Part shown: positions 1 through 64,000 of the stretch, piece by piece
Layout: the number at the start of each line of letters is the position of its first letter
Numbering within the stretch: the stretch's first letter is position 1
Source: a phage
Direction: 5' to 3' (one strand)
Sequence record: OZ346228.1
Length of the DNA stretch: 64,000 bases
The notes under the pieces: generated by a model
Database searches by the model: none
Seen by the model: only the letters and a program-made list of their open reading frames with translations
Told to the model about the DNA's origin: nothing
Translations under genes and position numbers: made by a program

Positions 1-1
1 G

Positions 2-1261
2 GGCACCTCCACACCACAACCTTTACCTAAAGAGCTGATGGATCAGGCAATAAGCGATCTGCAACAGAAGCGAATGCCTGACTGCAAGATACCTATGAAA
101 ATCAGCAATCAGGACGACATTAAGCGATACCTGATCAGTGCTGGTTGGCTTCCGACAATGTGGAGAACTAAGGATGTAACTAAGGACAGCAAGAAGAAAG
201 CTCTACCTGATGCAGATGTTGATGCACGAGTATATGCATACATGGACGAGCTTTTAGAGTCAGAGTATTGTGACCTAATTATCAACTTCTGGAACAAAAC
301 TGATGCTAAGTTTCAGACAACAGTGCACAAGTTCCGAAGCTTTCCTAACTCCGAAAGGATTAAAAAGGAAGTGTTCGGGAAAATACGCAGAAAAGCCAGG
401 GCACTTATTACTTCTCCGCAACTGAAAGATACGTTTGGACACCTATGTCCGAATCTTGAAAAATTGAACGGAGAGATGGCTAAAGATATCGTCTTGTGGT
501 TATCATTGCGAAACCGCAGATCGGTCCTTGATCCAATCAAGGAGGATAAGGTTGATACTGGTCTTCTTAATCACCCACGTTTGAAGATTGACCATAAGCT
601 TCCTGCTAAAAGCTCTGGATTAACAAACACTTCCCGACAGAAACACAGTATTTGTGCAAACATGCCTAAACCATCTCCTAAAGTGGTTATGGGTAAAGAG
701 ATGCGTAGCTTGTGGGGTGTTCCTCCTGGATACTTTGAGATCGGTATTGACGGGTCCAACTTAGAGCAGCTTATCGGGGCTTGGGGTGCCTTTGAGTTCG
801 ACAACGGCTTGTACTATGATGTTGTAAGTAACGGGGACGCACACCAAAACAATGCTGAGGCATATACAAAAGTAGCAGGCAGAGAGGTGTCTCGTAACGA
901 CGGTAAACCTATCACGTATGGGGTTATGTACGGGGCACAAAAAGATAAAGTTGCAGATATGCTGGATATCTCCCCAGAGTTGGGGCAAAGGGTGATCGAT
1001 GCACTTTGGGATGCCAACCCAGGTCTTAAGGGGCGCAAAGAGGATCTGGAGAAATTCTGGGAAGCAACAGGTAAGAAGTTTATCTACTCTTTTGATGGTC
1101 ATGCTATCTGGACCCGATCTAAACACTCTTTACTTAATGCATACCAACAAAATGGCGGCGCATCGTTGTGTGACTTAGTTGGGATACTCATGCACCATCA
1201 AATGGTGAAGCGTGGGTGGTACGATGAAGGTGTTCGTCGTATTATCTATTACCATAAATAA
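2..1261 (+). CDS. DNA polymerase family A, fingers/palm portion; 5' end lies outside window; frame stops just before motif C
   Basis: Frame open from window start. Motif A-like IDGSNLEQL, motif B RNDGKPITYGVMYGAQ, and colinear similarity to T7/PolI through ...LLNAYQQNGGASLCDL...KRGWYDEG; ends ...IIYYHK* where HDE motif C is expected. Confidence 0.85.
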   Translation, partial: GTSTPQPLPKELMDQAISDLQQKRMPDCKIPMKISNQDDIKRYLISAGWLPTMWRTKDVTKDSKKKALPDADVDARVYAYMDELLESEYCDLIINFWNKTDAKFQTTVHKFRSFPNSERIKKEVFGKIRRKARALITSPQLKDTFGHLCPNLEKLNGEMAKDIVLWLSLRNRRSVLDPIKEDKVDTGLLNHPRLKIDHKLPAKSSGLTNTSRQKHSICANMPKPSPKVVMGKEMRSLWGVPPGYFEIGIDGSNLEQLIGAWGAFEFDNGLYYDVVSNGDAHQNNAEAYTKVAGREVSRNDGKPITYGVMYGAQKDKVADMLDISPELGQRVIDALWDANPGLKGRKEDLEKFWEATGKKFIYSFDGHAIWTRSKHSLLNAYQQNGGASLCDLVGILMHHQMVKRGWYDEGVRRIIYYHK

Positions 1262-2300
1262 CATTGTGGCTTCGTGCAGTGATGCACGTCGAAAACCTCT
1301 TTAATTGACGGGAAGGCTAAGTTGACTTTTACACCTAAACATGGTAAAAGCTCAATATGCTAATCCGCAGCGAAGACTAAAGGGGTGTAGTTAAAATGGC
1401 TAGATCAGTTGAGTATCACGGATATACCGTGTTTGATGATGGAACAATACCTTTATCGAAACGTGATCATACAACAATGTTTTGTTTTGATAATGGTCGA
1501 GGTTACCTTTGCGTAACCATGTTCATCGAGGGGAAGCAGTGCACAAAAGGTGTCCACCACTTGGTTGCTGAATGCTTTGTATCAAACCCTGATCCTGAAA
1601 GGCTCACATGGGTGAACCATAAGGACGGAAACAAATACAACAATGCATACTGGAACCTTGAATGGACCACCCCTGGTGGAAATATCAAACACGCTTATGA
1701 TAATGACCTCAGAGTAAGGCCAGTCGGTGAGTATAATGCCAACGCTGTACTGACCGAGGATGAGGTAACGGAGATTTGCGAACTGTTACAAAGTGGTTTA
1801 CGACAATGCGAGATTAGGGATCTTGGGTATCCTTATGAGACGGTCAGAGCCATAAAGCAAAGAAGACAGTGGAAACATATCTCTAAAAACTACACCTGGT
1901 AGTAACGTTCAGAGACTATCGAAAGCATAGCGCCAACATAAATTGGTGCGAAGAAGCGAGTAGAGTAGACCAGCAAGTGCGGTCGAAATGGGAGGTGCCT
2001 TGGTAACAAGGTAGTGAGATAGTCCGATCCATACAGGAAACTGTATGGCTGTGCACGTAATGGTGCGGGGTAGCTTAACGACCTACCTGAACTATTGGAT
2101 GAGTACCAACTTCAAGTCCCTGACACACCGAAGTATAAGACTGTGTACACCTTCGACACAATCGAAGAACTGGAAGCATTTAAGGCAGAGCAGGAGGCCA
2201 AACTTCATGTGTTCGACGGTCATAAGTACAAAAAGGCACGCAAGGATGAGGACGGAAACGAAGTGGTTGACAGAGACGGAAACACGGTGTACGATCCTAT
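1256..2300 (+). mobile_element. Putative self-splicing intron (group I-like) carrying an HNH homing endonuclease, inserted at Pol A motif C; boundaries approximate
   Basis: Polymerase frame broken at motif C; HNH ORF inside; C-terminal polymerase residues resume in ORF 2095-2451; GNRA-capped hairpin ccatacag-gaaa-ctgtatgg at 2029-2048. Confidence 0.45.
1396..1902 (+). CDS. HNH homing endonuclease (intron-encoded)
   Basis: HNH motif region WVNHKDGNKYNNAYWNLEW; RBS-like aaagggg upstream of ATG; sits between the polymerase segments. Confidence 0.8.
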   Translation: MARSVEYHGYTVFDDGTIPLSKRDHTTMFCFDNGRGYLCVTMFIEGKQCTKGVHHLVAECFVSNPDPERLTWVNHKDGNKYNNAYWNLEWTTPGGNIKHAYDNDLRVRPVGEYNANAVLTEDEVTEICELLQSGLRQCEIRDLGYPYETVRAIKQRRQWKHISKNYTW

Positions 2301-2451
2301 CCTGAACGATGACGGAAAGCTTGAACTTATCTGGAGCCCTGTGGGTGAAATGGTGGTGCATTGCTTCTGGCAAGCTTCTAAAATGATGGGCGTCCCGTTC
2401 CAGATCACGGGTGAATACCTGTGTGGTCGTAATTGGGGTGATTGTCACTAA
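2095..2451 (+). CDS. DNA polymerase A C-terminal segment (exon 2 lies within this frame, roughly 2300-2451)
   Basis: C-terminus ...VPFQITGEYLCGRNWGDCH matches the PolI/T7 C-terminal tail (GENWDQAH / GPNWAICH); no RBS at the listed start. Confidence 0.55.
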   Translation: MDEYQLQVPDTPKYKTVYTFDTIEELEAFKAEQEAKLHVFDGHKYKKARKDEDGNEVVDRDGNTVYDPILNDDGKLELIWSPVGEMVVHCFWQASKMMGVPFQITGEYLCGRNWGDCH

Positions 2452-2500
2452 TGTAAACTATCAACACATGGAAGTGTTGTTGAGCAAAGAGGAGACTTTT

Positions 2501-2785
2501 ATGGTAGTAGAACCAACAAAAACATTTACATCCATGACTATCCCTGTTATTATGCAGGTGGAGTGTGTTCAGGTATCTCAAGTGTGGCCTGGCACCAAAA
2601 TCCCGACAGGGCCTGATTTCTTTCAGGTTGGCAAAGTGTACAATGTCTGGAAGGCACCAGATTGTTACCCTTTCATCAAAGATGACCGTGGGATGCTGTG
2701 GTATCTTGGAAATGATTTGACACTGCACCTTGGGAATGCTATTATTGCAGTATTCAGACTTAACAAGAAGGAGACTGATCAATGA
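2501..2785 (+). CDS. hypothetical protein
   Basis: RBS agaggag before internal ATG (MVVEPTK...); stop overlaps next start (ATGA). Confidence 0.5.
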   Translation: MVVEPTKTFTSMTIPVIMQVECVQVSQVWPGTKIPTGPDFFQVGKVYNVWKAPDCYPFIKDDRGMLWYLGNDLTLHLGNAIIAVFRLNKKETDQ

Positions 2786-3009
2786 CGACTTTGGTTAAAG
2801 CTACCTTTGTAGAAGAAAAGATGACAGACCTGTCATTCTTTAAAGAAGGAAAGACCTACGAGGTTTATTACGATAAAGCTCGTGCAAATAAAATGATTAA
2901 AGACGAGGAAGGGGTTGCCTGGTTTATCTCCCATCTGGCAAACGGTGAGTATCATATCTACGGAACCACCCTGCTTGCCAAGTTTGTAGCTGTTGAAGAG
3001 GACCTATGA
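2782..3009 (+). CDS. hypothetical protein
   Basis: RBS aaggagac; ATGA overlap with upstream ORF. Confidence 0.6.
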   Translation: MTTLVKATFVEEKMTDLSFFKEGKTYEVYYDKARANKMIKDEEGVAWFISHLANGEYHIYGTTLLAKFVAVEEDL

Positions 3010-3200
3010 AAGTAAAGTATCTGGCTGAGGGTATGAGTAGGTATTTCACCCTTGGTGAAGAATATTGGCCATTTACAAGCAACGGCGATGTCTACGTGAA
3101 AGATAATTTCGGCACGCCATGGTTTTTGCACCCTAACGGGTTAGGGTATTCTATTTATCGCAGTGCAATGAGCGACACAACCCTTGCAGAGTTTGTATAG
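3006..3200 (+). CDS. hypothetical protein
   Basis: Start overlaps upstream stop; RBS gaagagga. Confidence 0.5.
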   Translation: MKVKYLAEGMSRYFTLGEEYWPFTSNGDVYVKDNFGTPWFLHPNGLGYSIYRSAMSDTTLAEFV

Positions 3201-3210
3201 AGGAGGTAGA

Positions 3211-3582
3211 ATGTTAGTAAAAGGTACTCACACAGTCAAACAACGTATCGAAGTTGAGATCGATGACTGCGAGCTGAAGCATATTTTACGGTCATGTTCC
3301 AACGTTTTGCTCCTTAGTATTCTCCAGGAGCGAGCGGAGAACGAGTTCTTAAATGCACTGGCAGGCCGCCCTGGTGATTTCTGTGTGCGTAAGCGTGGTG
3401 ACAACAAGTCATGGCTGTGGGAGATAGACGCAGAATGGGATTACCATAAAAATGAGGGTATAGATGAACCTATTCGTGAATTGACGGACAACGAGGTTCA
3501 GATGTACAATGAAGTTTGTCAGTGGGCAAAAAGTCAACAAACTTATCTTGATCCTTGGTGGATGATCGAAAATAGTCGTTGA
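3211..3582 (+). CDS. hypothetical protein
   Basis: RBS gaggaggt before ATG at 3211 (MLVKG...). Confidence 0.55.
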   Translation: MLVKGTHTVKQRIEVEIDDCELKHILRSCSNVLLLSILQERAENEFLNALAGRPGDFCVRKRGDNKSWLWEIDAEWDYHKNEGIDEPIRELTDNEVQMYNEVCQWAKSQQTYLDPWWMIENSR

Positions 3583-3658
3583 CAGGAAGTAAGATTAGAT
3601 ATAAGATGCTTCACACAAACAGAGCGTTGATTGTTTAACACTTAAGGAGACCGCTAAG

Positions 3659-3913
3659 ATGAAAATTACTCTGAAGCCAGAATGCGTTGAAAATGACCGA
3701 GCTTTTAAAGATTGCACAATCGGTGCAATTTATGAAGCAGAGTTTTGTGAGAACCCTTTGGTAAAAGCCCTTCTGGAAGAAGGAGCTCCTCTATCACAGG
3801 AAGAGCTTGATGAGTTGGAAAACTCAGCACAGTGCCTTACCTTTAAAGATGATGAAGGAGACTCTGTCTGGTGCACTGTTAATGAAGTAGTTTTTGTAAA
3901 ACCTGAACATTAA
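3659..3913 (+). CDS. hypothetical acidic protein (paralogue of 3977-4249)
   Basis: RBS aaggagac; KPECVENDRAFKDCT... parallels KPDYLEKDSAFRDCT... in the next gene. Confidence 0.6.
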   Translation: MKITLKPECVENDRAFKDCTIGAIYEAEFCENPLVKALLEEGAPLSQEELDELENSAQCLTFKDDEGDSVWCTVNEVVFVKPEH

Positions 3914-3976
3914 TGCTTGACAACAGTCATAGGGCCTACTATAATGGCCCTATCAAAACGAAAGGGGACCACAGCA

Positions 3977-4249
3977 ATGACCAAACAATATCAACGAATT
4001 AAAGCCAAGGTTAAGCCAGACTATCTGGAGAAGGACTCTGCTTTTCGGGACTGCACAGCTGACAAAGTTTACACAGGGGCCGTCCTGTTGAACGATGAAC
4101 TTGAAGTAGATATTCTGGGTAAAGAGGCCACTATTAAGGACGACCAAGGCGATTATGTTTGCTGCACCACACGTGAGCTAGAAATCTTAGAATACTTCGG
4201 TGAAATCTTCACCTCTCTTGATGATTACTTAGATGATGAGGAAGCGTGA
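3977..4249 (+). CDS. hypothetical acidic protein (paralogue of 3659-3913)
   Basis: RBS aaagggga before internal ATG (MTKQYQ...); shared motif with preceding ORF. Confidence 0.55.
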   Translation: MTKQYQRIKAKVKPDYLEKDSAFRDCTADKVYTGAVLLNDELEVDILGKEATIKDDQGDYVCCTTRELEILEYFGEIFTSLDDYLDDEEA

Positions 4250-4638
4250 TGAAAAATATTTGGGATATCGATATCTTTGAAGCCTCTAAGCTTGATGGTG
4301 CTGATGGAGTGATTATGGTGTCTGATGGCAAAGCAACACTAACTTCCGGAGATATCATCTATGCCTTGGACGAGCTGGCGCTTCTGAAATCTACCGGTAA
4401 CACTTTAGAGGAGCGTCTTCAAGGCTTCGCCTTCAAAGAAGGCACAAATACCGCCATGATGTGCACCACACGGACAGTTCAAGTTGGTAACGGTGTCTAT
4501 ATGATCATTGCTGTGTGTCCTAAATTCAGCAACGTCAACAAAGATGATGCTGACGCTGTCAACGATGTGGTTGTTCTCTTCGTGGGTGACGCTATGGCAG
4601 ATCTGATGAATGCAGGAGAAGCAGCAAATGAAGACTGA
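4249..4638 (+). CDS. hypothetical protein
   Basis: RBS gaggaagc; start overlaps upstream stop. Confidence 0.55.
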   Translation: MKNIWDIDIFEASKLDGADGVIMVSDGKATLTSGDIIYALDELALLKSTGNTLEERLQGFAFKEGTNTAMMCTTRTVQVGNGVYMIIAVCPKFSNVNKDDADAVNDVVVLFVGDAMADLMNAGEAANED

Positions 4639-4930
4639 AAACATCACCCCCGCAGGGTTCTTAAAAGTATACCGTGAACTGCTATATACTACAGAGGACA
4701 GTGTTCTAGAGTATCCAGAATATCTTTTGCTGTATAAGTATCTGCAGGAGGCTGGTGAAAATCTGCCAGTTAGTGCAGAAGGTGGTCCGAACTGGATATA
4801 CAGCGCATGGAGAAAGGTTGACATTCTCCCAGATCCGGGTAAAGATATGGTAGTTTGGCAGCTTATCAACAACATCGGGATTCCAATCTTTGATGAAGCT
4901 GTTAAAATCTATTTTGAACTTGACGATTAA
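4628..4930 (+). CDS. hypothetical protein
   Basis: RBS caggagaag before ATG (MKTEN...). Confidence 0.5.
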   Translation: MKTENITPAGFLKVYRELLYTTEDSVLEYPEYLLLYKYLQEAGENLPVSAEGGPNWIYSAWRKVDILPDPGKDMVVWQLINNIGIPIFDEAVKIYFELDD

Positions 4931-4947
4931 TATCAGGAGACCTTAAG

Positions 4948-5193
4948 ATGGCTGAAGTAGTTGCTCGCGCAGGACAGAAAGTACGTTGTGTGGAAGTAGG
5001 TTTTGGTGGCAAAGGGTGTCAAAACTTGACTCAAGGTAAGGAATACGCTGTTATTTCTGGTGGTGGCGACGAGAGTATTGTGTTCGAGGGCCACATCCTG
5101 GATGCTGAAAACTTTGAAATCTTTGACGACGATGGAGATCCGATCACCTGCCTGCTGGACGGGAATTGGGGAACTTTCGAAGTGATTGGCTAA
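4948..5193 (+). CDS. hypothetical protein
   Basis: RBS caggagac. Confidence 0.6.
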   Translation: MAEVVARAGQKVRCVEVGFGGKGCQNLTQGKEYAVISGGGDESIVFEGHILDAENFEIFDDDGDPITCLLDGNWGTFEVIG

Positions 5194-5276
5194 CAAATAC
5201 CTATTGTAATTTACAGAAGGGGATGCTAAAATAGTGTCTCCTTCTATGTTGTTCAAATAAAATCGGAGATTCCATA

Positions 5277-5642
5277 ATGGAACAAATGAACGATCAAGCG
5301 TCGGTTGCGATGAACGAGCAAGAACAACCTCAAGAATTTTTCTTAGGGTTAAGTAAAGATCAAGTGTCTCTTCTGCTAGTGCTTTCTTCTTTCATGGGAA
5401 GACTTCAGGAGCTCACACAACAGCCAGAGGCTGAACAATTATTCCAAGCTTTGCGTGAAGAAGAAAAATATCGTCGTTTGGACTATGCCTTAGGTTGGGT
5501 AGCTCAACAACGAGATATGCTGATGGCCCTCTCTGGGACCACAAGTTTTGCAATGGGGCTGTTGGCTCAAGTTCAGGACAAATTAATTCAAGCAGGGTTT
5601 GCACACACGGCAAACACTAACGAAGAACAAGGAGACAAATAA
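5277..5642 (+). CDS. hypothetical protein
   Basis: RBS aatcggagat; TAATG overlap with next gene. Confidence 0.6.
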   Translation: MEQMNDQASVAMNEQEQPQEFFLGLSKDQVSLLLVLSSFMGRLQELTQQPEAEQLFQALREEEKYRRLDYALGWVAQQRDMLMALSGTTSFAMGLLAQVQDKLIQAGFAHTANTNEEQGDK

Positions 5643-6868
5643 TGAGCGTTATTCAACAATTCGCTAACCCGATGAATCCGCGTGAAACTGTTTTACTGGC
5701 TCACGGCATGATTAAACGTGTCAGCATCAAGCCTATCAAAGGTGCTGATCCTACAACAGGTATTAAAACCACTGTGTGGCAAGGTAAGAAAATTGAATCC
5801 AGCCACACCATCTCTTTACTGATTTCTGAACTGGATTCCTCTGATAACCTGCTTCAAGGTGGTGAAGAAGTTTGGATCAGCATGGGTGATAAGCTGCTTA
5901 AACCTGGTCATCAAGACTCTGTCTCTGTTAAAATTGATGACAAGTGGGAAACCGTAACGCCGGGATGGATCGTAAATATTCCTTTGAAGGCAAACGAGCA
6001 TAACGGTAAGACCTATTACAAAGGCTCACTGGCTAAGATGGTCAAGCTGGGTGCAGGAGAGGCTCCAGCAGCGACTCAGCAGCAAAAACAGCAACAAGGT
6101 GCACAATCACAAGGCCAGAAGCAGAAACCTCAGCAGAATGCCAATCAGGACGTTTTACGCATCTATGGTGATGTGACTCAGATTGTTGGCAACGTGGTTA
6201 CTGTTAATGACCACAAGATTGGCGAAGGTGCTATGGTTGTAACTGATGAGCAGCTTAAAGACCTGGTGGTAGGTGGTCGTGTTGCAGCCATTGTTGACAA
6301 AGACACCGGAAACATTATCAGTGGTTTCAAGGCCTATCCTCCTAAGGCAGAGAACGGCACTCAAGGCTCTGGTGGCAAGCGTAAATCCTCTTACGACCCT
6401 ATCGGTGTGGAAACGGGGCATAGCATCAATGCGTTGCAGATCATCCTGGATCGCGGGTTTAAGGTAGACGACCCACTGGGCGTGGCTAAAACACTGCACG
6501 TAGTCACCATTGAGCTTAAGAAAGAGTATGCTCAAGCCACCAACCGAGCTGAAGATGAAGTAGGTGCCAGTGTCGGTAATGCGGTGTTGAACGCTTGTCG
6601 CCGTATTGACAAGAAAACGAAAGTTGATGATTTTGCAGTGGCAATTACTGCAGAAGCAAAAGATGTCTTGACTAATCTAGCTGAGCCGTTGTACGATTGG
6701 ATCAAGAACGGTGCTGAGTCCACTGACCATCAAGAACCTCAGGCTGCCAAACAGGAAGCAGCTCCACAGCAAAACACTGTAGACGCTCCTCCTGTAAATG
6801 ATGCGGAAGATGACCCAATGGATCAGAATCCAGCACAGTACGTCTTTGATGATGACATCCCATTTTAA
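5642..6868 (+). CDS. SSB-like protein with Gln-rich linker and acidic C-terminal tip ...DDDIPF
   Basis: C-terminus VFDDDIPF identical to the bacterial SSB C-terminal tip; Q-rich low-complexity linker (QQQKQQQGAQSQGQKQKPQQNANQ). Confidence 0.55.
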   Translation: MSVIQQFANPMNPRETVLLAHGMIKRVSIKPIKGADPTTGIKTTVWQGKKIESSHTISLLISELDSSDNLLQGGEEVWISMGDKLLKPGHQDSVSVKIDDKWETVTPGWIVNIPLKANEHNGKTYYKGSLAKMVKLGAGEAPAATQQQKQQQGAQSQGQKQKPQQNANQDVLRIYGDVTQIVGNVVTVNDHKIGEGAMVVTDEQLKDLVVGGRVAAIVDKDTGNIISGFKAYPPKAENGTQGSGGKRKSSYDPIGVETGHSINALQIILDRGFKVDDPLGVAKTLHVVTIELKKEYAQATNRAEDEVGASVGNAVLNACRRIDKKTKVDDFAVAITAEAKDVLTNLAEPLYDWIKNGAESTDHQEPQAAKQEAAPQQNTVDAPPVNDAEDDPMDQNPAQYVFDDDIPF

Positions 6869-6930
6869 CATTTAGTTAACATAGCCCTGCCAGAAAGGGT
6901 GGGGTATTTTTGTATAAGGAGATCTAAAAA

Positions 6931-7347
6931 ATGACATTAGAAGATATCATTGTTAAACCTGAGAACTATGACCAATACAACCTGTCAACTCAATCTGTAG
7001 ACCTTGGATGCGCCACGGTCAGTGCGTGGCTGGTTAACGGAAAAGAGCTGGATAAATGCTTAGAAGCTCACATGTCTATTAACAAGTTTCTGGATGAAAA
7101 TACTCACTGGCTTGAGGGTGCAGGAGTATATGCTTCATGGTTGGAAAGTATGGGATTCGACTACCAATCTGAAGAAGGGTGGTGGAGCTATTTAGCTATC
7201 TGCCCAGAGACGCTGCAATGCTTCATGAAATATTCTGAAGATTTGGAGTACCGGGCGGTGGTTGATAGTGCTATTGCCCGTTATAGCCGTAAACCTTTTT
7301 CCCACGACATTAAAACTGTGGAAGAGTTTGTTGAAGTTTTCTGTTGA
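6931..7347 (+). CDS. hypothetical protein
   Basis: RBS aaggagat; 138 aa ORF. Confidence 0.6.
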   Translation: MTLEDIIVKPENYDQYNLSTQSVDLGCATVSAWLVNGKELDKCLEAHMSINKFLDENTHWLEGAGVYASWLESMGFDYQSEEGWWSYLAICPETLQCFMKYSEDLEYRAVVDSAIARYSRKPFSHDIKTVEEFVEVFC

Positions 7348-7443
7348 CACAGGTGGAAAGGTGTGCAATTATAACTTCATAGAACGGGAGGACGTGATGA
7401 ACGAAGAAAACTGGGATGTATAACTAACAGGAGGCCACTGCCC

Positions 7444-7641
7444 ATGATTTATCGAATCCGTGTAAGAGAAGATGCACCAGGCTGTTACTTTGACTGGCGT
7501 GGGTGGTGGTTTCTCCACCCAATGGATGGACTCACAGATAGAATGCTGGATGCTGCCCTTTATACAGATACCGACATAGAATATAATCTCTATCTGAAGG
7601 ACGGTATAGATAACGGCCTGTTTGAAGCAATTCCTGTGTAA
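7444..7641 (+). CDS. hypothetical protein
   Basis: RBS caggaggc. Confidence 0.5.
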   Translation: MIYRIRVREDAPGCYFDWRGWWFLHPMDGLTDRMLDAALYTDTDIEYNLYLKDGIDNGLFEAIPV

Positions 7642-7709
7642 GAGACTGTAATAGCTATGTTTTATGATCTTCCTGTAGCACCACCACCTGTTGAACCCGG
7701 AGAACTAAG

Positions 7710-8135
7710 ATGATCTATGAAATGCCAAAACTGATTCGTGACGATGCCCAAAACGCCCACACCTTTATCATGGGCAAGCGCATGGATATTATTTGTCATA
7801 AAGATTTCTGGGAAGGTAGTTACTTCACAGAATATTTTGGTAAACTGGATAATGGTCTGCTGATCCAGTTCTACACCGATGCGGAAAACAATATCTGCTG
7901 GGAGTTCGAAACTGAAGATATCCATAAACTTTTCACCTTCCTAGGTATTAAGGTTGAGGCCAAGTTTGAAGAAGGCGAGTGCGACGATTGTGGATTCTAC
8001 GAGGTAACAGATTTCTATCTCCCAAGTGGTGAGAACCTTTACTATGAAAGCCACTTCGGCAACTCAAATATGCCACAAGGTTGGGATGAGTTTTTTGAAA
8101 TTGCGGAAGAGGAGCTGACATACCGTGATTATTGA
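7710..8135 (+). CDS. hypothetical protein
   Basis: 141 aa ORF in same-strand array. Confidence 0.5.
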   Translation: MIYEMPKLIRDDAQNAHTFIMGKRMDIICHKDFWEGSYFTEYFGKLDNGLLIQFYTDAENNICWEFETEDIHKLFTFLGIKVEAKFEEGECDDCGFYEVTDFYLPSGENLYYESHFGNSNMPQGWDEFFEIAEEELTYRDY

Positions 8136-8583
8136 TACTGTAGCGGGAGATTTAATCTCCCTTTTTAAGAGCGGTGCTGGTCACCTGATCCACGGTTGTA
8201 ACTGCTTTCATACAATGGGTGCAGGCATAGCGAAAGATATTGCCCGTGAGTTCCCTCAAGCACTGGCAGCCGACAAAGAGACTGCCTATGGTAATCTGGA
8301 CAAGCTGGGTATGTTTTCTTGTTGGGAGCATTTTGCCAAGAACAGGGTCGTATATGGAATCAACCTGTATACCCAGTTCTACCCAGGGCCCAATGCTGAA
8401 TACTTCTCAATAATGAAAGGTTTTGAGCGAGTCAACGAGGTATTCAAAGGTGTGTCATTGCCGTTCTACATTCCTAAAATTGGATGCGGTATTGGCGGTC
8501 TAAAGTGGGAACATGTAGAAGATGTAATTAATCTTGCAACCACAGATATTGATGTGGTTGTAGTAGAGTACAAAAAGTGTTGA
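8125..8583 (+). CDS. macro-domain-like protein (ADP-ribose binding/processing family), tentative
   Basis: GAGHLIHGCNCFHTMGAGIAKDI and IGCGIGGL resemble macro-domain nucleotide-binding loops; GTG start overlapping upstream stop. Confidence 0.45.
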   Translation: MIIDTVAGDLISLFKSGAGHLIHGCNCFHTMGAGIAKDIAREFPQALAADKETAYGNLDKLGMFSCWEHFAKNRVVYGINLYTQFYPGPNAEYFSIMKGFERVNEVFKGVSLPFYIPKIGCGIGGLKWEHVEDVINLATTDIDVVVVEYKKC

Positions 8584-8834
8584 CGACCATCTTCTGAGGT
8601 GATATAGTTTCCACAACAACTAAGAGAGGAGAGCACTGTGGAGACTAAAATCTTAATTCTTGCTGTGGTAGATACAACCGAAGGAGCTATATTCGAATCT
8701 GCAGGGGGGTATTTCTACCTACCATACGGAAAAAGAACTTCCGAGCCAAGTAAAGATTCAATCCTCAAGGTGTTCCCGTGTGCTTTCTGGCTGGAGATTT
8801 TGGTATAAGATTGCAGAGGATTTGGGAGAGAATT

Positions 8835-9029
8835 ATGAGAAACAAGAAAGAGCTTTACTCTGGTGAGTGGATCAACGATCAACAGGTGGGAGAGGTAACC
8901 TGCTTCCGATGTTTTACCAGGTACAATCTTAAAACTGCACCAAAAAGTGTTCCAAAGACTGACGGTTATTACATAAAAGAACCTCATTGCCCAAAATGTA
9001 AATGCCGATTATACTGGAGTAACCTGTAA
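8835..9029 (+). CDS. small Cys-rich (zinc-ribbon-like) protein
   Basis: CFRC...CPKCKC; RBS gggagag. Confidence 0.45.
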   Translation: MRNKKELYSGEWINDQQVGEVTCFRCFTRYNLKTAPKSVPKTDGYYIKEPHCPKCKCRLYWSNL

Positions 9030-9092
9030 AAGATTGACATCTGAAAACTGCAGTGTATAATATATGCATAAACTAACAGAGAGTGATGTATT

Positions 9093-9284
9093 ATGGTAAT
9101 TTTTAACCGGGATGGTATCATAGTTAGACAGCACCCGTTCCTTGAATACTATCAAATTGAGCAATGGTGCTACGGGGATTGCAGTCACTCCTATGGGCAA
9201 AGTTGGGGATATCGTACAGTTTTTGAATCCACAGACCTTGACAAAGTAAAACAGAAAGTTTTAGAACTTCTTAACAACAAGTGA
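9093..9284 (+). CDS. hypothetical protein
   Basis: 63 aa ORF; weak RBS. Confidence 0.4.
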   Translation: MVIFNRDGIIVRQHPFLEYYQIEQWCYGDCSHSYGQSWGYRTVFESTDLDKVKQKVLELLNNK

Positions 9285-9294
9285 GTATCGTGCC

Positions 9295-9627
9295 ATGGTA
9301 ACATTGGAAAGACGTAAAGCTATTGCCGCCACACTGGCAGACATCTTTTGGGATTGTAATTTAAAATCTACCCGAAATTGTGGTGCATCTGTAGATGTAT
9401 TATTCCCACGGCCTACTATTGTTGCAATGGGCAACCTGCTCGATGTGGTATATGGAGCATGGGACAAGGAAGGTGGATTCTATATCTGGCAACCTGACTA
9501 CGGGACTTGGAAAGAGGTTAGTGGTTCTTCGGACTTCACTCCTGCAGTGGCTAAAATGGATGGCTGGAAAATCTATGTCGGTAACGACATGGAACTGAAA
9601 GGCGAAATTGTTTACTGGTTACCTTAA
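9295..9627 (+). CDS. hypothetical protein
   Basis: 110 aa ORF; weak RBS. Confidence 0.4.
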   Translation: MVTLERRKAIAATLADIFWDCNLKSTRNCGASVDVLFPRPTIVAMGNLLDVVYGAWDKEGGFYIWQPDYGTWKEVSGSSDFTPAVAKMDGWKIYVGNDMELKGEIVYWLP

Positions 9628-9648
9628 GAAAGTCCAGGAGATAAAGTT

Positions 9649-9894
9649 ATGAACAAAGGGTGGACATTTGTAGACGGCGTTAAAAACATGCCTCTAGGAA
9701 AGTATATTGTAGCCATGGCAGATGAGAATGGCAAGGTTGATTTCGGAGTTTGCGAGGTTGTTCTTGCAGGATCTGGTGACTATGCTCACAAAACTGGGAT
9801 AATTAACGGTCATTTCTACTTTGATTACAACCCTGTTGTGGCGTATATGGCTATGCCAGAGTTCGAGCTCCCAAAGGAAGGTGCAGATGTTTAA
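9649..9894 (+). CDS. hypothetical protein
   Basis: RBS caggagat. Confidence 0.55.
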   Translation: MNKGWTFVDGVKNMPLGKYIVAMADENGKVDFGVCEVVLAGSGDYAHKTGIINGHFYFDYNPVVAYMAMPEFELPKEGADV

Positions 9895-10084
9895 GCTTAA
9901 ATCTGCATGGAACATCGCTGTGGGGGACGAGATCCGTATCCCAGGTGGAAAGACCATTATGAAAATATCTCGTATCGAGTACGAAGGTGATCGTGTATTT
10001 CATATCTTTGCAGAAGATGGTCGAGAGATTTATATACAGGCAGGATCTCACATCTATATTCGTAAGAAAGGGGAGGACAAATGA
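9888..10084 (+). CDS. hypothetical protein
   Basis: RBS aaggaaggtg before ATG (MFKLKS...). Confidence 0.45.
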
Positions 10085-10410
10085 CAGAGATCATCATTTC
10101 AACTGCAGGGTATGTATTCCTGACAATCATTGCACTGGCTATTTTGGTGACAGTGTATGGGTTTGTTATCCTTCCTATCCTTGAGACATTTAGTTTGTGT
10201 CGGTGTTGGAGAAAAGCTTACGGTCCACAACCATGGAAGGACTGGCCCCACCTGGTGCGCTTAGCGTTCTCTTATGCTTACGATCACTCCAGTAGTGCAT
10301 GCATAACCGGATACCACGCCCACAACTGGAGCTGGGAAGGGTTGAGGAAATGGAATGTTACAAAGACCATACCTCTGCGCATGTACAAACCTAAAAACAA
10401 AGACAACTGA
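10081..10410 (+). CDS. hypothetical membrane protein
   Basis: RBS aaggggagga; hydrophobic segment IIISTAGYVFLTIIALAILVTVYGFVILPIL. Confidence 0.55.
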   Translation: MTEIIISTAGYVFLTIIALAILVTVYGFVILPILETFSLCRCWRKAYGPQPWKDWPHLVRLAFSYAYDHSSSACITGYHAHNWSWEGLRKWNVTKTIPLRMYKPKNKDN

Positions 10411-10990
10411 TACTTGAAAATTCCTGGCATATCAAGTATAAGGGGGATTTCTAAAATGGATTTCCTCCTTTTGATATTTCACCGGGCTGGATATTTTAAA
10501 ATTCTTAGAAAATCAGAAAATGGATCGAAAACTAAAATGGATTTTTCAGAGTAGGCGCGACAAGCTGAATAACTCATCCTATCGTTTGCACCATATTCCA
10601 GGCCACCATTATAGATTTCCCACACATGCTAACCTCTCCCTACTAGAACTTCCTCCACTTACCCTTGACCTTCTATGGTAACAATCTAACCGCTATCTTG
10701 AAGTTGCGGTGCAGCTTTCCAGGTACTCGATCTACTTTTCATTTCAGGGCTTGGATTTTCTGAAAATTTTTCTCGATAAATTTCTCAGTACTCGATCTGT
10801 TTTTCGTTTTCTGAATCGGATTTTCTGGAAATCGTTCCGGCTCTCAACCTGAAATTTTTGGGGACGAAATCGATTTTTCGTTTTCAGAAATGGATTTTTA
10901 AAATTTCTATATGGGAATATTTTAGTGGATACTGTTTTATAGGAAATTGTTACGGAGGGTAATTAGCATGCTAATTAAATTTATTAAATG
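10411..10990. repeat. iteron-like non-coding tract with several short direct repeat families
   Basis: aaaatggattt (about 4 copies), ggattttctg (2), gtactcgatct (2), cgatttttcgttttc (2); no credible ORF. Confidence 0.6.
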
Positions 10991-11009
10991 CGAGGAGTTC
11001 TCATTTAGA

Positions 11010-11240
11010 ATTTTGAATGATAATCATTCTCGTTTGCAGAATAACGGGCAGGCCCGGTGATTGTCTCCCGGCCCCTGTTGCCCCGGCTTGTTATTATAGT
11101 ATCACACAGGACAAAGAAAGCAAGGACTTTTTGCATAAATTTTTAAATGATAATGATAACCGTTCTCATTTTATGCAGCGCCCATCCCCGGTGGTTGTCT
11201 CCCCCGTCACCGGTGCCTGCCGTCCTTTCGATATGTATAT
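11010..11240 (+). promoter_or_regulatory. two Fur-box-like sequences, each heading a conserved GC-rich element
   Basis: gaatgataatcattctc at 11015-11031 and aaatgataatgataacc at about 11145-11161 resemble the Fur box GATAATGATAATCATTATC; each followed by tgcag... and a GGTGRTTGTCTCCC hairpin-like element. Confidence 0.45.
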
Positions 11241-11594
11241 TGTGCCACCTGGCGGGGCCGCTGTCAACACTTTTCAAAAAATTTTTCTAACCTGGTGCGC
11301 TAACCGTTGCAACCTGGCGGGGCCAGCCTGGCAGGACCTAACTGACCAGGTAGGGGAGAATGAAGGCTTGTAAACCTGGTGGGCCTATGCTACAGGATAG
11401 GTAACAATTGAAGAGGAGGTACAAAAATGATATGATCCCCCTGGAAAATGTAGCTATTAATGACTCTGAGGCTATCGCCCTGGTTGAAAAGGCTATGGCG
11501 GGAGCGTTGGAACATAAAGAAGAGTACGAAAATGGTGGTTAACCTGGCGGGGGCGGCAGGTGGATTCTATCATAAAAATAATTTAAAATAGTAG

Positions 11595-11623
11595 TTGACA
11601 ACAAGGTTAATCATGGTATTATT
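11595..11623 (+). promoter_or_regulatory. sigma70-type promoter
   Basis: TTGACA at 11595-11600, 17 nt spacer, -10-like ATTATT. Confidence 0.5.
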
Positions 11624-11672
11624 ACCCTACAAGGTGAACAACACCGCACTAACCAGTAAAGAGGATAAATTT

Positions 11673-11870
11673 ATGAACGCATACGGGATCAAAGTACGTC
11701 GCAACACTCGCCAGGTGGTCACCAATCAAGTGATTTGCCGGGTGGATGTAACCATCAACAACGGGCAAGGCCTTTATAAATTTCGTCGCGGTCATAGCTA
11801 TACCCTGCAACAGCTTAATCGTTGCGCCCTGACAAAAGGTCAGATCAACCACTGGTTTAATAAAAAATAA
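11673..11870 (+). CDS. hypothetical protein
   Basis: RBS aaagaggataaa before ATG; promoter upstream. Confidence 0.5.
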   Translation: MNAYGIKVRRNTRQVVTNQVICRVDVTINNGQGLYKFRRGHSYTLQQLNRCALTKGQINHWFNKK

Positions 11871-11873
11871 GTA

Positions 11874-11902
11874 TTGACATACAGTCAGACACCAAATACA
11901 CT
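11874..11902 (+). promoter_or_regulatory. sigma70-type promoter
   Basis: TTGACA with -10-like TACACT about 17 nt downstream. Confidence 0.5.
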
Positions 11903-11934
11903 AAAAGCACAAAAGACACTAAGAGGATAAAATC

Positions 11935-12120
11935 ATGAAAACCACTACCTTTAATTTTGATAATGCAGACTTTTCTTTTTCTGATGTCAAGAACTGCCGC
12001 CGTGATCGTGGATTTTACAAGGCTTATAATCTGGTGGGCCTGGACGATGACAATAATTTGCACGAAGTAGCTGAGATCCAGCTTGACAGATTGGACGGGA
12101 AAGTACTAAAAACTTATTGA
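11935..12120 (+). CDS. hypothetical protein
   Basis: RBS aagaggataaaa. Confidence 0.5.
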   Translation: MKTTTFNFDNADFSFSDVKNCRRDRGFYKAYNLVGLDDDNNLHEVAEIQLDRLDGKVLKTY

Positions 12121-12121
12121 G

Positions 12122-12167
12122 TTTATTTTTAGATGGCCTTGACACCAGGGCCATCAATAAAGTAAAC
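12122..12167 (+). repeat. repeated promoter/palindrome element, copy 1
   Basis: tttatttttagatggccttgacaccagggccatcaataaagtaaac; inverted repeat GATGGCC...GGCCATC enclosing TTGACA; directly follows a stop codon. Confidence 0.7.
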
Positions 12168-12320
12168 TAACCACAGTTGAGCGGAAAAGGAGGCTTAAAG
12201 ATGAGCACTACACGCCAGCACACAAAGGTAACCATCATCGTTTGCATCATTGGGTACATCCTGGCGCAAATGTTGATGGGTAGCGCCAACGGTGTCGCAA
12301 AATTTTTCTTAAACTTTTAA

Positions 12321-12348
12321 TTGACAAGCTAACTTAAATCGATATAAT
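12321..12348 (+). promoter_or_regulatory. sigma70-type promoter with AT-rich upstream tract
   Basis: TTGACA, 16 nt spacer, TATAAT. Confidence 0.7.
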
Positions 12349-12399
12349 AAGCACATAAACGGGAAAACTTCCCAGAACACACAAAAGGAGAAAAACACC

Positions 12400-12741
12400 A
12401 TGACTACTATGACCGCCTCAGAAAAAGCTATGCAGATCGCTGAACTGAAAAAACAGATCGCAGACCTTGAGAATAAGATCGATAACTTTGAAATCGACGA
12501 GGACAAGTACGACGAAAACTATGATGAATGGTTAGACGAGATCTACGGCGAAATTATGATCGGAAACATTTCTTTTCTTCCGTCGCGTATCCTCAAGGAG
12601 CTAGATCCTATCGCTTACCGCTGCGGATTTAGCGACTACATCGACAGCCTGGATATTGAGGACGATGAAGAATACCAGGAATTACAGACAGAGTTAGAAG
12701 AAGCAAAAGAAGAGCTTGCGGAGCTGGAAGAAAACGAGTAA
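12400..12741 (+). CDS. hypothetical acidic coiled-coil protein
   Basis: RBS aaaaggagaaaaa; promoter upstream. Confidence 0.6.
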   Translation: MTTMTASEKAMQIAELKKQIADLENKIDNFEIDEDKYDENYDEWLDEIYGEIMIGNISFLPSRILKELDPIAYRCGFSDYIDSLDIEDDEEYQELQTELEEAKEELAELEENE

Positions 12742-12742
12742 G

Positions 12743-12788
12743 CTTATTTTTAGATGGCCTTGACACCAGGGCCATCAATAAAGTAAAC
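12743..12788 (+). repeat. repeated promoter/palindrome element, copy 2
   Basis: Identical core to 12122-12167, immediately after a stop codon. Confidence 0.7.
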
Positions 12789-12830
12789 TTTATACTGTTA
12801 ACACTGAACTAATGCATAGGAGTTAAAACC

Positions 12831-13076
12831 ATGGCAGCACTAATCACCAAATATTATGCCCCTACCAACACCAAAAGCGCCCGTATCATGGTAAAAGGCT
12901 TCGGACGTAAAAAGGTGTACACCTGGGATTATGCCTTAGACACGGAAGACAACTACACCAACGCAATGACCGATTTTATTAATGAACTAAATAAGCAGAT
13001 CTTGACAAGTTATAAAGTGACCGATATTGCTTATATAGGTGAAGGCGGGATCTGTTTTGTAGGCATTGTGAAATAG
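12831..13076 (+). CDS. hypothetical protein
   Basis: RBS ataggagtt. Confidence 0.55.
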   Translation: MAALITKYYAPTNTKSARIMVKGFGRKKVYTWDYALDTEDNYTNAMTDFINELNKQILTSYKVTDIAYIGEGGICFVGIVK

Positions 13077-13150
13077 TTATTTTTTCGGTGGTCCTGGTTG
13101 CAGGGCCATCTATAAAGATAATTTATTAACACCATGAAAGGAGAAAGTAC

Positions 13151-13504
13151 ATGATCAGCGGGGCAAGTTTTATTATTGGCGCTATTGCTACGGCTTTAAT
13201 TGTAAATAAGATCCAGGATAAAAAGGAAAGAGGAAGTACCGCCCTTGCAGAATATCCATTTTGGGCATTCAACGATAACGAAGATTATATTATAAAGTAT
13301 AAAAATAAAGAAGGTGACCAAGTAACACCGCGACCGATCCCGGCTTACAAAATGCAGGAAACACTATACCGCCTGGAGGCGGGTGGCGCAAAAATTGTAG
13401 ACTTTTGGGGATACGACCACACAGATCAGGAAGTTATAAAGCGCCGTATCCGGGCTATTCAGGCCAATATTGAAGTTAGCAAGGGGGGAATATATGAAAA
13501 TTAA
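13151..13504 (+). CDS. hypothetical protein with N-terminal hydrophobic segment
   Basis: RBS gaaaggagaaag. Confidence 0.55.
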   Translation: MISGASFIIGAIATALIVNKIQDKKERGSTALAEYPFWAFNDNEDYIIKYKNKEGDQVTPRPIPAYKMQETLYRLEAGGAKIVDFWGYDHTDQEVIKRRIRAIQANIEVSKGGIYEN

Positions 13505-13691
13505 TTTCGAGAAAATTGTAAAGCGCCCTCATGATTCCGAAGAGCTGCCAGAACGCCGCCAGCGTAACAATAAACTGAATAAGCCAAAAAGGTTTGGGAA
13601 GATCTGGCGTAATCATTATGATCGTAAATTGCCCGGCCTACTTTTGGAACGTGAACGACAGGCAGAACGATACCGCCATAAAGACAAATAA
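13494..13691 (+). CDS. hypothetical basic protein
   Basis: RBS aagggggg before ATG (MKINFEK...). Confidence 0.45.
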   Translation: MKINFEKIVKRPHDSEELPERRQRNNKLNKPKRFGKIWRNHYDRKLPGLLLERERQAERYRHKDK

Positions 13692-13699
13692 CAACCAAC

Positions 13700-13730
13700 G
13701 CCCCGCCATTGTGCGGGGCTTTTTATTTCT
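13700..13730 (+). terminator. rho-independent terminator
   Basis: gccccgcc-attgt-gcggggc followed by ctttttatttct. Confidence 0.8.
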
Positions 13731-13848
13731 ATCCTACGAATAGCGCCCCTGGTTGGCCCTGTAAGCGCCAAAAAGGCCCCCACCTATGCAATCGCCCCTT
13801 TAACCTGAAAACATCGCCCAGGGCCGTTTCATGGCGTTAAAAATATCA

Positions 13849-13876
13849 TTGACATCGTCAACAGGTTAGCTATACT
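13849..13876 (+). promoter_or_regulatory. sigma70-type promoter
   Basis: TTGACA, 16 nt spacer, TATACT. Confidence 0.65.
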
Positions 13877-13908
13877 AACCACATCAAAGAGAGAAAGGAG
13901 TAAACGCC

Positions 13909-14169
13909 ATGCGTAAATTAAAAAATTTTGATAAAGTTGATGTTATCCTGAATAATTTTTACTACTGCAACAACAAGGCTATTTGGTGGCGTGATAGTTC
14001 CACCGATAAAGTCAGGGCGCGCTTTCTTCAGGGGCACTGGCAAGGCCGCCCAGTGATTAAAATCATGGGGCAATCGGTAGCGTTTAAAAATTGCCGCCGT
14101 GTTGATGACGTTGAGGAGATTTTAAACATTTTGCGCCACAATAATTTAAAAAATAGTGTTGACAAGTAA
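13909..14169 (+). CDS. hypothetical protein
   Basis: RBS gaaaggag. Confidence 0.5.
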   Translation: MRKLKNFDKVDVILNNFYYCNNKAIWWRDSSTDKVRARFLQGHWQGRPVIKIMGQSVAFKNCRRVDDVEEILNILRHNNLKNSVDK

Positions 14170-14186
14170 GCCTCAATAAGTATACT
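14159..14186 (+). promoter_or_regulatory. sigma70-type promoter (overlaps end of preceding ORF)
   Basis: TTGACA, 16 nt spacer, TATACT. Confidence 0.6.
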
Positions 14187-14243
14187 TAAACACACAGGCG
14201 GGAAAACTTCCCGCCACTAACAAAGAAAATAGGAGAAAATATC

Positions 14244-14867
14244 ATGACCACCGTTAACATTACCGCAGGTTACAATTTATCTTTCGACGTGCTGACCGAC
14301 GAACAAAAAGAAAAAGCCGTTGAAATGGTCCGCGAAAGAGAAGAACACAGCGGGGATAACTTTTTTGCAGAAAGTGTAATTGAATACTATAAAGAATATG
14401 TTTTTCCAGAGTATGGCCTTGAAGATACCGAAGTACATTGGTCAGGCTTTTGGTGCCAGGGTGACGGCGCGTCAATCAGTGCTGAAAACGTGGATTTAGA
14501 AAAATTTTTACGTAAAGTAAAGGCCCTGACCAAGTTCCGATCAATTCGTCACTTGTTCGGCACAATGCACGATGGCGAGTTATCAGCCAGTGTTGAACGC
14601 GACAAGTACAGCCATTACAGCCATGAAAACACTGTAAGCGGGTACATTGATACCACTTGGCTAGATCTGACCGCCAAACAAGAAAACAAAGTGGAAGACC
14701 TGGAAGAACTGATCACCGAGACGGTACGGGAGCTATCCCGCAAGGTTTACGTAGACCTGGAGGAGGCCTATCTAGAACAGTTCACCGCAGAAAACCTGAT
14801 CGGCCTTATCGAGGCCAATGATTGGCGGTTTGATGTCGATGAATATGGTGAGATGACTTTTTCATAA
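14244..14867 (+). CDS. hypothetical protein
   Basis: RBS aataggag; 207 aa. Confidence 0.6.
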   Translation: MTTVNITAGYNLSFDVLTDEQKEKAVEMVREREEHSGDNFFAESVIEYYKEYVFPEYGLEDTEVHWSGFWCQGDGASISAENVDLEKFLRKVKALTKFRSIRHLFGTMHDGELSASVERDKYSHYSHENTVSGYIDTTWLDLTAKQENKVEDLEELITETVRELSRKVYVDLEEAYLEQFTAENLIGLIEANDWRFDVDEYGEMTFS

Positions 14868-14957
14868 ATAAAGTGTTGCAATAACCTAAAAACCTGCTAT
14901 ATTAAAACTCAAGGGGGCAAGACGTTTGCCCCAACACAAAACAAAGAGGATAACATC

Positions 14958-15338
14958 ATGAAAAACACTACCAAGGCTATTGACACCGTTATGTTTAACC
15001 TGGTTACATTCCGTGAAGATATGAAAGATCTTCCTCGTGAAACAGTGTGCGACCATATCGAAAACTATCGCAAACTAATCAAAGAGTTGCCTTTAAAACG
15101 TGATCAATATGCGGCTAACGCCATGCTTAATGCCATGATCAAAAAGATGATCCAGTGTGATTTAACCCTGGCCTATGATTATGCAGGCGGTCGTTTTGCA
15201 GTATACAATCAGCCCGTGCCCGGTATGAGCACCACCGAAGAATTGCACGCGCTCAATCTAAAACAAGACGTGTGGGATAGTATGCCTCGCGTGGTGGTAT
15301 GGGTAGAAAGCGGAAAGATTTACGGCGATAATTTTTAA
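14958..15338 (+). CDS. hypothetical protein
   Basis: RBS aaagaggataa; promoter-like TTGCAA...TATATT upstream. Confidence 0.55.
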   Translation: MKNTTKAIDTVMFNLVTFREDMKDLPRETVCDHIENYRKLIKELPLKRDQYAANAMLNAMIKKMIQCDLTLAYDYAGGRFAVYNQPVPGMSTTEELHALNLKQDVWDSMPRVVVWVESGKIYGDNF

Positions 15339-15402
15339 TCAGGTAGCAGGCGGCATATTTGCCGCCTTATTGTTAATCAGAACTGTAAAAGAGGTACATA
15401 GA

Positions 15403-15774
15403 ATGGAATTTATTATTTTGGCTGTATTGGTTGCCTTGTTTAACGCCTGGATCGCTGGCAAGATGGGAAGATCCGCCTTTTTATGGTTTATTATATCTAT
15501 TTTCCTGGGGGTGGTTGCAACTATTGTATTGGTTATCCTTGCAATTGTTGACAAGGGGAATAATAGAAAGGGTAAAGTATTTTCAGACCTGTACGACGCT
15601 CAAACGTTTGTCAACGCCTATTATAGTGATCTTCCAGTCTCCCTACGTTGCAGCCTTGCACAACAGGTTTTCGATGAAGCTAAAACCAGAGATCACGCCC
15701 ATGAGATTTGTTTAACTGAGGCGGATCGCCTATTTGAGAGGAATAGAAAATATGTGGACCAGCCGTTTAAATAA
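15403..15774 (+). CDS. hypothetical membrane protein
   Basis: RBS aagaggtac; two hydrophobic segments. Confidence 0.5.
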   Translation: MEFIILAVLVALFNAWIAGKMGRSAFLWFIISIFLGVVATIVLVILAIVDKGNNRKGKVFSDLYDAQTFVNAYYSDLPVSLRCSLAQQVFDEAKTRDHAHEICLTEADRLFERNRKYVDQPFK

Positions 15775-16117
15775 TGCCACGTTAATTAACCCCTTTAGTA
15801 AAGATTTGAAGCCAGCCGCCTGGCGGGATGGATTCAATAACGAACGCTTTATTTTCAGGCCTGATCTTGAGGAATTTTATAACAATGGATCGAACAACAG
15901 CGGAGATAATTTTTCTTGTGGTGTGTGTCGTGATAGGACTCCTGGGGGGCCATTGTAGATCGCGTCACTACTACCAGAAGGAAAGGGGAGACGATGACAA
16001 CCAAGGATAAGCCCCGCACCGATAAGGTGCGCCGTGTTATGGTATGGCTTGAGATCATCGCCCTTGAAATATTGTTAGGCGTAGGGATGTATTTTATCTC
16101 TGTAAGTAACTGATAAC

Positions 16118-16150
16118 GGCCCCCGATCCCTGGGGGGCCTAACTTTTTTC
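16118..16150 (+). terminator. rho-independent terminator
   Basis: ggccccc-gatccct-ggggggcc followed by a T run. Confidence 0.8.
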
Positions 16151-16256
16151 AAAAAATTTTTCTTCCGGGGTGTTGCAATCCGGTCCTGAATATGGATAAT
16201 AACAATCAACGGGGAAACATCCCCACCAACACAAAAACCAGAAAGGAGAAACAAAA

Positions 16257-16457
16257 ATGAGCAACAATATCCGCGTTATTAACTTCAAAAAAGAAGAAAA
16301 AATTGCCGTGCTGATTGACGGTCAAGAAATCTTCAAGGGCGACTATGAAGATCATCAAACGGCGATTAGTATCACTCGCGTGATTGGTTACCATAATTTT
16401 TACCCCCAAGGCGCTGAGGCGGCGGTTAAACGAATCAAAGAGATTGTAGGCCTGTAA
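16257..16457 (+). CDS. hypothetical protein
   Basis: RBS aaaggagaaac. Confidence 0.5.
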   Translation: MSNNIRVINFKKEEKIAVLIDGQEIFKGDYEDHQTAISITRVIGYHNFYPQGAEAAVKRIKEIVGL

Positions 16458-16461
16458 AATT

Positions 16462-16505
16462 TATTTTTAGATGGCCTTGACTCTAGGGCCATCAATAAAG
16501 TAAAT
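16462..16505 (+). repeat. repeated promoter/palindrome element, copy 3 (variant)
   Basis: ttatttttagatggccttgactctagggccatcaataaagtaaat, immediately after a stop codon. Confidence 0.7.
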
Positions 16506-16550
16506 TTAAACCCTGTTAAAATACCACGCAGTTAACAAGGAGTAATGATC

Positions 16551-16850
16551 ATGTTTATCCAGGCTAATAATCTTTATTTCTTTGATGGTCAGATCGTAGA
16601 TGGTGTGGAAGTGGAGATCACTGGGTGCCCTGGTGGTCAGGCTATGACTTTTCGGAATAATGCCTTTGATGATTCTCATATCGTTATGAGAATGGAAGTT
16701 ACAAAGCTGGACGACAAGAAAACGCTCATTGACTATTCCGTGAAAGATCATCCAGACTACCACATGATCTATGGTGATTTGTGCATTGTTGACCGTGACA
16801 AGGTGGGCGGCATTGTGATCGCTATTGTGAACGATGTTTTCTCTGTATAG
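16551..16850 (+). CDS. hypothetical protein
   Basis: RBS aaggag 8 nt before ATG. Confidence 0.5.
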   Translation: MFIQANNLYFFDGQIVDGVEVEITGCPGGQAMTFRNNAFDDSHIVMRMEVTKLDDKKTLIDYSVKDHPDYHMIYGDLCIVDRDKVGGIVIAIVNDVFSV

Positions 16851-16907
16851 TTCCGCAAATGATGCAAAAGAAGGCCCCTAGCAGGGCCTACAGCGATATA
16901 ATCACAT

Positions 16908-16941
16908 AAAGGCCATGCAACCGCATGGCCTTTATTATTTT
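16908..16941 (+). terminator. rho-independent terminator
   Basis: aaaggccatgc-aacc-gcatggccttt followed by attatttt. Confidence 0.85.
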
Positions 16942-17073
16942 GGCGTTACAGCGGCCCCAAGGCGCTTAAAAATTTTTTAAAGAAGTACTTGCATCAAGCC
17001 CTACAATATGGATAATAGGACGTGTCAGGGGGGGAGGCCCCAATCATTAACCGGATAGATAGGAGTTAAAACC

Positions 17074-17358
17074 ATGGCTATTGTTACCGCTGGCGATGTA
17101 GTAGAAATGGAAGCAAAATACTTAAAAGCGGGTATGCATATCCTACGCAACGATCTTGAACTGGTCCTGACAATGGTTGACTATAACCCAGGGCAAGATT
17201 ATCCAAGTGTTGACTACTTTTTTGAGTATGTTGATGAAGAGTTGAAAGAGGATGAGGCCTATTGCGGTGAGTTCTGCAACTTCTTTTGTCCTGATGAGGT
17301 TGTAAAGGTTATCTATCAACCTGGCGTAGCTTTCCCGCTGCACGCTATCAATAAATAA
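17074..17358 (+). CDS. hypothetical acidic protein
   Basis: RBS ataggagtt. Confidence 0.5.
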   Translation: MAIVTAGDVVEMEAKYLKAGMHILRNDLELVLTMVDYNPGQDYPSVDYFFEYVDEELKEDEAYCGEFCNFFCPDEVVKVIYQPGVAFPLHAINK

Positions 17359-17420
17359 ACCTGGCGGGGCCGAAAAGGCCCCCGCCTGAAATTATGAAAA
17401 ATAAAAAGAGGCAAACTATC

Positions 17421-17654
17421 ATGATGGAACAAATTAAACGCGCTGAGGCTATTAATGGCAATGTAATCTATTTTGTCAGCAAAAACGAAAAAGGCGTACC
17501 CTATGCGGCGGTAATAGTACAGCCTGACGGCGATTATTGGTGCACTGTGTACGGCGCTTATTCTTTTGGGCGTCCAGTGCATGATAAAATTTTGAAAGTA
17601 GCGAACCCTACCGGGAAAAATATTACAGCAGAAAAATTTTTTGAAAAAAGTTGA
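17421..17654 (+). CDS. hypothetical protein
   Basis: RBS aaagaggc before internal ATG (MMEQIK...). Confidence 0.5.
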   Translation: MMEQIKRAEAINGNVIYFVSKNEKGVPYAAVIVQPDGDYWCTVYGAYSFGRPVHDKILKVANPTGKNITAEKFFEKS

Positions 17655-17683
17655 CATGACCATATAAAACTGTAGTATATAAA
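17651..17683 (+). promoter_or_regulatory. sigma70-type promoter
   Basis: TTGACA followed by TATATAAAT-type -10 region; precedes a 59 aa ORF at 17731-17910. Confidence 0.5.
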
Positions 17684-18002
17684 TCAAAAGGGGGCAACAA
17701 GCCCCACCAACCACAAAGAGGATAAAAAATCATGGCTATTATTGCAAAGACCGAGATCGTAGGCTTAGATTCTATTCTCCTCGCATATGAGGAAGCTATA
17801 GAAATGTATGTGGTTTCCTATGGTGAGTATATCCGTGAATATGAATCTATTGATCTAGCTTTTGAATGTTATATTCGCCAGGTTAATAAAGCGTACGATG
17901 ATTATCGTTAAAATAGTTTGACAACAAACAACCATCTAACAAAGCATAATACATAAGGTGGTAGAATGATCCGCCACCCGGAACAAAGAAGAGGTAAACA
18001 CC

Positions 18003-18248
18003 ATGAAAAGCAATAAAGGTTATAACGGTTACAAAAACAAAACTCATTGGAATGTAAGCCTTTGGATTAATAACGATGAGTCATTGTACCGGTTGGCCCA
18101 AGGATTTATTAACGCTAATGCTAATCGTAATGATGCGGCGCGGGATATGATGCTTTTTCTGGAGCTAACCGGACAAGATAAGACCCCGGACGGCTTCAAG
18201 TACAGCACTACGGCGATCCGTGCCGCGATGGTTGGAATGAAACACTAA
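18003..18248 (+). CDS. hypothetical protein
   Basis: RBS aagaggtaaa. Confidence 0.5.
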   Translation: MKSNKGYNGYKNKTHWNVSLWINNDESLYRLAQGFINANANRNDAARDMMLFLELTGQDKTPDGFKYSTTAIRAAMVGMKH

Positions 18249-18399
18249 AAGCACATAGCCGCCAGATCTCAGAATTTACGTACGCTCACCAGTCTATAGC
18301 CTGCTAAGTATTTATTCCAACCATAGAATAACGGAATAGTCAATACCTGCATAAAATAATTATTCGTGTAAACTGCATAACATAAATCGGCTAGGATGT

Positions 18400-19150
18400 C
18401 AACATTTTTCGTAAACAGCTCGAAATTATAACGGTGAGTTATAATAAACAGAGAAATCTTTAGTCGTCTAATGTTTACTGTACATTACTATACTGACTGG
18501 AATCATTAGATGACTAAGAGAAAGATAAGAAATCATTAACAATGCAATTGTTTTATTCGTAACAATAAGGCAACTATGCAAACGGATGGCATGGCGCGAC
18601 GGAGTCGCGACATAATATAAAAGCAGTAACCATCACCCCCGTGATAGTTTGTCTGCAAACTATTAATCAGATCATAGTTGCCTTGTATTTAGTTAATCAT
18701 GACATAACAAGCAAGGCAACTATAGATCTGCTAATAGTTGCCCTGCTTTTATATTATGTCATAGATTATTAGCCTGTTAATTGTTAGTCAGTCAAATCAA
18801 CAACGTTATCATTTCAGTCTTTATTGTTGTTGATCGTTATTGTTATCATGCAAACGAATGGCATGGCTTATCATTTTTGAGTAAACAATCTATACGTGAA
18901 CAGTGAGGCATGCAATAGTAAGGGCGGGAATAATGAGAGTGTAAACTGTCAGGCATGTCAATTATATCAATCGTGTCAGTTATGTCACCATTATGTCAGA
19001 CAAGTTTTTCTCCTCTTTGTCAAGTGCTGCATGAAAAATTTACAATCTTGTATGGTAGCATTTTTGCGGCCCTGTTTACATTCAGTATTGTATGTATAAT
19101 CCTTGTTGTGTGGGCGTTTAGACGTCTAGACGGTCAGAAGTCTGCAGGTT
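18400..19150. repeat. palindrome- and repeat-dense non-coding region between convergent transcription blocks (candidate origin or packaging/regulatory region)
   Basis: 18 bp inverted repeat gacataatataaaagcag / ctgcttttatattatgtc; aaggcaactat / atagttgcctt inverted repeats; direct repeat atgcaaacgRatggcatggc (2 copies); hairpins gcgcgac-gga-gtcgcg and atagtttg-tctgc-aaactat. Confidence 0.55.
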
Positions 19151-20435
19151 AATATCTAATCTATCGGCTGCTAACTATATCCCACACAAATAGTAAGAAA
19201 TATAATTGTTATGTGCGTAAACAGTAACTCATGTTATCAATCCCTGTATGTATCGCCAGTGGTGCGCATAATGGGTATTATGTTAAATTGCCCGTAATGA
19301 TAATGGTTCTCACAATGATAGGTATTCTCATTCCCCCACACAAAATAGATTGCAAATGTTGTGCCACTATGTGAACGGCCTCACCTATTAATTTGCCTCA
19401 CTGCCTCGATATTTGAGAATTATCATAAGAATGAGAAGTATTCCCATTTCGTCCGCCTGGCAGCACTCCAGTCGCTACGGCTCAGAACAGGGCAGAATTG
19501 TGTCCATTCAGATATTTCTGTCTGGCTCTTCAGGTCTGTGTGGGAAAAGTCCACCTCTCTGGCGGGGCATGGGGTCATGACGGGAAAATTGCAGGTCAAT
19601 TAAAAAATTTACGTGGTGTATGAAGCGCTCTTCAGGTAAGGCATGTATTATGGGATGAAACCCTCTTCAGGCAATGATATTTGTGGGTGTGATATTTGCT
19701 GGAAAGCCAGATATGACGGGACTCCCGGCGGGGCAGGGGTAGTACAGACAGGGGAAATATGGAGGATGTGGTTAGGTGAATTGATCAGACAGGTAGAGTA
19801 TGGAATATGTTACAGGTATGTTAAATAGGGCGGCTGAATATCTGTAGGATTTGTGTGTAAAATCAAAGACTTAAGTGGTGTTGTGGTATTTTCTATAAAT
19901 AATTCAAGTTTAATAGGTAATATTTGTCTCTATTCGCTTTGTGTGGTAAACAGATTCAGATGAGATTGGTTTACAAGCGTATACATAATATACAAATTAA
20001 AGATACAAGAAACCCCCCTCCCCCTTCGGCTACCATTCACCTTTTCCTCTGACTGGTACTTAAACACTTATTCAGACTCTTCAGGTTATCACCCATATAT
20101 CATATGGCAGTGACTGGTGTCCTCCGGCCCCTCTTTCGTCACCCGTCCGCTTCGCCATGCTAATGCCATAGCCAATGGTTCGGTTGTTCACCCTGTTCAC
20201 TCAGGTGTATCTCCATACCCCTTCAAAACGAAGAGAACAGAAAACCCGAATTACTCGGTAAAAGAAAAGAGAAGAACTTAATTTTATCAGGATAGGCAAG
20301 AATGTCAAGGCATGACTGCTCACTAAACAAGCAAACAGTCATGTGTGGGAGGTAAGTGATTGTGGTGGTAGGAAATTTAGTTGAAAGATGTGTTATAGGT
20401 GCTTCCAGCACTTTAGCCGGGCAGCTAATTGTGTG

Positions 20436-20651
20436 TCAGTCCAGCGGTTCATCCTCTACTTCACTGAAATCAATGTTCATGGTCTCTTCCCAACCATCGA
20501 TCTCAGCACAAGAGTGGAGTTCTTTAGGGTTTACTCCTAAAGCCTCAGCAACAGAGTCTATATTTAACACCTCTGGCAGGTATGATTCATCAAATTCAAG
20601 GTAAATCAGGCCACGAGTGTTGTCAGCTCCACCAAATATTTCTATCTTCAT
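20436..20651 (-). CDS. hypothetical acidic protein
   Basis: RBS gaggag upstream of ATG; last gene of leftward block. Confidence 0.5.
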   Translation of the reverse strand: MKIEIFGGADNTRGLIYLEFDESYLPEVLNIDSVAEALGVNPKELHSCAEIDGWEETMNIDFSEVEDEPLD

Positions 20652-20772
20652 AAAATCTCCTCTGGAAATGAGAGTGTGAACAGGGTTTTATACGTCCCAA
20701 TGCACAGGAATTATGCACGTTTTCCTCTTCAGGCCATGCTTTAGCATGAGGAACCTGTGTGGGCTCGGTGCT

Positions 20773-20985
20773 TCATAGTCTACCACCTCTGAACTCTTCG
20801 TGCTCAGGCATAATAGAGAACCAGATATCTACGATGTCCTCCCACGTCAGGTCATCAGCCTCAGGATCTGTCTGGGACGAAGATGAAGAGTCCTCAGAAT
20901 CTAAGTTTTCCTCTTTAACTGGCTCATCCAAGGGACATATGGTCACTCCTTCGGATGTCTCTTCAGATGCATGTGTGTTGATCAT
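20773..20985 (-). CDS. hypothetical acidic Ser-rich protein
   Basis: ORF in leftward block. Confidence 0.4.
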   Translation of the reverse strand: MINTHASEETSEGVTICPLDEPVKEENLDSEDSSSSSQTDPEADDLTWEDIVDIWFSIMPEHEEFRGGRL

Positions 20986-21345
20986 GTTCCACCCGTGAGT
21001 ATTCCGGCAACAGCTGCTATGGACGTAATGATCATCAGGATCACCACTAAAACTTCGGACAATGTTCTCATTGTGTACTCCATATTCTACAAACTATGTG
21101 TGGATACTATCACTGGATCGGTAATGTGTCAACAGAAACGCCGCGAGGGTTTGGTTAAAATCCGAGCGTATGGTGATTTGGGTCAAAACGGACGTGCGTT
21201 CTCGCTACGCTCGAAAGAGAGATTTGTTTGTAGGAAGCTCTTAAACGCTCTGTAATGAGATTATCTGTCCAAGGTATGCAATCGTGCACCAGATAAAGAA
21301 AAGGACGCCACAGAGCGTCCTAGGTGTCTTAAATTTGATATTTTG

Positions 21346-21657
21346 CTATACCCATGAGGGCTTATCAAGGTTGGAGTAGCTGAAAGGTGTCAAAAGGTGA
21401 CTGTCAAAATCTCTCAAACTATCTAAATCTTTTTCCTCGTCCTGACACCATCTGTGCCTACATTTATTGTTGTAGTGCATAGAATGCATAGCGTTCTGCA
21501 ACTTAACAGGTACAAGTGATTCAGGAGTAGATAGTATTGTTGGGTATGCCAGAATCACCTCAAACAGTGGAAACACATCGAAACTAAAGTCTACCTCTGC
21601 AGAGGTTGATGGCATATAGGAGTATTTAGCCGCCTTTGTAGACATAATCCACCTCAC
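21346..21657 (-). CDS. hypothetical protein
   Basis: ORF in compact leftward array. Confidence 0.45.
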   Translation of the reverse strand: MRWIMSTKAAKYSYMPSTSAEVDFSFDVFPLFEVILAYPTILSTPESLVPVKLQNAMHSMHYNNKCRHRWCQDEEKDLDSLRDFDSHLLTPFSYSNLDKPSWV

Positions 21658-21980
21658 ACAGGTTTGATAATACCTTTACCGAATAATTCTTCGTATCTAA
21701 TCTTATCCGGATCCCACTCTTGGATAATTTCGAAGACAATATCCAACCCAGGGATAATCACTTCTCCAGTGTCAAGTTTGGCAAGAACAAAACCAGAAGG
21801 CTGAATGGTTTCCCAGTTGCGCCGATTGGAATAGAAGACCTCGAAAATATCGCCGACCTTTATCTGTTGATCAAGATGTTCAAGATTCTCTTTCATATAG
21901 ACGCAGCGGATTTTTCGTGCAGGCCATAGACCACCTGCATCACGTTCATTTAGCTCTTTTACAGTAATCGGTATACCCAT
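21654..21980 (-). CDS. hypothetical protein
   Basis: ORF in compact leftward array. Confidence 0.5.
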   Translation of the reverse strand: MGIPITVKELNERDAGGLWPARKIRCVYMKENLEHLDQQIKVGDIFEVFYSNRRNWETIQPSGFVLAKLDTGEVIIPGLDIVFEIIQEWDPDKIRYEELFGKGIIKPV

Positions 21981-21996
21981 CTCAAATCTCCTTCAT

Positions 21997-22028
21997 AGAT
22001 AGTAAAAAGAGGGGCCCAAGCCCCCTCT
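21997..22028 (-). terminator. hairpin terminator/attenuator within leftward block
   Basis: agaggggc-ccaa-gcccctct flanked by A/T runs on both sides. Confidence 0.55.
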
Positions 22029-22034
22029 TTGTCA

Positions 22035-22340
22035 TCATTCTACAGAGCGTTTGAACAGAATGTCTGCCTCAGACATGTGCTCAACCTCTTCTTCGATTTT
22101 AGCGCGACGTTTTTCAGCCTCATAGCGAATATCGAACTCGGTAGCCACCAGAGATTTGATGAATTTAGGAGAATACAGGTGATCCTGCTTCTCAACGAGA
22201 ATGATATCCTTAATGGCATCTTTCAGATCTTTAATCTGAAGTTGGAGTTCTACCAGTTCTTCGATTGTTTTGCGAAGGCGATCACGCTCTGCAGTGTCAG
22301 AAGGAAGAGAGGTGAACAGTTCAACTTTAGATTTAGCCAT
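22035..22340 (-). CDS. hypothetical coiled-coil protein
   Basis: ORF; charged heptad-like sequence. Confidence 0.5.
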   Translation of the reverse strand: MAKSKVELFTSLPSDTAERDRLRKTIEELVELQLQIKDLKDAIKDIILVEKQDHLYSPKFIKSLVATEFDIRYEAEKRRAKIEEEVEHMSEADILFKRSVE

Positions 22341-22368
22341 AGTAAGAGTCTCCTTATGTTGTTTTAAA

Positions 22369-22686
22369 TTAACGTTCTACAAAAATACCGTTCAGTTCAA
22401 TAACCAGGAATTTCTGGTCTTCACTATCGTCTCGTGCCAGCACCTCACAGACGTATCGGTCATCCCCATCATCATCGCAGTCAAATACAAGACTGAGGAC
22501 TTTATCATGGTAAACCTTCGCCACTACCGCCTCGTAAGTATTGCCGATTGTGAATCCAAGATAATCTCCGATGCATTTGACAACAACATGGTCTCCAGCA
22601 TTTAAGTCAATCTTCGTCATTACTGCGCTCCTTGGGTAATAATACTGTATGTAAAACTTTAACCAGAGATGTGAATAACGCCCCAA
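22369..22686 (-). CDS. hypothetical protein
   Basis: ORF in compact array. Confidence 0.5.
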   Translation of the reverse strand: MGRYSHLWLKFYIQYYYPRSAVMTKIDLNAGDHVVVKCIGDYLGFTIGNTYEAVVAKVYHDKVLSLVFDCDDDGDDRYVCEVLARDDSEDQKFLVIELNGIFVER

Positions 22687-22775
22687 AACACACCGATAGC
22701 GCTAAAACAGACAAGGCCATCATTAAAGCTTCAGTAAAATCAGTCATTCCTCACCTCTTGTTAGCCACTATACTA

Positions 22776-23039
22776 TCATTTATCCTTTTCGTCAAGAACT
22801 TTTTTAAATCTTTCAGGGATATCTCCCGTTCTTAGATAGTTCATGACCTCGCAAGGTTCCCACTTGAATTTCTTACAGAGCAGGGCGGCTGAGATTGTTT
22901 CATTGCGAAAAGAAAGGATATTAATATCCCACTCTGAGAACCCCAACTTCCGAAGGGTAGCTACAGAAATCCTCACCGCAACCCAGCAGCAAAAACATGC
23001 AACAAACGCCACTGCTACAACCCACATCAGGATGTTCAT
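22776..23039 (-). CDS. hypothetical membrane protein
   Basis: N-terminal hydrophobic segment MNILMWVVAVAFVACFCCWVAV. Confidence 0.45.
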   Translation of the reverse strand: MNILMWVVAVAFVACFCCWVAVRISVATLRKLGFSEWDINILSFRNETISAALLCKKFKWEPCEVMNYLRTGDIPERFKKVLDEKDK

Positions 23040-23128
23040 ATAAGCACCTTACTGAAATACAAGACACAGTGTTAAGGTTACTGACCAGCAAATAATTAGC
23101 AGGACCATTGCAACCTTGGCAAGATTTA

Positions 23129-23416
23129 TCATAGTGCCTCTAAGATTTCATATCCTTCAGGTCGAAATACAAGCCACTCCGTGGCTCCGTTTGGTCGATA
23201 CGCTTTATACAGAACAACCTGATCTCGGCACATGCACATGGCTACATAGTTTTCATCCACACCTGCAGCCTGCATTGCATCTTCTTCTCCGGCAACTGCT
23301 TTGCTTACAACTTCCTTGGTAGGTAGGTGTGCGATCAGCTCGTCACCATCATTAATTCCAAAATGACTGAGTTCTCCATTGGTATCTTTAATCTTAATCT
23401 TAACCAGATCTTTCAT
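23129..23416 (-). CDS. small-protein paralogue array member
   Basis: MKDLVKIKIK... start; adjacent to related ORFs. Confidence 0.5.
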   Translation of the reverse strand: MKDLVKIKIKDTNGELSHFGINDGDELIAHLPTKEVVSKAVAGEEDAMQAAGVDENYVAMCMCRDQVVLYKAYRPNGATEWLVFRPEGYEILEAL

Positions 23417-23745
23417 TAGTCTTTCTCCAGGTTCAAAGGTCCTAAGATTTCATATGCCAGATTAGAAGTTACCAGAGGGTCTTCTGCATCTTTAGTATTG
23501 TACCACCCGTGAATAACCAGAGTCCCACTTTGTTTCATATCCAACTGGAACTGTTCTGCAGTTTCCTCATCCAGCTCCAAGATTTCCATAAGGTATTTGA
23601 TGTTAGGAAGGTATGCAGCTGTTACAGTTCCCTCCACCAAACCTTCGGGCCAACCTACATCCGGATGACAAGTAGGAACCAGGTTGGTCAACTTAATGGT
23701 GTACGCTTTTTCTGCACGAGCCTTCAGTAACGGGTCAATCTTCAT
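23416..23745 (-). CDS. hypothetical protein
   Basis: ORF with ATGA-type overlap to neighbours. Confidence 0.5.
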   Translation of the reverse strand: MKIDPLLKARAEKAYTIKLTNLVPTCHPDVGWPEGLVEGTVTAAYLPNIKYLMEILELDEETAEQFQLDMKQSGTLVIHGWYNTKDAEDPLVTSNLAYEILGPLNLEKD

Positions 23746-24095
23746 TATTCGTCCTCCTCTTCGGTGCCTGCTTCCAGTAATAAGTTAAGAATATCTTCTG
23801 CACAAGGCTCATAGAACTCTTGGCCTTCATTATCGATGATTTTGTAGTCATCTCCACGAATAATCAGGGGATCACTCTCAAAATTATCGAGACCTTTAAC
23901 AACGACAACACGATCGATTGCCATCATTGTAAGAACTTTATCGACATCTTCCTCTGCTACACCATACTGCAGCAGAATGTCTTTGGTAGGAGGAACAGCA
24001 TCCACCACAACGCCGTTACCAAAACCTTCTGGAAGTTTAGCTAAAATATCTTCCGGAACCACATTCACATCAAAACCGGTAATTTCTACTTTCAT
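23745..24095 (-). CDS. small acidic protein (paralogue array member)
   Basis: MKVEITG... start; acidic C-terminus. Confidence 0.5.
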   Translation of the reverse strand: MKVEITGFDVNVVPEDILAKLPEGFGNGVVVDAVPPTKDILLQYGVAEEDVDKVLTMMAIDRVVVVKGLDNFESDPLIIRGDDYKIIDNEGQEFYEPCAEDILNLLLEAGTEEEDE

Positions 24096-24356
24096 TTACA
24101 GCACCTCTTCGTCAACTACTTCATAAAAATGGCCTGGGATTGCAATAGCGTTCTCACCTTCACCTGCAAACACAGTTCCGTCAAGAATCAACATCATAAG
24201 AATTTCTGTAATATCCTCTTCCGGAACGTTGCCAAAACCTTTAATCAGCTCGTAGGTTGGAATATTTACATCTAAGATGTCACCATCTTTAGAACGGAAA
24301 TCAACACCGTCCTGAATCTCTGCCGTTTCAAGGTTTTTCAATTTAATCTTCATCAA
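24096..24356 (-). CDS. small acidic protein (paralogue array member)
   Basis: MMKIKLKNL... start; ...YEVVDEE C-terminus. Confidence 0.5.
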   Translation of the reverse strand: MMKIKLKNLETAEIQDGVDFRSKDGDILDVNIPTYELIKGFGNVPEEDITEILMMLILDGTVFAGEGENAIAIPGHFYEVVDEEVL

Positions 24357-24432
24357 TCGGTCTCCTGTCTTGTTAAGATGAAGGTATTATTTCACACAGG
24401 GTTGGCGTTGTCAACACCTGTGTGCAAGAAAA

Positions 24433-24828
24433 TTACTGAAACAGTGCGGATAAATTACCTTCTGGTGGGAACTTATCTGCCAAAAACGGTGTTAGCACAG
24501 TAGCCTTCTGAAGATCTGGGGTCCACTCGTTGTTCAGAACATCCCAGTAGTACGCAATGTTGCTGTGTGGGTGCCGCATTACGAACTTTTTCCCTTCGTA
24601 GTCGTCTGAAACCTCTACAGAAGAAATAACAACAGAATCTTCAAGGGTTTCTTCATAGAAAGATCCCCCTTCAAATTTCCAACGAGATGCAAGAGCCCCT
24701 GCCTTGAACGCTGCAGATAACGGACTGTCGGCAAGAACATACATTTCTTGCACTCTGTCGCTGCGATCTTTGCTTCTTACGTTGTATACAGTATCTGAGC
24801 TATACTCAACACGGTATAGGCTTACCAT
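24433..24828 (-). CDS. hypothetical protein (paralogue of 26640-27038)
   Basis: Shared HPxS...YW...WTP...ATxL motif pattern with 26640-27038. Confidence 0.55.
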   Translation of the reverse strand: MVSLYRVEYSSDTVYNVRSKDRSDRVQEMYVLADSPLSAAFKAGALASRWKFEGGSFYEETLEDSVVISSVEVSDDYEGKKFVMRHPHSNIAYYWDVLNNEWTPDLQKATVLTPFLADKFPPEGNLSALFQ

Positions 24829-25187
24829 TACCGCACCTCCTCAATAACTTCCACATCTGAACCTACCACAAATGCAAAAGGACAGGTTTCATGAAAGACA
24901 TCTGGATCGCCGCCAAGCTTGCTAACAATCTCTCCACCACTAATAAACACAAGCTCACCGATATTCATCAGATTGCTGAAATAGTACCCATAATGATTAA
25001 AGAATGCAGCAGGGTCAGGTAGACTGGTAGCCTCAAGCACTACATCGGTTGAGGTTACTTTCTTATCATAACCTCTCGCCTTTTGAGATGCAAGATCTGC
25101 AGAATCCTCAGGAGACCGGAGATGCACAGGAATTGTTTCACCAATAAAGCGTACTTTCATATTATCACCCAACAACCATAGCTTCAA
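24828..25187 (-). CDS. small protein (paralogue array member)
   Basis: C-terminus VVGSDVEVIEE resembles other array members. Confidence 0.5.
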   Translation of the reverse strand: MKLWLLGDNMKVRFIGETIPVHLRSPEDSADLASQKARGYDKKVTSTDVVLEATSLPDPAAFFNHYGYYFSNLMNIGELVFISGGEIVSKLGGDPDVFHETCPFAFVVGSDVEVIEEVR

Positions 25188-25428
25188 AAGGAGTCATGAA
25201 CGAATAAACGGCATCATCATCTGCTTCAGGGAATGCTCCCAAAGACTTCATATCTGAACCCTTGACAAATACAAGGTTTTGATCAAAGGCTTCTTGGGGG
25301 TCAATCCGATACATATTTCGTAGAATATCGCTTACCTCCTCATCAAGAGGTGAGTATGCTGTGCACGTTTTTCCGATCAAGCTTTGAGAATCAGGGTATC
25401 CACCTGAAGTTTTAAAATAAACAATCAT
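25165..25428 (-). CDS. small protein (paralogue array member)
   Basis: ORF; C-terminus ...FEAMVVG. Confidence 0.45.
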   Translation of the reverse strand: MIVYFKTSGGYPDSQSLIGKTCTAYSPLDEEVSDILRNMYRIDPQEAFDQNLVFVKGSDMKSLGAFPEADDDAVYSFMTPFEAMVVG

Positions 25429-25519
25429 ATAGTATCACCTCTGGTAAGAGATTGGGATTCCTTTCCCACAAATAATTACAAATCTTCCTTATCGAGGAAG
25501 TATGCTAATCCAAGCAGGA

Positions 25520-25789
25520 TTATTCCTCTACAATCTCATACACATCAGGAGTTACAATCAACTCTTCTCCGTTACCCGGTGCAACAAACACCACCAAACC
25601 TTCAGGTGTGTGCTTTTTAGCCATCTCGATAACATCTTCTCGCAGAGCTGGCTCCATCAGATCAAAACCTTCACCCAGGGCATCACGAACCACCTTCATA
25701 TAGTCAACTGGTTGTGCTTCAACAATCATGCCTTCAACCAGTCCACAGTTTTTGTCTGCCAGCTCAGTTTTGAATAATTTAATTTTCAT
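25520..25789 (-). CDS. small acidic protein (paralogue array member)
   Basis: MKIKLFK... start; ...YEIVEE C-terminus. Confidence 0.5.
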   Translation of the reverse strand: MKIKLFKTELADKNCGLVEGMIVEAQPVDYMKVVRDALGEGFDLMEPALREDVIEMAKKHTPEGLVVFVAPGNGEELIVTPDVYEIVEE

Positions 25790-25926
25790 TTAGAGGTCTC
25801 CTCAATTATTTGATATTAATAGCCGTAACCTAACACATTAACTACAACTGCGATTGCAAACATAATTTCAAAGCATGCAATCTCTACATTTGGGACTAAT
25901 TTCTTAATCACACCCATTGTAGCACC

Positions 25927-26247
25927 TCATTCTCCAAAGTCAATCTTTACTTTGCCTTTCCCCTTACCTTTCTTTCCACCGCATTTAGCCAGCTGACGTG
26001 CTGCAACATCTACCATACGGTCAGTTGCCTCGTAAGCATCACTGCCTTTAGCCTTGGCAATAACTTCTTTTCCAGAATTGTCAAAAATGAACGCCATAAC
26101 TTCCTGGTGATCATTTTCAACTTTTACACTTACACGTGCATAGTTAACAGAGGGATGTAAACGCTCCAGCTTGGACATTTTGCGGGAAATAAAAGATACC
26201 ATACCTTCTGTGATTTCTACATTGTTGCCAGTGATTTCAATTTGCAT
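25927..26247 (-). CDS. hpf: ribosome hibernation promoting factor / RaiA (YfiA) family homologue
   Basis: MQIEITGNNVEITEGM...KLERL...VSVKVE...ARQLAK is colinear with bacterial HPF (MQLNITGNNVEITEAL...KLEQY...VVLKVE...ARQLTK); Lys/Gly-rich C-terminal tail. Confidence 0.8.
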   Translation of the reverse strand: MQIEITGNNVEITEGMVSFISRKMSKLERLHPSVNYARVSVKVENDHQEVMAFIFDNSGKEVIAKAKGSDAYEATDRMVDVAARQLAKCGGKKGKGKGKVKIDFGE

Positions 26248-26331
26248 AACGTGTTCCTTTTAAGGAAGAGGGAATAACTATCTCTCTTTGAAAACAATGA
26301 TACTAAATCTGAAGCGTTGTGTCAACAGTTT

Positions 26332-26622
26332 TTACAGCTTGTTGTCGATAGTTTTTAAAATATCCACAGCAAGATCTGCCATTTTTCGAACATACTCTGC
26401 AAACTCAACAGGATCCTTGATCAAAGAATTCACAGGGTCGTACCCTAGAGCGTTTAAAATGGCTGCAGCATCTACAACCTTCTCATCATTTGCGAAGATC
26501 TCTCCGTCAAACTTGTAGGTCCATTTTGAGTCAACCTTAGCAGAGCAGGGTTTGTCCATGCTTGTTACACCATCGTCTTTAAACTCTCCTGCGTTATCAA
26601 TATTTAGAATTAAATCCATCAT
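26332..26622 (-). CDS. hypothetical protein
   Basis: ORF in compact array. Confidence 0.5.
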   Translation of the reverse strand: MMDLILNIDNAGEFKDDGVTSMDKPCSAKVDSKWTYKFDGEIFANDEKVVDAAAILNALGYDPVNSLIKDPVEFAEYVRKMADLAVDILKTIDNKL

Positions 26623-26639
26623 GGTGACACCTCACTGTT

Positions 26640-27038
26640 TCAGTTTAGCTTTTCTTCAACAACCCCATAACTTGGGGCAGAGTCAAGAGCTTTCTGGTTT
26701 AAAAGTGGCGTAGCAGAATCTGCAAACGGTGTCCAAGTTTTTGTTCTGGAATTCCAGTAATGCTTCACTCTGGAATCTGGATGCACTATAACAAAAACTT
26801 TTTCACTTGTCAACACATTAATTTCTTCTACACCCTTGCTGATAATTTCTCCGTCATAGCCCCCAGTCTGGTATCCTTCGTACCAGGTTCTTGCATAGGC
26901 ATAGCCAGCCTGCCAGCATGCAGCCTCCTCCGAGGTGGAGACTACGTAGAAGTCTTTCTCAAATTCCGGAATACGCCCTTGCTTTACGCTCCAAGCTCCG
27001 CGAATTTTCATTGTTACTTTGAAAAGCTTGTTCTTCAT
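26640..27038 (-). CDS. hypothetical protein (paralogue of 24433-24828)
   Basis: Shared motif pattern with 24433-24828. Confidence 0.55.
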   Translation of the reverse strand: MKNKLFKVTMKIRGAWSVKQGRIPEFEKDFYVVSTSEEAACWQAGYAYARTWYEGYQTGGYDGEIISKGVEEINVLTSEKVFVIVHPDSRVKHYWNSRTKTWTPFADSATPLLNQKALDSAPSYGVVEEKLN

Positions 27039-27039
27039 A

Positions 27040-27294
27040 CTACCGCTCTACAATCTCTACGTCTGTTCCTACACCGAAGGCATAGTAATGTTCTTCCCCA
27101 AAGTAATACTTGGGGACACCCGCTTTGATCAGATCTAACCCGCGAATAAATACCACACCGTGTGATACAGTGGAATGCTTCTGACGCACAGGATCGTTGT
27201 CAGGCAACCATTCAAAGTACACCGCAGGTACAACCTTTCCCTTCAGGAAGGATTGTCCCAAGTAGACGTTAGAATCAAGAATTTTAACCTTCAT
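27040..27294 (-). CDS. small protein, MKVK-family paralogue
   Basis: MKVKILDSNVYLGQSFLKGKVV...GLDLIKAG...DVEIVER; clear paralogue of 27284-27511 and 30934-31167. Confidence 0.6.
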   Translation of the reverse strand: MKVKILDSNVYLGQSFLKGKVVPAVYFEWLPDNDPVRQKHSTVSHGVVFIRGLDLIKAGVPKYYFGEEHYYAFGVGTDVEIVER

Positions 27295-27511
27295 TCTCGT
27301 CCTCCACTATCTCTGCATCCTCACCAAGGGCAAAGTTGTAGGTCCACTGGCTGTCAAAGCAGTCTTGAGATGCACCAGCGGCAATAAGATCTGCACCTTT
27401 TATTTTTAAAAGGTCAGGATAATCTTCGTTAGGGATAGCGGTAAACACTTTCCCCACTAAGGGCTCCTGACCAATATAGAAGCTTGAATCTAAAACTTTA
27501 ACTTTCATCAA
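27284..27511 (-). CDS. small protein, MKVK-family paralogue
   Basis: MMKVKVLDSSFYIGQEPLVGKVF...KGADLIAAGA...AEIVED. Confidence 0.6.
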   Translation of the reverse strand: MMKVKVLDSSFYIGQEPLVGKVFTAIPNEDYPDLLKIKGADLIAAGASQDCFDSQWTYNFALGEDAEIVEDENEG

Positions 27512-27795
27512 CGGTCTCCCTCAGGCGGTTGTGGGACGTAAACACTGTTACGAATATCGTCAGCAGTGTAGTAATAAGTGGTTCCAACCCTATCTCGGGC
27601 TGCAATGTACTCTGCTATACCAACAAGTGCCATTGATTTGGTGGCGTATCTTCCCCACTCGTTAGCTCCCCAGTAGAATTTAGACCAGTAGGGAATAAGA
27701 CCGAACAAATATACCTTTTGACGAACTTCCCAGTAAGTGCCTTTTCCGACAAGTTTAAACTCTACTTCACTACTGTTAATCTTTTTCATTATCAA
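27508..27795 (-). CDS. hypothetical protein
   Basis: ORF in compact array. Confidence 0.5.
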   Translation of the reverse strand: MIMKKINSSEVEFKLVGKGTYWEVRQKVYLFGLIPYWSKFYWGANEWGRYATKSMALVGIAEYIAARDRVGTTYYYTADDIRNSVYVPQPPEGDR

Positions 27796-28088
27796 TCTCC
27801 CTCTACCGTGGTCGGATTGTCAGTAAGAAATTGAGCATTGGCTGGAGGCACGCCTGACATTTTCCACACAACCATAAGTTTATAACCAGGCACTCTATTA
27901 AGTGCAGATCGAGTAGAGTTTGTGCACGTATACTTTCGCTTTCCAAACCCGTTCTCCATCATAATCCAGTACCCAGTATCTTTGTCACCAGGTATCGGTA
28001 GACCACCTTCATCAACCCACTGAATTGACCACGGCACGATGGCTACAGCTTTATATTTAAACTTTTTAAACCACTCAAAAAGTTTCAT
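27792..28088 (-). CDS. hypothetical protein
   Basis: ORF in compact array. Confidence 0.5.
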   Translation of the reverse strand: MKLFEWFKKFKYKAVAIVPWSIQWVDEGGLPIPGDKDTGYWIMMENGFGKRKYTCTNSTRSALNRVPGYKLMVVWKMSGVPPANAQFLTDNPTTVEGD

Positions 28089-28388
28089 AATTCAGCCCCG
28101 CATAGACATAATCACTATAAATAGGCAAACAATGAATCCGAATGCCACGCCACCCATAAACGTTAATATTGATGCAATCATAGTCAATCAGCCTCGCCTG
28201 GCAACTCTTCTACCTTAACATGCCGAAAAGTGTTACCGTAATGGTTGATCCATGACATCAGCTCACTTTCTTGCTCTTCCTCTGGGATGAACTCTCGAAT
28301 ACTGACAAGTTTTAAGAAAACCTAATCACAATCTGCACCCATTCTACCAGACAGACAATAGTGCTTCATAAAAACCCTCCCGCCCGGT

Positions 28389-28583
28389 TTAGAATATTGC
28401 TTCTTCCATTGCGCCTGAGAGCAACAAAGAGGTGATCTGGCTAACATTCATCTCAGACTCTACTTCCTCCCCTTTGAAAGGTTCGCGGCAGAATAGGACT
28501 GTTTCAGGACTTTTACTTCGAACAATATAATACAAATCATTCAATGTGTTGTAGTAATAAGTGTTAAAACGTAAGTTTTTCAT
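28389..28583 (-). CDS. hypothetical protein
   Basis: ORF with ATGA overlap to next. Confidence 0.45.
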   Translation of the reverse strand: MKNLRFNTYYYNTLNDLYYIVRSKSPETVLFCREPFKGEEVESEMNVSQITSLLLSGAMEEAIF

Positions 28584-28867
28584 TTTCTAGTCCTCTTCTT
28601 AGATTTTTGGGGAGAAACGCTTTCTGCAATACGAGACAGACGTTCTTCTGAAGCCTTACCTACTCCAGGTTTTTTGAGTGGATTATCTTTATGACCACAA
28701 TCCAACTGGATATTGGATACCTCTCCAACTTTGTAAGTCAATTCTAGCAAAAGGTTGTCGTCCTTGTCAAATGTTTTTACGATAAATTTTTTATCGTTCT
28801 CCTGAACTTCATATCTGGTACCTGCAGTATACAGCATGGTGCCATCAGCATAGGATATCCAGATCAT
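28580..28867 (-). CDS. hypothetical protein
   Basis: ORF; basic C-terminus. Confidence 0.5.
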   Translation of the reverse strand: MIWISYADGTMLYTAGTRYEVQENDKKFIVKTFDKDDNLLLELTYKVGEVSNIQLDCGHKDNPLKKPGVGKASEERLSRIAESVSPQKSKKRTRK

Positions 28868-29211
28868 TGAGCCTCCTTTTGCTGCAACAGCATTAACTCT
28901 TTGTTAGAGATCTTTACTGCTGTTTTTATTGTTCCATCTTCACGAAACCACGACCAGAACTCTACAGTGTCACCACTATCAAGTAAAGCATGCCCATGGT
29001 AAAAATCTTTGTCCTTAGACAGTTTCTCATCTATATCTGCATCAACACATTCGTGATCCAGAGCATTTTGCCTGAACGCATCGGTTATGCCAATGCACGC
29101 CTTGCTCTCAAGACTGGTATATCCGATATCTTTTAATTCAGTTTCCCAAGTCCAGTACCCTATAAAAGCTAAAACAGCTACCCACAGTAATAACGTTTTA
29201 ATCTTTGGCAT
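28864..29211 (-). CDS. hypothetical secreted/membrane-anchored protein
   Basis: N-terminal signal-like hydrophobic segment LLLWVAVLAFIGYW. Confidence 0.5.
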   Translation of the reverse strand: MPKIKTLLLWVAVLAFIGYWTWETELKDIGYTSLESKACIGITDAFRQNALDHECVDADIDEKLSKDKDFYHGHALLDSGDTVEFWSWFREDGTIKTAVKISNKELMLLQQKEAQ

Positions 29212-29273
29212 TCTCTCTACCTCTTTCTTAGTTTATTTCACTATGGCACATCCTTTGTGCCATATCTCAACTA

Positions 29274-29744
29274 CTACTTAAATAGTAGTTCAAAATAGTG
29301 CAAAATTAACAGAAGTTGAACTACACCTAGTGCAACGGCGAGTATGTTAATCTTAGAATCGAAAAACTTCTTAACTTTTACTCTAAAAGGTTCCTTAATG
29401 TCCTTTACGATCCTATCTATAGATGACCTCATATCTCTGATTACCATCCTGAACATTAAAGACGGATGCTCCCCCATCTCCGTAACGGAATCGAAAACAT
29501 ACTCTCTTCGGTCATAAGGGCCGCCAGCTCTGCGTATTAACCTCTCCACAGAGACCTCGAACGTCACACCTGTAACGTAATCATCTATAACAAGTCGTGA
29601 CGGGTCTTTACCTTTACTATCAAGAGGTATCAAAGTTATCTTTCCAGATTTTGTTAAAATTTCCCCTTTTTCAAGCAAGGTGTACCAATGCTCTCTGCCA
29701 AGACTGTTGAGGCACGTTTTTACATATTTAACAAACATCGTCAC
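29274..29744 (-). CDS. hypothetical protein with C-terminal transmembrane segment
   Basis: C-terminal ILAVALGVVQLLLILHYF. Confidence 0.5.
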   Translation of the reverse strand: MTMFVKYVKTCLNSLGREHWYTLLEKGEILTKSGKITLIPLDSKGKDPSRLVIDDYVTGVTFEVSVERLIRRAGGPYDRREYVFDSVTEMGEHPSLMFRMVIRDMRSSIDRIVKDIKEPFRVKVKKFFDSKINILAVALGVVQLLLILHYFELLFK

Positions 29745-29944
29745 CCCTCATCGCACGTCTGATATAACCACTCTATAAAATCTTGATACCATTCGCCCTC
29801 TGAGCGCTCCGTAGGCCAATAATCTTCACCCTCTCGTGCATTAAAATCTGAGTATTCAACTTTCCACTCCTTTACCAGCTCGTGGAGAAGGTTTTCAGCC
29901 TGCTCTAAAGATTTATTTTTTACCATTGCTGTCTCCTTTTTCAA
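29741..29944 (-). CDS. hypothetical protein
   Basis: ORF overlapping neighbour start. Confidence 0.45.
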   Translation of the reverse strand: MKKETAMVKNKSLEQAENLLHELVKEWKVEYSDFNAREGEDYWPTERSEGEWYQDFIEWLYQTCDEG

Positions 29945-30145
29945 GATAGTTATACATCAGAACTGCACCACCTAAGATGGCTACCAGTAACAATATCCCA
30001 GATAGCATCTCAATAAACATGGCTTGAAACACTGGAAGGTCTCCCTAAATTAACGCACCATTTTAAATACATGCTCTTTTCCCATAAAGGTGCCTGGCTA
30101 AGATCTGCGTAGAACGCAATCTCTTTAAGAACAGTATAGATAGTT

Positions 30146-30373
30146 TTAGGTGCGGTCTCCATCCCTACTCTCCTTCCTGATATTCTTGTAGTAATCAACT
30201 AGGCACATTATTACGATGAAGATAACAACAGGCCAAAAAGGTGCAGCAGTGATGATGGTGATAAAATCATCAAACTTCACCCTTCGTCTGGACACGATGC
30301 ATACACCTGTCAAGAATACCGCTGTTATAACGGACATTACCAGGTAACCTATTAGCACAACATTTATACTCAT
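30146..30373 (-). CDS. hypothetical small membrane protein
   Basis: Two hydrophobic segments. Confidence 0.45.
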   Translation of the reverse strand: MSINVVLIGYLVMSVITAVFLTGVCIVSRRRVKFDDFITIITAAPFWPVVIFIVIMCLVDYYKNIRKESRDGDRT

Positions 30374-30403
30374 TGGTCCTCCCTTTGTAGGTTAAATTGT
30401 ATA

Positions 30404-30937
30404 CTACAAATGGTCGCTGAGGGTGTCAAGAAAATTATCCCGTTCTTTCTCAGAGTTTTCATGTGTGTAGCTGAAAAACATATCGAGAATAACCTTATTG
30501 ATATATTCCAGCTCCTCTGTGTTCAGATGCTTAGCAGGATCTACAATGACATCCCAAATATCATACAGACCGCACTCATGATACCCATAACGCCACTCAA
30601 TTGTCAAGCTGAGCGGCAAATCTTTACCTTCACAAACAACCTTCCATCTACATATGTTGGTATCTGGTCGTACCTGTGCACGGTACACCTGCACAAAATC
30701 CAATTTGAATTTGAGGTACTCGTCATACAATTTAAGCACAAAGCTCTCGATTTGTGGAGACACTTTTGCAGCAAACTGTGCGTATTCGTACTTGCACTGG
30801 ATGATCTTTCTGCGTTTTGCAGTTAAATTTTTTGCCGCCAGTTGTTCTTCAGTGTATCTCCACCTACGATCAACAAACGCAACAGGGTCTTTGTCCCCAT
30901 AGAGGTCTTCCCAGTTAATCAGAAGCATACCTGTCAC
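30404..30937 (-). CDS. hypothetical protein
   Basis: 177 aa ORF; ATGA overlap with upstream gene. Confidence 0.55.
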   Translation of the reverse strand: MTGMLLINWEDLYGDKDPVAFVDRRWRYTEEQLAAKNLTAKRRKIIQCKYEYAQFAAKVSPQIESFVLKLYDEYLKFKLDFVQVYRAQVRPDTNICRWKVVCEGKDLPLSLTIEWRYGYHECGLYDIWDVIVDPAKHLNTEELEYINKVILDMFFSYTHENSEKERDNFLDTLSDHL

Positions 30938-31167
30938 TCCTCCACAACTTCAAGGCCTTTACCGCCTCGCTCTGGCAGATTACTTAAAGATAGGTAATAC
31001 ATATAATCAGGAGAGATCCTGCCAGACTCTGCACCTGCAGCTAGTAAATCCTTCCCTTTAACCAGGACAACATTCTCGTTTGCAGATAGCCGTTTTGCTT
31101 CCACAATTTTACCAACACAGTCAACCAAGGAAGGGTACCCTAAATCTGTAAGAAATTTAACTTTCAT
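30934..31167 (-). CDS. small protein, MKVK-family paralogue
   Basis: MKVKFLTDLGYPSLVDCVGKIVEA...KGKDLLAAGA...LEVVEE. Confidence 0.6.
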   Translation of the reverse strand: MKVKFLTDLGYPSLVDCVGKIVEAKRLSANENVVLVKGKDLLAAGAESGRISPDYMYYLSLSNLPERGGKGLEVVEE

Positions 31168-31204
31168 GCTACCTCCTACCTACCGTCCCTGGTAAGATAA
31201 ATTA

Positions 31205-31603
31205 TTACTGAACAGAGCGCGGTGCTGGGAAGGATAACTCTTCTAAAGAGAAGATTTCATTTCCTACCACCCAAGTTGCTGGGTCATCTGGATCAACAGG
31301 TTGGATAATCATTACCTCATCCGCCTCGCACACACGTTTCCCACCCATAGTAGCGTCAGCCACTAACATACGCGGCTCTTCAGAAATGCACAGGTAGCCA
31401 CCTCGGCCCACTGTTCCTTCCACGGGATCCTGCCCTTTGACCACAATGAATACCTTCTCTCCTGTGGCGATATTACTTTTCACACTAACAGTTTGACCAA
31501 CTTTAGATGTACCGATCTTGGTGGCTTCAAACATTAAATCCCGAATTACTGTTGCATAGTTGCCGGACACTTTCTTACCTTCTTTAGTAATCTCAATCTT
31601 CAT
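31205..31603 (-). CDS. hypothetical protein
   Basis: MKIEITKEG... start; 132 aa. Confidence 0.5.
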   Translation of the reverse strand: MKIEITKEGKKVSGNYATVIRDLMFEATKIGTSKVGQTVSVKSNIATGEKVFIVVKGQDPVEGTVGRGGYLCISEEPRMLVADATMGGKRVCEADEVMIIQPVDPDDPATWVVGNEIFSLEELSFPAPRSVQ

Positions 31604-31872
31604 AACCTAGGCTCCTTAAATGAATCTATGTAATCAATTAAATCCCAAGCATCGCGATGGGCTGTCAGAGGGTATACTTCTCCGAGAGGGATCATAGCAA
31701 TAAGTCTATCAAAAACCCAGTCTGGACGCAACATTTTATGGTGATATTCCCACTCACCTTCCACAGATTTTTTCTGAGTGATCAGGATCTCTGTGTAGTG
31801 TTTCGCCTGTCTTGAGTAGATTGAAAATGACTTGTACATAAAGACCCCCTCTTGTTGAAAACAACAATACAC
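31600..31872 (-). CDS. hypothetical protein
   Basis: ORF overlapping neighbour. Confidence 0.45.
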   Translation of the reverse strand: MYCCFQQEGVFMYKSFSIYSRQAKHYTEILITQKKSVEGEWEYHHKMLRPDWVFDRLIAMIPLGEVYPLTAHRDAWDLIDYIDSFKEPRL

Positions 31873-31874
31873 AA

Positions 31875-32189
31875 CTACCAGGTTACTGTCAAGTAGGCAA
31901 CCGTATTATTTTTCTCTGGGGAGATGCCAACAACATCTACCTGCAGACCTCCTGCCCTTAAATCTCCAACAATGTGCGGGAAGTAATCTGAGAGATGCGA
32001 GGGTAGATTTATCGAAAATCCGCACCCCAGAAAGCCTGCTAACGCTTTATTTTGTATCTCCCCTACAATCGCATCATAAATGGAGTTAAGCTCGTCAGGG
32101 AGCGTTACAGGACGTTTTAGCGCTAACTGGTGTAATTTGTCCTTAGCACTCATTTTCATTTCAGGTCTACCTCTGGTGGTGCCAACCAC
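31875..32189 (-). CDS. hypothetical protein
   Basis: ORF. Confidence 0.45.
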   Translation of the reverse strand: MVGTTRGRPEMKMSAKDKLHQLALKRPVTLPDELNSIYDAIVGEIQNKALAGFLGCGFSINLPSHLSDYFPHIVGDLRAGGLQVDVVGISPEKNNTVAYLTVTW

Positions 32190-32689
32190 ATAAATGGCGG
32201 CAAGCCTAAACGGTTTTTCTTATCCCACACAAAATATGCATATGCTTGCCCGTCAGTTCTGCCATTTGATTGAAAAGATGGACGCTTAGATATTGTGATC
32301 ACAGTGGTAGGTGCATTATCAAGCCACCATTCAAATCTGGCTTTGCTTTCCAGAAAATTAAGACGCAAAAGCATAATAACTACGTCAGCATCTTTCAACG
32401 CCTTGTCTACAAACTCACGAGCCAAACTGTATGGTGGGTTGGTGATAATACAGTCAACATGGTTGTATTCTGTATTCAGATAGTCAACACCTTCTTGGAT
32501 TTCTCCCCATGCAGATCCTAACGGCATACGGGAGTAGAACACACCTGAGGCACTATTCCTGCAAGGCTCTAAGTAGGTCCAGTCTTCTGGGAACGGAATA
32601 AGGTCATACAGCCCTTCTGCACACCACTCCGGTGTCACATACTCATCGTAGGCGTTACGTTGTTCATCAGGTTTTCGAGCACAAGTCAT
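32156..32689 (-). CDS. putative DNA N6-adenine methyltransferase (small, DPPY-type)
   Basis: Catalytic motif IV CIITNPPYS. Confidence 0.6.
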   Translation of the reverse strand: MTCARKPDEQRNAYDEYVTPEWCAEGLYDLIPFPEDWTYLEPCRNSASGVFYSRMPLGSAWGEIQEGVDYLNTEYNHVDCIITNPPYSLAREFVDKALKDADVVIMLLRLNFLESKARFEWWLDNAPTTVITISKRPSFQSNGRTDGQAYAYFVWDKKNRLGLPPFMWLAPPEVDLK

Positions 32690-32740
32690 GCAAATCTCCA
32701 GATCATAAAAGCCCTCCGAAGAGGGCTTTAGAATTAATGT

Positions 32741-33790
32741 TTAAGCTTCTTCGACAATTCCTGCACCCAGGATTTTTTCATTGAGCTCTTTTGCTGTTTT
32801 AATAATATTGTCCACCAGACGCTTGCGAGTCTTATCTTTTACCTTAACCTCTTCACCGCCGTTCAGGGTTGTCTTCAATTGGGACAGAATGTCTTGAAGT
32901 TCAACGACAGAGAATCGCTGCAGATCTTCTGAGGTAATCTCGCCTAAGGCAATCTTAACGGTCTCACCACTTTCCATCTGCAGGTTCAGGAACACAGTGT
33001 GAACATCACCTTTCGAACCACCCGCTTTTGCAGATTCAACAGCATGAACTAGCTCATCTAAAGAGGTGCACTGGTGAATCTCCGGAAGACCTGCTTCACC
33101 TAGCACACCTTCTTCATCACCTTTTGCCAAAAGCTTTTTAGGTTTTTGTCCGTTCTGGATGCGTTGTATGTTGCCTTCATCCAGAATGATAGCTCCAGTT
33201 CGAGCTGCCAGCTCCTCTCCGTCCAACCACACTTCGCCACCCGCTGTGATGGATGCGATCTCATCTTCTGTCAGCACCCAACCGTAGTATTTTTCGATCA
33301 GGCGTTCGAAACGTTTTTTCCAGTAGCTGACCTGAGTATTCATGTTCACACCATTGCCATAAGTGCCGCCTTGATAGTAGTGGAACATAAACTCTGTGTC
33401 CGGAGCCACAGTGCGTTCTTTGCAACCCAGCCATAGGATTGTTCCAGCAGAGCAGCACATCCCTTCAGCATGTGCAACAACGCTTGCCTGAGACTCGCGG
33501 AATGCCTGTAGATAAGCCATTGCAATGTGCACGCAACCCCCAGGGCTATTGATGATCACACGAATGCTTTCTTCCGGCTGAGCCATACGGATCGTCTGCA
33601 GACGAGACATATGATCCTGCAGGTCCTCCAAATCGTCGATATAAAGAACGTGGTCAACAACAGGTGTTGGGTAGCTGTATGTTTCCATAATACCACCCGG
33701 CATACCAAACATTTTATTACTCATAGGTTCGAAACCGTTCTGTTTTTCTTTCATGCCGTGTACCATGGTTCTGCGAGGTGTTAAATTCAT
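32741..33790 (-). CDS. ClpP-family serine peptidase (S14) with extended C-terminal domain
   Basis: INSPGG and GMCCSAG match ClpP signature regions. Confidence 0.75.
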   Translation of the reverse strand: MNLTPRRTMVHGMKEKQNGFEPMSNKMFGMPGGIMETYSYPTPVVDHVLYIDDLEDLQDHMSRLQTIRMAQPEESIRVIINSPGGCVHIAMAYLQAFRESQASVVAHAEGMCCSAGTILWLGCKERTVAPDTEFMFHYYQGGTYGNGVNMNTQVSYWKKRFERLIEKYYGWVLTEDEIASITAGGEVWLDGEELAARTGAIILDEGNIQRIQNGQKPKKLLAKGDEEGVLGEAGLPEIHQCTSLDELVHAVESAKAGGSKGDVHTVFLNLQMESGETVKIALGEITSEDLQRFSVVELQDILSQLKTTLNGGEEVKVKDKTRKRLVDNIIKTAKELNEKILGAGIVEEA

Positions 33791-33850
33791 GAGAAATCCT
33801 TAATATTGGAAGTTGAAAGCTATTTATTTAAACCTGATTCACATTTACCT

Positions 33851-34162
33851 TTATTTAGCAATCACTATGGAATACTTACGATTGTCAGAAGCATCACAAC
33901 TCAATGATTGCCAGTCTACCACATACCACGTATCATTGTCAACAATTACTTTATCGCCTGTTCTGTAGCAAGTGCTGCTTTCAATAATTCGAGACTCGAT
34001 AAAGAATCTGTGTCGGCGCTCACGTAGCAACGCTAAGTTAATTATATTACCACCGCTGTCCTTGGTCCACACATTCTTGGATCCCTTATTTGCCAAAATT
34101 GTCTCGCCGTTATAGACAAACAGGCAGTATATTTTATTCAGTTTCTCTTGTATTGTAGCCAT
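33851..34162 (-). CDS. hypothetical protein
   Basis: ORF. Confidence 0.45.
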   Translation of the reverse strand: MATIQEKLNKIYCLFVYNGETILANKGSKNVWTKDSGGNIINLALLRERRHRFFIESRIIESSTCYRTGDKVIVDNDTWYVVDWQSLSCDASDNRKYSIVIAK

Positions 34163-34263
34163 ACTGTCCTTCTCTCTGTTTTGTCCGATAATAATATCTA
34201 AAGCTTACCTATTTGTCAACAACTGTTTTAGATATTTAAGGGTGGAATAACCACCCTTCTGTA

Positions 34264-35052
34264 TTACTCGGAAACAGGGGTCCAAATATGATTTGCACGA
34301 TCCTCAATAAGATTGAGTGCGATCTGACGACCCAACCCAGAACGAACGACATCGTCTGGACTATCAAAGCTGATCATTCCAACCTCAGGATCTGGATGAC
34401 GAGTAAAGAAATCCGTCACCCATGCAAGGCCAGATTTACCAGGGATGTCACGTTGGCTATTATCACCCATAATTACAAGGGTGGCTTGATCAGAGATCCT
34501 TGTGATAATTGACAACATTTCTTCAGGGTTAGTTTGCTGTGCCTCGTCAATCAGGACAAAGCATCGCTCATCGAAACTACGACCACGAATGCTTTCAACT
34601 TCACAAATCTCGATACGGCTGTTCTGACCGTCTCCCAGCATTGCGGCAAAAGCACCTTTGCCAACACGACGACAAATCGTGTCCATCATGCTTCGAAGAT
34701 AGGGCCACAGTTTCTGCATTGCATTTCCAGGTTTAAATCCTGAAGTCTTTCCTGTCTGAACGTAAGGACGTGCAACAATAATCTTATCAATCTCGTTCTT
34801 ACGCAGAAGATCACCTGCATATGCAGATGCCATGAATGTCTTACCGGATCCAAACACACCGTTTACAATAATAATCTTACGTGACCCTAGATAATCAAGA
34901 TACTTTTGCTGCTTCTTATTCATTGGTCTGAGAGCTGGAGCGGTGTGCTCTCTTTCGTCAGCAAATTTCTCAGCAGCCTTACGCAGGCGATCAGATTTGC
35001 GAGCCTCTCTAGCTTCATCACGCATGCGTTTTGTTTCTTTAGCTCGACCCAT
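34264..35052 (-). CDS. phoH: PhoH-like ATPase
   Basis: Walker A GVFGSGKTF; PhoH-like colinear sequence (...IVNGVFGSGKTFMA...LIDEAQ...). Confidence 0.8.
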   Translation of the reverse strand: MGRAKETKRMRDEAREARKSDRLRKAAEKFADEREHTAPALRPMNKKQQKYLDYLGSRKIIIVNGVFGSGKTFMASAYAGDLLRKNEIDKIIVARPYVQTGKTSGFKPGNAMQKLWPYLRSMMDTICRRVGKGAFAAMLGDGQNSRIEICEVESIRGRSFDERCFVLIDEAQQTNPEEMLSIITRISDQATLVIMGDNSQRDIPGKSGLAWVTDFFTRHPDPEVGMISFDSPDDVVRSGLGRQIALNLIEDRANHIWTPVSE

Positions 35053-35090
35053 GTTGGGACTCCTTTCAGATTGAGATGTGCCAAGTACTT

Positions 35091-35441
35091 TTACTGCAAC
35101 AGTTTTTCAATAGCCGCTTCCATGCTGCTTGCAACAGCCTGAACTCGGATATTCATCTCTTCTTGGTGGATCAGCTCCTTAAGCTCTTTAATGGTAAATT
35201 CTTTAGAGAAACCTTCCACCATAATCTTGTGCAAGGCTTCTTGCGTGTCTACTTGCAAGAACTTTTCCAGTTTGTTGGCAGAGGCTTCTAAATCAGCCCG
35301 AATACGAGGGTCATCTGTGCGATTCAGCATTAGGCGTAAGCCATCAAGATTAGTAGAAATAGCATCTGCATGTTGAGTAACTAACCGTGGCAAAATGAGA
35401 TCTACAAACTTATTAGCCAAATCGATACGTTCTTGTGTCAC
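35091..35441 (-). CDS. hypothetical alpha-helical protein
   Basis: ORF. Confidence 0.45.
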   Translation of the reverse strand: MTQERIDLANKFVDLILPRLVTQHADAISTNLDGLRLMLNRTDDPRIRADLEASANKLEKFLQVDTQEALHKIMVEGFSKEFTIKELKELIHQEEMNIRVQAVASSMEAAIEKLLQ

Positions 35442-35613
35442 TGTTGCACCCCCTCTTCATCTTCATGATGTTTCTTTTCACGCTTGTGTTTTTTCTTAAG
35501 CTCAAGCGCAATCTCTTTCTTGTACGCCTTCTTCAAGGCTTTTTTAGCCATTTGGCACCTCCTCTGCTTTCATTACGGCAATTATAACCAACTCAACAAA
35601 GCTTTGTCAACAA

Positions 35614-36087
35614 CTAGTCTACCTGAACCCAACCGCCTGATACTTTTTTAAACATTCTTTGGTTATCACTGCCTCGGAACGGTTTCTTGGTTGGTAAATC
35701 TTTTACATACTTACCGTCAATGATGATATCAGCCAGTTTAATAACATCACTAGAGATATGGTCAAATGTGAACCCAGTATATACAAGAATAGTTTTCTTG
35801 TCACCAAATTTTTCCTTAATTTTCTCCATCAGGCTAATAATATCTGGCTCATTATAGTATGCTAAGGGTTCTCCACCCAGTAGAGAGATACCGCACACAG
35901 ACGGGTTATCTAAATCTGACAAGATTTTTTGCAAGTCTTCTTCAGTGAACTTCCTCCCCTTATCTTTTGACCAAAATGCCTGATTAAAGCAACCAGGGCA
36001 AGCGTGTGGGCACCCAGATACCCACAAGGCAGTTCTAATACCTGGTCCTTCGGTGTAAGATATTTCTGTGTATCCAGCAATGTTCAT
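35614..36087 (-). CDS. nrdG: anaerobic ribonucleotide reductase activating protein (radical SAM)
   Basis: Cys cluster CPHACPGC; adjacent to nrdD. Confidence 0.8.
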   Translation of the reverse strand: MNIAGYTEISYTEGPGIRTALWVSGCPHACPGCFNQAFWSKDKGRKFTEEDLQKILSDLDNPSVCGISLLGGEPLAYYNEPDIISLMEKIKEKFGDKKTILVYTGFTFDHISSDVIKLADIIIDGKYVKDLPTKKPFRGSDNQRMFKKVSGGWVQVD

Positions 36088-36200
36088 AGATACTCCGCAT
36101 CACATTTAGGGCAATGCCAAATAAAATCGTCTAGTGCCTTGCACCAACGAAGATTACAACTACAGCCGCACTTGCAAATTTTATAAATACCTGATGACAT
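36084..36200 (-). CDS. small Cys-rich zinc-ribbon-like peptide (38 aa), translationally coupled to nrdG
   Basis: Not in ORF track (below length cut-off); RBS aggagg; MSSGIYKICKCGCSCNLRWCKALDDFIWHCPKCDAEYL; stop overlaps nrdG ATG. Confidence 0.45.
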   Translation of the reverse strand: MSSGIYKICKCGCSCNLRWCKALDDFIWHCPKCDAEYL

Positions 36201-36263
36201 ACTGCACCTCCTAGCTCACTGTGTGTCAATAATATGCCACATCCTTGTGGCTTTTGTCAAGAA

Positions 36264-37472
36264 TCAGCAACCACAACTTCCGTAGTGCTTAACTCGCTCG
36301 ATAACTTCCGCTTGCTTACCTTTATTGTAAGGACGGGAGTTAGGACTGGAAAGGTATCCAGACACACGTCGAATTACACTGATCGTTCCCTCTTCATGGT
36401 TTCCACACTCTGGGCATACAAAGCCTTTAGCTGTTGCACTGAACTCACCAGAGAAACCACACTTGAGACATTTATCCACAGGTTGGTTAATACCAAAATA
36501 CATAATGTGTTTATACCCGAAGTCAACAAGAGCCTCTAAAGCATCCAGGTTGTTTTTCAGGTTAGGTGTTTCTACGTATCCGATGTTGCCACCAGAGGAT
36601 ATCATAGCAAAACCTTCTTCATACTCCCACTTATCAAAAGGAGAGCTATTGATCCATACTGGCTGATGGAAACTGTTGGTGAGATATTCATGCTCGTGCT
36701 TCAACACTTCAGGATATTCACGATCCAGACAGGTTGCAGCTTTATAGCATAGACTCTCAGAAGGGGTGCCGTACAAACTAAACGCTAGTCTACTTTTCTT
36801 CTTGTATCGCTCACAAGCATCTCTCATGTGCTGAAGTATTCCAAGAGCTAAAGCCTTGTCACCCTCTCTGCCCAAAATCTGACAGGTTTCATACACACCA
36901 ATATACCCAATACTGATGGAAGCGTACCCGTCATAGAAGAGTTTATCAATACTCTCTTCAGGATCCAGGCGAGCAAGAGCGCCTTCACACCACATGATAG
37001 GGTTCTGCCCTGCCTTAGTGCCTTTCAGACGGTTAACCCTTACAAGGTGAGCTTCATATGCCAAATCCAGATACTCGTCAAGAACGGAAAAGAAATCAAC
37101 ACCTTCCGTCTTAGCTTTTGCCGCAATCATTGGCAGGTTAAGACTAACAACACCCAAGTTGAATCTGCCGAGGTATTTCTCCTCACCTGTTTCCAAGTCA
37201 TTGTATTTGCTAAGAAAACTCCGGCAACCCATGCTCGTTACTTTACCATCTGTCGAGCCTGTCACTTTACGATTTAGTGGAACAGAAACAAAGTCAGGAT
37301 AAATCCGCTCTGCAGAGCATTCCAGAGCTAATCGTTTCAAATCATAGTTAGGATCTCCAGGGTTCATGTTGACACCCTCTTCTAGGAAGAACAACACTTT
37401 AGGGAACACAGGTGTGATACGTTCTTCACCAAGACCCATTTTGTGGACTTTCAAGTAGTTTTTGGTAATCAT
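36264..37472 (-). CDS. nrdD: anaerobic ribonucleoside-triphosphate reductase, C-terminal part (glycyl radical domain)
   Basis: C-terminal glycyl-radical motif RVSGYLS and terminal Cys pair; N-terminal part is in separate upstream ORF. Confidence 0.8.
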   Translation of the reverse strand: MITKNYLKVHKMGLGEERITPVFPKVLFFLEEGVNMNPGDPNYDLKRLALECSAERIYPDFVSVPLNRKVTGSTDGKVTSMGCRSFLSKYNDLETGEEKYLGRFNLGVVSLNLPMIAAKAKTEGVDFFSVLDEYLDLAYEAHLVRVNRLKGTKAGQNPIMWCEGALARLDPEESIDKLFYDGYASISIGYIGVYETCQILGREGDKALALGILQHMRDACERYKKKSRLAFSLYGTPSESLCYKAATCLDREYPEVLKHEHEYLTNSFHQPVWINSSPFDKWEYEEGFAMISSGGNIGYVETPNLKNNLDALEALVDFGYKHIMYFGINQPVDKCLKCGFSGEFSATAKGFVCPECGNHEEGTISVIRRVSGYLSSPNSRPYNKGKQAEVIERVKHYGSCGC

Positions 37473-38320
37473 TCTACCAAAGACTGAGGTGTCCAGACCT
37501 AAACTTAATGTGATGAATGGAGTCTGCTGTCTCCTCCCTGTGTTTCCACAGGGCCAGACTATCTCTTACTCTACTTCAATAAGATAATAACCCTTTATTG
37601 TGAGATGCTTACCTTCGGCATTTCCTTCGATAGCCCTATGAACGTTACCTACGTTCAAATTTAAGGCTTTTGCACAGGCATAGAGTGAAGGATATTCACC
37701 CACCAAGGTTTTACCTTTGTATGCCTGCACTTTCCTATAGCACTTACCTGGACAAAGTCCTGTTCGGAAAGCATGTCTCTTATTATCTTCCGGCAAAACC
37801 CACTCTAGGTTAGACGGATGATCATTCAATGTATTGCCATCTTTATGATTCACTTCCCAGTTTTCAGGGTCTTCTGGGACATCCGGCAAACAATACAAGG
37901 CAACAATCCTTGAGGTTTGGATTCGAATCTTTTTACCTTTGTGGTTGAAAGAGTACATATAACGGCGTTTAACATGCTTGTTACCTTTTCCATAACCTCC
38001 CCACAATATTGGGTGTAGCATTCCACGTTTTCCGTATACGTTTCCAACCTCATCAATCACATAGTTTGATTCTTCACCATTAAGAATGATCTTTTTCATA
38101 GAGCCTCTCCATTTCGAAGTTAGTATTTCAACTAACCCCTACACTACTTGGTTCAGAAATGTTTGTCAAGCATTTCTGCCTTTCGTTAGTCGTTACAACC
38201 GTTCCAACTCCTGTAAGAACTAGTCACGGGATTGGCATAGCTTTCGCCTTAGCGTTCCCCGTTAGCCGGATTTACCGACCCCTCTTATGAGGTTAGGAGA
38301 GTTTTACAACGGCCAGTTTG
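37473..38320 (-). mobile_element. intervening sequence in nrdD (intron-like) carrying HNH endonuclease; bounds approximate
   Basis: nrdD reading frame split into two ORFs flanking an HNH ORF; about 220 nt of ORF-free hairpin-rich sequence at 38100-38320. Confidence 0.45.
37566..38099 (-). CDS. HNH homing endonuclease
   Basis: WEVNHKDGNTLNDHPSNLEW HNH motif; paralogous to 1396-1902. Confidence 0.8.
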   Translation of the reverse strand: MKKIILNGEESNYVIDEVGNVYGKRGMLHPILWGGYGKGNKHVKRRYMYSFNHKGKKIRIQTSRIVALYCLPDVPEDPENWEVNHKDGNTLNDHPSNLEWVLPEDNKRHAFRTGLCPGKCYRKVQAYKGKTLVGEYPSLYACAKALNLNVGNVHRAIEGNAEGKHLTIKGYYLIEVE

Positions 38321-39184
38321 TTAACCGTTGACAGAAGTTAACGTGTTGATTTGATAGAGCAAAGTCTGCATGCTGTCAAATACGTCTTTATCTGTCATTT
38401 GCATTGCAACAGTTTCAGCATCCGGCAACCAATGTTCCTGGCAAAATTTAAGGTTCTTCTCATAGGTTGCTTCAGCATACTGTGCCAGATAATGATCAAT
38501 ATGGCTCATAGTCTGACCACCATATTGAGCACTAGCTACCGCACTAGAGATTTGGCTAAGGATTGTTGTTGCAACCCCTATTGACTTCGGCTTACTGACA
38601 TGGGCGTTACCAATGTTGAATCCGTTTTCCAACATATCTGGATAATTTACCAAACAACAGTTTGTTAACGGACTGATCAAGTAGTCAAGATCATGCACAT
38701 GGATGAATCCTTTATTGTGCTCTTCGGAGACACGGTCTGGCAGGATCTGTGTTGATGCAAGGTGTTTGCTAAGAATACCTGCAAGCAGGTCGCGATGAGT
38801 GTGTACATGATTAGTAGGCTTATTTGCGTTTTCTTTTGTAAATTCATCACAAGTTCGATCCAAGAAGCCACTAATATCTGCAAGCAGTTTTCCACCTGCC
38901 TCTCTGTTATTATCTCTTGTCTGTCTATACTGGATGTATTCTCTGGCTGCACATTTTAAACCCATATCCATAAGAGCATCTTCAACAAGGATATGGATAT
39001 TTTTTACAGAGATCGTGCACTGGTCGGTTGGTAGATTGTTAGCAACAACTTCATTAACCGCGCAGGCGATCCGGTAAGCTTCTTCTTCAGTATGTCCAGA
39101 CTCAAGTAAGGCGGACTCTGCCGCCTTGATCACCTTAATTCCGTTATAGAACTCTTCTCTACCGTCCCGTTTTACAACTTTCAC
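38321..39184 (-). CDS. nrdD: anaerobic ribonucleoside-triphosphate reductase, N-terminal part (ATP-cone)
   Basis: N-terminus MKVVKRDGREEFYNGIKV ATP-cone-like; continues in 36264-37472. Confidence 0.75.
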   Translation of the reverse strand: MKVVKRDGREEFYNGIKVIKAAESALLESGHTEEEAYRIACAVNEVVANNLPTDQCTISVKNIHILVEDALMDMGLKCAAREYIQYRQTRDNNREAGGKLLADISGFLDRTCDEFTKENANKPTNHVHTHRDLLAGILSKHLASTQILPDRVSEEHNKGFIHVHDLDYLISPLTNCCLVNYPDMLENGFNIGNAHVSKPKSIGVATTILSQISSAVASAQYGGQTMSHIDHYLAQYAEATYEKNLKFCQEHWLPDAETVAMQMTDKDVFDSMQTLLYQINTLTSVNG

Positions 39185-39459
39185 TTTTTCTCTCCAAAAC
39201 CATTCTTAACAAAAGAGATGAAATCGTCGGCACCGCCTATATGGACACTGTCAAGATCGCTTTCTAAGAAGATCTGCGGCAACGTTCTGGGGACAATTGG
39301 ACTGCACTTCTCAATAAGCTCTTCTTTTGTGTAGCCCTCGCCAAGTGTCTTATATACAAAAGGCAGACCTTTGCTGATTGCAAATTCTTTTGCTCTGACA
39401 CAATGTGGGCAGTTATCATTACCGTAAATGATGATGAAAAAAGATTTTTCGCAGCTCAT
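39181..39459 (-). CDS. glutaredoxin/NrdH-like redoxin
   Basis: CPHC active-site motif; sits between nrdB and nrdD. Confidence 0.7.
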   Translation of the reverse strand: MSCEKSFFIIIYGNDNCPHCVRAKEFAISKGLPFVYKTLGEGYTKEELIEKCSPIVPRTLPQIFLESDLDSVHIGGADDFISFVKNGFGEKK

Positions 39460-39462
39460 ATA

Positions 39463-40552
39463 TTAAAACTCCCAAATTTCTTCTTCAGCGTCGTTAACAG
39501 TTGTGTTGACGCGGTAGTCAGTGTTCGACATTTCTTGGTTCGCCGTCTGTTGTAATGAAGGTTTCATCCACACCTGCATAAACGGTAGCGGGTCCTTTGT
39601 TGGCGGCACAAAGTCTTTGTCGATGTCGTAGTAATCATAAATCGGTGAGCAGTTATAGTCAACCCACTCTTTAAGCAACGGTGAGTTAAGACCTATAATC
39701 GCTCTTCCTTCGCTGAAAATATAGTCACTCCAACCGTACTCTTTGGTTCGTACTTCATCAAGAATCTCTTTTAACTCCCCCTTTATCTCAAGGAAGCTTT
39801 TCTCCCATGCGGGATCATTAAGCAAGATATCAATGATGGCAAAATCACCTTTCGAATGTAGCATTTCGTCAAGCATGATTTTTTGAACAAGCTGCGCCAC
39901 CTGAACAAAGATACCCTGTTCAGCTACTGCGAAAGTGCATGCAAAACTTGCAATAAACTCAATACTTTCCAGAGCTAAAAGTGCAAAAAGCGCTCTAAGA
40001 ATGCATTTCCGCACAACATCTTCTTCAACACTAGAAGGATCCAGTCGGTATTTTGCACCAATAACCTCAAGCTCTTGCATGTATTTGACAATAACGCCAG
40101 ATCTGCTCAGAACGTTTTGGTTTTCCTGAATCTCTTCTATAATCTCACGGGCATTGGGGAGGCATTGTCTAACAATCTCTGAGTAAGTTAGTGCGTGAAG
40201 AACTTCAATCTCTGACTGTTTCATCAATAGAGTGAAAAGCTCACTATTAGTGATGAATGGTGAAAAGAGGCAGATGATCGATCTTGCCGCAACGCTATCA
40301 GCCTCCCATTGCCACATCAAGGTCTGCACCATCACGTCATAAGTTGACTTTGAGCATGTTACAAAATCTGAAATAGATTGCGACAAATCCACTTCATCCT
40401 CTGCCCAATCTTGCTCTTTTTGTTTTTTGTATAGTTCAAACAGTTGTGGATATTTTTTGTTGATAGAGTCGTACATACCCATTTGCTGTCCCAGAAACAG
40501 CGGATAGTCACCAGTTTTATGAGCGGTGTTCTCAGCATTAAATACAGCCATT
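39463..40552 (-). CDS. nrdB: ribonucleotide reductase class Ia small subunit (R2)
   Basis: Colinear with E. coli NrdB (LFLGQ, WAEDEVD, ALESIEFIASFACTFAVAE, DEMLHS, DYIFSEGRAIIGLN); start set at ATG after RBS agaggtag. Confidence 0.85.
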
Positions 40553-40565
40553 ATTCTACCTCTAA

Positions 40566-40586
40566 AATGGGGCCGAAGCCCCTTTA
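40566..40586 (-). terminator. intercistronic hairpin between nrdA and nrdB
   Basis: aaaggggcttcggccccatttt on the - strand. Confidence 0.4.
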
Positions 40587-40589
40587 AAA

Positions 40590-42905
40590 TTATAGTGCAC
40601 AGCTTTCGCAATACGGATCTTCAACTGAACTATCTGCAATCAAAGGATAGTTCTTTCTGGTTTCATCTTCAGCCTGTTTCTTGGCATGGAGTTCCTCTGC
40701 CAAGGAGTCACCAGCACCAACCCTAGAGTTTAAATAATACCATGTCTTCATCCCGAATTTAGTGGCACGGATAAGGTACCCTAGCTGCTCCTTCATTGAA
40801 ATTTTACCATCTTTCAACTTGGTGTAGTCTATGTATAAATCCGCGCTGATTGCCTGACCTGTGAATTTTTGAATCACAGCATACATATCGATCATGTCGT
40901 TAGTATCAACGTCCCAAGCCGAAGTGTAATACTCTTTCAACTCATCGTATTCAGGAACGATAAACAGCACCTGCCCTTGTGGCGACTTTTTAAAGATAAT
41001 GTGCTCACGGACAGGATAAACCCCGTTAGTGGTGTTTGTTGCCAGCGAAGAGCTTTCATTAGGCATATATGCTTCAAGAACGCTATTACGTAGCCCACCA
41101 TTTTCAATGATTTCTTTACGTAACCCTTCCCAATCCTGTTTAAGAGAAGGATCTTTCACCACACTATCGACCTCTTTGTTATAAGTGTCGATTGGTAACC
41201 AACCTTCTGGATATTTTGTTTTATACATCCACTCGCAGACACCACGCTCTTTTGCCAACCGTAAACTTGCCTTATGCAAGCTGTAGCTGTGAAGTTCTGC
41301 AAGATCGTGAACAAGCTGTTTACTTTCAGGAGATCCGTAAGTAACCTTGTGGCTGGCAATAAAATGTGCAACATTGGTAAGGCCAACCCCGATGGATCTG
41401 CGTTTTTTAACAGTACTCTCCATGTTTTCATACGGATATGCCATGATTTCCATAACATTGTCAATCATAAGCACCGTGTAGTATGCAACATCCTCATACT
41501 CCTCTGGGGTAACCCTTCCAGCTACAAGAGATGACAGGAAGCACAATGCAACCTCACCATCATCAACATCGTACTTGAAGATATTACGCATATCTGAATA
41601 GCCTTTTGTCGGGAGGGCTATTTCTGCACACAGGTTGCTTGAATAGATCACATCTTTAAAAGGTGTATGTCTATTCATCTCATCTGTCCAGTATACGTAC
41701 AGCCTTCCCACCTCAGTACGCTGCGTGATCAGCTCAACAGCAAGATCTCTAGCCCGGATCCATGTCTTAGGAATACTGTCATCTTTAGCAATACGCTCAA
41801 CCTCTGCATCGAACTCCTCCATAGACATGGTGAAGATACCCTCATACAGTTGAGGAGCGTGCTTATAAGAAACAAGCATCCAATCTAAATTCTTAGCCAC
41901 ACGGTTGATAAACGACCTATTAATACCGATGGAGTAGTCCATGGTGTTGATTCTTTTTGAAGCAACAGTCATAGGGTTTCTCAAACGGATTAGCTCATCA
42001 ATCTGCGGGTCCAGTGCAAGGAATGATACTGTTGCAGAACCGCCACGTGATTGTTGTCTGTTCTCCTTAACACCAGCATCAATACCTCGATAATATGGAA
42101 TCTTACCCATGTGTTTAATAGTGTTACCGCGAACACCATCACCTGCAGATCTTGATGATAAATAGTAGCCGATACCTGCTTGGTTAACCGTCATTGTGTA
42201 CGCAACTTCACGTGCCACACCAATAGATTTTGCTGTATCGTCAGCTTTTATTACACAACAAGATGCATACCCTGTCTTACCTGTGCGCAGCCCGTTTAAG
42301 TACGGTGTCGGGGCATTGATCTTTAAGTCGGACAGATAAGTGTATAATTTTACAACATCGTTGATACGACGTTCTTTCGGCATATTCTTCATGACAGCCA
42401 TTGCTATCCCCATAAACATCATCTGGGGAGATTCAAACAAGGTGTCTTTAAGAGTATCCTTGATCCCGTATTTGTCGCGAAACTGTTTAAGGACTGCATA
42501 GCCATAGCCGAGATCTTTACTGTGGTCAATAACAGCGTCTAAAGTGTTTAGCTCGGTAAAGCTATATCCCATATCCTCCCAATACCCTTTCTCAACCATG
42601 TCGTTGTAAAATGATGGTAAGGAAGGGATCTTTGTAAACCCTCCAAAAGCCTCTTTATAAATCTGACCAATAAGAACACGACCAGCCATACGGGAATGTG
42701 CTTCGTCTTTACGGCTAACACAGGAGTCTATGATAGCTTGGTTAACTTCTTTGGTTGTACATCCATCATACAGTCGTTTGTATGCATCCAGTGCAATATG
42801 TGACCAATTGCCGTTACCGTCGTCACCGAAAATAGCTGCCTTATTTAAACGTTCTGGATCGAATGCCACTTCACATCCGTTGCTTTTAATTACCTTGGTG
42901 ATCAA
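40590..42905 (-). CDS. nrdA: ribonucleotide reductase class Ia large subunit (R1) with ATP-cone
   Basis: N-terminal ATP-cone (VIKSNGCEVAFDPERL), 771 aa, C-terminal Cys pair ...CESCAL. Confidence 0.85.
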   Translation of the reverse strand: MITKVIKSNGCEVAFDPERLNKAAIFGDDGNGNWSHIALDAYKRLYDGCTTKEVNQAIIDSCVSRKDEAHSRMAGRVLIGQIYKEAFGGFTKIPSLPSFYNDMVEKGYWEDMGYSFTELNTLDAVIDHSKDLGYGYAVLKQFRDKYGIKDTLKDTLFESPQMMFMGIAMAVMKNMPKERRINDVVKLYTYLSDLKINAPTPYLNGLRTGKTGYASCCVIKADDTAKSIGVAREVAYTMTVNQAGIGYYLSSRSAGDGVRGNTIKHMGKIPYYRGIDAGVKENRQQSRGGSATVSFLALDPQIDELIRLRNPMTVASKRINTMDYSIGINRSFINRVAKNLDWMLVSYKHAPQLYEGIFTMSMEEFDAEVERIAKDDSIPKTWIRARDLAVELITQRTEVGRLYVYWTDEMNRHTPFKDVIYSSNLCAEIALPTKGYSDMRNIFKYDVDDGEVALCFLSSLVAGRVTPEEYEDVAYYTVLMIDNVMEIMAYPYENMESTVKKRRSIGVGLTNVAHFIASHKVTYGSPESKQLVHDLAELHSYSLHKASLRLAKERGVCEWMYKTKYPEGWLPIDTYNKEVDSVVKDPSLKQDWEGLRKEIIENGGLRNSVLEAYMPNESSSLATNTTNGVYPVREHIIFKKSPQGQVLFIVPEYDELKEYYTSAWDVDTNDMIDMYAVIQKFTGQAISADLYIDYTKLKDGKISMKEQLGYLIRATKFGMKTWYYLNSRVGAGDSLAEELHAKKQAEDETRKNYPLIADSSVEDPYCESCAL

Positions 42906-43210
42906 TTTGCTTCCTCCACTTCATCAACGTATTTATCAAGGCAGGTATCAGTATCTTGCTGGATAAAGGTATCCTCTTCTACAGAGATATTTATAATTTT
43001 GCCTGTATACTCGTCATAATAAACATCATCATACATTTTAATATCGTTTGTCAGGCCGTTGAACCAAAGCCAACCAACATACTCTGACCGACTTGCAAAA
43101 CCAAGATCCTTCCACTTGGAGTTATGACTCATCTTCACCACCTTAGCTTTCAATACCGAATAATTTTTCCAGGCGATGCAGATCTTCAAAATTGAAAGGT
43201 TCATCAACAA
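42902..43210 (-). CDS. hypothetical protein
   Basis: ORF. Confidence 0.45.
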   Translation of the reverse strand: MLMNLSILKICIAWKNYSVLKAKVVKMSHNSKWKDLGFASRSEYVGWLWFNGLTNDIKMYDDVYYDEYTGKIINISVEEDTFIQQDTDTCLDKYVDEVEEAN

Positions 43211-43643
43211 TATGAATATCTTCAGCCTTTTCAGATTGTTTTGTATACTTTCTTACATTAACACGATCCTCTACAGGAATATCATACGGAAGATCTTGAA
43301 CAAGCATTGCCTCACCAGGTGCTTTATCCACATCTAAAATATCTACACCGTTATACATTTGCGGGTATCTAAAGTCTGCACGCATGACACCAGCAAATAC
43401 ATCTGCCTTTCGATAATGTGTTGGCTTATTTTTGCATCGAACGTTTTTTCCACGAAGAACATCAATACTTTTTAAATCAAACCCTACGGCAAAGAGTGCA
43501 GCTCGGAGACCGTTTCGTGTGCGAACGTTAAACCCGGGAACGGTAGATAGGAAATCCAAAGTAACTGAAATAAATGTCTTTTTAGGAATCATAACATTAC
43601 TCATATCTGTCTCCATTTCTGGCTCACCAACAAAGTGAGCCAT
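43143..43643 (-). CDS. hypothetical protein
   Basis: 166 aa ORF. Confidence 0.5.
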   Translation of the reverse strand: MAHFVGEPEMETDMSNVMIPKKTFISVTLDFLSTVPGFNVRTRNGLRAALFAVGFDLKSIDVLRGKNVRCKNKPTHYRKADVFAGVMRADFRYPQMYNGVDILDVDKAPGEAMLVQDLPYDIPVEDRVNVRKYTKQSEKAEDIHIVDEPFNFEDLHRLEKLFGIES

Positions 43644-43702
43644 TATTATAGATTATCTAATACTATTAGTCAACACAAAAGTTACCTATCGCTGTGATAG
43701 GA

Positions 43703-44686
43703 TTAACCTTTCACGAAGTGGTTATTAAGCAGTTGTCTGTGCTGAACCCACCCACAAAAGTTGGCAGACCAGAATTTACCATCACGGTCTTGATGGGTTA
43801 CACCTTCCTGCCAAGTACTGATGTCTTGTGTGATTTCACATGAAGACAGGTAGTAGTTTAAACGTTCCATTGCGTTATCGTGATCCATAGGTGTTGCCTG
43901 GTGCTCGTAAGGGCTTGCATGAATACGATCCCCACCAATCAATTTTTTAGCCACACTGTCTGCCTTTTCAAACGTGCTGTCAATATTTCGATAAGATACT
44001 TGTGCACAGCAACTAGCACTGATAGACAGAGCTTCTTTAGTATCGAGAATGCAGAGCTTTCCTTCTGTGTCACGTACAGCGTAGTTAAACTCCCCGTCCA
44101 AATAAACGTGCTCTACATATGGAGTGTGCCATTGACCCGGTTTAAGGATTTCAGGAGTGCTATTCACAAGAGCCTCCCACATACAATTAGCTAACATCTG
44201 AATCGTAGGATCCGCATCGTGCCAGCAACGGAGGTGGAAAAAATTATTCCACTCGGTGCTTGTTACAACTGTTTTCATGCGCTGAAAAGGCTCCACTAAG
44301 CGGTTACATACTTGCTTATGGTAACCAGCAAGGGCAAACTTCTCTGCATGCCAAGCGGCGTTTTTTGCAGCTTCTTTCCAAAACTCTTCCGGAGTTAGCT
44401 CCATATCAGTGTACTCTACACGGATCTTTTGATCGTGTTCCCCACCATCTTCCATTCCTCGCTTATTTACACCGAAGCGAACTGGCATTGCCGGATTCTC
44501 CACAATCTGTTGCAGCATCTTTCCGACAGGCACTGCACGGGAAGACATGGCGTTTCGGCTGAACACTCGGTGCGTCATAAGCTCTGAGTGAATAATTCGA
44601 GGATACTCTAGCTCAAAAGTGGTGATGCGCTTACCTTTCTCGGAAATGCTGTCAGCAATGATCTTTGCAGTGCACAGTTTTAGCAT
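43703..44686 (-). CDS. thyX: ThyX-like (flavin-dependent thymidylate synthase family) protein with variant signature
   Basis: THRVFSRNAMSSRA parallels the ThyX signature RHRxxSxNExSxR with T in place of the first R; 327 aa, longer than typical ThyX. Confidence 0.6.
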   Translation of the reverse strand: MLKLCTAKIIADSISEKGKRITTFELEYPRIIHSELMTHRVFSRNAMSSRAVPVGKMLQQIVENPAMPVRFGVNKRGMEDGGEHDQKIRVEYTDMELTPEEFWKEAAKNAAWHAEKFALAGYHKQVCNRLVEPFQRMKTVVTSTEWNNFFHLRCWHDADPTIQMLANCMWEALVNSTPEILKPGQWHTPYVEHVYLDGEFNYAVRDTEGKLCILDTKEALSISASCCAQVSYRNIDSTFEKADSVAKKLIGGDRIHASPYEHQATPMDHDNAMERLNYYLSSCEITQDISTWQEGVTHQDRDGKFWSANFCGWVQHRQLLNNHFVKG

Positions 44687-44886
44687 TATTTAGCTCTCCT
44701 TGTTTTAATTTTGGAAATTTCGTCTGGGTTTATGTTGGCCTTAAATGCAAGGTATCTGTTGAACATATCGGAGCACATGTCTTGGGTGATCCTGGAGGCA
44801 TACACCAGCTTACCTCCCAGATCATACACCTCTAGCCAGTCACCGTATCTGACTACAGGATCGCCACCTTTAGAACATCTGCCCAT
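44686..44886 (-). CDS. hypothetical protein
   Basis: ORF. Confidence 0.4.
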   Translation of the reverse strand: MGRCSKGGDPVVRYGDWLEVYDLGGKLVYASRITQDMCSDMFNRYLAFKANINPDEISKIKTRRAK

Positions 44887-44887
44887 T

Positions 44888-45481
44888 TCAAATACCTTCT
44901 AAAAACTTTCCTATTTTATACCAGCTATTAGCGGTATAGTCAACACTGACCTTTAACTCCTCAAATTGCTCATAAGGCGTATCTTTTAGGATTTTAATAA
45001 CTTCAGGGCGTGAAGCGAATTGGTTCAGGTATTCATGCCTGTCGTCAATTATAACATCTACAGCCACATTTCCCTTGAAATGCGTGGCGTAGAAGCCGTG
45101 ACCCTGGGTGTGATCGTCCAGATCCATAAAATCACTAGTCCAACGCTTTAAGAACCTTGATTTAGATGCAAGGTGACCTTTCTTGCATACCGAGATAAAT
45201 GCAAGCTTGTGACCACGAGCCACCAAATCTTTCATAACCTCAATAGCCCCCTCTTCAGGCTTAAGAAAGTCGTAGAGGAACGGGTCACTCCAGAAATCAA
45301 AAGGCCCTATGATGTTTTCTTTGGGGCGATCAGGCCAATACTTTGACAGATCGTAATACATTAACCCATTAGAAGGTTTAGTGACTGTCTTACTGGCTGG
45401 ACCATATAAACGCTCCAACCACTCCCACCATGCTGTTCCTGAATCTACCAGTGTCAAATCTACATCAATACCGATTAACAT
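44888..45481 (-). CDS. HAD-superfamily phosphatase/5'-nucleotidase-like
   Basis: N-terminal DxDxT-type motif IGIDVDLTLVDS. Confidence 0.5.
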   Translation of the reverse strand: MLIGIDVDLTLVDSGTAWWEWLERLYGPASKTVTKPSNGLMYYDLSKYWPDRPKENIIGPFDFWSDPFLYDFLKPEEGAIEVMKDLVARGHKLAFISVCKKGHLASKSRFLKRWTSDFMDLDDHTQGHGFYATHFKGNVAVDVIIDDRHEYLNQFASRPEVIKILKDTPYEQFEELKVSVDYTANSWYKIGKFLEGI

Positions 45482-46092
45482 TCTTCTTGGGCCTCTTTAG
45501 CATCAATATACTTGCACACAATCTCCGATGCACATTCCCAAGGTGCACCTTCAGGGTTTACAACATCGAACTCAATTCCTTTTATTCCGTTCTTTTCCAG
45601 ACTTAGATAGGTTCTGGAATCATTTCCCCAGTCATATCCGACACGGTGAATACGGAACAACAACAGATCTCCACCTGTGCTGTACGCGTACTCGCTAAGG
45701 CATGCCAGCTCCTCTTTGAATCCACCATCGGAGTAAACAACAACCCCTTTACCTTTAGGGAAATCTTTCTTCAAAGATGCGACTGCGGCTTTACCGAAAG
45801 CATCTTCACCAAAGATAGGTTTAATCAGATTTTCACTACAATGGATCATCCATTCTCGCGGAGAAACATGCTTGCCGTCTATCATTAAGAAAGGGCAAGG
45901 CTCTTCTTTGTAGTGGCGGTCATAAAGTGCATTCCAGAGTTGAGGAGTTACACCAGCTGCCTTAATTGCCACACTGAAGAGCATCTCCTTAACCTCACGG
46001 TGGTGTGAGTTAGGAATAGCTTCCAACAAGAGATCTGCAATGTGATCCTTACCACTGCTGGGTGGGGCGTTAAGAACAATAATATCCATCAA
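45475..46092 (-). CDS. deoxynucleoside monophosphate kinase (T4 gp1-like)
   Basis: N-terminus MMDIIVLNAPPSSGKDHIADLL resembles T4 gp1 MKLIFLSGVKRSGKDTTADFI. Confidence 0.65.
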   Translation of the reverse strand: MMDIIVLNAPPSSGKDHIADLLLEAIPNSHHREVKEMLFSVAIKAAGVTPQLWNALYDRHYKEEPCPFLMIDGKHVSPREWMIHCSENLIKPIFGEDAFGKAAVASLKKDFPKGKGVVVYSDGGFKEELACLSEYAYSTGGDLLLFRIHRVGYDWGNDSRTYLSLEKNGIKGIEFDVVNPEGAPWECASEIVCKYIDAKEAQEEC

Positions 46093-46292
46093 AAACCTCC
46101 GTGGTATTCTTCAACTGCATCAATAATACTTTTACACTTATCTACCAGCTCGTTAGCCACTACAGCATCGTCTTCCCAAACAGCTTCCTCGATCTGATCA
46201 AGCAATGATCGCATCTTACCCATCATTTCTGGGATAAAGTCTTCTGAAAAGCTGTCTGGAATTGTTAACTTTAGTGTCATTGCGTTCTCCAA
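46089..46292 (-). CDS. hypothetical acidic protein
   Basis: ORF. Confidence 0.4.
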   Translation of the reverse strand: MENAMTLKLTIPDSFSEDFIPEMMGKMRSLLDQIEEAVWEDDAVVANELVDKCKSIIDAVEEYHGGF

Positions 46293-46307
46293 TCATACTA
46301 TGCGTTA

Positions 46308-46766
46308 TTAGAAGTTTGTTTTTACACGTCCCTTTTCATCAACCTCGTTGTTGGCTAGAAGCGTTACAAAGTCTGTGAAACGGACATGAAGAACTCTTTT
46401 CTTATCAAGGTATCCTAAAGCCACCCCTGAGAAATTTAGCATCAAAGGGGCTAAAGAAGCTCTGGCACTGAAATGCTGTTGTTCTACCCTTCCAACACCC
46501 TTAGTGTAGGATGGGTTAAGATTGTAAGTTCTGAATCCCAGTTTTGTTGGAGCTTTAGAATTAAAAACAACTTTATAGCGTTTCTTACTCAACTTATGCT
46601 CCAGGATAAGCATTCCCTTATCACCCTTGATAAGTTGAAAATCTGTAAAGTGCTCTTTTAATACGAAAGGTAGTGCCAGTCCCATCGCCTGCCCCCTTTG
46701 TACCGCTGTCTCACCAAAAGCTTTTGCATCAGTAAGTTCTTTGGTCAAGTCTATGCTTTTGATCAT
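46308..46766 (-). CDS. hypothetical protein
   Basis: ORF. Confidence 0.45.
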   Translation of the reverse strand: MIKSIDLTKELTDAKAFGETAVQRGQAMGLALPFVLKEHFTDFQLIKGDKGMLILEHKLSKKRYKVVFNSKAPTKLGFRTYNLNPSYTKGVGRVEQQHFSARASLAPLMLNFSGVALGYLDKKRVLHVRFTDFVTLLANNEVDEKGRVKTNF

Positions 46767-47577
46767 ACCTAGTCTCCAAAATGTATTGTAGTTCTTTCTT
46801 ACCTATACTCTTCATTCCGGCAGTCTTACCTGCTTCTTCTTGAAAAGAAGAATAGCATTCAGCAAACACTCTGTCAACACCGTCAACTAAAGATTTTATG
46901 AAATATGTTGATTCTTCAGATTTTGGGTCATCCTCCCCCAATACTTTTCCAGCATTATACCCAACACGTCTTACACAGAAGTCGTAGTCATCTGGAGTGC
47001 TAAAAGAAAATAACTTATTCTCCCCAATCTCTACAGGATCCCTGTTGCACGCCTTTTTCTCCCAAATTTGGAAAACACACGGCACGTCATAAGGTTTGCC
47101 ATTAAGTAGAAACGAGTTCTTAGGGCACCTTTCACTGTAGACAAGGTGCATCGACATGTCCAGTTTGTTTGCAAAAAATATTTTTTCAAATGTCCGTGGC
47201 AAGATGAAGGCTATAGCCCCTCCAAGCTCTAGCAATGATGCACAATGGTTAAAGAATTTGCAAGCTAAAGATGAATTCTTGCCAAATGGTGGGTTACCTA
47301 TGAAGACATCTGCCTTGGGATGCACCTCCAAGAAGTTTGCCTGAATGCACGGTGTTGGTCCTTCAAATTCAGGATCTGGTACTAGATCGTAAGACAGTAT
47401 CTCTGAAAATAGTTTTGAAAAAGAACCCCTTCCAGCAGAAGGCTCAACGTATGCACAATTTCCATACTTATCTTTTACTTTACCAACAAGATATTCTGCA
47501 TACTCAGGGTTTGTGTAATATTTGTCGTTGGACTCTTTCTTGCTCAAAGTGCCTCCAAAAGGAAAAGGGAGGCGCAA
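46729..47577 (-). CDS. DNA methyltransferase (amino-MTase, NPPF motif)
   Basis: Motif I-like EPSAGRGSF and motif IV GNPPFG. Confidence 0.7.
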   Translation of the reverse strand: MRLPFPFGGTLSKKESNDKYYTNPEYAEYLVGKVKDKYGNCAYVEPSAGRGSFSKLFSEILSYDLVPDPEFEGPTPCIQANFLEVHPKADVFIGNPPFGKNSSLACKFFNHCASLLELGGAIAFILPRTFEKIFFANKLDMSMHLVYSERCPKNSFLLNGKPYDVPCVFQIWEKKACNRDPVEIGENKLFSFSTPDDYDFCVRRVGYNAGKVLGEDDPKSEESTYFIKSLVDGVDRVFAECYSSFQEEAGKTAGMKSIGKKELQYILETRYDQKHRLDQRTY

Positions 47578-47593
47578 GCCTCCCTATACTTGA

Positions 47594-48583
47594 TTAGATT
47601 ATCTGAATCAGGGTGTTTTTCATTTCTTCTCTGGTACGGATGTTGTTACGGTCACGAACAACAGATCCACAACCTTCGCAGCGATATGTTTTAAATGCAC
47701 TCAGTTGAGTATACGCCAAAGCTTCTTCCTCGTGAAGGTGTTCTCCACCGCAGCGTGGGCAACGAACTTTTGGCTCCTCATCCTGGTAGTACAATGACAT
47801 ATTGGGGTGCTGCTTAGCAAACGGGCGTGCCAGCAAATACAGGCCTTCCAGAGATAGGATATCACCAACATTGTACTCCCGCATCTGTTTAAACGCCTCA
47901 AGATCACCATGAACACACTTGATCCACATTTCAAATGTGTGGTCAATCAGTTTCTGTCGGGCAAGTTGGAAGTATTTGCATGCATACTCCAAAGTGTTTG
48001 CATTCAAACGGAATGCCTTCTTGATCATTTTAAGGGTGTCAACCTCTTTGTATGGGCTTGTTGGAGGCAACCCGTGAAATGCAAATCGTTGGTTTGCCCA
48101 CCCACAGTCAAAACCTGAATTGTGGGCTACTGCGACATCACATTTATCCAGATAATACCACAAGTCCTGAATCAATTCGAGGTCATTGTGAATATCCTCA
48201 TCCCACATTTTGTAATCGGGAAGAGCGCAGTCAACCACACTAGGACTGTCTAACCACTTACCTGCGAAAGTTAGCATATAGGGCATAATTTCAATACCGC
48301 AGGTTTGAATGTTGGTCTTATAGTGCCCAAAGAACCAGCCGTTTGTTGGTGATGTTTCTGTATCATACACCCAAACTTTAGCTCCTTTGTGTTCTTCAAG
48401 GAAGCGCTCAGTTGCTTCTCCTACAATCTCTGACATATTCTCTTGTGCACGTTTAAGCTGTAGTCGGATCCAACTCTCACGTGACTCACGGCCTAAAAAT
48501 TCACGAGCAATTTGTCTATTAGTGTATCCCTGCTGCTTTAGTGTTAAAATTTGCTCAAGAGTTAACTTTGTCATCATCGTCAA
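47594..48583 (-). CDS. DnaQ-like (DEDD) 3'-5' exonuclease with N-terminal HTH-like and C-terminal zinc-ribbon segments
   Basis: Exo I VYDTET, Exo II VAHNSGFD; C-terminal CPRCGG...CEGCG. Confidence 0.6.
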   Translation of the reverse strand: MTMMTKLTLEQILTLKQQGYTNRQIAREFLGRESRESWIRLQLKRAQENMSEIVGEATERFLEEHKGAKVWVYDTETSPTNGWFFGHYKTNIQTCGIEIMPYMLTFAGKWLDSPSVVDCALPDYKMWDEDIHNDLELIQDLWYYLDKCDVAVAHNSGFDCGWANQRFAFHGLPPTSPYKEVDTLKMIKKAFRLNANTLEYACKYFQLARQKLIDHTFEMWIKCVHGDLEAFKQMREYNVGDILSLEGLYLLARPFAKQHPNMSLYYQDEEPKVRCPRCGGEHLHEEEALAYTQLSAFKTYRCEGCGSVVRDRNNIRTREEMKNTLIQII

Positions 48584-48749
48584 AATTCCTTAGTAAAACT
48601 GAAGAATGTCTTTTAAAGCGAAGTCACGATATTCGCCCTTGTCTACATCAAAGGCATGCATCAACCACTGCTCTTCTTTATGATACTCTGTAGAGCCAAA
48701 CCATAAATTAGGCTCAGTAACGCAGCGATCTGCAACAACACCTTTCCAG

Positions 48750-49355
48750 TTACGGTATTTCATCCTGATCAGGACTGAGTCGCAAGGATTGAATACCTTT
48801 TTCATCCCCATAGAAATCTCTCTCCTCAGTTTTCTTTATAAACTCCTGCATGTAGGACTCAATAGCCTCATGCTTGGTGCACTCTGGATTAATGACAAGA
48901 TTGAGATCTGATTCTGCTCGTGCAATAATCGTAGCTTTAGAGCATCTCCTCAAGAACTTTGTCATATCATCTCTGTAGTTTTTGTGGAGCGGGAAGTCGC
49001 TGTAGTCTTTCTCCAGATAGTCAGCCATCCGGCGCAACGCCTCTGATAAACTGCAATCTGTATACTCGTTACAGTATTTCATCCAGTATTTAAGCACATA
49101 CCCCTCAAAGGTATTAGTGCACTGAGACAAAACACCCCTGCAACGACCAGTCAGATGATCATGATCTAAACAAGGCTTACGAAGTGGCTCGCACAAGATC
49201 GGATCAAGACCATCCTGCTCCTCTGACAATTCTTTTCGAAAGTTGGCTATGTCCTTAGAATCTTTTAGCCACCCGCTATGAACGGGGGCTTTGACAGCTT
49301 TCTTTCTTATTTTACGCTTTGCGATAACCCCTCCAGATGCGCCCTGCCTATCCAA
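48750..49355 (-). CDS. endonuclease VII-family junction-resolving nuclease
   Basis: CLDHDHLTGRCRGVLSQC matches the T4 endo VII zinc/HNH-like signature. Confidence 0.7.
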   Translation of the reverse strand: MDRQGASGGVIAKRKIRKKAVKAPVHSGWLKDSKDIANFRKELSEEQDGLDPILCEPLRKPCLDHDHLTGRCRGVLSQCTNTFEGYVLKYWMKYCNEYTDCSLSEALRRMADYLEKDYSDFPLHKNYRDDMTKFLRRCSKATIIARAESDLNLVINPECTKHEAIESYMQEFIKKTEERDFYGDEKGIQSLRLSPDQDEIP

Positions 49356-49936
49356 TAAGCATCTGCGAGATCGGCCTTACCTTGTACCAAATTGATCCCA
49401 TCTAGGAACCCAGGTTCAGATACTTCGCAGGCCTTAACCATCAACTTTTTATCCATCGTAACAGGTTTCTTCACAGTATGCTCTTTACCTGTCTTTTTGT
49501 CAAGCTTTTTCTTCTCCTCAAAAGCAAGTTCCTCAGGAAGATGACTACGAGCAAACTTTTTGGCAGTTGTTGGTGTCACAGTGTGGACCTTAAACAGGCC
49601 GTCATTTTCACAATCAGCTAAAGCATCCCAAAGCATAACTTCAAGACCGTAAAACAACCCAGCCAGTTCGCGTGTGGCATCCCCGCGTGATCCAAAGGAA
49701 AGCCCTTCCATAACCACGGTGTCAACGCCGTGCGTGTGGATGTAATATCTGACCTGTTTGCAGATCCAGTCAATACGCTCAGCAGCTGTTGCAAAAGAAA
49801 CCGTCCCTGGTTTCTTCTCTTTTGCAGATGAGCTTTGAGTTCGTAACACAACCTTATGAACAGGCTTTCCATCGTCCCATACAACGCAAGCTGTGTGTGT
49901 CAACGACTGGTCTATGGATAATAGACGCTCTCTCAT
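49307..49936 (-). CDS. RuvC-like Holliday junction resolvase, tentative
   Basis: N-terminus LLSIDQSLTHTACVVWD resembles the RuvC first beta-strand/Asp motif. Confidence 0.5.
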   Translation of the reverse strand: MRERLLSIDQSLTHTACVVWDDGKPVHKVVLRTQSSSAKEKKPGTVSFATAAERIDWICKQVRYYIHTHGVDTVVMEGLSFGSRGDATRELAGLFYGLEVMLWDALADCENDGLFKVHTVTPTTAKKFARSHLPEELAFEEKKKLDKKTGKEHTVKKPVTMDKKLMVKACEVSEPGFLDGINLVQGKADLADAYWIGRAHLEGLSQSVK

Positions 49937-50265
49937 GCTTCCTCGTCCTCCTCTCCTTCATCAGGAGCATAAGCCTTATCTTTGAACAAGACGAGAGAGC
50001 AAAGCTTAACATCTGTTTCCACACTGGTGAACATGCATAACCGCTCGCCCTCAATCAGCTCACAATCCTCTTTTAAAACAGCAGACCATACACGGTCATC
50101 TGCGTAATCATCCGTGTACAGGATGTATGAAATGGTGTCATCTTCATACAACCGCCACATACCTGTGGCAACAACGAATGTATTTTTTGTTTTAAGTGTC
50201 CCTGTTGTGTGATCATCCTCAAAAACAGCTTCCATAATTGCGTTATCTACAGCATTTTTAGTCAT
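49933..50265 (-). CDS. hypothetical acidic protein
   Basis: ORF. Confidence 0.45.
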   Translation of the reverse strand: MTKNAVDNAIMEAVFEDDHTTGTLKTKNTFVVATGMWRLYEDDTISYILYTDDYADDRVWSAVLKEDCELIEGERLCMFTSVETDVKLCSLVLFKDKAYAPDEGEEDEEA

Positions 50266-51404
50266 CAGATTGCTCCAACATTTCTAAGAACGTTAACAAG
50301 TTTTGTCTGGTCATTAAATGTCCGCTTCATATACAAACAGTCAAAAATTATACTCATCCATTGACCTACGGAAATTCTACGATCAATACCATTGAAGTCA
50401 GTATACTTAACAACACCTTTCGGGAACCACTTCTTGTACTGATCAATAATAGCCACCCACATCTCCTTTGGAGTGCTGCACTGAGACAGTAGGTAGAATG
50501 CTGAGGCATCCCCGAACTTACCCTTACCGATAAGTCCTTGATACGGCTTGATGTTGTCAGCAGAGTCACCACACAGCATTTGGTATCCGAAGAACAGCAT
50601 CCCGTAACCGCCAACCTCTCCATTGGGCTTCATGAAGATGTTCCCCATACCGTTATCGATCAGCATAGGGGTTTCCCTTACAAAATCTCCCTTATCGTTT
50701 CGCATGGGATCGAACACAAGCCCCGGTAGTGTTCTTTGGTCCTTATCAATAGAGATAATAAACTTGTTGAACTTACCTGTTTTTTGGTAGTGGTTCCAAC
50801 CTTCAAATTGCTGGATAGCTAACCAGTCGTCAGCCTCGATACCGTTGATCACTTGAGCATTATACTGCTTTTGGAGATACTGTCTTGCATCTCCAAGCAG
50901 CAGTGGTCGAAGAGTATTGTTACGGTTGGCTTTATATCTTTCCGGCATGGGAAGATCTAGTCTGAAATTACCTGTGCCTCCAAGTACCCCCACGCACCGA
51001 TCTTCCGGAATACCGAGATAATTAAGGACTGCATTAGCTTTACACTTAATTGTGTGCAAGCAGTTCTCTACAGGATCAGGGGTTTGGATATCCAAGACAT
51101 CGAAATCTTCTCGTGTCCACGGAATAAACTCCTTGCCAGCCTTTTTACATGCAGCTTCACGGTTGGTATTCTCAGCTTTTAACCAACCACCAACGGTGTT
51201 CTTCTGCCGCCCCCAGAACTCTGTTCGTGTTTTAAACATCTTCTTACGTCCGGAGGCTTTGTGTGTTACCTCAATTGTCCTTTTTTCACAACTTGCTGCA
51301 GCTTGATATGCAACCTGATCGAAGTCATAATAAACTATAGCGTCAGGTTCAAGAAGATCAGCCAGACAATCTATGGACTCAATAAGTGGATATTCTCTAC
51401 TCAA
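50265..51404 (-). CDS. 5'-3' exonuclease / flap endonuclease
   Basis: CGDSADNIKPYQGLIGKGK resembles the FEN/5'-nuclease GDxSDNIPG helix-three-turn-helix motif. Confidence 0.65.
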   Translation of the reverse strand: MSREYPLIESIDCLADLLEPDAIVYYDFDQVAYQAAASCEKRTIEVTHKASGRKKMFKTRTEFWGRQKNTVGGWLKAENTNREAACKKAGKEFIPWTREDFDVLDIQTPDPVENCLHTIKCKANAVLNYLGIPEDRCVGVLGGTGNFRLDLPMPERYKANRNNTLRPLLLGDARQYLQKQYNAQVINGIEADDWLAIQQFEGWNHYQKTGKFNKFIISIDKDQRTLPGLVFDPMRNDKGDFVRETPMLIDNGMGNIFMKPNGEVGGYGMLFFGYQMLCGDSADNIKPYQGLIGKGKFGDASAFYLLSQCSTPKEMWVAIIDQYKKWFPKGVVKYTDFNGIDRRISVGQWMSIIFDCLYMKRTFNDQTKLVNVLRNVGAI

Positions 51405-51705
51405 AGACCCTCCTGTTAGTTATTCTGCAAGATGGTTGGATGCTGTAATGGAATGCATCATCACTCTCTGCAATAAGTGACTCAACATCCCAATACTTTT
51501 CAAAAAGGAACGGATTAGACCCCCAGTGGTGGGTTATTTTCATCAAGGAGTCTGGTATCATATAACCACAGATCTTAATTACATCGCCAGGTTGAATTGT
51601 GTTTTCATGAAGGTTGCTTGCCTTCTTCAGAATCATACCTTTATGATTCTCGTTTGCATACAACTGGACAATATCTTTATCTTCAACAATAAAAATTTTA
51701 AGCAT
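51397..51705 (-). CDS. hypothetical protein
   Basis: ORF. Confidence 0.45.
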   Translation of the reverse strand: MLKIFIVEDKDIVQLYANENHKGMILKKASNLHENTIQPGDVIKICGYMIPDSLMKITHHWGSNPFLFEKYWDVESLIAESDDAFHYSIQPSCRITNRRVFE

Positions 51706-51764
51706 ATCTAGTTCTCCTAGTTTATAGATATCTGACCGATAATATCAGATTAATAACACTTTTG

Positions 51765-52058
51765 TCAAGACTTTTTAGTCTTTCTTGGAGAGCTTTTTGT
51801 TGATCTTTTCCTTTTGTGGTAGATTCCAAGTGCAGCGTTTTCTTGGGCGCACGTTTTAACAGTTCTCAGAGAAGAACTTTCAGCTTTAGGCAGGTTTAAC
51901 TCCCACCAACCGAGCCAGTAAAGTTCTGATTCCGACAGCTGCTCAGATTCAGCCTTCCGATACAATGATTGCATACCTCTAATGATGTCGTCCAGAGGTG
52001 TATCGAATACAAAAGCTGTCTTATCGAATTTCTCTTTTACAGGTCTCTTAGCCATCAA
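51765..52058 (-). CDS. hypothetical basic protein
   Basis: ORF. Confidence 0.45.
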   Translation of the reverse strand: MMAKRPVKEKFDKTAFVFDTPLDDIIRGMQSLYRKAESEQLSESELYWLGWWELNLPKAESSSLRTVKTCAQENAALGIYHKRKRSTKSSPRKTKKS

Positions 52059-52563
52059 GGTAACCCTCTATCCACGAAAAGTCAGTCTTCCATTCTGGAA
52101 CTTTACTAAGCTCACGCCACTCTGCAAAGCAGTCTCGGTAATACGCCTCTGCCATACTCTTGGTGATCTTATTCACCTTAGCCAACTGATTAACTGCCTG
52201 AGCATACTTTCCACGGATATTTGCTAACCCAGGATGCACCGATGTGTGACAATCCGGGCACAGTGCTATCAGTCCGACAAGCCGGATCACTCCCTCTTCG
52301 AAAGTGTAAAGTTCATGACACTCCACTGGGTGTTTGCTGCCTTTACCGCCGCACACCTCACAAGTGTAGTTGGCTTCTCTATAGCACTTCTTACGTATCT
52401 TATCCCACTCACTCTTCTTCACAGCGTTTCGGAGGTTATTATACCAAGCTGTTTCTGGGATCAGTTGCACAATAAGCCTGCGTTCAGACTTCATTAAACG
52501 TCCGTCTTCCACGTGTTCTCCCTCATTCAAAGAAATGGGTGCGAGGGCAGGAACCTGCCTCAC
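52048..52563 (-). CDS. putative HNH-type zinc-binding nuclease
   Basis: CEVCGG...H...CPDCH arrangement. Confidence 0.45.
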   Translation of the reverse strand: MRQVPALAPISLNEGEHVEDGRLMKSERRLIVQLIPETAWYNNLRNAVKKSEWDKIRKKCYREANYTCEVCGGKGSKHPVECHELYTFEEGVIRLVGLIALCPDCHTSVHPGLANIRGKYAQAVNQLAKVNKITKSMAEAYYRDCFAEWRELSKVPEWKTDFSWIEGYLDG

Positions 52564-52729
52564 CTTGTTTCACAAGCTCGTAGAGCTCACCTTGACTTGT
52601 CTCATAAAGGCAAATACGTTTACCATTGTCCCGATATACATCGACAAGATACGCTGTTTCACCTGCAAACACGACACCACAGGCCAGACATGCTACCATG
52701 AACAAAATTGCCAATAGAAAATCTTTCAT
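52523..52729 (-). CDS. small secreted protein / possible lipoprotein
   Basis: Signal-like N-terminus MKDFLLAILFMVACLACG. Confidence 0.4.
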   Translation of the reverse strand: MKDFLLAILFMVACLACGVVFAGETAYLVDVYRDNGKRICLYETSQGELYELVKQGEAGSCPRTHFFE

Positions 52730-52792
52730 GGTTAAGCCCTCCTAAACATTTTATGAGGTAACAATACCACGTCCGTGTGGTTATGTCAATGA

Positions 52793-53263
52793 TCAATCAA
52801 GGACAACACCGCCTGCCTTTTTAAACACCTCGATCAACTTCTCGATCTTCTGTTCATGCTGACCATATCCAGCACCAGGTAACGAAGCCCAGCGGGAACG
52901 GCATTTATGGATAGCCTCGTGGATACGCCCTTCGTCAATGTCGGCGAGAGCCTTGCACTCACGGATCAGTTGCAACGCAATCTTGTCCTGACTGGCGGGG
53001 CCAAAATCTGGCAATCCTAACTGTTCCATGTAGTGTTTAGCAAACTTCTCCAAAACCTGGTAACGACCAGCAGCGGAGGAGGTAAGTTTAGCATTTAGCT
53101 TAACGTACACACCTGGATGCTTGCTGTAATCGCTAAACAGCTTGCCACCAACTATGACATCGTATCCCCGATCCTTAGTGGGTTGCCTACCATTATCTGT
53201 GCCTTCCGAATATGCGATCATGTCCAAGAAAGCTTTTCGTTGAACATTTTTATCAAGTTTCAT
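52793..53263 (-). CDS. endolysin, lambda R-like lytic transglycosylase
   Basis: QRKAFLDMIAYSEGTDNGRQPTKDRGYDVIVGG...RWASLPGAGYGQ closely parallels lambda R. Confidence 0.9.
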   Translation of the reverse strand: MKLDKNVQRKAFLDMIAYSEGTDNGRQPTKDRGYDVIVGGKLFSDYSKHPGVYVKLNAKLTSSAAGRYQVLEKFAKHYMEQLGLPDFGPASQDKIALQLIRECKALADIDEGRIHEAIHKCRSRWASLPGAGYGQHEQKIEKLIEVFKKAGGVVLD

Positions 53264-53386
53264 TTTTCATACTCTCCAGTTTACTCATAACTAACACGAT
53301 CAACAACACTACACAGTGTGGTTATGTAGGTGCCGATTGAAAACCATCATTCAATTGGCTACCGTTACCTACTGAACCTTCCTACA

Positions 53387-54670
53387 TCATTCAAGCACCT
53401 CCCAAGTGTCTGGGTTAACATTTCGGACGCAGATACCGACAGGGAATTGGTAATTGTTGTCTTCTGTCCTTGCTTGGTATTTGAAGGTGACAAACTTGCC
53501 GATCATTTCCTGCATCCTGTCATAGCTACGCTCCTCGTGCGTGCCTTTCATCTTCATTTTAACAACAACACCTTCCTTGTCAACACAGATAAGAACACCT
53601 TCATCATTCTTATCTTTCTCAACGTCAATAACTTTCACCTCTGCGTCGTTGAACTTTTTCCATTTCAATGCTTCAGATGTTCGCTGACCATACTCATATT
53701 TACCGCAGAAATTACGCATGATAGTACCTTCATATCCTTCGGACATGAATATACCAACAGATTCTTCGCAATGATCAACTGTGTACGCAAGCTCTGCGTC
53801 AACAACCTTGATATGATCAAGCATCAGAGTGGTAACGGTATCCTCTGCATCCATAAGATCCTTGCAGCGTCCAGACTCTGTTTCTGGATCCCACCACACC
53901 TTGTCGCTAGGAATATCAAAAATGTGATACTCCAGATCGTAGCTACAGTATCCACCGTAACGCAAATCATCACGAACAGGCTCAACATCGACAGGAATAT
54001 CTACCTTGTTGAAGTTTTTGTATGTTGATAAGCCTGCCTTAATTGCTGCATGACGGCGTTTTTTATCTGCCTCATAGTCTTTATCGATCTCGGCCTGAAT
54101 CTCTTCCTGTGTGCGCCACCGTTTAGCAAGAGACACTATTTTCTGCAAAGGAAGACCATGAATGTATAGTTCCCCATCAAGTTGTTTAATCCCAGTGGTA
54201 GAATGGAAAGAACGAAGTTGCTCTAAAAGCTTTCCTTGAATAGGGTAGGACTTATTACCACGGGAAATAAATTTAGGCTCACCATTTTGGAAAACAACAA
54301 GCAGACGAAGGCCATCTAACTTACGCAAGATCCAGCAAGGTAATTTAAGTGCCTTGCCACGCTTCAGGTAGTCATGCACCAGCATAGGTAAAAGATCAAC
54401 ACCCTGCTCGCAATCTTCCATGTTTTCAACATACCCCAGACGGACTTGTTTTTCCCACTTGCTGATAGCCTCAAGCTCGGCCTGTTGCTCAGCTGTAGTC
54501 TCGTTGGCACGACCTACGTTTTTAGGTGTACATACCGTCTCTTTGTACTGCAATTTACCGTCAAGCTTGCCAAACTCTACGATAACCTTTTCGCCATCAG
54601 TGAATACTTTCCACTGTTGGTAGCTGCCATCTTTGTTCAGTGCGTACAGTGTTGTTTTGATTTGATGCAT
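53387..54670 (-). CDS. ATP-dependent DNA ligase
   Basis: Motif I KLDG, motif IV-like EGTIMR, motif V-like KWKK; 427 aa. Confidence 0.7.
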   Translation of the reverse strand: MHQIKTTLYALNKDGSYQQWKVFTDGEKVIVEFGKLDGKLQYKETVCTPKNVGRANETTAEQQAELEAISKWEKQVRLGYVENMEDCEQGVDLLPMLVHDYLKRGKALKLPCWILRKLDGLRLLVVFQNGEPKFISRGNKSYPIQGKLLEQLRSFHSTTGIKQLDGELYIHGLPLQKIVSLAKRWRTQEEIQAEIDKDYEADKKRRHAAIKAGLSTYKNFNKVDIPVDVEPVRDDLRYGGYCSYDLEYHIFDIPSDKVWWDPETESGRCKDLMDAEDTVTTLMLDHIKVVDAELAYTVDHCEESVGIFMSEGYEGTIMRNFCGKYEYGQRTSEALKWKKFNDAEVKVIDVEKDKNDEGVLICVDKEGVVVKMKMKGTHEERSYDRMQEMIGKFVTFKYQARTEDNNYQFPVGICVRNVNPDTWEVLE

Positions 54671-54939
54671 TACTCGGCCTCTTCCTTAAAAATTTTAAAC
54701 ATCTCTTCTTTACTCATTACCAACCAGTCTCCCATAAAGTCAACTAACCAATCTCCCTGGTACAAAACCAAGTTGCCAAACGGCTCAACAAGCTCACACA
54801 TGCGACGAATATCTCTGGTCCGAACAGGTGACGATGTAAACACACCTGTATCAATCCACCGTTGCAGATCAGATACTGATGAAGAGCTTCCATCAAACTG
54901 GTGTGCTTCTACAGGTTTAGCAAGATTAAATAACGGCAT
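54670..54939 (-). CDS. hypothetical protein
   Basis: ORF. Confidence 0.45.
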   Translation of the reverse strand: MPLFNLAKPVEAHQFDGSSSSVSDLQRWIDTGVFTSSPVRTRDIRRMCELVEPFGNLVLYQGDWLVDFMGDWLVMSKEEMFKIFKEEAE

Positions 54940-55234
54940 TGCAGTCCTCCTTCTGTAGTAGGTCTTTTATAGGATAAACAAGTAAGTGTGGATCGGAATA
55001 ACGTATAGTCCTATTCTGCCACACTATGAACTTTATTACAACCAAATTTACAATATCTTTATCACCATGTAGCCCAACACACACATTTGTCCATATTTTG
55101 TGGTTGAAGATCTTGCTATCGATGTAGATTTTAGTGTCAAACTTATCTTCCATTCTACCTATAAGTTTGATCAGCTCCTTCATCTGGTCGCCAAACACAG
55201 CATCTTTTTCAAGATCTCTGGAATGCTTGTACAT
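54926..55234 (-). CDS. hypothetical protein
   Basis: ORF. Confidence 0.45.
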   Translation of the reverse strand: MYKHSRDLEKDAVFGDQMKELIKLIGRMEDKFDTKIYIDSKIFNHKIWTNVCVGLHGDKDIVNLVVIKFIVWQNRTIRYSDPHLLVYPIKDLLQKEDCNAVI

Positions 55235-55296
55235 AACTAACTACCTCACTGCATACTTTCCATAATAAGTAAAGCCGGGTAATCCCGGCTATGTTG

Positions 55297-56010
55297 TTAA
55301 ATATACTCTGTTACATCCTTGAAGCTCGAAGGCTTCATAATCTTACCTTTACTGTCAAGGAATATAATAACTTTATTACCGTTGTAGAACTCCTCTTTAG
55401 CAACGAAACCTTCGTAGCGACCACCAAAACGACGCTCAAGATCTTCAATCTCTAACTCTATGAGCAATTCAGTAGACATATCTGCACTGGCACCGTGAGA
55501 ATATCGTAGATGGTTGATCCGTGCAAACTTGCTGTCATTAGATTTGAGAACCTTCCGCATCATCCCACACACATCGCCGCGAAGCTGGAACAGCAAAGCT
55601 GTTGACAACTCCGCTAAGCGGTAAGCTGACGCTCTTTGCTTGGATGTGTTTTTCGCAGCGATCAGTGTATCATAGAACTCACCGATCTTGAACTTAAGAC
55701 CTCGTGGATTATCAAACAGGTTTGACCACTTTTCGTGATTATCATTAACAAGATAAGCGGCATAACTTGTGACAACGTGAAGATCGCAGGCCTCTTTTAG
55801 CAGGTGATCTCCACCATCACCTTTCTCCAGCTCTTCCAAAACCTCATTGAACTCTTCCTCAATGAAGCTAAGCTGTAATTCGAATGGTGTGTATGATTTT
55901 TTCACTTTAGCTGCCACACGGTTCCAGTTTTCCACCCAGTTGGCAGACCAAAGGTAGTTTTCAGGCTGAGACAGTTTTTCCAGGTTGTCGATCAGTTTAG
56001 TATTCAGCAT
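55297..56010 (-). CDS. MazG-like all-alpha NTP pyrophosphohydrolase, tentative
   Basis: FIEEEFNEVLEELEKG...EACDLHVV resembles the MazG/dUTPase-like EExxE...D metal-binding motif. Confidence 0.4.
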   Translation of the reverse strand: MLNTKLIDNLEKLSQPENYLWSANWVENWNRVAAKVKKSYTPFELQLSFIEEEFNEVLEELEKGDGGDHLLKEACDLHVVTSYAAYLVNDNHEKWSNLFDNPRGLKFKIGEFYDTLIAAKNTSKQRASAYRLAELSTALLFQLRGDVCGMMRKVLKSNDSKFARINHLRYSHGASADMSTELLIELEIEDLERRFGGRYEGFVAKEEFYNGNKVIIFLDSKGKIMKPSSFKDVTEYI

Positions 56011-56023
56011 TAAAGGTCTCCTT

Positions 56024-56785
56024 TTAAAGTTCCATAAAGTTTTCTACAGTTTCAATAAATGCTTTATCAGAGAAAGCGTCAACAGCACCGTTAAACCATA
56101 CAGGGATCCCGCGATCCTCATATTGATAAAGGTCGCTACGTGAAATGCCACTCCCATCTGCACTCTGCGAGTCATACTTGTTTACAATCAGCAGTTTTGT
56201 GCCTTTACAAGTAGCAGGAAACAATTCCCAGTTAAAATTAATAACTGTGTTAGAACAACCTACTAGGATCACCATATCATTGCTTGTGAGAGATGTCAAC
56301 AGGTCATACATGTCTGTATACTTAGGAGCAACCTCACCGAAGAACACTACATTGGGCTTAACCCAGGTATACTTGCCTGTATCTACCTCCGTGTATCCGA
56401 TATTTTTAATTACATCATTACCTTCAGCATCTTCGTAGGTGATTTCAGGCAAATACCCGTGGACATGTAAAATATCTTCATGTTTTACACCAGCACGCTC
56501 CAGCAAATCATCTACATTGGTGGTAAGGTTGATCACACGACCAGACCAGCGGGAATACCACTCAGCGATCCGAAGATGTGCAAGGTTAGGATCAACACTG
56601 CCCAGAGCTACACGACGTGCATTGTAAAAGTCATGCACCTTATAGTAGTTCTTGGCAAAGGTGTGGATGTTGCACACCTCATCGATGCTGAAATTCTCCC
56701 ACATTGCAGTGCTACCAGATCGGAAAGTGGGAATACCAGATTCAGCGCTCAAACCAGCACCGGAGATAATAATCAGTCGTCGCAT
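56024..56785 (-). CDS. Sir2-family (sirtuin-like) NAD-dependent protein
   Basis: N-terminal GAGLSAESGIPTFRSG matches the Sir2 NAD-binding signature. Confidence 0.7.
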   Translation of the reverse strand: MRRLIIISGAGLSAESGIPTFRSGSTAMWENFSIDEVCNIHTFAKNYYKVHDFYNARRVALGSVDPNLAHLRIAEWYSRWSGRVINLTTNVDDLLERAGVKHEDILHVHGYLPEITYEDAEGNDVIKNIGYTEVDTGKYTWVKPNVVFFGEVAPKYTDMYDLLTSLTSNDMVILVGCSNTVINFNWELFPATCKGTKLLIVNKYDSQSADGSGISRSDLYQYEDRGIPVWFNGAVDAFSDKAFIETVENFMEL

Positions 56786-56793
56786 AAGTGTCC

Positions 56794-57144
56794 TCAGTAG
56801 ATGTTTTGTTTAATCTCTATTCCAAACTTCTTGAATGAGTCAGCAGCAAGCATAAATTTACGAGCTGCCGATGGATTAGAAGTATGCACGAAAATAATCA
56901 CGTTGTCAATAAGTGGTGGCTTTCCGAATACAAGTTTCTCCTCTAGCGCAGAGAAGCAGTCGTACCCTTCAAGCACTTCACCTAGATCATTGTCAAAATA
57001 CCACTCAGATACGCGTCTGTAGAGCTTTCTCTTATCATTAAGAAAATCCATAAACTCAGAAGAATTCTTTAGCCACAGAGCGTCTGGGAGTCCATAATCT
57101 GACGGATCTCTAAAATCATCAAGCCACACAATCCACTTCTTCAT
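56794..57144 (-). CDS. hypothetical protein
   Basis: ORF overlapping RNA ligase stop. Confidence 0.45.
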   Translation of the reverse strand: MKKWIVWLDDFRDPSDYGLPDALWLKNSSEFMDFLNDKRKLYRRVSEWYFDNDLGEVLEGYDCFSALEEKLVFGKPPLIDNVIIFVHTSNPSAARKFMLAADSFKKFGIEIKQNIY

Positions 57145-58076
57145 TGCATATAGTCCTCGTTGTGGAAATAGTAGTCCAGTATCTCACGACGCTCCTGCTC
57201 TAATAAGCAATTCCACACATCTTCTGTATAGTTGCTACGAATAAATTTTACCATACCGTAAAACTCTTCGTCAACACGTTTAAAGATATCATCATCCCAA
57301 ATCTTCCAAGCTTTACCCCTCATTACTGCCTTCCGTGCCAGATAGTATGGAGACTTGATCTTCAGCTGCAGATCATAAGGGTAGTAAGGCTTACGAATCA
57401 TATACCCTTCACCTCTTGTTTCTGCAGCTAATTCTTTTGCATAGCTGAACGGAATTTCACGCACAGTGTTAGGACGTTTTGCACCAAGGTATTTGGCAAT
57501 CCCATCTAAAGCTGCTTCTGGTAGCATTATTCCAGAATCATTATATCTGCAACCTATCAAATATGCGCCATGGTCTTCTTGAACAATATGCGGATCTGAA
57601 GGGTGACAAATTTCAAACATGAATGTCATGTTTTCATTGCCCATAACCTTCTTGATAAGATCTAAATTACCACATTGCTCTTGGATGGTTTCCTTTGCAA
57701 GGTTACAATATGGAGAATCAAGAGACCCGGTTGTTGAGAACAATAGGTCACCTTTATGAGATGATACCACACCAAGGAATCCGTTCTTTTTCTCTACCGC
57801 AGTCACAAGCTTATTGTCAGGCAGGTTGGTGGAGTTTTCTCCCAAGTTAAACACTTTTGTGAAGGGCCATGCCACAACATTTCCTTCATTACCTACAACA
57901 ATGCCTCGGCACTCCAGTAAACGAGGGGACAAATGCCATAAATTGTTGTAAAATACTTTTCTAGCATATTTATAGATCTTTAACCCGAGATCTGGGTAAT
58001 ACCTACTGGTTACAAGACCTTTGTCAACTAGGTCGTCTGCATTAAAATACTTCATTATATGTTCCTCATTTGTCAT
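57141..58076 (-). CDS. RNA ligase, T4 Rnl1-like
   Basis: LLECRGI, KVFNLGEN, motif I EKKNG, motif IV EGYMIRK, motif V LQLKIK colinear with T4 RNA ligase 1. Confidence 0.8.
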   Translation of the reverse strand: MTNEEHIMKYFNADDLVDKGLVTSRYYPDLGLKIYKYARKVFYNNLWHLSPRLLECRGIVVGNEGNVVAWPFTKVFNLGENSTNLPDNKLVTAVEKKNGFLGVVSSHKGDLLFSTTGSLDSPYCNLAKETIQEQCGNLDLIKKVMGNENMTFMFEICHPSDPHIVQEDHGAYLIGCRYNDSGIMLPEAALDGIAKYLGAKRPNTVREIPFSYAKELAAETRGEGYMIRKPYYPYDLQLKIKSPYYLARKAVMRGKAWKIWDDDIFKRVDEEFYGMVKFIRSNYTEDVWNCLLEQERREILDYYFHNEDYMQ

Positions 58077-58118
58077 TTTGTCAGTCTATCCTGCCACACA
58101 AATAACCTAGTGTCAACA

Positions 58119-58147
58119 CTTGAAATTAACAAAACAGTTAGGTATAC
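58119..58147 (+). promoter_or_regulatory. sigma70-type promoter in divergent intergenic region
   Basis: TTGAAA, 17 nt spacer, TATACT. Confidence 0.6.
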
Positions 58148-58176
58148 TACCGTTGAAATTAAAACGGAGGGTCGCT

Positions 58177-58587
58177 ATGTCTAAAATGCTATATATCGTG
58201 CGTGGTCTACCAGGGTCTGGCAAATCAACACTGGCAAATGAGCTATCTTTAGAGGGTCTGTATCCACATTTTGAGAACGACATGTTCTGGTATGACGATG
58301 ACGGCAATTACAACTGGGATGCAAGTAAAGTAACACTCGCAGCAAAATGGTGCAAAGATAACGTAGAAGATATGATGCGTATGGGATACGACCGTATCGT
58401 GGTAAGTAATACGTTTACAAAAGAAAAACATGTGCAGGAATATGTTGACATGGCAATCACTCACGGGTATAGTTATACCGTGATCGTGGTTGAAAACCGC
58501 CACGGTAATAAAAGCATTCATGATGTTCCAGACAAGGTTGTGGATCGTATGGAACGCCAGCTTAAAAACTGCATTAAACTTAAATGA
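58177..58587 (+). CDS. P-loop polynucleotide kinase-like protein (T4 Pnk kinase-domain-like)
   Basis: RBS ggaggg; Walker A GLPGSGKST; N-terminus parallels T4 Pnk MKKIILTIGCPGSGKSTWA. Confidence 0.6.
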   Translation: MSKMLYIVRGLPGSGKSTLANELSLEGLYPHFENDMFWYDDDGNYNWDASKVTLAAKWCKDNVEDMMRMGYDRIVVSNTFTKEKHVQEYVDMAITHGYSYTVIVVENRHGNKSIHDVPDKVVDRMERQLKNCIKLK

Positions 58588-58594
58588 GGAATGT

Positions 58595-59149
58595 ATGAAA
58601 TACTTTGTAACAAGCGACACACACTTTCTCCACCAGCGGGTCATGGAGTTTGATTCATGTCAAAAACACAGATCTCAGTATGATCACAATCTTGACAGTA
58701 TGAATGCAGGAATCATCGCCGAGTGGAACTCTGTTGTGTCACCTGCAGACACTGTGTTCCACTTGGGAGATATTGCGTGCACTAATGATAAGAATATCAA
58801 CAACTTACTTCCAGATATTCTAAATATGTTGAACGGACATATTATTCTTGTTCGTGGCAACCATGACACAAGGACGACTGTCAGAATTATGAAAGAGTTC
58901 GGTCATGAGGTTGTAGATTATTACGAGCTTCGCCACAACAAGAATTTGATCTGTATGAGCCATTACCAGTTTGCAAAGTGGAACAGAAAGCCTCACGGAT
59001 CAGTCCAACTGTTCGGTCATGCTCACGGAACCACACAACAGTTGTTTGGCAGGCAGCTTGATGTCGGTTGGGATGTGTGGGGGAGACTCTTACCATTAGA
59101 AGAGGCATACCGTATTGCAATGAGTTTTGATATTGACAGCAGGGAGTAA
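58595..59149 (+). CDS. calcineurin-like metallophosphoesterase
   Basis: SDTHF, GDIACTND and VRGNHD motifs; RBS gagga before ATG (MKYFVTSD...). Confidence 0.75.
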   Translation: MKYFVTSDTHFLHQRVMEFDSCQKHRSQYDHNLDSMNAGIIAEWNSVVSPADTVFHLGDIACTNDKNINNLLPDILNMLNGHIILVRGNHDTRTTVRIMKEFGHEVVDYYELRHNKNLICMSHYQFAKWNRKPHGSVQLFGHAHGTTQQLFGRQLDVGWDVWGRLLPLEEAYRIAMSFDIDSRE

Positions 59150-59196
59150 TCCCTGCTATTTTAAAGAAAATTGCCACACAAGGAGAATCAGGAGAT

Positions 59197-59547
59197 ATGA
59201 AAGATGGGGATAAGCTGCTATATCTTAAAGTCCCCCTTGAAATACTATCTATGTCAAAAGTTTTGAATGACACAACTGGGGAGGTTGTTGTTCTTGACTT
59301 GTATGACAAGATCGTATACTGCTACCTGCACAACTGGTATAAGCTTGGAGGAAATTCACGCTTCACACCAAGCACAAGGAAAATTGCAGCAGATGTTGGG
59401 ATAAAGAAAACAAAAGCAGCAGCGTGCGTTAAAACTTTAGAATGTGCAGGAGTGGTTGAAACATCCACACAAGGGAGAGGTAAAAGATGCACATTTTCCA
59501 AAGTTTTGCCACCAGAAGAAGTTATTCGGATGTCAACAACTGGTTAG
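59197..59547 (+). CDS. putative DNA-binding regulator (winged-helix-like), tentative
   Basis: HTH-like segment STRKIAADVGIKKTKAAACVKTLECAGVV; followed by palindromic operator array. Confidence 0.4.
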   Translation: MKDGDKLLYLKVPLEILSMSKVLNDTTGEVVVLDLYDKIVYCYLHNWYKLGGNSRFTPSTRKIAADVGIKKTKAAACVKTLECAGVVETSTQGRGKRCTFSKVLPPEEVIRMSTTG

Positions 59548-59619
59548 ACCAGTAAAAACTTAAATATCTGTACTATAAGGATTCGTATGTTTTATGTTCG
59601 CCATGGAACGGATACTATT

Positions 59620-59705
59620 AACTGTCCGTGATACGGACACTACTGTCCGTCACGCGGACACATCTGCCCGTAATACGGACACTAACTGTCCGTGATACGG
59701 ACACA
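59620..59705. promoter_or_regulatory. four tandem palindromic operator-like sites
   Basis: GTCCGTgatACGGAC (59624-59638), GTCCGTcacgCGGAC, GCCCGTaatACGGAC, GTCCGTgatACGGAC (59688-59702), centre-to-centre about 21 bp. Confidence 0.6.
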
Positions 59706-59825
59706 TAAAGAATATAACTAAAATAACTAAATAATAAAAAATAAAAGATCTAGTACTTATGGTACTAAGTACATATACTTAACTTATGTAGAATATACTA
59801 GATCCTAAGTACCATGTTTTAAATT

Positions 59826-60110
59826 TATTACTTACTATGGGCAGTGTCGGCCCTTCATTGGCACTCGCCTACGAGGGGGCGAGATGCCGGGCCTCCTTGG
59901 CGCACACAATAACAGAAGTTCATACATGCAGGTCTGTTAACATGTGTGGGAGCGAAGCGATAGCGCAGGCCAAAGGCCGAGCACTGATGTGGACCACCGA
60001 CGAAAGCTTGCCAGCGCCGTAAGGAGTCGGTTGAGAGTCTCCCGCGCGAGCTTGGATGAAGTTTATGTGTGGAAACTGACAAGAAGGCCCCTAAATCGCT
60101 CCACAGCTAT
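59826..60110. other. GC-rich non-coding island, candidate structured RNA
   Basis: Abrupt rise in GC relative to flanking AT-rich DNA; hairpins such as cgcc-tacgaggg-ggcg; no convincing ORF or RBS. Confidence 0.35.
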
Positions 60111-60208
60111 ATAAACTATACCAGGTAATGCAATCGCACCAGTTTGATAGAAAAGCTCGTTACAAAGCGATACAGTGAGTTTTTCTATAACTTGAAGAGG
60201 AGGCAGCT

Positions 60209-60787
60209 ATGGGTTCACGCAAAGATGACCGTGAAAAGATTGCAAAACGTTATCAGAATGAAGAACAGATGGAGAAAACTTTCAAGTGGAAGCCAGGTTT
60301 CCAGCGTAATCATTCTAACGCTCGTGATCGTAAGCATCCGGATAAGTGGCTAACACCGCCAAATGATGGCATGCAGGTTGGGGATGAGAAGGAGATGTCG
60401 CCTGGAAAAGATGGCAACTACATTCGCACTAAGGACGCTGGTCCAAAGGATGACAGCTATCTTGTAGATAAGGTTCTTGATGGTATCAATGTAGATGTTG
60501 ACACTGCACGAAACCTTTTTCTTGGGTGGTATCGCACAGGTTTTTTCGACATCAAGGCTATTCGTCGTGTTTGTGATATTAAAAAGTCTGCATATGATGA
60601 CGACTCGTTACATCGCACCCTGAGACAATATTCAGAAAGATATGGTCATCCGGTTATCACTCTTGACGATGTTAACGAAGTGATGTATCATGCAGAGGTT
60701 GTTGCAGGAAGATTCGGTGATGCATATCTTGATATCCTTTCTGCAAAGGATGAGGTAATGTTAAATAAGATTTACTATGAACGCTGA
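60209..60787 (+). CDS. hypothetical protein
   Basis: RBS aagaggagg; 192 aa. Confidence 0.6.
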   Translation: MGSRKDDREKIAKRYQNEEQMEKTFKWKPGFQRNHSNARDRKHPDKWLTPPNDGMQVGDEKEMSPGKDGNYIRTKDAGPKDDSYLVDKVLDGINVDVDTARNLFLGWYRTGFFDIKAIRRVCDIKKSAYDDDSLHRTLRQYSERYGHPVITLDDVNEVMYHAEVVAGRFGDAYLDILSAKDEVMLNKIYYER

Positions 60788-60797
60788 GGAGCGCTTA

Positions 60798-60986
60798 ATG
60801 AACAACCCGGTAGCAAAGAACTGTAATAAGTTCAACAAGTCTGCAATTCACACTGACAGGAAAAAGAGCTGGTCTCCTGACATTGACGAGGAGCTTGAGA
60901 GTTACTTTGAAGACCTGGTCACTAATGCAGATGAGGTTGCGATTAAAGAATACGCAGACAGGAAGGATAAGGCCGGAATCTGTTGA
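60798..60986 (+). CDS. hypothetical protein
   Basis: RBS gaggag before ATG (MNNPVAK...). Confidence 0.45.
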   Translation: MNNPVAKNCNKFNKSAIHTDRKKSWSPDIDEELESYFEDLVTNADEVAIKEYADRKDKAGIC

Positions 60987-61062
60987 CAAAAATAGTGTTA
61001 CCTGATAAGATCTGCAATATGATGTGATGCAATTTTAACTTACGAGGTCTACAGGTAATGCT

Positions 61063-61305
61063 ATGTTTAAGGTTAAGCTCGTTTTTCGTTCCATGAATGA
61101 GGATTATTTAGAAGATGAAGGTGAATTTCGTGCACTGGATGATGCAATAGATTTTGCCAACGACTTAGCTTGTATGAATACGGGTTATGGGCTATGCTGT
61201 TGGGATGGTGGTGTTCAGATCGGTGATAGCAAGATCTTCTACTTCTACCCTGAACCTGATAACAAACAAATTAAGTATGTTTTATTTATTTGTGCTTTAC
61301 AATGA
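61063..61305 (+). CDS. hypothetical protein
   Basis: RBS-like gaggt; 80 aa. Confidence 0.45.
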   Translation: MFKVKLVFRSMNEDYLEDEGEFRALDDAIDFANDLACMNTGYGLCCWDGGVQIGDSKIFYFYPEPDNKQIKYVLFICALQ

Positions 61306-61329
61306 GGTTGTTTTCGTGTATCATGATGA

Positions 61330-61590
61330 ATATCCAATTTAAAGATGAATTTGATGGCTTTATCTCCGGATGCTTTGAAACAGGGTTCGGAGAAGGCTGA
61401 GTTCCCCTTAGAGGGCTTGATAGTGCACCACACTTAAAATGGTAGGGGCAGCCAGCACATGACGATGTGACCCCAGCCAACCTGTAATAAGGTCGAGCCA
61501 AAGTGCGGTAATGGGCTCTGGTAACCCACTTGTTGGGTCTTGCTGGTCCAGGACGCTGGACAAGTCGCAGGGAATACCACCCTGCGGCGA
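61330..61590. other. second GC-rich non-coding island, candidate structured RNA or leader
   Basis: GC-rich, hairpins cgcaggg-aatacca-ccctgcg and gtccag-gacg-ctggac; overlapping ORFs on both strands lack RBS. Confidence 0.3.
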
Positions 61591-61592
61591 AC

Positions 61593-61621
61593 TTGACAAT
61601 CAGTATTTGCTATGATAAAAT
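61593..61621 (+). promoter_or_regulatory. sigma70-type promoter followed by 12 bp perfect palindrome TATCACGTGATA (61627-61638)
   Basis: TTGACA, 17 nt spacer, TAAAAT. Confidence 0.65.
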
Positions 61622-61649
61622 CCACCTATCACGTGATAATGGAGGAAAC

Positions 61650-61988
61650 ATGGCGGATACAACTAAAAAGCGTCGCCGTAGAGGCAGACCTCTGAAAGAG
61701 GAGTCCAACGCCATTCAGCTAGAGAAGAACATCCTTGATATGAAGGAATCTTTTATAGCGATGGTTCCAGAAGCTCACAAAGTTTTAAGAGAGCTGATGT
61801 TGGACCCGAAAACCAAACAAAATATTCGTCAAAGCATTGCAGAGTATGTTCTTGATAAGGCAGACCGAATGCAGGAAGAATATGATGAGATGTTTGGTGA
61901 AGAGGAAGAGGTGGTAGTAGAAGAGGCTGAAAAACCAGCACCTTTTATGCCATTCACCACAGAAATACAGCCTGTTGGCAATAGTTAA
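61650..61988 (+). CDS. small basic/acidic DNA-binding-like protein
   Basis: RBS ggagg; N-terminal KKRRRRGRPLKE (AT-hook-like), acidic C-terminus. Confidence 0.55.
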   Translation: MADTTKKRRRRGRPLKEESNAIQLEKNILDMKESFIAMVPEAHKVLRELMLDPKTKQNIRQSIAEYVLDKADRMQEEYDEMFGEEEEVVVEEAEKPAPFMPFTTEIQPVGNS

Positions 61989-61997
61989 AATATTTTC

Positions 61998-62026
61998 TTG
62001 ACAAACTTTGCTTAACAGTGTAATAT
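61998..62026 (+). promoter_or_regulatory. sigma70-type promoter upstream of tRNA cluster
   Basis: TTGACA, 17 nt spacer, TAATAT. Confidence 0.65.
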
Positions 62027-62084
62027 TGTAAACATGGTCTCCCACCTTTTCTGGCGGCTAAGGTGTAAAAGAAAGCCACCCAGT

Positions 62085-62159
62085 GCCCTGTTAGCTTAGT
62101 GGATAAAGCAGCGGCCTTCTAAGCCGTTGACACTGGTTCGAGTCCAGTACGGGGTGCCA
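62085..62159 (+). tRNA. tRNA-Arg (anticodon TCT)
   Basis: Manual fold: D stem GCTT/AAGC, anticodon loop CTTCTAA, T loop TTCGAGT, 3' CCA encoded; acceptor stem has two G-U pairs. Confidence 0.7.
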
Positions 62160-62163
62160 AATT

Positions 62164-62250
62164 GGGGAGTTATCCCGTAGAGGTAGCGGTGTAGACTGTA
62201 AATCTATTGTCATTGCGACTCGGGTGGTTCGACTCCACCACTCCCCACCA
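62164..62250 (+). tRNA. tRNA-Tyr (anticodon GTA), long variable arm
   Basis: Acceptor GGGGAGT/ACTCCCC, anticodon loop CTGTAAA, T loop TTCGACT, CCA encoded. Confidence 0.8.
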
Positions 62251-62364
62251 AATTTATATTTTTAGATGCATAAATAATACAGATAATGGCATTGATATTT
62301 ATCGTCGTTTATACTAGTCACTAACTGCTCGAAAATCAGTGTCATTATCAGTATTATTTATAAA

Positions 62365-62455
62365 GGAGGGTAGGGAGCAATGGTGCTCAATCGGTCTTGA
62401 AAACCGTCCCGTTGAGGATGACTCGATGATGGTTCGATTCCATTACTCTCCGCCA
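62365..62455 (+). tRNA. tRNA-Ser (anticodon TGA), long variable arm
   Basis: Acceptor GGAGGGT/ACTCTCC, anticodon loop CTTGAAA, T loop TTCGATT, CCA encoded. Confidence 0.7.
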
Positions 62456-62553
62456 CATTGTTGACCTTGTAATTAAGCGAAAGTCGGAAGCAGAACCGGA
62501 TTATCAAATGTTACAGTCGTCATCGCCGACTAGCAACATGGTCAACATACTGA

Positions 62554-62652
62554 GCTAGGTAAGCCCTTTGGCAAGGGCGAGGATTTTTAATCCTGAAAAT
62601 AGACGAGGTAGTCGTTGAATACATAGGTGGTTCGATTCCATCACCTAGCACC
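62554..62652 (+). tRNA. atypical tRNA-like gene; anticodon loop TTTTTAA (Lys-TTT-like), about 28 nt extra between anticodon and T arms; may be a pseudo-tRNA
   Basis: Acceptor GCTAGGT/ACCTAGC, D arm GCCC-TTTGGCAA-GGGC, T loop TTCGATT; variable region far longer than class I; CCA not fully encoded. Confidence 0.35.
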
Positions 62653-62657
62653 TTTTT

Positions 62658-62733
62658 GCTGATGTAGCACAATCGGTAGTGCAATTGATTTGTAATCAAT
62701 AGGTTGTAGGTTCAAGTCCTGCCATCAGCACCA
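62658..62733 (+). tRNA. tRNA-Thr (anticodon TGT)
   Basis: Acceptor GCTGATG/CATCAGC, anticodon stem-loop ATTGA-TTTGTAA-TCAAT, T loop TTCAAGT, CCA encoded. Confidence 0.8.
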
Positions 62734-62734
62734 A

Positions 62735-62809
62735 GGCCCTGTAGCTGGAAGGTTCAAGCAAGCGACTCATAATCGCCAGACGGTGGTTCAATTCCACCCA
62801 GGGCCACCA
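62735..62809 (+). tRNA. tRNA-Met/Ile2-type (anticodon CAT)
   Basis: Acceptor GGCCCTG/CAGGGCC, anticodon loop CTCATAA, T loop TTCAATT, CCA encoded. Confidence 0.8.
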
Positions 62810-62820
62810 AATAGTAAATA

Positions 62821-62897
62821 CTCCGCGTAGCTCAGCTTGGTAGAGCGCCTGATTTGGGATCAGGAGGTCGAGTGTTCGAATCACTCCGTGGAGACCA
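62821..62897 (+). tRNA. tRNA-Pro (anticodon TGG)
   Basis: C1-G72 acceptor, D stem GCTC/GAGC, anticodon stem-loop CCTGA-TTTGGGA-TCAGG, T loop TTCGAAT, CCA encoded. Confidence 0.8.
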
Positions 62898-62943
62898 CTT
62901 TCAGTTATACTTTAAACATATATAAACAAAAGGAACCTTTAAA

Positions 62944-63213
62944 ATGTATACACTTAAAATTGTAGAGCGTGTAAATCCAACTCATACCGTAGATTTTCGT
63001 GACGATTTCAATCCTCTGGCTGTAAATCTTCGAGAGTCATATCATGAACTCAGCTGCGATGCAGTGGTGGTCTTTTTTGAAGACAACTCTGAAGGGGCGG
63101 TAGCTTGTGTTGTTGATAGTGAGCAGAAGTTTTATATTTACAGAGATGTAGATGCATACTTGATGAATGAAAACGCAGTTACTGTTAGAATCATCCACCG
63201 AGTGCCTCGATAA
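62944..63213 (+). CDS. hypothetical protein
   Basis: RBS aaaaggaacc; terminator downstream. Confidence 0.55.
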   Translation: MYTLKIVERVNPTHTVDFRDDFNPLAVNLRESYHELSCDAVVVFFEDNSEGAVACVVDSEQKFYIYRDVDAYLMNENAVTVRIIHRVPR

Positions 63214-63265
63214 GTATTAGTCTCCTTTTAGTTAGTTTCGATCTATTTAGGTTACTCAATTTTAA

Positions 63266-63300
63266 CCCGCCCCGTTAGCTGTATAGCTGCGGGGTTTTTT
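63266..63300 (+). terminator. rho-independent terminator
   Basis: GC-rich hairpin ccccg...agctgtatagct...cgggg followed by tttttt. Confidence 0.8.
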
Positions 63301-63318
63301 CGTTTCTGGAGCCTTAAA

Positions 63319-63717
63319 ATGATTTCAGGTTTAACATGGCTGAGTAGGTATAGAGGGATCATAAAAGGTTTAGTTTTTGCAGCGGCTATAGGTACAGCTT
63401 ATCTTGGGGCCGTGTATTGGTTTAACTCTAAGCTTAATGAAGCCTACCAAGAAGGTGTGTTAGCAACAGAGTTGAAGTGGGAACGGATCCTTGATCAGCA
63501 ACAAAAGCAGGCCGACAAAATTAAAATGGGCCACGCAGAGGAGGTTAAAAACCTTGAAAAATCCCTTTCTGATCTACAGGATAAATTAAATATAGCTGAG
63601 AGGGCAGGTAGAGAAAAGCAGATTATCTACCTCCAATCACCTGAAGGTAAGAAGTCAACACTTCCTGATCAGCTTATAGATATTTATAATGAGAGTATCA
63701 ATCAGGAGGATCGATGA
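63319..63717 (+). CDS. i-spanin (Rz-like)
   Basis: N-terminal transmembrane segment followed by charged coiled-coil-like periplasmic domain; immediately followed by lipoprotein ORF. Confidence 0.55.
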   Translation: MISGLTWLSRYRGIIKGLVFAAAIGTAYLGAVYWFNSKLNEAYQEGVLATELKWERILDQQQKQADKIKMGHAEEVKNLEKSLSDLQDKLNIAERAGREKQIIYLQSPEGKKSTLPDQLIDIYNESINQEDR

Positions 63718-64000
63718 GAGTTGCCGCACTGTTTATTGCGTGCTTGTTATTATGTGGGTGTGCAACAAGCGTTGAGAGAGAATACAAGATTGACCCTCCG
63801 GATGTAGGAAGGTTGATTGTTAAACCCCCAGAAGGTGCCATGAAACCACCTGCTAAGGCTATGCCTTTGAAGAAAGGTGCGCCAGATGCAGTGAATTCTG
63901 GCATTATGAGGGATAATAATCTGTCTTGTAGCAATGATAGAGCTAAATTGATCATTTTGCAAGACTATATTAGAACACTGTTTCCAAAGGAGAGAGGTTA
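63714..64000 (+). CDS. o-spanin (Rz1-like) lipoprotein, 3' end beyond window
   Basis: ATGA overlap with Rz-like gene; signal/lipobox-like LLLCGC, Pro-rich mature region, ...PKERG reminiscent of lambda Rz1; no stop before window end. Confidence 0.5.
   Translation, partial: MRVAALFIACLLLCGCATSVEREYKIDPPDVGRLIVKPPEGAMKPPAKAMPLKKGAPDAVNSGIMRDNNLSCSNDRAKLIILQDYIRTLFPKERG

Follow-up and report, generated by a model that had tools for sequence, protein, structure and literature searches.

A phage-encoded ribosome hibernation factor (HPF/RaiA) homologue conserved in Vequintavirus coliphages

Does a small reading frame in a coliphage genome encode a ribosome hibernation factor, and if so, what might a lytic phage use such a protein for? 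The question is raised by an ORF on the minus strand of the window, the 64,000-nucleotide stretch of phage DNA that was analysed (OZ346228.1), which an earlier, sequence-only reading had taken for a homologue of bacterial HPF and RaiA. The ORF is near certain to encode a protein of the HPF/RaiA family (Ribosomal_S30AE). It is the single-domain Vequintavirus orthologue of rV5 gp144 and is closest to the short HPF of Gammaproteobacteria. The gene is already known: its annotation goes back to 2006, and a 2019 study described and tested it. The present analysis adds dN/dS-based selection, synteny in a diverged lineage, a consensus promoter-like site, the lack of a phage RMF, and an altered rRNA-contact surface. 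The locus comprises the following features:

25927..26247, minus strand: hpf-like coding sequence, 106 aa plus stop, orthologue of rV5 ORF144 (ABI79209); supported by the ORF listing, PF02482, TIGR00741, and identity to annotated phage genes
25978..26247, minus strand: HPF/RaiA core domain, residues 1-90; AlphaFold block with pLDDT 83-95, Foldseek rmsd of 1.1-1.6 Å for the best-matching HPF chains of V. cholerae and E. coli
25930..25977, minus strand: Lys/Gly-rich C-terminal tail, residues 91-106 (GKKGKGKGKVKIDFGE), predicted to be disordered; low pLDDT, net charge +4
26254..26259, minus strand: Shine-Dalgarno-like AAGGAA, 6 nt before the hpf ATG, read from the sequence
26297..26325, minus strand: sigma-70-type promoter-like site TTGACA-17-TATCAT; 11/12 matches in a consensus scan

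The ORF starts with ATG and its 106-aa translation is MQIEITGNNVEITEGMVSFISRKMSKLERLHPSVNYARVSVKVENDHQEVMAFIFDNSGKEVIAKAKGSDAYEATDRMVDVAARQLAKCGGKKGKGKGKVKIDFGE. The sequence-only reading had described a 106-aa HPF-like ORF with a Lys/Gly-rich tail, and all the motifs that it quoted are present in this translation. Residues 3-89 matched positions 1-83 of the 88 positions of the Pfam profile PF02482 (Ribosomal_S30AE) with E=4.2e-15 and 56.7 bits, against a gathering cut-off of 23.7, and the broad HPF/YfiA model of NCBIfam, TIGR00741, scored 56.8 bits (E=2.5e-15; cut-off 40.9). Both profile matches are significant and above curated cut-offs, which supports the proposed homology to HPF/RaiA; a similarity of this size is not expected by chance. 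The best subfamily model was the short-HPF equivalog NF007780/PRK10470 with 65.2 bits, under its 125-bit cut-off, and the RaiA/YfiA equivalog NF007654/PRK10324 scored 22.8 bits, below its cut-off of 158. E. coli HPF chains (2rql, 4v8h, and 6h4n) were the best matches among PDB sequences, with E=4e-15 to 2e-14 and colinearity over residues 1-90, and the identity between E. coli HPF and the phage protein was about 43-44%; RaiA chains matched at E=0.02-0.08 only. In PHROGs, the protein belonged to a family of its own, phrog_12469 (“unknown function”; E=1e-69), and the annotated S30EA family phrog_8990 was matched at 1e-7. The Pfam search found no second domain in the 106-aa protein. A long-HPF reading is ruled out by this result and by the 106-aa length, the C-terminal dimerisation domain being absent.

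The AlphaFold2 model, which was built from a five-sequence alignment, had a mean pLDDT of 84 and a pTM of 0.74. The modelled elements were beta1 (residues 2-8), alpha1 (14-30), beta2 (34-43), beta3 (48-56), beta4 (61-68), and alpha2 (71-90), and the pLDDT of the tail fell below 50 at residues 91-96, 98-101, and 103-106. All 36 Foldseek matches in the PDB with E<=0.001 were HPF, RaiA, or protein Y. The top matches were the HPF of V. cholerae (4hei, whose best chain superposed at an rmsd of 1.1 Å) and that of E. coli (2rql, 1.6 Å; 6h4n, 1.2 Å; 43% identity). The sequence-only reading had named the fold as a check on its claim, and the predicted fold is compatible with HPF, as the best HPF chains superpose at an rmsd of 1.1-1.6 Å.

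The window belongs to a Vequintavirus (rV5-like coliphage). Over the 4 kb around hpf, the window shares 99.4% identity with Escherichia phage nomo and 90% or more with 121 phage records, nearly all of them from Vequintavirus. A 93-100% identical protein was found in 118 of the 119 matching records, including the rV5 (DQ832317) counterpart ORF144 (ABI79209), and the orthologues have been annotated as “sigma 54 modulation factor,” “hpf,” “ribosome hibernation factor,” and “RaiA.” Some phage records mislabel the true hpf gene as “ATP-dependent protease La.” In the records of nomo and nom, which cite APCEc02, the name “sigma 54 modulation factor” is also given to the neighbouring 89-aa ORF (25520..25789, minus strand). 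This second candidate had no Pfam match at E<=0.1 and was rejected as a propagated misannotation. Eighteen GenBank records labelled “Campylobacter phage” (MG0656xx, host C. jejuni) also match positions 24000-28000 of the window, and the three that were tabulated are 96.8-97.1% identical; their C. jejuni host label is doubtful and may reflect contamination or mislabelling.

The placement in a phage gene array that had been described from the letters agrees with these comparisons: the window is rV5-like, and hpf lies behind the sigma-70-type promoter-like site, within a long array of small ORFs that share its strand. This putative site, which is a consensus match only, sits in the 84-nt gap upstream of hpf. 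The rV5 record (DQ832317) carries the annotation “Sigma70-type promoter; P144” 48 nt upstream of ORF144, a position corresponding to that of the promoter-like site in the window. It is reasonable to infer that hpf is expressed early or middle in infection because the array belongs to the rV5 transcription unit of genes 82-163, which includes the small-ORF array together with nucleotide-metabolism and replication genes. The other ORFs that overlap hpf on both strands are 30-36 aa long and had no support. The 3' end of hpf overlaps another sigma-70-like site, TTGACT-16-TACAAT with a TG-extended -10 element (25916-25943, minus strand). This site lies just upstream of a 33-aa ORF (25816-25917), which is annotated as ORF145 in rV5 and was not called in the diverged lineage L002.

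The distribution of the gene was examined by several searches. At E<=0.01, a tblastn search with E. coli HPF matched 130 of 50,697 phage records. Vequintavirus accounts for about 119 of these; the remainder consisted of a few Listeria, Enterococcus, Xanthomonas, and unnamed phages and one bacterial contig. HPF is rare among phages overall, yet it is present in essentially all Vequintavirus records that match the region. A pattern scan of IMG/VR found two loci, both Vequintavirus-like (rV5-like), and a word-indexed protein search found five matches, all within the phage clade. Among 1.84 billion cluster representatives, an exhaustive HMMER scan detected a single phage-clade representative (one 50% cluster), P0004, a protein of 103 aa with 66% identity that is encoded on 44-126-kb contigs in the same small-ORF array (three places examined). 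The next relative after P0004 was 44% identical, and its N-terminal part was nearly identical to enterobacterial HPF. A tblastn search of the 50,697 phage records with what we take to be the E. coli RMF sequence found no RMF homologue.

Comparison with the syntenic diverged lineage showed that hpf was 65% identical, whereas its five syntenic neighbours were 38-58% identical, and synonymous sites were saturated between the two phage lineages (pS 0.78-0.85). Pairwise Nei-Gojobori dN/dS ranged from 0.04 to 0.17 among six Vequintavirus alleles, with dS of up to 0.7, and the reading frame was intact in about 119 genomes, tail truncations aside. The gene is under strong purifying selection. It is also old in the phage group and the best conserved of its neighbourhood.

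No Pfam families were found in the nine small ORFs that flank hpf, which were considered as candidate partners. Two pairs of paralogues flank the gene on the minus strand, one at 24433-24828 and 26640-27038 (131 and 132 aa, 28% identical, E=5e-11) and the other at 27040-27294 and 27284-27511 (84 and 75 aa, 41% identical, E=7e-17), and several other neighbours have in common a C-terminal ...E(I/V)(V/I)E ending. Further away, at positions 17,900-20,400, the window contains about 2.5 kb without a long ORF on the coding (minus) strand. By position, this block corresponds to rV5 104013-106618, the ORF-free block of the rV5 paper. The lowest GC content of the profiled 15-28 kb, 0.358, was found at 18500-18999, and the cumulative GC skew peaked at about 19.5-20 kb. 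The block contains at least four copies of ATAGTTGCC(T/C)TG in both orientations at 18560-18751 and a perfect 18-nt inverted repeat (18609-18626/18743-18760), and it had no Rfam match. The sequence has an iteron-like appearance, and the block is a candidate for an origin of replication or a regulatory region. Seven tRNA genes were located at 62085-62897 on the plus strand, namely Arg-tct, Tyr-gta, Ser-tga, Thr-tgt, Met-cat, Pro-tgg, and an odd 99-nt tRNA-like gene (62554-62652) to which ARAGORN assigned a four-base anticodon, “atcc” (Rfam tRNA, 35.5 bits). The latter could be a tRNA with a long variable arm or an intron, a frameshift-suppressor-like tRNA, or a pseudogene.

Experimental work on this gene was reported by Mizuno et al. 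(2019, Nat Commun, PMC6375957), who listed HPF (PF02482) in rV5, FV3, JES-2013, FFH2, typing phage 14, and Cronobacter phage GAP32, grouped the proteins of the coliphages with the HPFs of Gammaproteobacteria, and selected the rV5 HPF for experiments. After arabinose induction of rV5 HPF in E. coli, the peptides GSDAYEATDR, VENDHQEVMAFIFDNSGK, and VKIDFGE were detected in crude extract by mass spectrometry (PMC6375957). The window protein contains all three of these peptides, which cover the core and the extreme C-terminus (VKIDFGE). Although present in crude extract, rV5 HPF peptides were absent from high-salt-purified 70S and 100S ribosomes; the 100S peak was unchanged upon expression, and the small 100S fraction was not visibly reduced either (PMC6375957). 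Three possible explanations were offered for the negative result, namely the growth phase of the cells, a real loss of binding, and the salt wash, and it was speculated that the viral HPF might compete with the cellular factor and prevent dimer formation (PMC6375957). In view of the wash and the growth phase, the fractionation does not decide whether the protein binds ribosomes. The presence of hpf was noted once more, “as already described,” by Mathieu et al. (2020, PMC6969025), for five gut phages of the rV5-like type. The gene is not discussed in the rV5 genome paper or the BASEL paper, and a literature search found no functional work on phage HPF after 2019; a mention of an Azotobacter phage concerns the Balon family, not HPF. 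The locus adds no new kind of element, since the family already features in the literature and GenBank and the first test of its function came out negative or inconclusive.

The ribosome-contact surface was compared by aligning the phage protein with 141 family representatives. The family-conserved residues K23, K26, L27, E44, G59, D70, Y72, D76, D80, R84, Q85, K88, and K92 were kept. Deviations from the family were observed at R17, replaced by V (basic in 84%), and D/E51, replaced by M (acidic in 81%), and in alpha-2, where V takes the place of K81 and G that of K90; these two positions are basic in 76% and 90% of the family, respectively, and are the equivalents of E. coli K80 and K89. P0004, from the diverged phage lineage, also deviates from the family at these four positions. 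In a preprint on HPF- and YfiA-bound ribosomes (10.1101/2025.10.07.680626), K80, R83, K87, K89, and K91 (E. coli numbering) are strictly conserved alpha-2 residues that make the same rRNA contacts in all species, T53 with residue 62 forms the m2G966 contact, and R83 contacts m4C1402. The phage protein keeps three of the five basic alpha-2 contacts (R84, K88, and K92), R84 being the equivalent of the m4C1402-contacting Arg83, and P0004 keeps two. At least four of the five are kept in 117 of the 141 representatives, and K80 and K89 are both missing in only six. The m2G966 patch is changed as well (T53 to F, H62 to I, and D51 to M), although only 47% of the family have Thr at position 53.

The core of the phage protein has a net charge of -1 vs. 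-2 for the core of E. coli HPF, and the tail adds +4; the pI is 9.0 for the phage protein vs. 6.5 for E. coli HPF. The tail of P0004 is also basic and ends in K-W-D-Y, so that the tails of both lineages end in K-(I/W)-D-(F/Y). The RaiA tail runs towards the RMF site (preprint 10.1101/2025.10.07.680626). Two phages have a truncated tail: in Murica (L009, 630-745), a 1-nt deletion in a GGGGAAAGG run truncates the Lys/Gly tail to ...GKGKAK*, and APECc02 matches residues 1-89 only. These tail-less variants may be due to homopolymer sequencing error, or they may be natural variation with a tail that is dispensable in the laboratory.

The window contains an intact, selected, and expressible gene for an HPF-fold protein in a lytic coliphage. 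A phage ancestor would have captured hpf long ago, and purifying selection has kept the gene since. Host RNA polymerase would transcribe it from the sigma-70 promoter-like site, probably early. The protein would then bind vacant host 30S or 70S as HPF and RaiA do, in the channel between head and body that covers the A and P sites, via the kept contact residues K23, K26, R29, R84, K88, and K92. The extra basic tail would follow the rRNA in the direction of the mRNA path and of the RMF site and add non-specific rRNA affinity. Since several of the conserved contacts are substituted, the protein would probably bind less tightly than host HPF or in a more salt-sensitive manner. The outcome would be nearer to that of RaiA than to that of HPF, with idle 70S held or protected and 100S dimers not promoted, and the pool of idle ribosomes might thus be preserved during takeover or in slow-growing gut hosts. 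A RaiA-like action on 70S fits better than 100S promotion because the tail is longer, the RaiA tail leads to the RMF pocket, the phage has no RMF, and no 100S effect was seen on expression. Overall, binding at the canonical site of the ribosome with a RaiA-like outcome is slightly favoured. Against this stand the absence of rV5 HPF from salt-washed 70S and 100S ribosomes and the replacement of K80, K89, R17, D/E51, and T53. The truncated tail of the Murica record also counts against it, unless it is a sequencing error.

The negative fractionation and the replaced residues leave room for two rivals that deserve to be taken seriously. In the first, the protein occupies or briefly visits the HPF/RaiA site, blocks the RMF site with its tail, and binds so weakly that initiation factors, tRNA, and mRNA displace it. 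Hibernation of the host ribosome by 100S formation, HPF, or RaiA would be prevented or reversed, and phage mRNAs would have ribosomes at their disposal in cells that are in stationary phase or arrested by defence. A competitor of this kind, which we consider unlikely, was proposed by Mizuno et al. themselves (PMC6375957) and is consistent with a protein that keeps the fold while conserved rRNA-contact residues are replaced, that showed neither stable ribosome association nor a 100S increase (PMC6375957), and whose tail is longer than that of short HPF, in view of the course of the RaiA tail towards the RMF site. It is attractive because RMF-type hibernation accompanies defence-induced dormancy, RMF being induced in the defence-triggered dormancy response to phage (DRT2, PMC11100668). 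However, the small 100S fraction was not visibly lowered by expression in E. coli (PMC6375957), and the tail sequence is unrelated to that of RaiA. It is also possible, if doubtful, that the protein is no plain copy of the host factor but a re-tuned derivative, with two of the five alpha-2 contacts, R17, D/E51, and the m2G966-contacting Thr lost and a Lys/Gly tail gained, and that it serves as an easily displaced anti-hibernation or “placeholder” factor that blocks RMF, HPF, RaiA, or defence-induced shutdown and nucleases on idle ribosomes. If true, a placeholder role would make phage translation possible in gut E. coli that are in stationary phase or arrested by dormancy.

Alternatively, the HPF fold might have been neofunctionalised, so that the dsRBD-like fold and the basic tail bind another RNA or a protein and not the decoding channel. 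The negative ribosome fractionation (PMC6375957) and the loss of R17, D/E51, T53, K80, and K89 (E. coli numbering) in both phage lineages point in this direction, and a precedent exists for an HPF with a non-ribosomal protein partner, S. aureus HPF-YwlG (PMC9522360). Nevertheless, most family-conserved surface residues are kept, including R84, K23, K26, K88, and K92, and the high-salt wash may explain the negative fractionation, as Mizuno et al. note (PMC6375957); a new partner is quite unlikely. A decaying host-derived passenger gene (moron or pseudogene) without a phage function, to which the many small ORFs of unknown function in the region and the frameshifted tail in one record (Murica) might point, is most improbable and is ruled out as a reading by dN/dS (0.04-0.17) and conservation, the frame being intact in about 119 genomes and the gene, with its own promoter-like site and RBS, being the best conserved of the neighbourhood against a synonymous-saturated lineage.

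Phage ribosome-associated factors are one way in which viruses could control host translation. The selection, the early-type promoter-like site, the absence of RMF, the altered contact surface, and the basic tail may guide the design of binding and knockout experiments.

The favoured reading, canonical-site binding with a RaiA-like outcome, can be set against the known systems. Cronobacter phage GAP32 (AFC21633) and the members of PHROG 8990 also encode Ribosomal_S30AE proteins, but these are separate acquisitions; the GAP32 HPF is more divergent and clusters elsewhere (Mizuno et al., PMC6375957). The long HPF of Firmicutes and most other bacteria has a homologous N-terminal domain, whereas its C-terminal dimerisation domain is absent from the phage protein. 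E. coli short HPF (YhbH; 2rql, 6h4n, and 4v8h) has the same fold, residues 1-90 are colinear, and K23, K26, R83, K87, and K91 (E. coli numbering) are common to both proteins. In contrast, R17, D51, T53, K80, and K89 of E. coli short HPF are all replaced in the phage protein, and its tail has 6 residues vs. 16 residues in the Lys/Gly tail of the phage protein. Short HPF works with RMF and converts 90S into 100S dimers, whereas the phage has no RMF, although the host supplies it, and 100S was not promoted on expression.

E. coli RaiA (YfiA, protein Y) has the same fold and belongs to the same family, and it has a C-terminal extension past alpha-2, as does the phage protein. Its sequence match is much weaker, and in the alignment its tail is unrelated to the Lys/Gly tail of the phage. 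The C-terminal end of RaiA is acidic. The expected outcome of a RaiA-like action (70S, not 100S) agrees with the lack of a 100S effect of the phage protein. The closest known system is rV5 gp144 with its Vequintavirus orthologues, which is the same gene, with 97-100% amino-acid identity, in the same place in the small-ORF array, with the promoter-like site where rV5 has P144. The rV5 protein has 105 aa, whereas the allele of the window has 106 aa with Asn8-Asn9, the latter as in E. coli HPF.

Follow-up and report, generated by a model that had tools for sequence, protein, structure and literature searches.

A probable mobile SPO1-type group I intron with an I-HmuI-like HNH endonuclease gene in nrdD of Vequintavirus phages

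Why is nrdD, the gene of the anaerobic ribonucleotide reductase (RNR), found in some phages as two open reading frames (ORFs) with an HNH endonuclease gene between them? The locus lies in a 64,000-nt stretch of phage DNA (sequence record OZ346228.1), which we call the window. Three ORFs follow one another on its minus strand, the strand of every feature described here: a 5' ORF of nrdD (39184..38321), the HNH ORF (38099..37566), and a 3' ORF of nrdD (37472..36264). An initial annotation, made from the sequence letters, had recognized this order and had placed the ATP-cone N-terminal part and the glycyl-radical C-terminal part of NrdD in separate ORFs. Pfam agrees. The 5' ORF matches the ATP-cone and positions 1-154 of the NRDD profile, the 3' part of nrdD matches positions 156-562 and the Gly_radical domain, and the profile continues across the join. 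The annotation had also suggested a group I intron with a homing endonuclease. That suggestion is borne out by excision that restores NrdD, by the alleles of related phages, by a covarying RNA structure, and by the I-HmuI-like HNH protein. We put at roughly 90% the probability that 38323..37527 is an IA-like, SPO1-type mobile group I intron that carries an I-HmuI-like HNH gene and is inserted in nrdD.

The limits of the predicted intron (37527..38323, 797 nt) come from intron-less alleles, from the continuity of T4 NrdD and the Pfam profile, and from the RNA structure. Exon 1 (38324..39184) starts with a GTG codon that overlaps the grx stop. It encodes the ATP-cone and the first ~170 residues of the NrdD core and ends in AAC GGU. 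Exon 2 (36264..37526) begins with CAG ACU CCA (QTPF...) and encodes the remaining core, the Cys4 zinc site, and the glycyl-radical motif RVSGY. The C-terminal part had been given as 36264-37472; this is correct for the ORF, while the exon starts 54 nt upstream of the ATG at 37472. The 18 codons from 37526 to 37472 (QTPFITLSLGLDTSVFGR) are in frame with exon 2 and conserved relative to T4 NrdD. Excision of the 797 nt gives a 2124-nt ORF for a 707-aa NrdD with the junction ...SVNG/QTPF.... Its length equals that of the uninterrupted nrdD of the intron-less phage nimi, and the two proteins are identical at 705 of 708 positions (99.6%). The joined protein aligns with T4 NrdD (1H78) without a gap across ...NGQTPF... 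(E 1e-167). It unites all features of a class III NrdD in one polypeptide: the ATP-cone, the core, the Cys4 site (CxxC...CxxC), and the C-terminal RVSGY.

Could the halves be united at the level of the protein or the ribosome instead? Phage genes of nucleotide metabolism are known to harbor inteins and a bypass element. At this locus the first three nucleotides of the insert are UAA, an in-frame stop directly after exon 1. The insert does not consist of a single ORF in frame with both exons, and the HNH protein showed no match to an intein family. For programmed bypass, the 797-nt insert far exceeds the 50-nt gap that a preprint gives for T4. The sequence effectively excludes both forms of this reading.

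Comparison with intron-less nrdD homologues, which had been proposed as a check, defines the insertion site. Together with ORF-less intron alleles they fix it to a single nucleotide, at the boundary of the Gly and Gln codons in the conserved motif NGQTPF. The intron-less site reads GTCAACGGG/CAAACTCC, the slash marking the insertion point, and the nimi allele reads GTCAACGGGCAAACTCCATTC. Vequintavirus has three allele states at this position: about 80 records lack the intron and match the predicted exon junction in one piece, 14 carry an ORF-less intron of 257 nt, and about 31 carry the HNH form. Intron-bearing alleles alone have GGT at base -1 of the 5' splice site, where intron-less alleles have GGG. 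The first exon-2 codon is CAG in the window vs CAA in intron-less alleles. GGT gives a U.G pair at the 5' splice site, and CAG allows a P10 of CAG/CUG. These synonymous changes fit what splicing would need. Up to the site, exon 1 barely differs from the intron-less allele, while ~540 nt downstream of it are diverged. Close relatives differ in presence and absence of the element, and divergence of its flanks is asymmetric. The patchy distribution and the tracts of exon co-conversion indicate homing, and the near-invariance of the HNH protein across 28 records belongs to the same signature.

The RNA of the predicted intron contains P1, P3 to P9, the P3/P7 pseudoknot, P7.1 and P7.2, and a terminal G. 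P1 (38307..38330) pairs exon bases CAACGGU (38330..38324) with the internal guide GCCGUUG (38313..38307), with U.G at the splice site. All seven of its pairs form in three homologues, with compensatory changes. A short P10 strand, CUG (38316..38314), can pair with CAG of exon 2. The P3 5' strand CUCUCC (38296..38301) pairs with GGAGAG (38110..38105), and P3 has the compensatory variants CUCUGC/GCAGGG, CUCUGC/GCAGAG, CUCUUC/GGAGAG, and CUCUCU/AGAGAG. Two peripheral hairpins (38265..38292; CCUC-AUAA-GAGG and GUCGG-UAAAU-CCGGC) lie between the P3 5' strand and J3/4-P4. This layout after P3 is also found in L008, L009, L011, L025, and L027 and in the SPO1 intron, where the hairpins number three against two in the window. 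A new structural subclass, considered on account of the hairpins between P3 and P4, was ruled out by the equal layout in SPO1. A literature search on 'P3.1/P3.2' hairpins gave no relevant match. The P4-P5-P5a-P6 domain (38201..38261; CGGGG...UCCCG, a GAAA loop on P5a, and GUUCUUAC/GUUGGAAC as P6) has a core motif common to 19 viral contigs. The P7 5' strand GACUA (38187..38191) pairs with UAGUC (37561..37557). Between it and the P3 3' strand stand P7.1 (38180..38150) and P7.2 (38139..38116), peripheral hairpins typical of subgroup IA that together span 38116..38180. As evidence for them, the motif GUAGGG...GAAAY is common to the window, T4, and the L012-type introns. P8 pairs GCUCUA (38104..38099) with UAGAGU (37573..37568), and its loop encloses the whole HNH ORF. 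The stretch 37536..37565 consists of J8/7 (AGAGA), the P7 3' strand, and P9 (CCCUGUG-GAAA-CACAGGG, 37553..37536), and the last nucleotide is the omega-G at 37527.

The fold is supported in several ways. The ~220-nt ORF-free, hairpin-rich stretch that had been pointed out before the HNH ORF is real (38323..38100; MFE z-score -5.0, with none of 200 shuffles equally stable). MFE folding (z-scores -3.4 and -5.0) independently recovers P1, P3, both hairpins, P4-P6, P7.1, and P7.2. Every helix pairs, with compensatory changes, in the window, the ORF-less form L001, and the distant L021. In a formal count, which omitted P8, included P3 with two misaligned rows, and was complemented by inspection of both helices by hand, 85.2% of cells were paired vs 76.4% after shuffling (0 of 500 as good) and 34-51% after sliding; pairs changed on both sides numbered 21, against 10 expected. 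P8 was omitted because the MAFFT alignment of the ORF-less forms is wrong from P7.1 to P8. A candidate promoter within the intron is not supported. It is a sigma-70-like site in the P7.1 loop (TTGACA-N17-TAGTGT) that could give transcripts with a free HNH ribosome-binding site. It is absent from the sites listed by the promoter scan, and shuffles contain promoter-like sites at least as often as the region does.

A scan of the window with Rfam at the gathering threshold reports tRNAs only. For RF00028, whose gathering threshold is 50 bits, the window scores 27.8 bits and the ORF-less L001 29.8 bits; among the controls, the T4 nrdD intron scores 105.3 bits and the SPO1 intron 25.6 bits. The SPO1 intron is known to self-splice. 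Since it too falls below 50 bits, this threshold does not discriminate for the SPO1-type class. A permissive Rfam scan put the whole model within the 3'-terminal part of the HNH ORF. Of that placement, only the J8/7-P7'-P9 part is real, and it agrees with the consensus; the 5' half is wrong. For the ORF-less form, Rfam took the 3' strand of the second hairpin as P3, which pairs poorly. CUCUCC/GGAGAG is preferred as P3 because it covaries and matches canonical relatives.

The low score could also be read as decay, with a non-functional ribozyme or endonuclease and with nrdD a pseudogene not needed for aerobic growth in the laboratory; nrdD is indeed non-essential when nrdAB is present. This reading is improbable. 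Both exons are intact and give a protein nearly identical to its uninterrupted orthologue, all helices are intact, the HNH ORF has its full length and shows at least 98.9% identity across 28 records, and a proven self-splicing relative is likewise below threshold.

The HNH homing-endonuclease ORF (37566..38099, 177 aa) lies wholly inside the P8 loop. The P8 5' strand ends on the A of the HNH start codon AUG. The stop codon of the ORF shares base 37568 with the end of the P8 3' strand and continues into J8/7. The protein scores 29.3 bits against Pfam HNH_3 (cut-off 24.8). Its residues 8-160 of 177 align to residues 8-159 of 174 of I-HmuI (1U3E) with E 2.7e-4 and low identity, so that the similarity is full-length and takes in the N-terminal and C-terminal DNA-binding parts. 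The catalytic His and Asn are kept, with NHKDGN...NLEW here vs DHKDGN...NLRW in I-HmuI. The metal-ligand Asp that precedes the catalytic His in I-HmuI is an Asn here (NHKDGN). The initial annotation had called this gene paralogous to the HNH gene in the polymerase gene of the same phage. This holds only weakly: around the HNH motif the two proteins are 42% identical over 64 aa, which makes them members of one family and not products of a recent duplication.

An HNH gene might also have inserted without a functional intron, so that the two halves of NrdD are translated separately and reassemble as subunits. Such a case has a precedent. As summarized in two sources, nrdA of Aeromonas phage Aeh1 is split by mobE with no intron and with halves that are separate polypeptides (PMC2988022, PMC7344957). 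Like the window, Aeh1 has an RNR gene in two ORFs around an HNH endonuclease gene. In phage CB7, a related subfamily member, HNH-bearing introns splice by RT-PCR, which favors the intron reading, and one HNH insert did not splice, which favors a gene in pieces (PMC7344957). At nrdD itself, most GenBank Vequintavirus records annotate two NrdD fragments and a separate HNH gene, and the downstream ORF has an ATG at 37472. Neither the missing ribozyme fold nor the downstream initiation site that mark a gene in pieces of the Aeh1 type describes the window. Unlike in Aeh1, the insert forms a complete group I fold backed by covariation, and an ORF-less allele exists, whose 257-nt insert still interrupts nrdD in 14 records and would be purposeless if the gene were simply split. 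The 18 conserved in-frame codons upstream of the ATG and the synonymous changes at the splice sites also speak against separately translated halves. We regard this explanation as unlikely, though slightly less so than decay.

The closest known parallel to the predicted intron is the SPO1 gene 31 DNA-polymerase intron with I-HmuI. P1, the P3 5' strand, the peripheral hairpins, UAA, and P4-P6 are as in the window, and so is the 3' order of P7, P7.1, P7.2, P3', P8 around the ORF, P7', and P9. In both, the 3' end of the ORF overlaps the P8 3' strand, the endonucleases belong to one family, and the RF00028 score is below threshold. SPO1 is a Bacillus phage whose intron lies in the DNA polymerase gene in a Gram-positive host, whereas the window has nrdD and an E. 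coli host. The Shine-Dalgarno sequence lies inside the P8 loop in SPO1, while in the window it is the P3 3' strand itself (GGAGAG, 38105..38110).

The group IA2 intron of T4 nrdD (sunY) had been offered as the analogue. It shares with the window the gene, the conserved region, P7.1/P7.2, a mobile endonuclease, an identical J1/3 (UAAAA), and a similar J8/7-P7 sequence. The analogy holds for a group I intron with an endonuclease in nrdD and fails for T4's own intron. That intron lies 32 nt upstream, within the Tyr codon of AYEY/EV, encodes a GIY-YIG enzyme (I-TevII) in place of an HNH enzyme, has its ORF after P9 (in P9.1) where the window has it in P8, and lacks hairpins between P3 and P4. Because site, endonuclease type, ORF position, and hairpins all differ, the predicted intron of the window is an invasion independent of the T4 nrdD intron and not its orthologue.

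The identical NrdD codon boundary is occupied in L021 (IMGVR_UViG_3300033120_000502), at TTNG/QQPF. This distant AT-rich phage likewise has an HNH gene in P8, an orthologue of 46% identity, and likewise uses GGAGAG as both P3' strand and Shine-Dalgarno sequence. It differs in having one long hairpin for two, almost no P7.1, an HNH ORF that crosses J8/7 and P7' and enters P9, and another nrdD intron downstream. Among close relatives, the BASEL Vequintavirus phages EmilHeitz (MZ501062), HeinrichReichert (MZ501073), and others carry the same element at 98% identity. Their nrdD CDS is a two-piece join whose length fits a 797-nt intron (257-nt in the ORF-less form), with intron boundaries derived from comparative genomics (PMC8594841). 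That CDS begins at an internal Met and drops most of the ATP-cone (the first 71 codons). For these nrdD introns we found annotation only, and no RNA structure, subgroup, splicing test, or endonuclease characterization. The rV5 genome paper mentions introns for the terminase gene only, with nrdD not among them, and rV5-like phages lie outside the coverage of a phage RNR survey.

By analogy with known group I introns, the transcript would fold into a P1-P9 ribozyme, and exogenous guanosine would attack after the U of GGU (38324). The freed 3'-OH of exon 1 would then attack after the omega-G (37527) to give a joined mRNA for the 707-aa NrdD. In a mixed infection the HNH protein may nick or cut intron-less nrdD, and repair would copy the intron with flanking exon sequence. 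Because the HNH ribosome-binding site is the P3 3' strand and the AUG abuts P8, ribozyme folding and HNH translation may be mutually exclusive, which would keep the endonuclease low or late and protect splicing. This arrangement is kept in the orthologue of L021 and absent in SPO1. We tentatively propose, as an idea less likely than not, that the transcript is a switch that permits splicing or endonuclease but not both. Separately, and just as tentatively, the NGQTPF region of nrdD might be a hotspot that unrelated intron/endonuclease pairs have entered independently, in the window and 32 nt away in T4.

The element is an ordinary kind of phage selfish element, near-identical phages in GenBank already annotate the join, and the current understanding of group I introns is unchanged by it. 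Vequintavirus records should have a single joined nrdD CDS, with exon 2 starting 54 nt upstream of the current ATG. Automated screens under-count phage introns, because the Rfam group I model misses the SPO1 type, SPO1 itself included. SPO1-type intron/HNH pairs are best known from Gram-positive phages, and they circulate in coliphages as well. An nrdD invasion 32 nt from the T4 site supports the view that conserved RNR motifs are recurrent homing targets.

The stretch is a segment of a Vequintavirus (rV5-like coliphage), and its nrdD region is 99.7% identical to that of Escherichia phage magaca. On the minus strand, nrdB (40611..39463) is followed by glutaredoxin (39459..39181), an nrdD 5' ORF (39184..38321), an HNH ORF (38099..37566), an nrdD 3' ORF (37472..36264), a small ORF, and nrdG (36087..35614). 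The nrdD GTG start overlaps the glutaredoxin stop codon (GTGA, 39181..39184), which suggests that the two genes may be translationally coupled. The initial annotation gave the same positions and strand for the nrdD and HNH ORFs, and Pfam matches agree with its placement of the ATP-cone in the N-terminal ORF and the glycyl-radical domain in the C-terminal part. The 5' ORF encodes the ATP-cone and positions 1-154 of Pfam NRDD, while translation from 37526 yields NRDD 156-562 and the glycyl-radical domain. Between them, the HNH ORF scores above the Pfam HNH_3 cut-off. Thus, nrdD is interrupted once, cleanly.

Joining 39184..38324 to 37526..36264 removes 797 nt (38323..37527) and restores a 2124-nt ORF of 707 aa. 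The joined protein aligns with T4 NrdD (PDB 1H78; E 1e-167) without a gap over the junction (...SVNG/QTPFITL... against ...SSNGQTPFVTI... in T4). Intron-less homologues fix the insertion site. The predicted junction is one uninterrupted 400-nt match in many sister phages, and nrdD of one of these, nimi, is a single CDS, also of 2124 nt, whose product is identical to the predicted spliced protein at 705 of 708 positions. Intron-less alleles read AACGGG/CAAACT, the window reads AACGGT and CAGACT around 797 nt, and the ORF-less allele reads AACGGT and CAAACC around 257 nt. Group I introns need a U.G pair at the 5' splice site, and the G-to-T change at the end of exon 1, which is synonymous, supplies its U. 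The A-to-G change at the start of exon 2 in the window lengthens the P10 pairing (CAG with CUG of the guide loop). The intron starts with UAA in the frame of exon 1, and such in-frame stops are described as common among group I introns of bacteria (PMC3984707). The C-terminal ORF does open at ATG 37472 as initially annotated, but exon 2 begins 54 nt upstream, at 37526; most GenBank records also use this downstream ATG. In BASEL GenBank records, nrdD is a two-piece join over either a "putative homing endonuclease" (EmilHeitz) or an ORF-less intron (HeinrichReichert). The annotated lengths agree exactly with the boundaries derived here, and the BASEL boundaries were placed by comparative genomics (PMC8594841). 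The BASEL records (L001, L006, L028) start NrdD at an internal Met 71 codons downstream and omit most of the ATP-cone.

A covariance-model search with RF00028, the Rfam group I intron model, gave a signal at a permissive setting that did not reach the gathering threshold of 50 bits. The window scored 27.8 bits, but the 5' half was wrongly placed within the ORF; the ORF-less intron of HeinrichReichert matched the full model at 29.8 bits. Of two control introns, that of T4 nrdD scored 105 bits and that of the SPO1 polymerase gene, which is self-splicing, only 25.6 bits. Partial Rfam matches on ORF-bearing phage introns were also remarked on in a 2025 study (PMC11878797). Because the model is sub-threshold here and for SPO1, and partial for such introns, the structure was derived directly. 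With i as 38324 minus the window coordinate, P1 pairs exon CAACGGU with i11-17 and P3 pairs i23-28 with i214-219. Two hairpins (i32-43 and i45-59) precede P4-P6 (i63-123). P7 (i133-137 with i763-767), P7.1 (i144-174), P7.2 (i185-208), P8 (i220-225 with i751-756), P9 with a GAAA loop (i771-788), and omega-G (i797) complete the fold. P3 is anchored by canonical relatives (L012, L018, L023, L024, L026) that read UAAAA-CUCUCU-UAA-ACGGGG ... GAAAC-AGAGAG-P8. In the window, the ORF-less L001, and the distant viral contig L021 (IMGVR_UViG_3300033120_000502), all helices are fully paired save one U.U in P6, with many compensatory differences. Minimum free energy (MFE) folding blind to this model recovered P1, the long-range P3, both hairpins, P4-P5, P6, P7.1, and P7.2. 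MFE z-scores were -5.0 for the 5' part of the window intron and -3.4 for the ORF-less intron, and 0/200 shuffles were as stable. For a formal pairing count, nine ORF-trimmed homologues were aligned with MAFFT without tuning. Of the cells, 85.2% were paired, versus 76.4% when shuffled (0/500) and 34-51% with partners slid. Pairs changed on both sides numbered 21 against 10 expected (0/500).

The two hairpins that separate the P3 5' strand from J3/4-P4 at first seemed unusual. A new structural class was ruled out, since they recur in five other contigs or records (L008, L009, L011, L025, L027) and in the DNA-polymerase intron of Bacillus phage SPO1. The SPO1 order is P3 5' strand (163), hairpins, UAA, P4 (239), P7 (312), P7.2, P3' (382), and P8 (389/943), which encloses the I-HmuI ORF (430..954). 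This recurrence makes the window intron, by its predicted architecture, an SPO1-type group I intron. The T4 nrdD intron had been offered as an analogy, and this is borne out for a group I intron with a homing endonuclease but not for the T4 site or enzyme. The T4 intron lies inside the Tyr codon of AYEY/EV, 32 nt upstream of the window site. It lacks hairpins after P3, and its endonuclease, I-TevII of the GIY-YIG family, is encoded downstream of P9. Each intron invaded the same conserved nrdD stretch independently. A near-invariant P4-P5 core (AACGGGGAANGCUAAG…UANGCCAAUCCCGUG) is common to group I introns of many unrelated phages and genes, with the ORF in either P6 or P8. Carriers include Listeria phage LP-114 (L007), Bacillus phage S4-2 (L008), and 19 IMG/VR contigs (L009-L027). 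It is a handy search motif for introns missed by RF00028.

Residues 8-160 of the 177-aa HNH protein align with I-HmuI (1U3E, 174 aa; E 2.7e-4). The His and Asn used in catalysis are retained. The protein is at least 98.9% identical across 28 Vequintavirus records, and the next-best phage matches are below 40% identity. Its initially annotated paralogy to the polymerase-gene HNH holds at the family level but no closer, as the match is local (42% over 64 aa). In L021, which is AT-rich, an intron splits NrdD at the identical codon boundary (TTNG/QQPF) and carries a 46%-identical HNH orthologue at the same P8 position. In the window, the P3 3' strand doubles as the Shine-Dalgarno sequence of the HNH ORF (GGAGAG). 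The AUG of this ORF begins with the final base of the P8 5' strand, and its stop codon shares the last base of the P8 3' strand and continues into J8/7. L021 has the same arrangement of P3 and P8, whereas in SPO1 the ribosome binding site (RBS) lies inside the P8 loop. The folded ribozyme would hide the RBS, and a ribosome bound there would block formation of P3 and P8. Judging from these positions, ribozyme folding and endonuclease translation should hinder each other. A comparable sequestration of the RBS is described for T4 intron endonucleases (PMC2988022). A scan of the intron region supported no internal promoter.

A second sub-threshold RF00028 signal at 1246..2047 (+) (39.1 bits, full model 1-253) spans an HNH ORF (1396..1902) that is flanked by a DNA-polymerase-like ORF (38..1261) and an ORF starting at 2095. 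It probably marks a further intron with an HNH gene, in the polymerase gene. Phage JEP1 (L003, MT740314) has a second intron farther down nrdD (2780..3530; RF00028 32.9 bits at 3252-3486), with its own HNH ORF (2877..3386) and a 3' core close to that of the T4 nrdD intron (…GAAGAUAUAGUCUGAUCUGCAUGGGGACAUGCAG). On the minus strand of L021, a second group I-like core (UAAAAUCUAUCUAAAACGGGAAAC…) lies ~1040 nt past the 5' splice site of the first intron. It starts after NrdD residues …SPMG, adjoining the conserved GCRSF Cys, an active-site cysteine; L021 nrdD thus has at least two introns. Among Vequintavirus records, ECML-10, phita32, nomine, and "Campylobacter phage C2" carry further insertions in the same nrdD region. 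The MG0656xx records ("Campylobacter phage" C2, D1, A141, A147, and others) match E. coli vequintaviruses at 96-99% identity over nrdD, and their Campylobacter host labels look doubtful. At least six tRNA genes are clustered elsewhere in the window (62085..62894, +), with weaker tRNA-Sec-like matches at 62164-62246 and 62365-62451.

Vequintavirus nrdD alleles comprise ~80 intron-less, 14 ORF-less, and ~31 ORF-bearing records. Compared with nimi, the window has 0-1 mismatches per 60 nt in exon 1 up to the insertion site and mostly 3-9 per 60 nt over the first ~540 nt of exon 2, after which identity is restored. In the ORF-less allele, the 60 nt immediately upstream of the site contain 10 mismatches. 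Such diverged exon tracts are what homing co-conversion would leave. The rV5 genome paper reported introns only in the terminase gene, splicing was demonstrated for HNH-bearing introns in genes other than nrdD of the related phage CB7 (PMC7344957), and our literature search found no paper on the structure or a splicing test of the nrdD intron of the window. The exon join, the RNA fold, the HNH match, and the allele pattern uphold the initial reading and support a typical mobile group I intron with an HNH homing endonuclease, as predicted from sequence. It is an uncharacterised new case of a well-known kind, already recognised in some public annotations.

Follow-up and report, generated by a model that had tools for sequence, protein, structure and literature searches.

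The DNA analyzed here, a 64,000-nucleotide stretch of sequence record OZ346228.1 (hereafter, the window) from an rV5-like Vequintavirus (a coliphage), encodes a 327-aa protein that most probably is a functional flavin-dependent thymidylate synthase of a distinct “long” ThyX subfamily, feeding phage DNA synthesis; we put the probability of this reading at about 0.78. Identical genes elsewhere already carry the annotation “thymidylate synthase” (rV5 gp106); the long-ThyX subfamily is large, conserved, and uncharacterized. Two features to which an earlier note on this DNA drew attention, THR in place of the RHR of the ThyX signature and an extended length, were both confirmed, the former in the translation, and are hallmarks of this subfamily, not signs of a new substrate. 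The positions of the gene, its parts, and its neighbors are given in Table 1.

Table 1. The long ThyX gene, the segments and residues of its product, and neighboring features in the window (Tm, Thermotoga maritima ThyX)
Feature	Position	Strand	Basis or remark
Class I ribonucleotide reductase beta + alpha (nrdA, nrdB)	39463..42905	-	ORFs; JLBYU08 and CarlMeissner annotation
Promoter-like site TTGACT-17-TATAAT	43673-43645	-	Precedes next ORF; consensus scan only
Terminator-like hairpin (43701-43685), directly after ThyX stop	within 43645..43701	-	Consensus scan only
Long-form ThyX gene	43703..44686	-	327 aa; equivalent to rV5 gp106
C-terminal tail 264-327, N309-F-x-G-W313-x-Q315-H-R317	43706..43897	-	Includes variable insert
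Relocated N-terminal module, residues 221-263	43898..44026	-	hhalign to Tm 20-60, probability 92-96, E 6e-7 to 2e-9, both directions
Linker + beta-meander 179-215, G-x-W-H187-x-P189-Y motif	44042..44152	-	AF2 strands 192-196, 199-205, 211-214
Core ThyX region, residues 23-178	44153..44620	-	hhalign to Tm 63-199, probability 88, E 2.9e-6
R129 (Tm R147), T142 (N163), T144 (R165), N148 (N169), L152-R153 (L173-R174)	44228..44302	-	hhalign mapping
Loop 64-98, longer than in Tm ThyX	44393..44497	-	Gapped in hhalign; AF2: mostly coil, short strands
A51, at position of Tm Y91 “lid”/general-acid tyrosine	44534..44536	-	99% Ala in family; alignment
Signature T38-H39-R40-V-F-S43-R-N45-A-M-S48-S49-R50	44537..44575	-	Tm R78-H79-R80...S83...N85...S88...R90; translation and alignment to Tm
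R30, dUMP-phosphate-Arg-like (M. tuberculosis R87, H. pylori R66)	44597..44599	-	8 residues before motif; 97% conserved
NT5C-like HAD 5'(3')-deoxyribonucleotidase	44888..45481	-	Pfam NT5C 27.3 bits (cutoff 24.8); PHROG 420; JLBYU08 annotation
dNMP kinase	45475..46092	-	PHROG 139, E 9.3e-45; JLBYU08 annotation

Identification of the gene and its product

The ORF begins with ATG, preceded at a distance of 8 nt by the ribosome-binding site AGGAGA, and terminates with TAA (43703-43705); its start codon and the stop codon of the 66-aa ORF before it overlap as TAATG. The protein belongs to the Pfam family PF02511 (Thy1), which it matches above the gathering score (37.4 bits; cutoff 24.8), over profile positions 60-190 of 191 only (residues 23-178 of the protein). 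The NCBIfam equivalog TIGR02170 is matched with 40.0 bits, below its cutoff of 87.9, and over profile positions 60-207 only, in the core ThyX region. Because Pfam covers only part of the protein and the TIGRFAM equivalog fails, annotation pipelines give these proteins names that vary between “hypothetical protein” and “thymidylate synthase.” The AF2 model of the 327-aa protein has a pLDDT of 85.6 and a pTM of 0.86, and a Foldseek comparison with ThyX structures assigned the ThyX three-dimensional fold with a probability of 1.0. The phmmer search with the 327-aa protein against PDB sequences yielded no match, including none to a solved ThyX chain (216-270 residues in length), and the family profile reached a best E-value of about 1 in the same database. 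Residues could not be mapped by sequence search alone, so profile-profile comparison was needed.

Non-collinear order of ThyX elements

The family profile was compared with a canonical ThyX profile using hhalign, with T. maritima numbering for the canonical enzyme. This comparison gives two non-collinear matches, such that residues 23-178 correspond to Tm 63-199 and residues 221-263 to Tm 20-60. In the latter segment, S231 aligns with Tm S30, and H256-A-S258-P-Y-E261-H262 with Tm H53-E-T55-P-F-E58-H59. In the reciprocal search, the canonical N-terminus used as the query recovered residues 222-263 (probability 96, E = 5e-9). Among 100 column shuffles, the score averaged 13.4 and reached at most 24.1, compared with 55.2 observed; this control used query columns only, and an earlier version run with hhalign -M 50, which was erratic (maximum 134), was discarded as an artefact of match-state assignment. 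The two profile matches and the shuffle control indicate that the structural elements depart from the canonical collinear order. The core directly follows the first beta-hairpin, and the helix pair with H256 lies ~40 residues beyond the end of the core. Judging from these alignments, the helix pair bearing the equivalents of Tm His53 and Ser30 is now C-terminal to the core, and the extra length is explained structurally by the move of part of the active site to the C-terminal half.

The ~107 extra residues are found in the loop 64-98, the beta-meander 179-215, and the tail 264-327. Among 134 cluster representatives drawn from a library clustered at 50% identity, H187 and P189 of the meander are 100% conserved, as are G77 and M78 of the loop and R317 of the tail, with N309 and Q315 of the tail at 95% and 97%, respectively. 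When residues 179-225 alone were compared with the canonical profile by hhalign, no significant match was found, nor was any canonical counterpart of the meander. For the tail alone, only WVQHR was aligned with Tm WFRHR (E = 0.26, not significant), and when the alignment was extended collinearly over the tail to Tm 60-93, the per-column confidence was low; the tail is possibly a vestigial second beta3-alpha3-“RHR” element. The notion of a second repeat derives from the 221-263 match and this low-confidence extension; no internal repeat emerged when the family profile was aligned with itself. The arrangement may have arisen through partial tandem duplication and then complementary loss, in which case its C-terminal half would be a truncated second repeat.

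Signature motif and active-site residues

Residues 38-50 read THRVFSRNAMSSR, which agrees with the ThyX signature RHRxxSxxxxSxR at every motif position but the first, where Thr replaces Arg. In the part of PMC2826268 that quotes Myllykallio 2002, the signature is RHRX7S; RHRxxSxxxxSxR is its extended form. Conservation of the motif in the 134 representatives is 96% for T, 99% for H, 82% for R, 92% for S43, 93% for N45, and 99% each for S48 and R50. Position 38 is occupied by T in 128 representatives, K in 3, and R in 2, and T38 is present in 47 of the 47 closer homologues; a residue so widely kept is not a product of chance or sequencing error.

The residues that bind and activate dUMP are retained. 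The equivalents of Tm S88, R90, R147, and R174 and of M. tuberculosis R87, the roles of which were taken from PMC6514825, PMC8316439, and PMC3498832, are S48, R50, R129, R153, and R30, conserved at 97-100% (R129 at 99% and R153, the counterpart of the uracil-activating Arg R174 (PMC8316439), at 100%); N148 is kept as well (99%). The spacing of R30, 8 residues before the motif, follows the numbering in PMC6514825. The flavin/folate-stacking His and its neighbors are likewise present, with S231, H256, S258, E261, H262, and N148 conserved at 96-100% and S231 and H256 invariant in the 134 representatives; all of these except N148 sit in the C-terminal half. This pattern is also seen in members from Cellulophaga, Acinetobacter, and Caulobacter phages, and ~40 positions are conserved at ≥90% over the 134 representatives, which span many phage families and bacteria.

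At the flavin site, T38 (96%), T144 (98%), and A51 (99%) replace Tm R78, R165, and Y91. In canonical ThyX, R78 stabilizes FADH- and contacts dUMP (PMC6514825, PMC11940539, PMC8316439), R165 binds the FAD phosphates, and the two arginines together hold the FAD phosphates and ribityl (PMC6514825). Tm Y91 is a lid residue, with a proposed role in aiding the departure of water and shielding reactive atoms (PMC11940539, PMC8316439), and its mutation slows catalysis 100- to 1000-fold (PMC6514825, PMC11940539, PMC8316439). As three canonical residues regarded as important are absent, canonical chemistry is not guaranteed. The lost arginines and tyrosine may be compensated by residues that are invariant only in this family, namely, H187, K124, Q315, R317, and G77-M78.

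Genomic neighborhood and distribution of the family

The nucleotide-metabolism neighbors in the earlier note, a HAD nucleotidase and a dNMP kinase, are borne out by the NT5C-like and dNMP kinase matches, and nrdA and nrdB add to this company. At the profile level, the 66-aa ORF upstream resembles neither ThyX type. Nor does the 166-aa ORF at 43143-43643, a “putative thymidylate synthase” in JLBYU08, which also lacks a Pfam or PDB match and was rejected as a candidate. HdK5 and EdH4 carry a “terminator” annotation under the matched region. CarlMeissner is 100% identical to the window over a 4.6-kb segment around the ThyX gene, and in its whole genome, in which many ORFs are hypothetical, neither ThyA nor DHFR is annotated. 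Beyond the window phage, the pathway context recurs in unrelated phages: ribonucleotide reductase (RNR) genes lie beside the long ThyX gene in Pakpunavirus K8, ICP1, and EAb13; a dCTP deaminase gene is near it in ECBP1, and a dNMP kinase gene adjoins it in Caulobacter J4. The chemistry is probably that of canonical ThyX; the long form would convert dUMP, CH2-H4folate, and NADPH to yield dTMP, and this supply would work alongside the phage ribonucleotide reductases and the dNMP kinase. For the phage itself, the predicted outcome is an ordinary one, that is, its own dTMP would be made with no need for DHFR.

The family comprises 1036 phage records and 5031 cluster representatives at 50% identity. 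About 26 genomes of Eremiobacterota carry long ThyX, and a subset of these, complete chromosomes included, share the conserved synteny gltX-glmU-MFS-msrA-[long ThyX]-M48; in Eremiobacterota, long ThyX is thus a syntenic chromosomal gene in a housekeeping context. Homologues contain inteins at no fewer than 5 (≥5) independent sites, all within conserved motifs, and such placement is counted as a sign of functional importance. Three insertion points are in or beside the signature motif, one is just past the equivalent of R153 (P0236 and P0253), and one immediately follows the equivalent of H256 (P0155 and P0213). Inteins account for the homologues of ~630 aa, and their interpretation as tandem ThyX duplications was rejected. 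A literature search covering the subfamily, complementation by phage ThyX, and thymidylate synthesis in Eremiobacterota found no specific description and no biochemical or genetic test.

Alternative explanations

The earlier note offered two readings, of which one was a ThyX-derived paralogue with a different pyrimidine product (dUMP to 5-hydroxymethyl-dUMP, or dCMP to 5-methyl-dCMP) serving a non-canonical phage base. With Tm Y91 replaced by Ala in 99% of the family and R78 by Thr, an altered outcome of methylene transfer is chemically conceivable, and an adjoining nucleotidase and dNMP kinase are also typical of modified-base pathways. However, the uracil-activating R153 is invariant, the dUMP phosphate-binding set is retained, and the family adjoins dCTP deaminase or RNR in phages without known modified DNA and occupies a housekeeping context in a bacterial phylum. 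The Vequintavirinae have been described as “exceptionally susceptible” to restriction-modification (PMC8594841), and XbaI digests rV5 DNA (PMC3606486); direct nucleoside analysis of the DNA of these phages was not found in the literature. The whole genome of the close relative CarlMeissner, with its many hypothetical ORFs, has no annotated hypermodification genes (ThyA-type hydroxymethylase, glycosyl- or aminotransferases, 5-hmdU kinase), the only modification genes being DNA N6-A and C5 methyltransferases. The phage DNA appears to be unmodified, although the restriction data are still compatible with a small modification such as 5-hmU. On these grounds, a base-modifying paralogue is quite unlikely. 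The two observations that the earlier note would have taken together against such a paralogue came apart: the catalytic set is incomplete on alignment, and the unmodified state of the DNA is indicated, indirectly, by the literature. Its other reading, a canonical ThyX with a divergent motif, is better supported and stands as far as thymidylate synthase is concerned; “canonical” does not fit the non-collinear order and the R78T, R165T, and Y91A replacements.

Canonical ThyX is a homotetramer, with each active site built from three subunits. An enzyme with the ThyX fold and dUMP as the substrate could handle its cofactor differently, through a weakly bound or other flavin (FMN, free), another reductant, or a dimer that mimics the tetramer via the half-repeat. 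The family-wide Thr in place of both arginines for the FAD phosphates and ribityl would be in line with such a change, as would the new invariant residues brought by the extra segments (H187, P189, N309, Q315, R317) and the resemblance of the C-terminal half to a truncated second repeat. Against it, the protein keeps H39, R40, S43, and N45 of the FAD motif as well as S258 (Tm T55), and R or K at position 38 in 5 of the 134 members suggests that the geometry of the pocket is not radically different; we consider this variant unlikely. Less probable still is a ThyX relic, catalytically dead or with a regulatory role, within the nucleotide-metabolism module: the score under the TIGR02170 cutoff, the loss of three canonical residues, and the genuinely degenerate, distant member from Xanthomonas phage phiXF1 would fit decay, but they are set against the ~40 highly conserved positions, the targeting of motifs by inteins, the thousands of cluster representatives, and the conserved synteny in Eremiobacterota. 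The reading as a functional thymidylate synthase of a long ThyX subfamily can be extended, tentatively and with the odds against it, to an old, separate ThyX lineage that arose by duplication and complementary loss. Its flavin pocket would do without R78, R165, and Y91, their role having passed to R317 (of the vestigial “RHR”) or H187, and it would be the sole thymidylate synthase of Eremiobacterota and of >1000 sequenced phages. Were this so, flavin affinity, reductant, oligomeric state, or inhibitor sensitivity might differ from those of the canonical enzyme.

Comparison with known systems

ThyX is an antibacterial target with an unusual mechanism, and the current mechanistic schemes assign important roles to R78, Y91, and the FAD-binding arginines. 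The long ThyX, with its dUMP-activating machinery kept, three of these residues gone, and the His53 module moved, would offer a natural means of telling which residues are really required. It shares with canonical ThyX/FDTS (T. maritima TM0449, M. tuberculosis, H. pylori, PBCV-1 A674R; PF02511, TIGR02170) the common motif xHRxxSxxxxSxR, equivalents of Tm S30, H53, T55, E58, H59, H79, R80, S83, N85, S88, R90, R147, N169, and R174, and the same genomic company of RNR, dCTP deaminase, and dNMP kinase. It differs in that the Tm 20-60 module comes after the core, not before it, in having T, T, and A for R78, R165, and Y91, and in the ~107 extra residues.

The gene for PolB, a ThyX-like enzyme, sits within an antibiotic gene cluster. 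This UMP/dUMP C5-methylase of polyoxin biosynthesis (PDB 4p5a) is collinear with Tm ThyX over residues 6-208, unlike the window protein, which has another domain order and lies in a phage dNTP-supply context. The phage enzymes of the ThyA family, such as the T4 dCMP hydroxymethylase and SPO1-type dUMP hydroxymethylases, resemble the long ThyX in being phage-encoded, in their folate-dependent C5-pyrimidine chemistry, and in the adjacent dNMP kinases (PMC7824862). They have the unrelated ThyA fold, however, and belong to phages with restriction-resistant modified DNA, in contrast to the restriction-sensitive Vequintavirinae (PMC8594841).

Gene and genomic setting

The window comes from an rV5-like myovirus (Vequintavirus); on nucleotide comparison, Escherichia phages HdK5, pangalan, and CarlMeissner share the 4.6 kb surrounding the ThyX gene at 100% identity, and matches to this region occur in 123 phage records. 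About 20 GenBank “Campylobacter phage” records (e.g., C5 and A112b; host C. jejuni) share 99% identity with the E. coli rV5-like region, suggesting that coliphages entered that dataset by mislabelling or contamination. Upstream of the ThyX gene, 8 nt from its start, is an AGGAGA ribosome-binding site; the start overlaps the stop codon of the preceding 66-aa ORF (TAATG). Between the ThyX stop codon and the next ORF, a 59-nt gap contains a terminator-like hairpin and a sigma-70-like promoter (TTGACT-17-TATAAT, 11/12 match), which suggest a transcription-unit boundary within the nucleotide-metabolism cluster. The length and the dNMP kinase and HAD nucleotidase neighbors described in the earlier note were borne out by the ORF and by PHROG and Pfam NT5C matches (Table).

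The ORF past ThyX is labelled “putative thymidylate synthase” in phage JLBYU08, a label that looks unfounded, since Pfam and PDB searches and profile comparison revealed no resemblance to either type of ThyX. In phage vB_EcoM-ECP26, the ThyX entry is split into two neighboring “thymidylate synthase” fragments (BFVD A0A4Y5TVX3, 245 aa, and A0A4Y5TVY4, 97 aa), both with 96% identity to the window protein, probably through a frameshift or sequencing error. The phage also has genes for several DNA methyltransferases, numbering at least three N6-adenine and two C5-cytosine enzymes in the whole genome of CarlMeissner, despite reported high restriction sensitivity.

Table. Positions of genes, protein segments, active-site residues, and intein sites (Tm, Mtb, and Hp: ThyX of T. 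maritima, M. tuberculosis, and H. pylori; residues and intein sites in window-protein numbering)
Feature	Position	Strand	Comment
Long-form ThyX gene	43703-44686	-	ORF, 327 aa
Terminator-like hairpin, then promoter-like site	43645-43701	-	directly past ThyX stop codon
ORF of unknown function	43143-43643	-	166 aa, PHROG 5557
DNA methyltransferase	46729-47577	-	
NT5C-like HAD nucleotidase			neighbor of ThyX; Pfam 27.3 bits
dNMP kinase			neighbor of ThyX; PHROG 139, E 9e-45
Class I and class III ribonucleotide reductases with glutaredoxin			just downstream of ThyX
Longer loop	64-98		extra length; invariant G77-M78
Beta-meander	179-215		extra length; invariant W-H187-x-P189
Tail	264-327		extra length; ends in conserved N309-F-x-G-W-x-Q315-H-R317
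Kept	R30		Mtb R87/Hp R66, by -8 spacing
Kept	H39, R40, S43, N45		Tm H79, R80, S83, N85
Kept	S48, R50		Tm S88, R90
Kept	R129		Tm R147
Kept	N148		Tm N169
Kept	R153		Tm R174
Replaced family-wide	T38		Tm R78
Replaced family-wide	T144 (98%)		Tm R165
Replaced family-wide	A51 (99%)		Tm Y91
Intein site 1	after H33		
Intein site 2	after 42		
Intein site 3	between S48 and S49		
Intein site 4	just after R153		
Intein site 5	just after H256		
Eremiobacterota long ThyX	OZ255842.1 5992-6843 (L053)		~25 other loci: L021-L065, L083
Xanthomonas phage phiXF1 copy	2989-3780 (L007)		263 aa

Signature and active site

Residues 38-50 of the window protein read THRVFSRNAMSSR, the ThyX signature with Thr replacing the first Arg, so the THR observation is real. 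Overall sequence resemblance to ThyX is only weak: the Pfam Thy1 model matches at 37.4 bits (cutoff 24.8), through profile positions 60-190 only, on residues 23-178; the TIGR02170 equivalog reaches 40 bits, below its cutoff of 87.9; and phmmer against solved structures produced no match. The assignment is right at the level of the fold. To place individual residues, a canonical ThyX profile from 119 relatives was compared with the profile of the long-ThyX family, using a T. maritima reference sequence confirmed against PDB 1kq4.

Alignment of the FAD and dUMP contacts, proposed in the earlier note, finds the dUMP set kept and the equivalents of R78, R165, and Y91 replaced; the nucleotide site, with its uracil-activating Arg, is intact. 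In canonical enzymes, R78 hydrogen-bonds isoalloxazine N1/C2=O, stabilizes FADH-, and contacts dUMP (PMC6514825, PMC11940539, PMC3498832); R165 holds the FAD phosphate/ribityl from the neighboring subunit (PMC6514825); and Y91 covers the reactive atoms as a lid and is a proposed general acid, its mutants being 100- to 1000-fold slower (PMC11940539, PMC8316439). With all three replaced family-wide, the signature change is one element of a coordinated set of three around the flavin.

Rearranged order and extra length

Profile comparison yielded two separate, out-of-order matches to T. maritima ThyX: residues 23-178 with 63-199 (prob 88, E 3e-6) and residues 221-263 with 20-60 (prob 92, E 6e-7). 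The out-of-order match was recovered with the C-terminal half alone as query (prob 95, E 2e-8) and reciprocally, with the canonical N-terminus finding residues 222-263 of the window protein (prob 96, E 5e-9); 100 column shuffles gave a mean score of 13.4 and a maximum of 24.1 versus the observed 55.2. Both diagnostic N-terminal elements of ThyX lie in segment 221-263, where CAQVSY231R aligns with AARVS30F and H256-A-S-P-Y-E-H262 with H53-E-T-P-F-E-H59; S231 and H256 are invariant among 134 representatives. In the predicted model, the first beta-strand (6-15) hairpins straight into the strand preceding the signature (20-29), and two helices and the His loop (216-263) lie past the last core helix, which is why structure aligners bound to chain order reach only about two-thirds of each ThyX target. 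We infer that residues 221-263 take the place of the canonical N-terminal module in three dimensions, and likewise infer which residues would stand in for R78 and R165.

The net extra length is ~107 residues. In short-tailed members, the T. maritima alignment extends collinearly over 20-93, setting G-W-x-Q-Y-R over R-Q-W-F-R-H-R, with low per-column confidence, and the tail alone falls below significance against the canonical profile. The C-terminal half might hypothetically be a truncated second ThyX repeat, the remnant of a tandem duplication followed by complementary loss.

Family size, conservation, and inteins

With HMMER, 1.84 billion cluster representatives were scanned in full, giving 5031 relatives at E <= 1e-3 (1987 at E <= 1e-30). 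With tblastn, the protein was found in 1036 phage records, including Vequintavirinae and relatives, Vibrio phage ICP1, Pakpunavirus and other Pseudomonas phages, N4-like Gamaleyavirus, and Caulobacter, Cellulophaga, and Flavobacterium phages; a T. maritima ThyX query retrieves 2682 at E <= 1e-3. Conservation reaches 90% or more at ~40 positions of the 134 representatives, of which 128 have T, 3 have K, and 2 have R at position 38; judged from this alignment, THR is a trait of the whole family, one of several changes. Remote members of the family in Cellulophaga, Acinetobacter, and Caulobacter phages retain the full pattern. The distant phiXF1 copy has lost most signature residues (AYR for THR, Q for R153, F for H256) and may be inactivated.

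Inteins with an HNH or LAGLIDADG endonuclease interrupt homologues of ~550-680 aa (P0126, P0132, P0138, P0147, P0154, P0155, P0161, P0179, P0201, P0213, P0215, P0216, P0217, P0236, P0245, P0253; all outside the window); those of ~630 aa, considered as tandem ThyX proteins, proved to be intein-bearing instead. At least five independent insertion sites all fall within conserved motifs, one of them the relocated His motif, a placement that we count as evidence for a working, important enzyme, with activity predicted.

Bacterial copies and function

In a prokaryote scan with one genome per species, 78 long-ThyX loci were found, ~26 of them in Candidatus Eremiobacterota/Vulcanimicrobiota, several on complete chromosomes; the family is not confined to phages. 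The Eremiobacterota gene (283 aa) keeps the whole signature (MTHRVFSRNAASSRAIP, HWSPFEH, GNFTGWEQYR). In a subset, its conserved surroundings are those of a housekeeping gene and free of phage genes: methylmalonyl-CoA mutase, gltX, glmU, an MFS transporter, msrA, the long ThyX itself, an M48 peptidase, ribosomal protein L25, and PRPP synthetase, with conserved gltX-glmU-MFS-msrA-thyX-M48 synteny. In this context, it is probably the thymidylate synthase of the cell itself.

Across unrelated phages, long ThyX accompanies dNTP-supply genes: ribonucleotide reductase (RNR), dNMP kinase, and nucleotidase in the window, nrdB and nrdA one ORF away in Pakpunavirus K8, nrdA ~3 kb away in ICP1, dCTP deaminase ~2 kb away in ECBP1, an adjoining dNMP kinase in Caulobacter phage J4, and a nearby RNR in Acinetobacter phage EAb13. 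No ThyA, DHFR, dCMP deaminase, or hypermodification genes are annotated in the whole CarlMeissner genome. The missing DHFR is consistent with a ThyX-type enzyme because such enzymes yield tetrahydrofolate rather than dihydrofolate. The alternative raised in the earlier note, a paralogue acting on another pyrimidine to modify phage DNA, is unlikely given the invariant uracil-activating Arg, the housekeeping copies in bacteria, the lack of accessory modification genes among those annotated in CarlMeissner, and restriction data, which bear on the DNA itself indirectly: Vequintavirinae were “exceptionally susceptible” to restriction-modification systems in the BASEL study, unlike T-even phages (PMC8594841), and XbaI cuts rV5 DNA (PMC3606486).

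The function judged most likely is an ordinary one: the protein would make dTMP for phage replication (probability roughly 0.78). No description or assay of the subfamily was found in the literature searchable here. The gene (gp106 in rV5) is already named (FAD-dependent) thymidylate synthase in GenBank, and what is out of the ordinary is the subfamily, not the function. Of the earlier reading as a canonical ThyX with a divergent motif, the fold and probable reaction stand and “canonical” does not: compared with canonical ThyX, this widely distributed subfamily is unusual in its non-collinear domain order and in missing three flavin-site residues family-wide.
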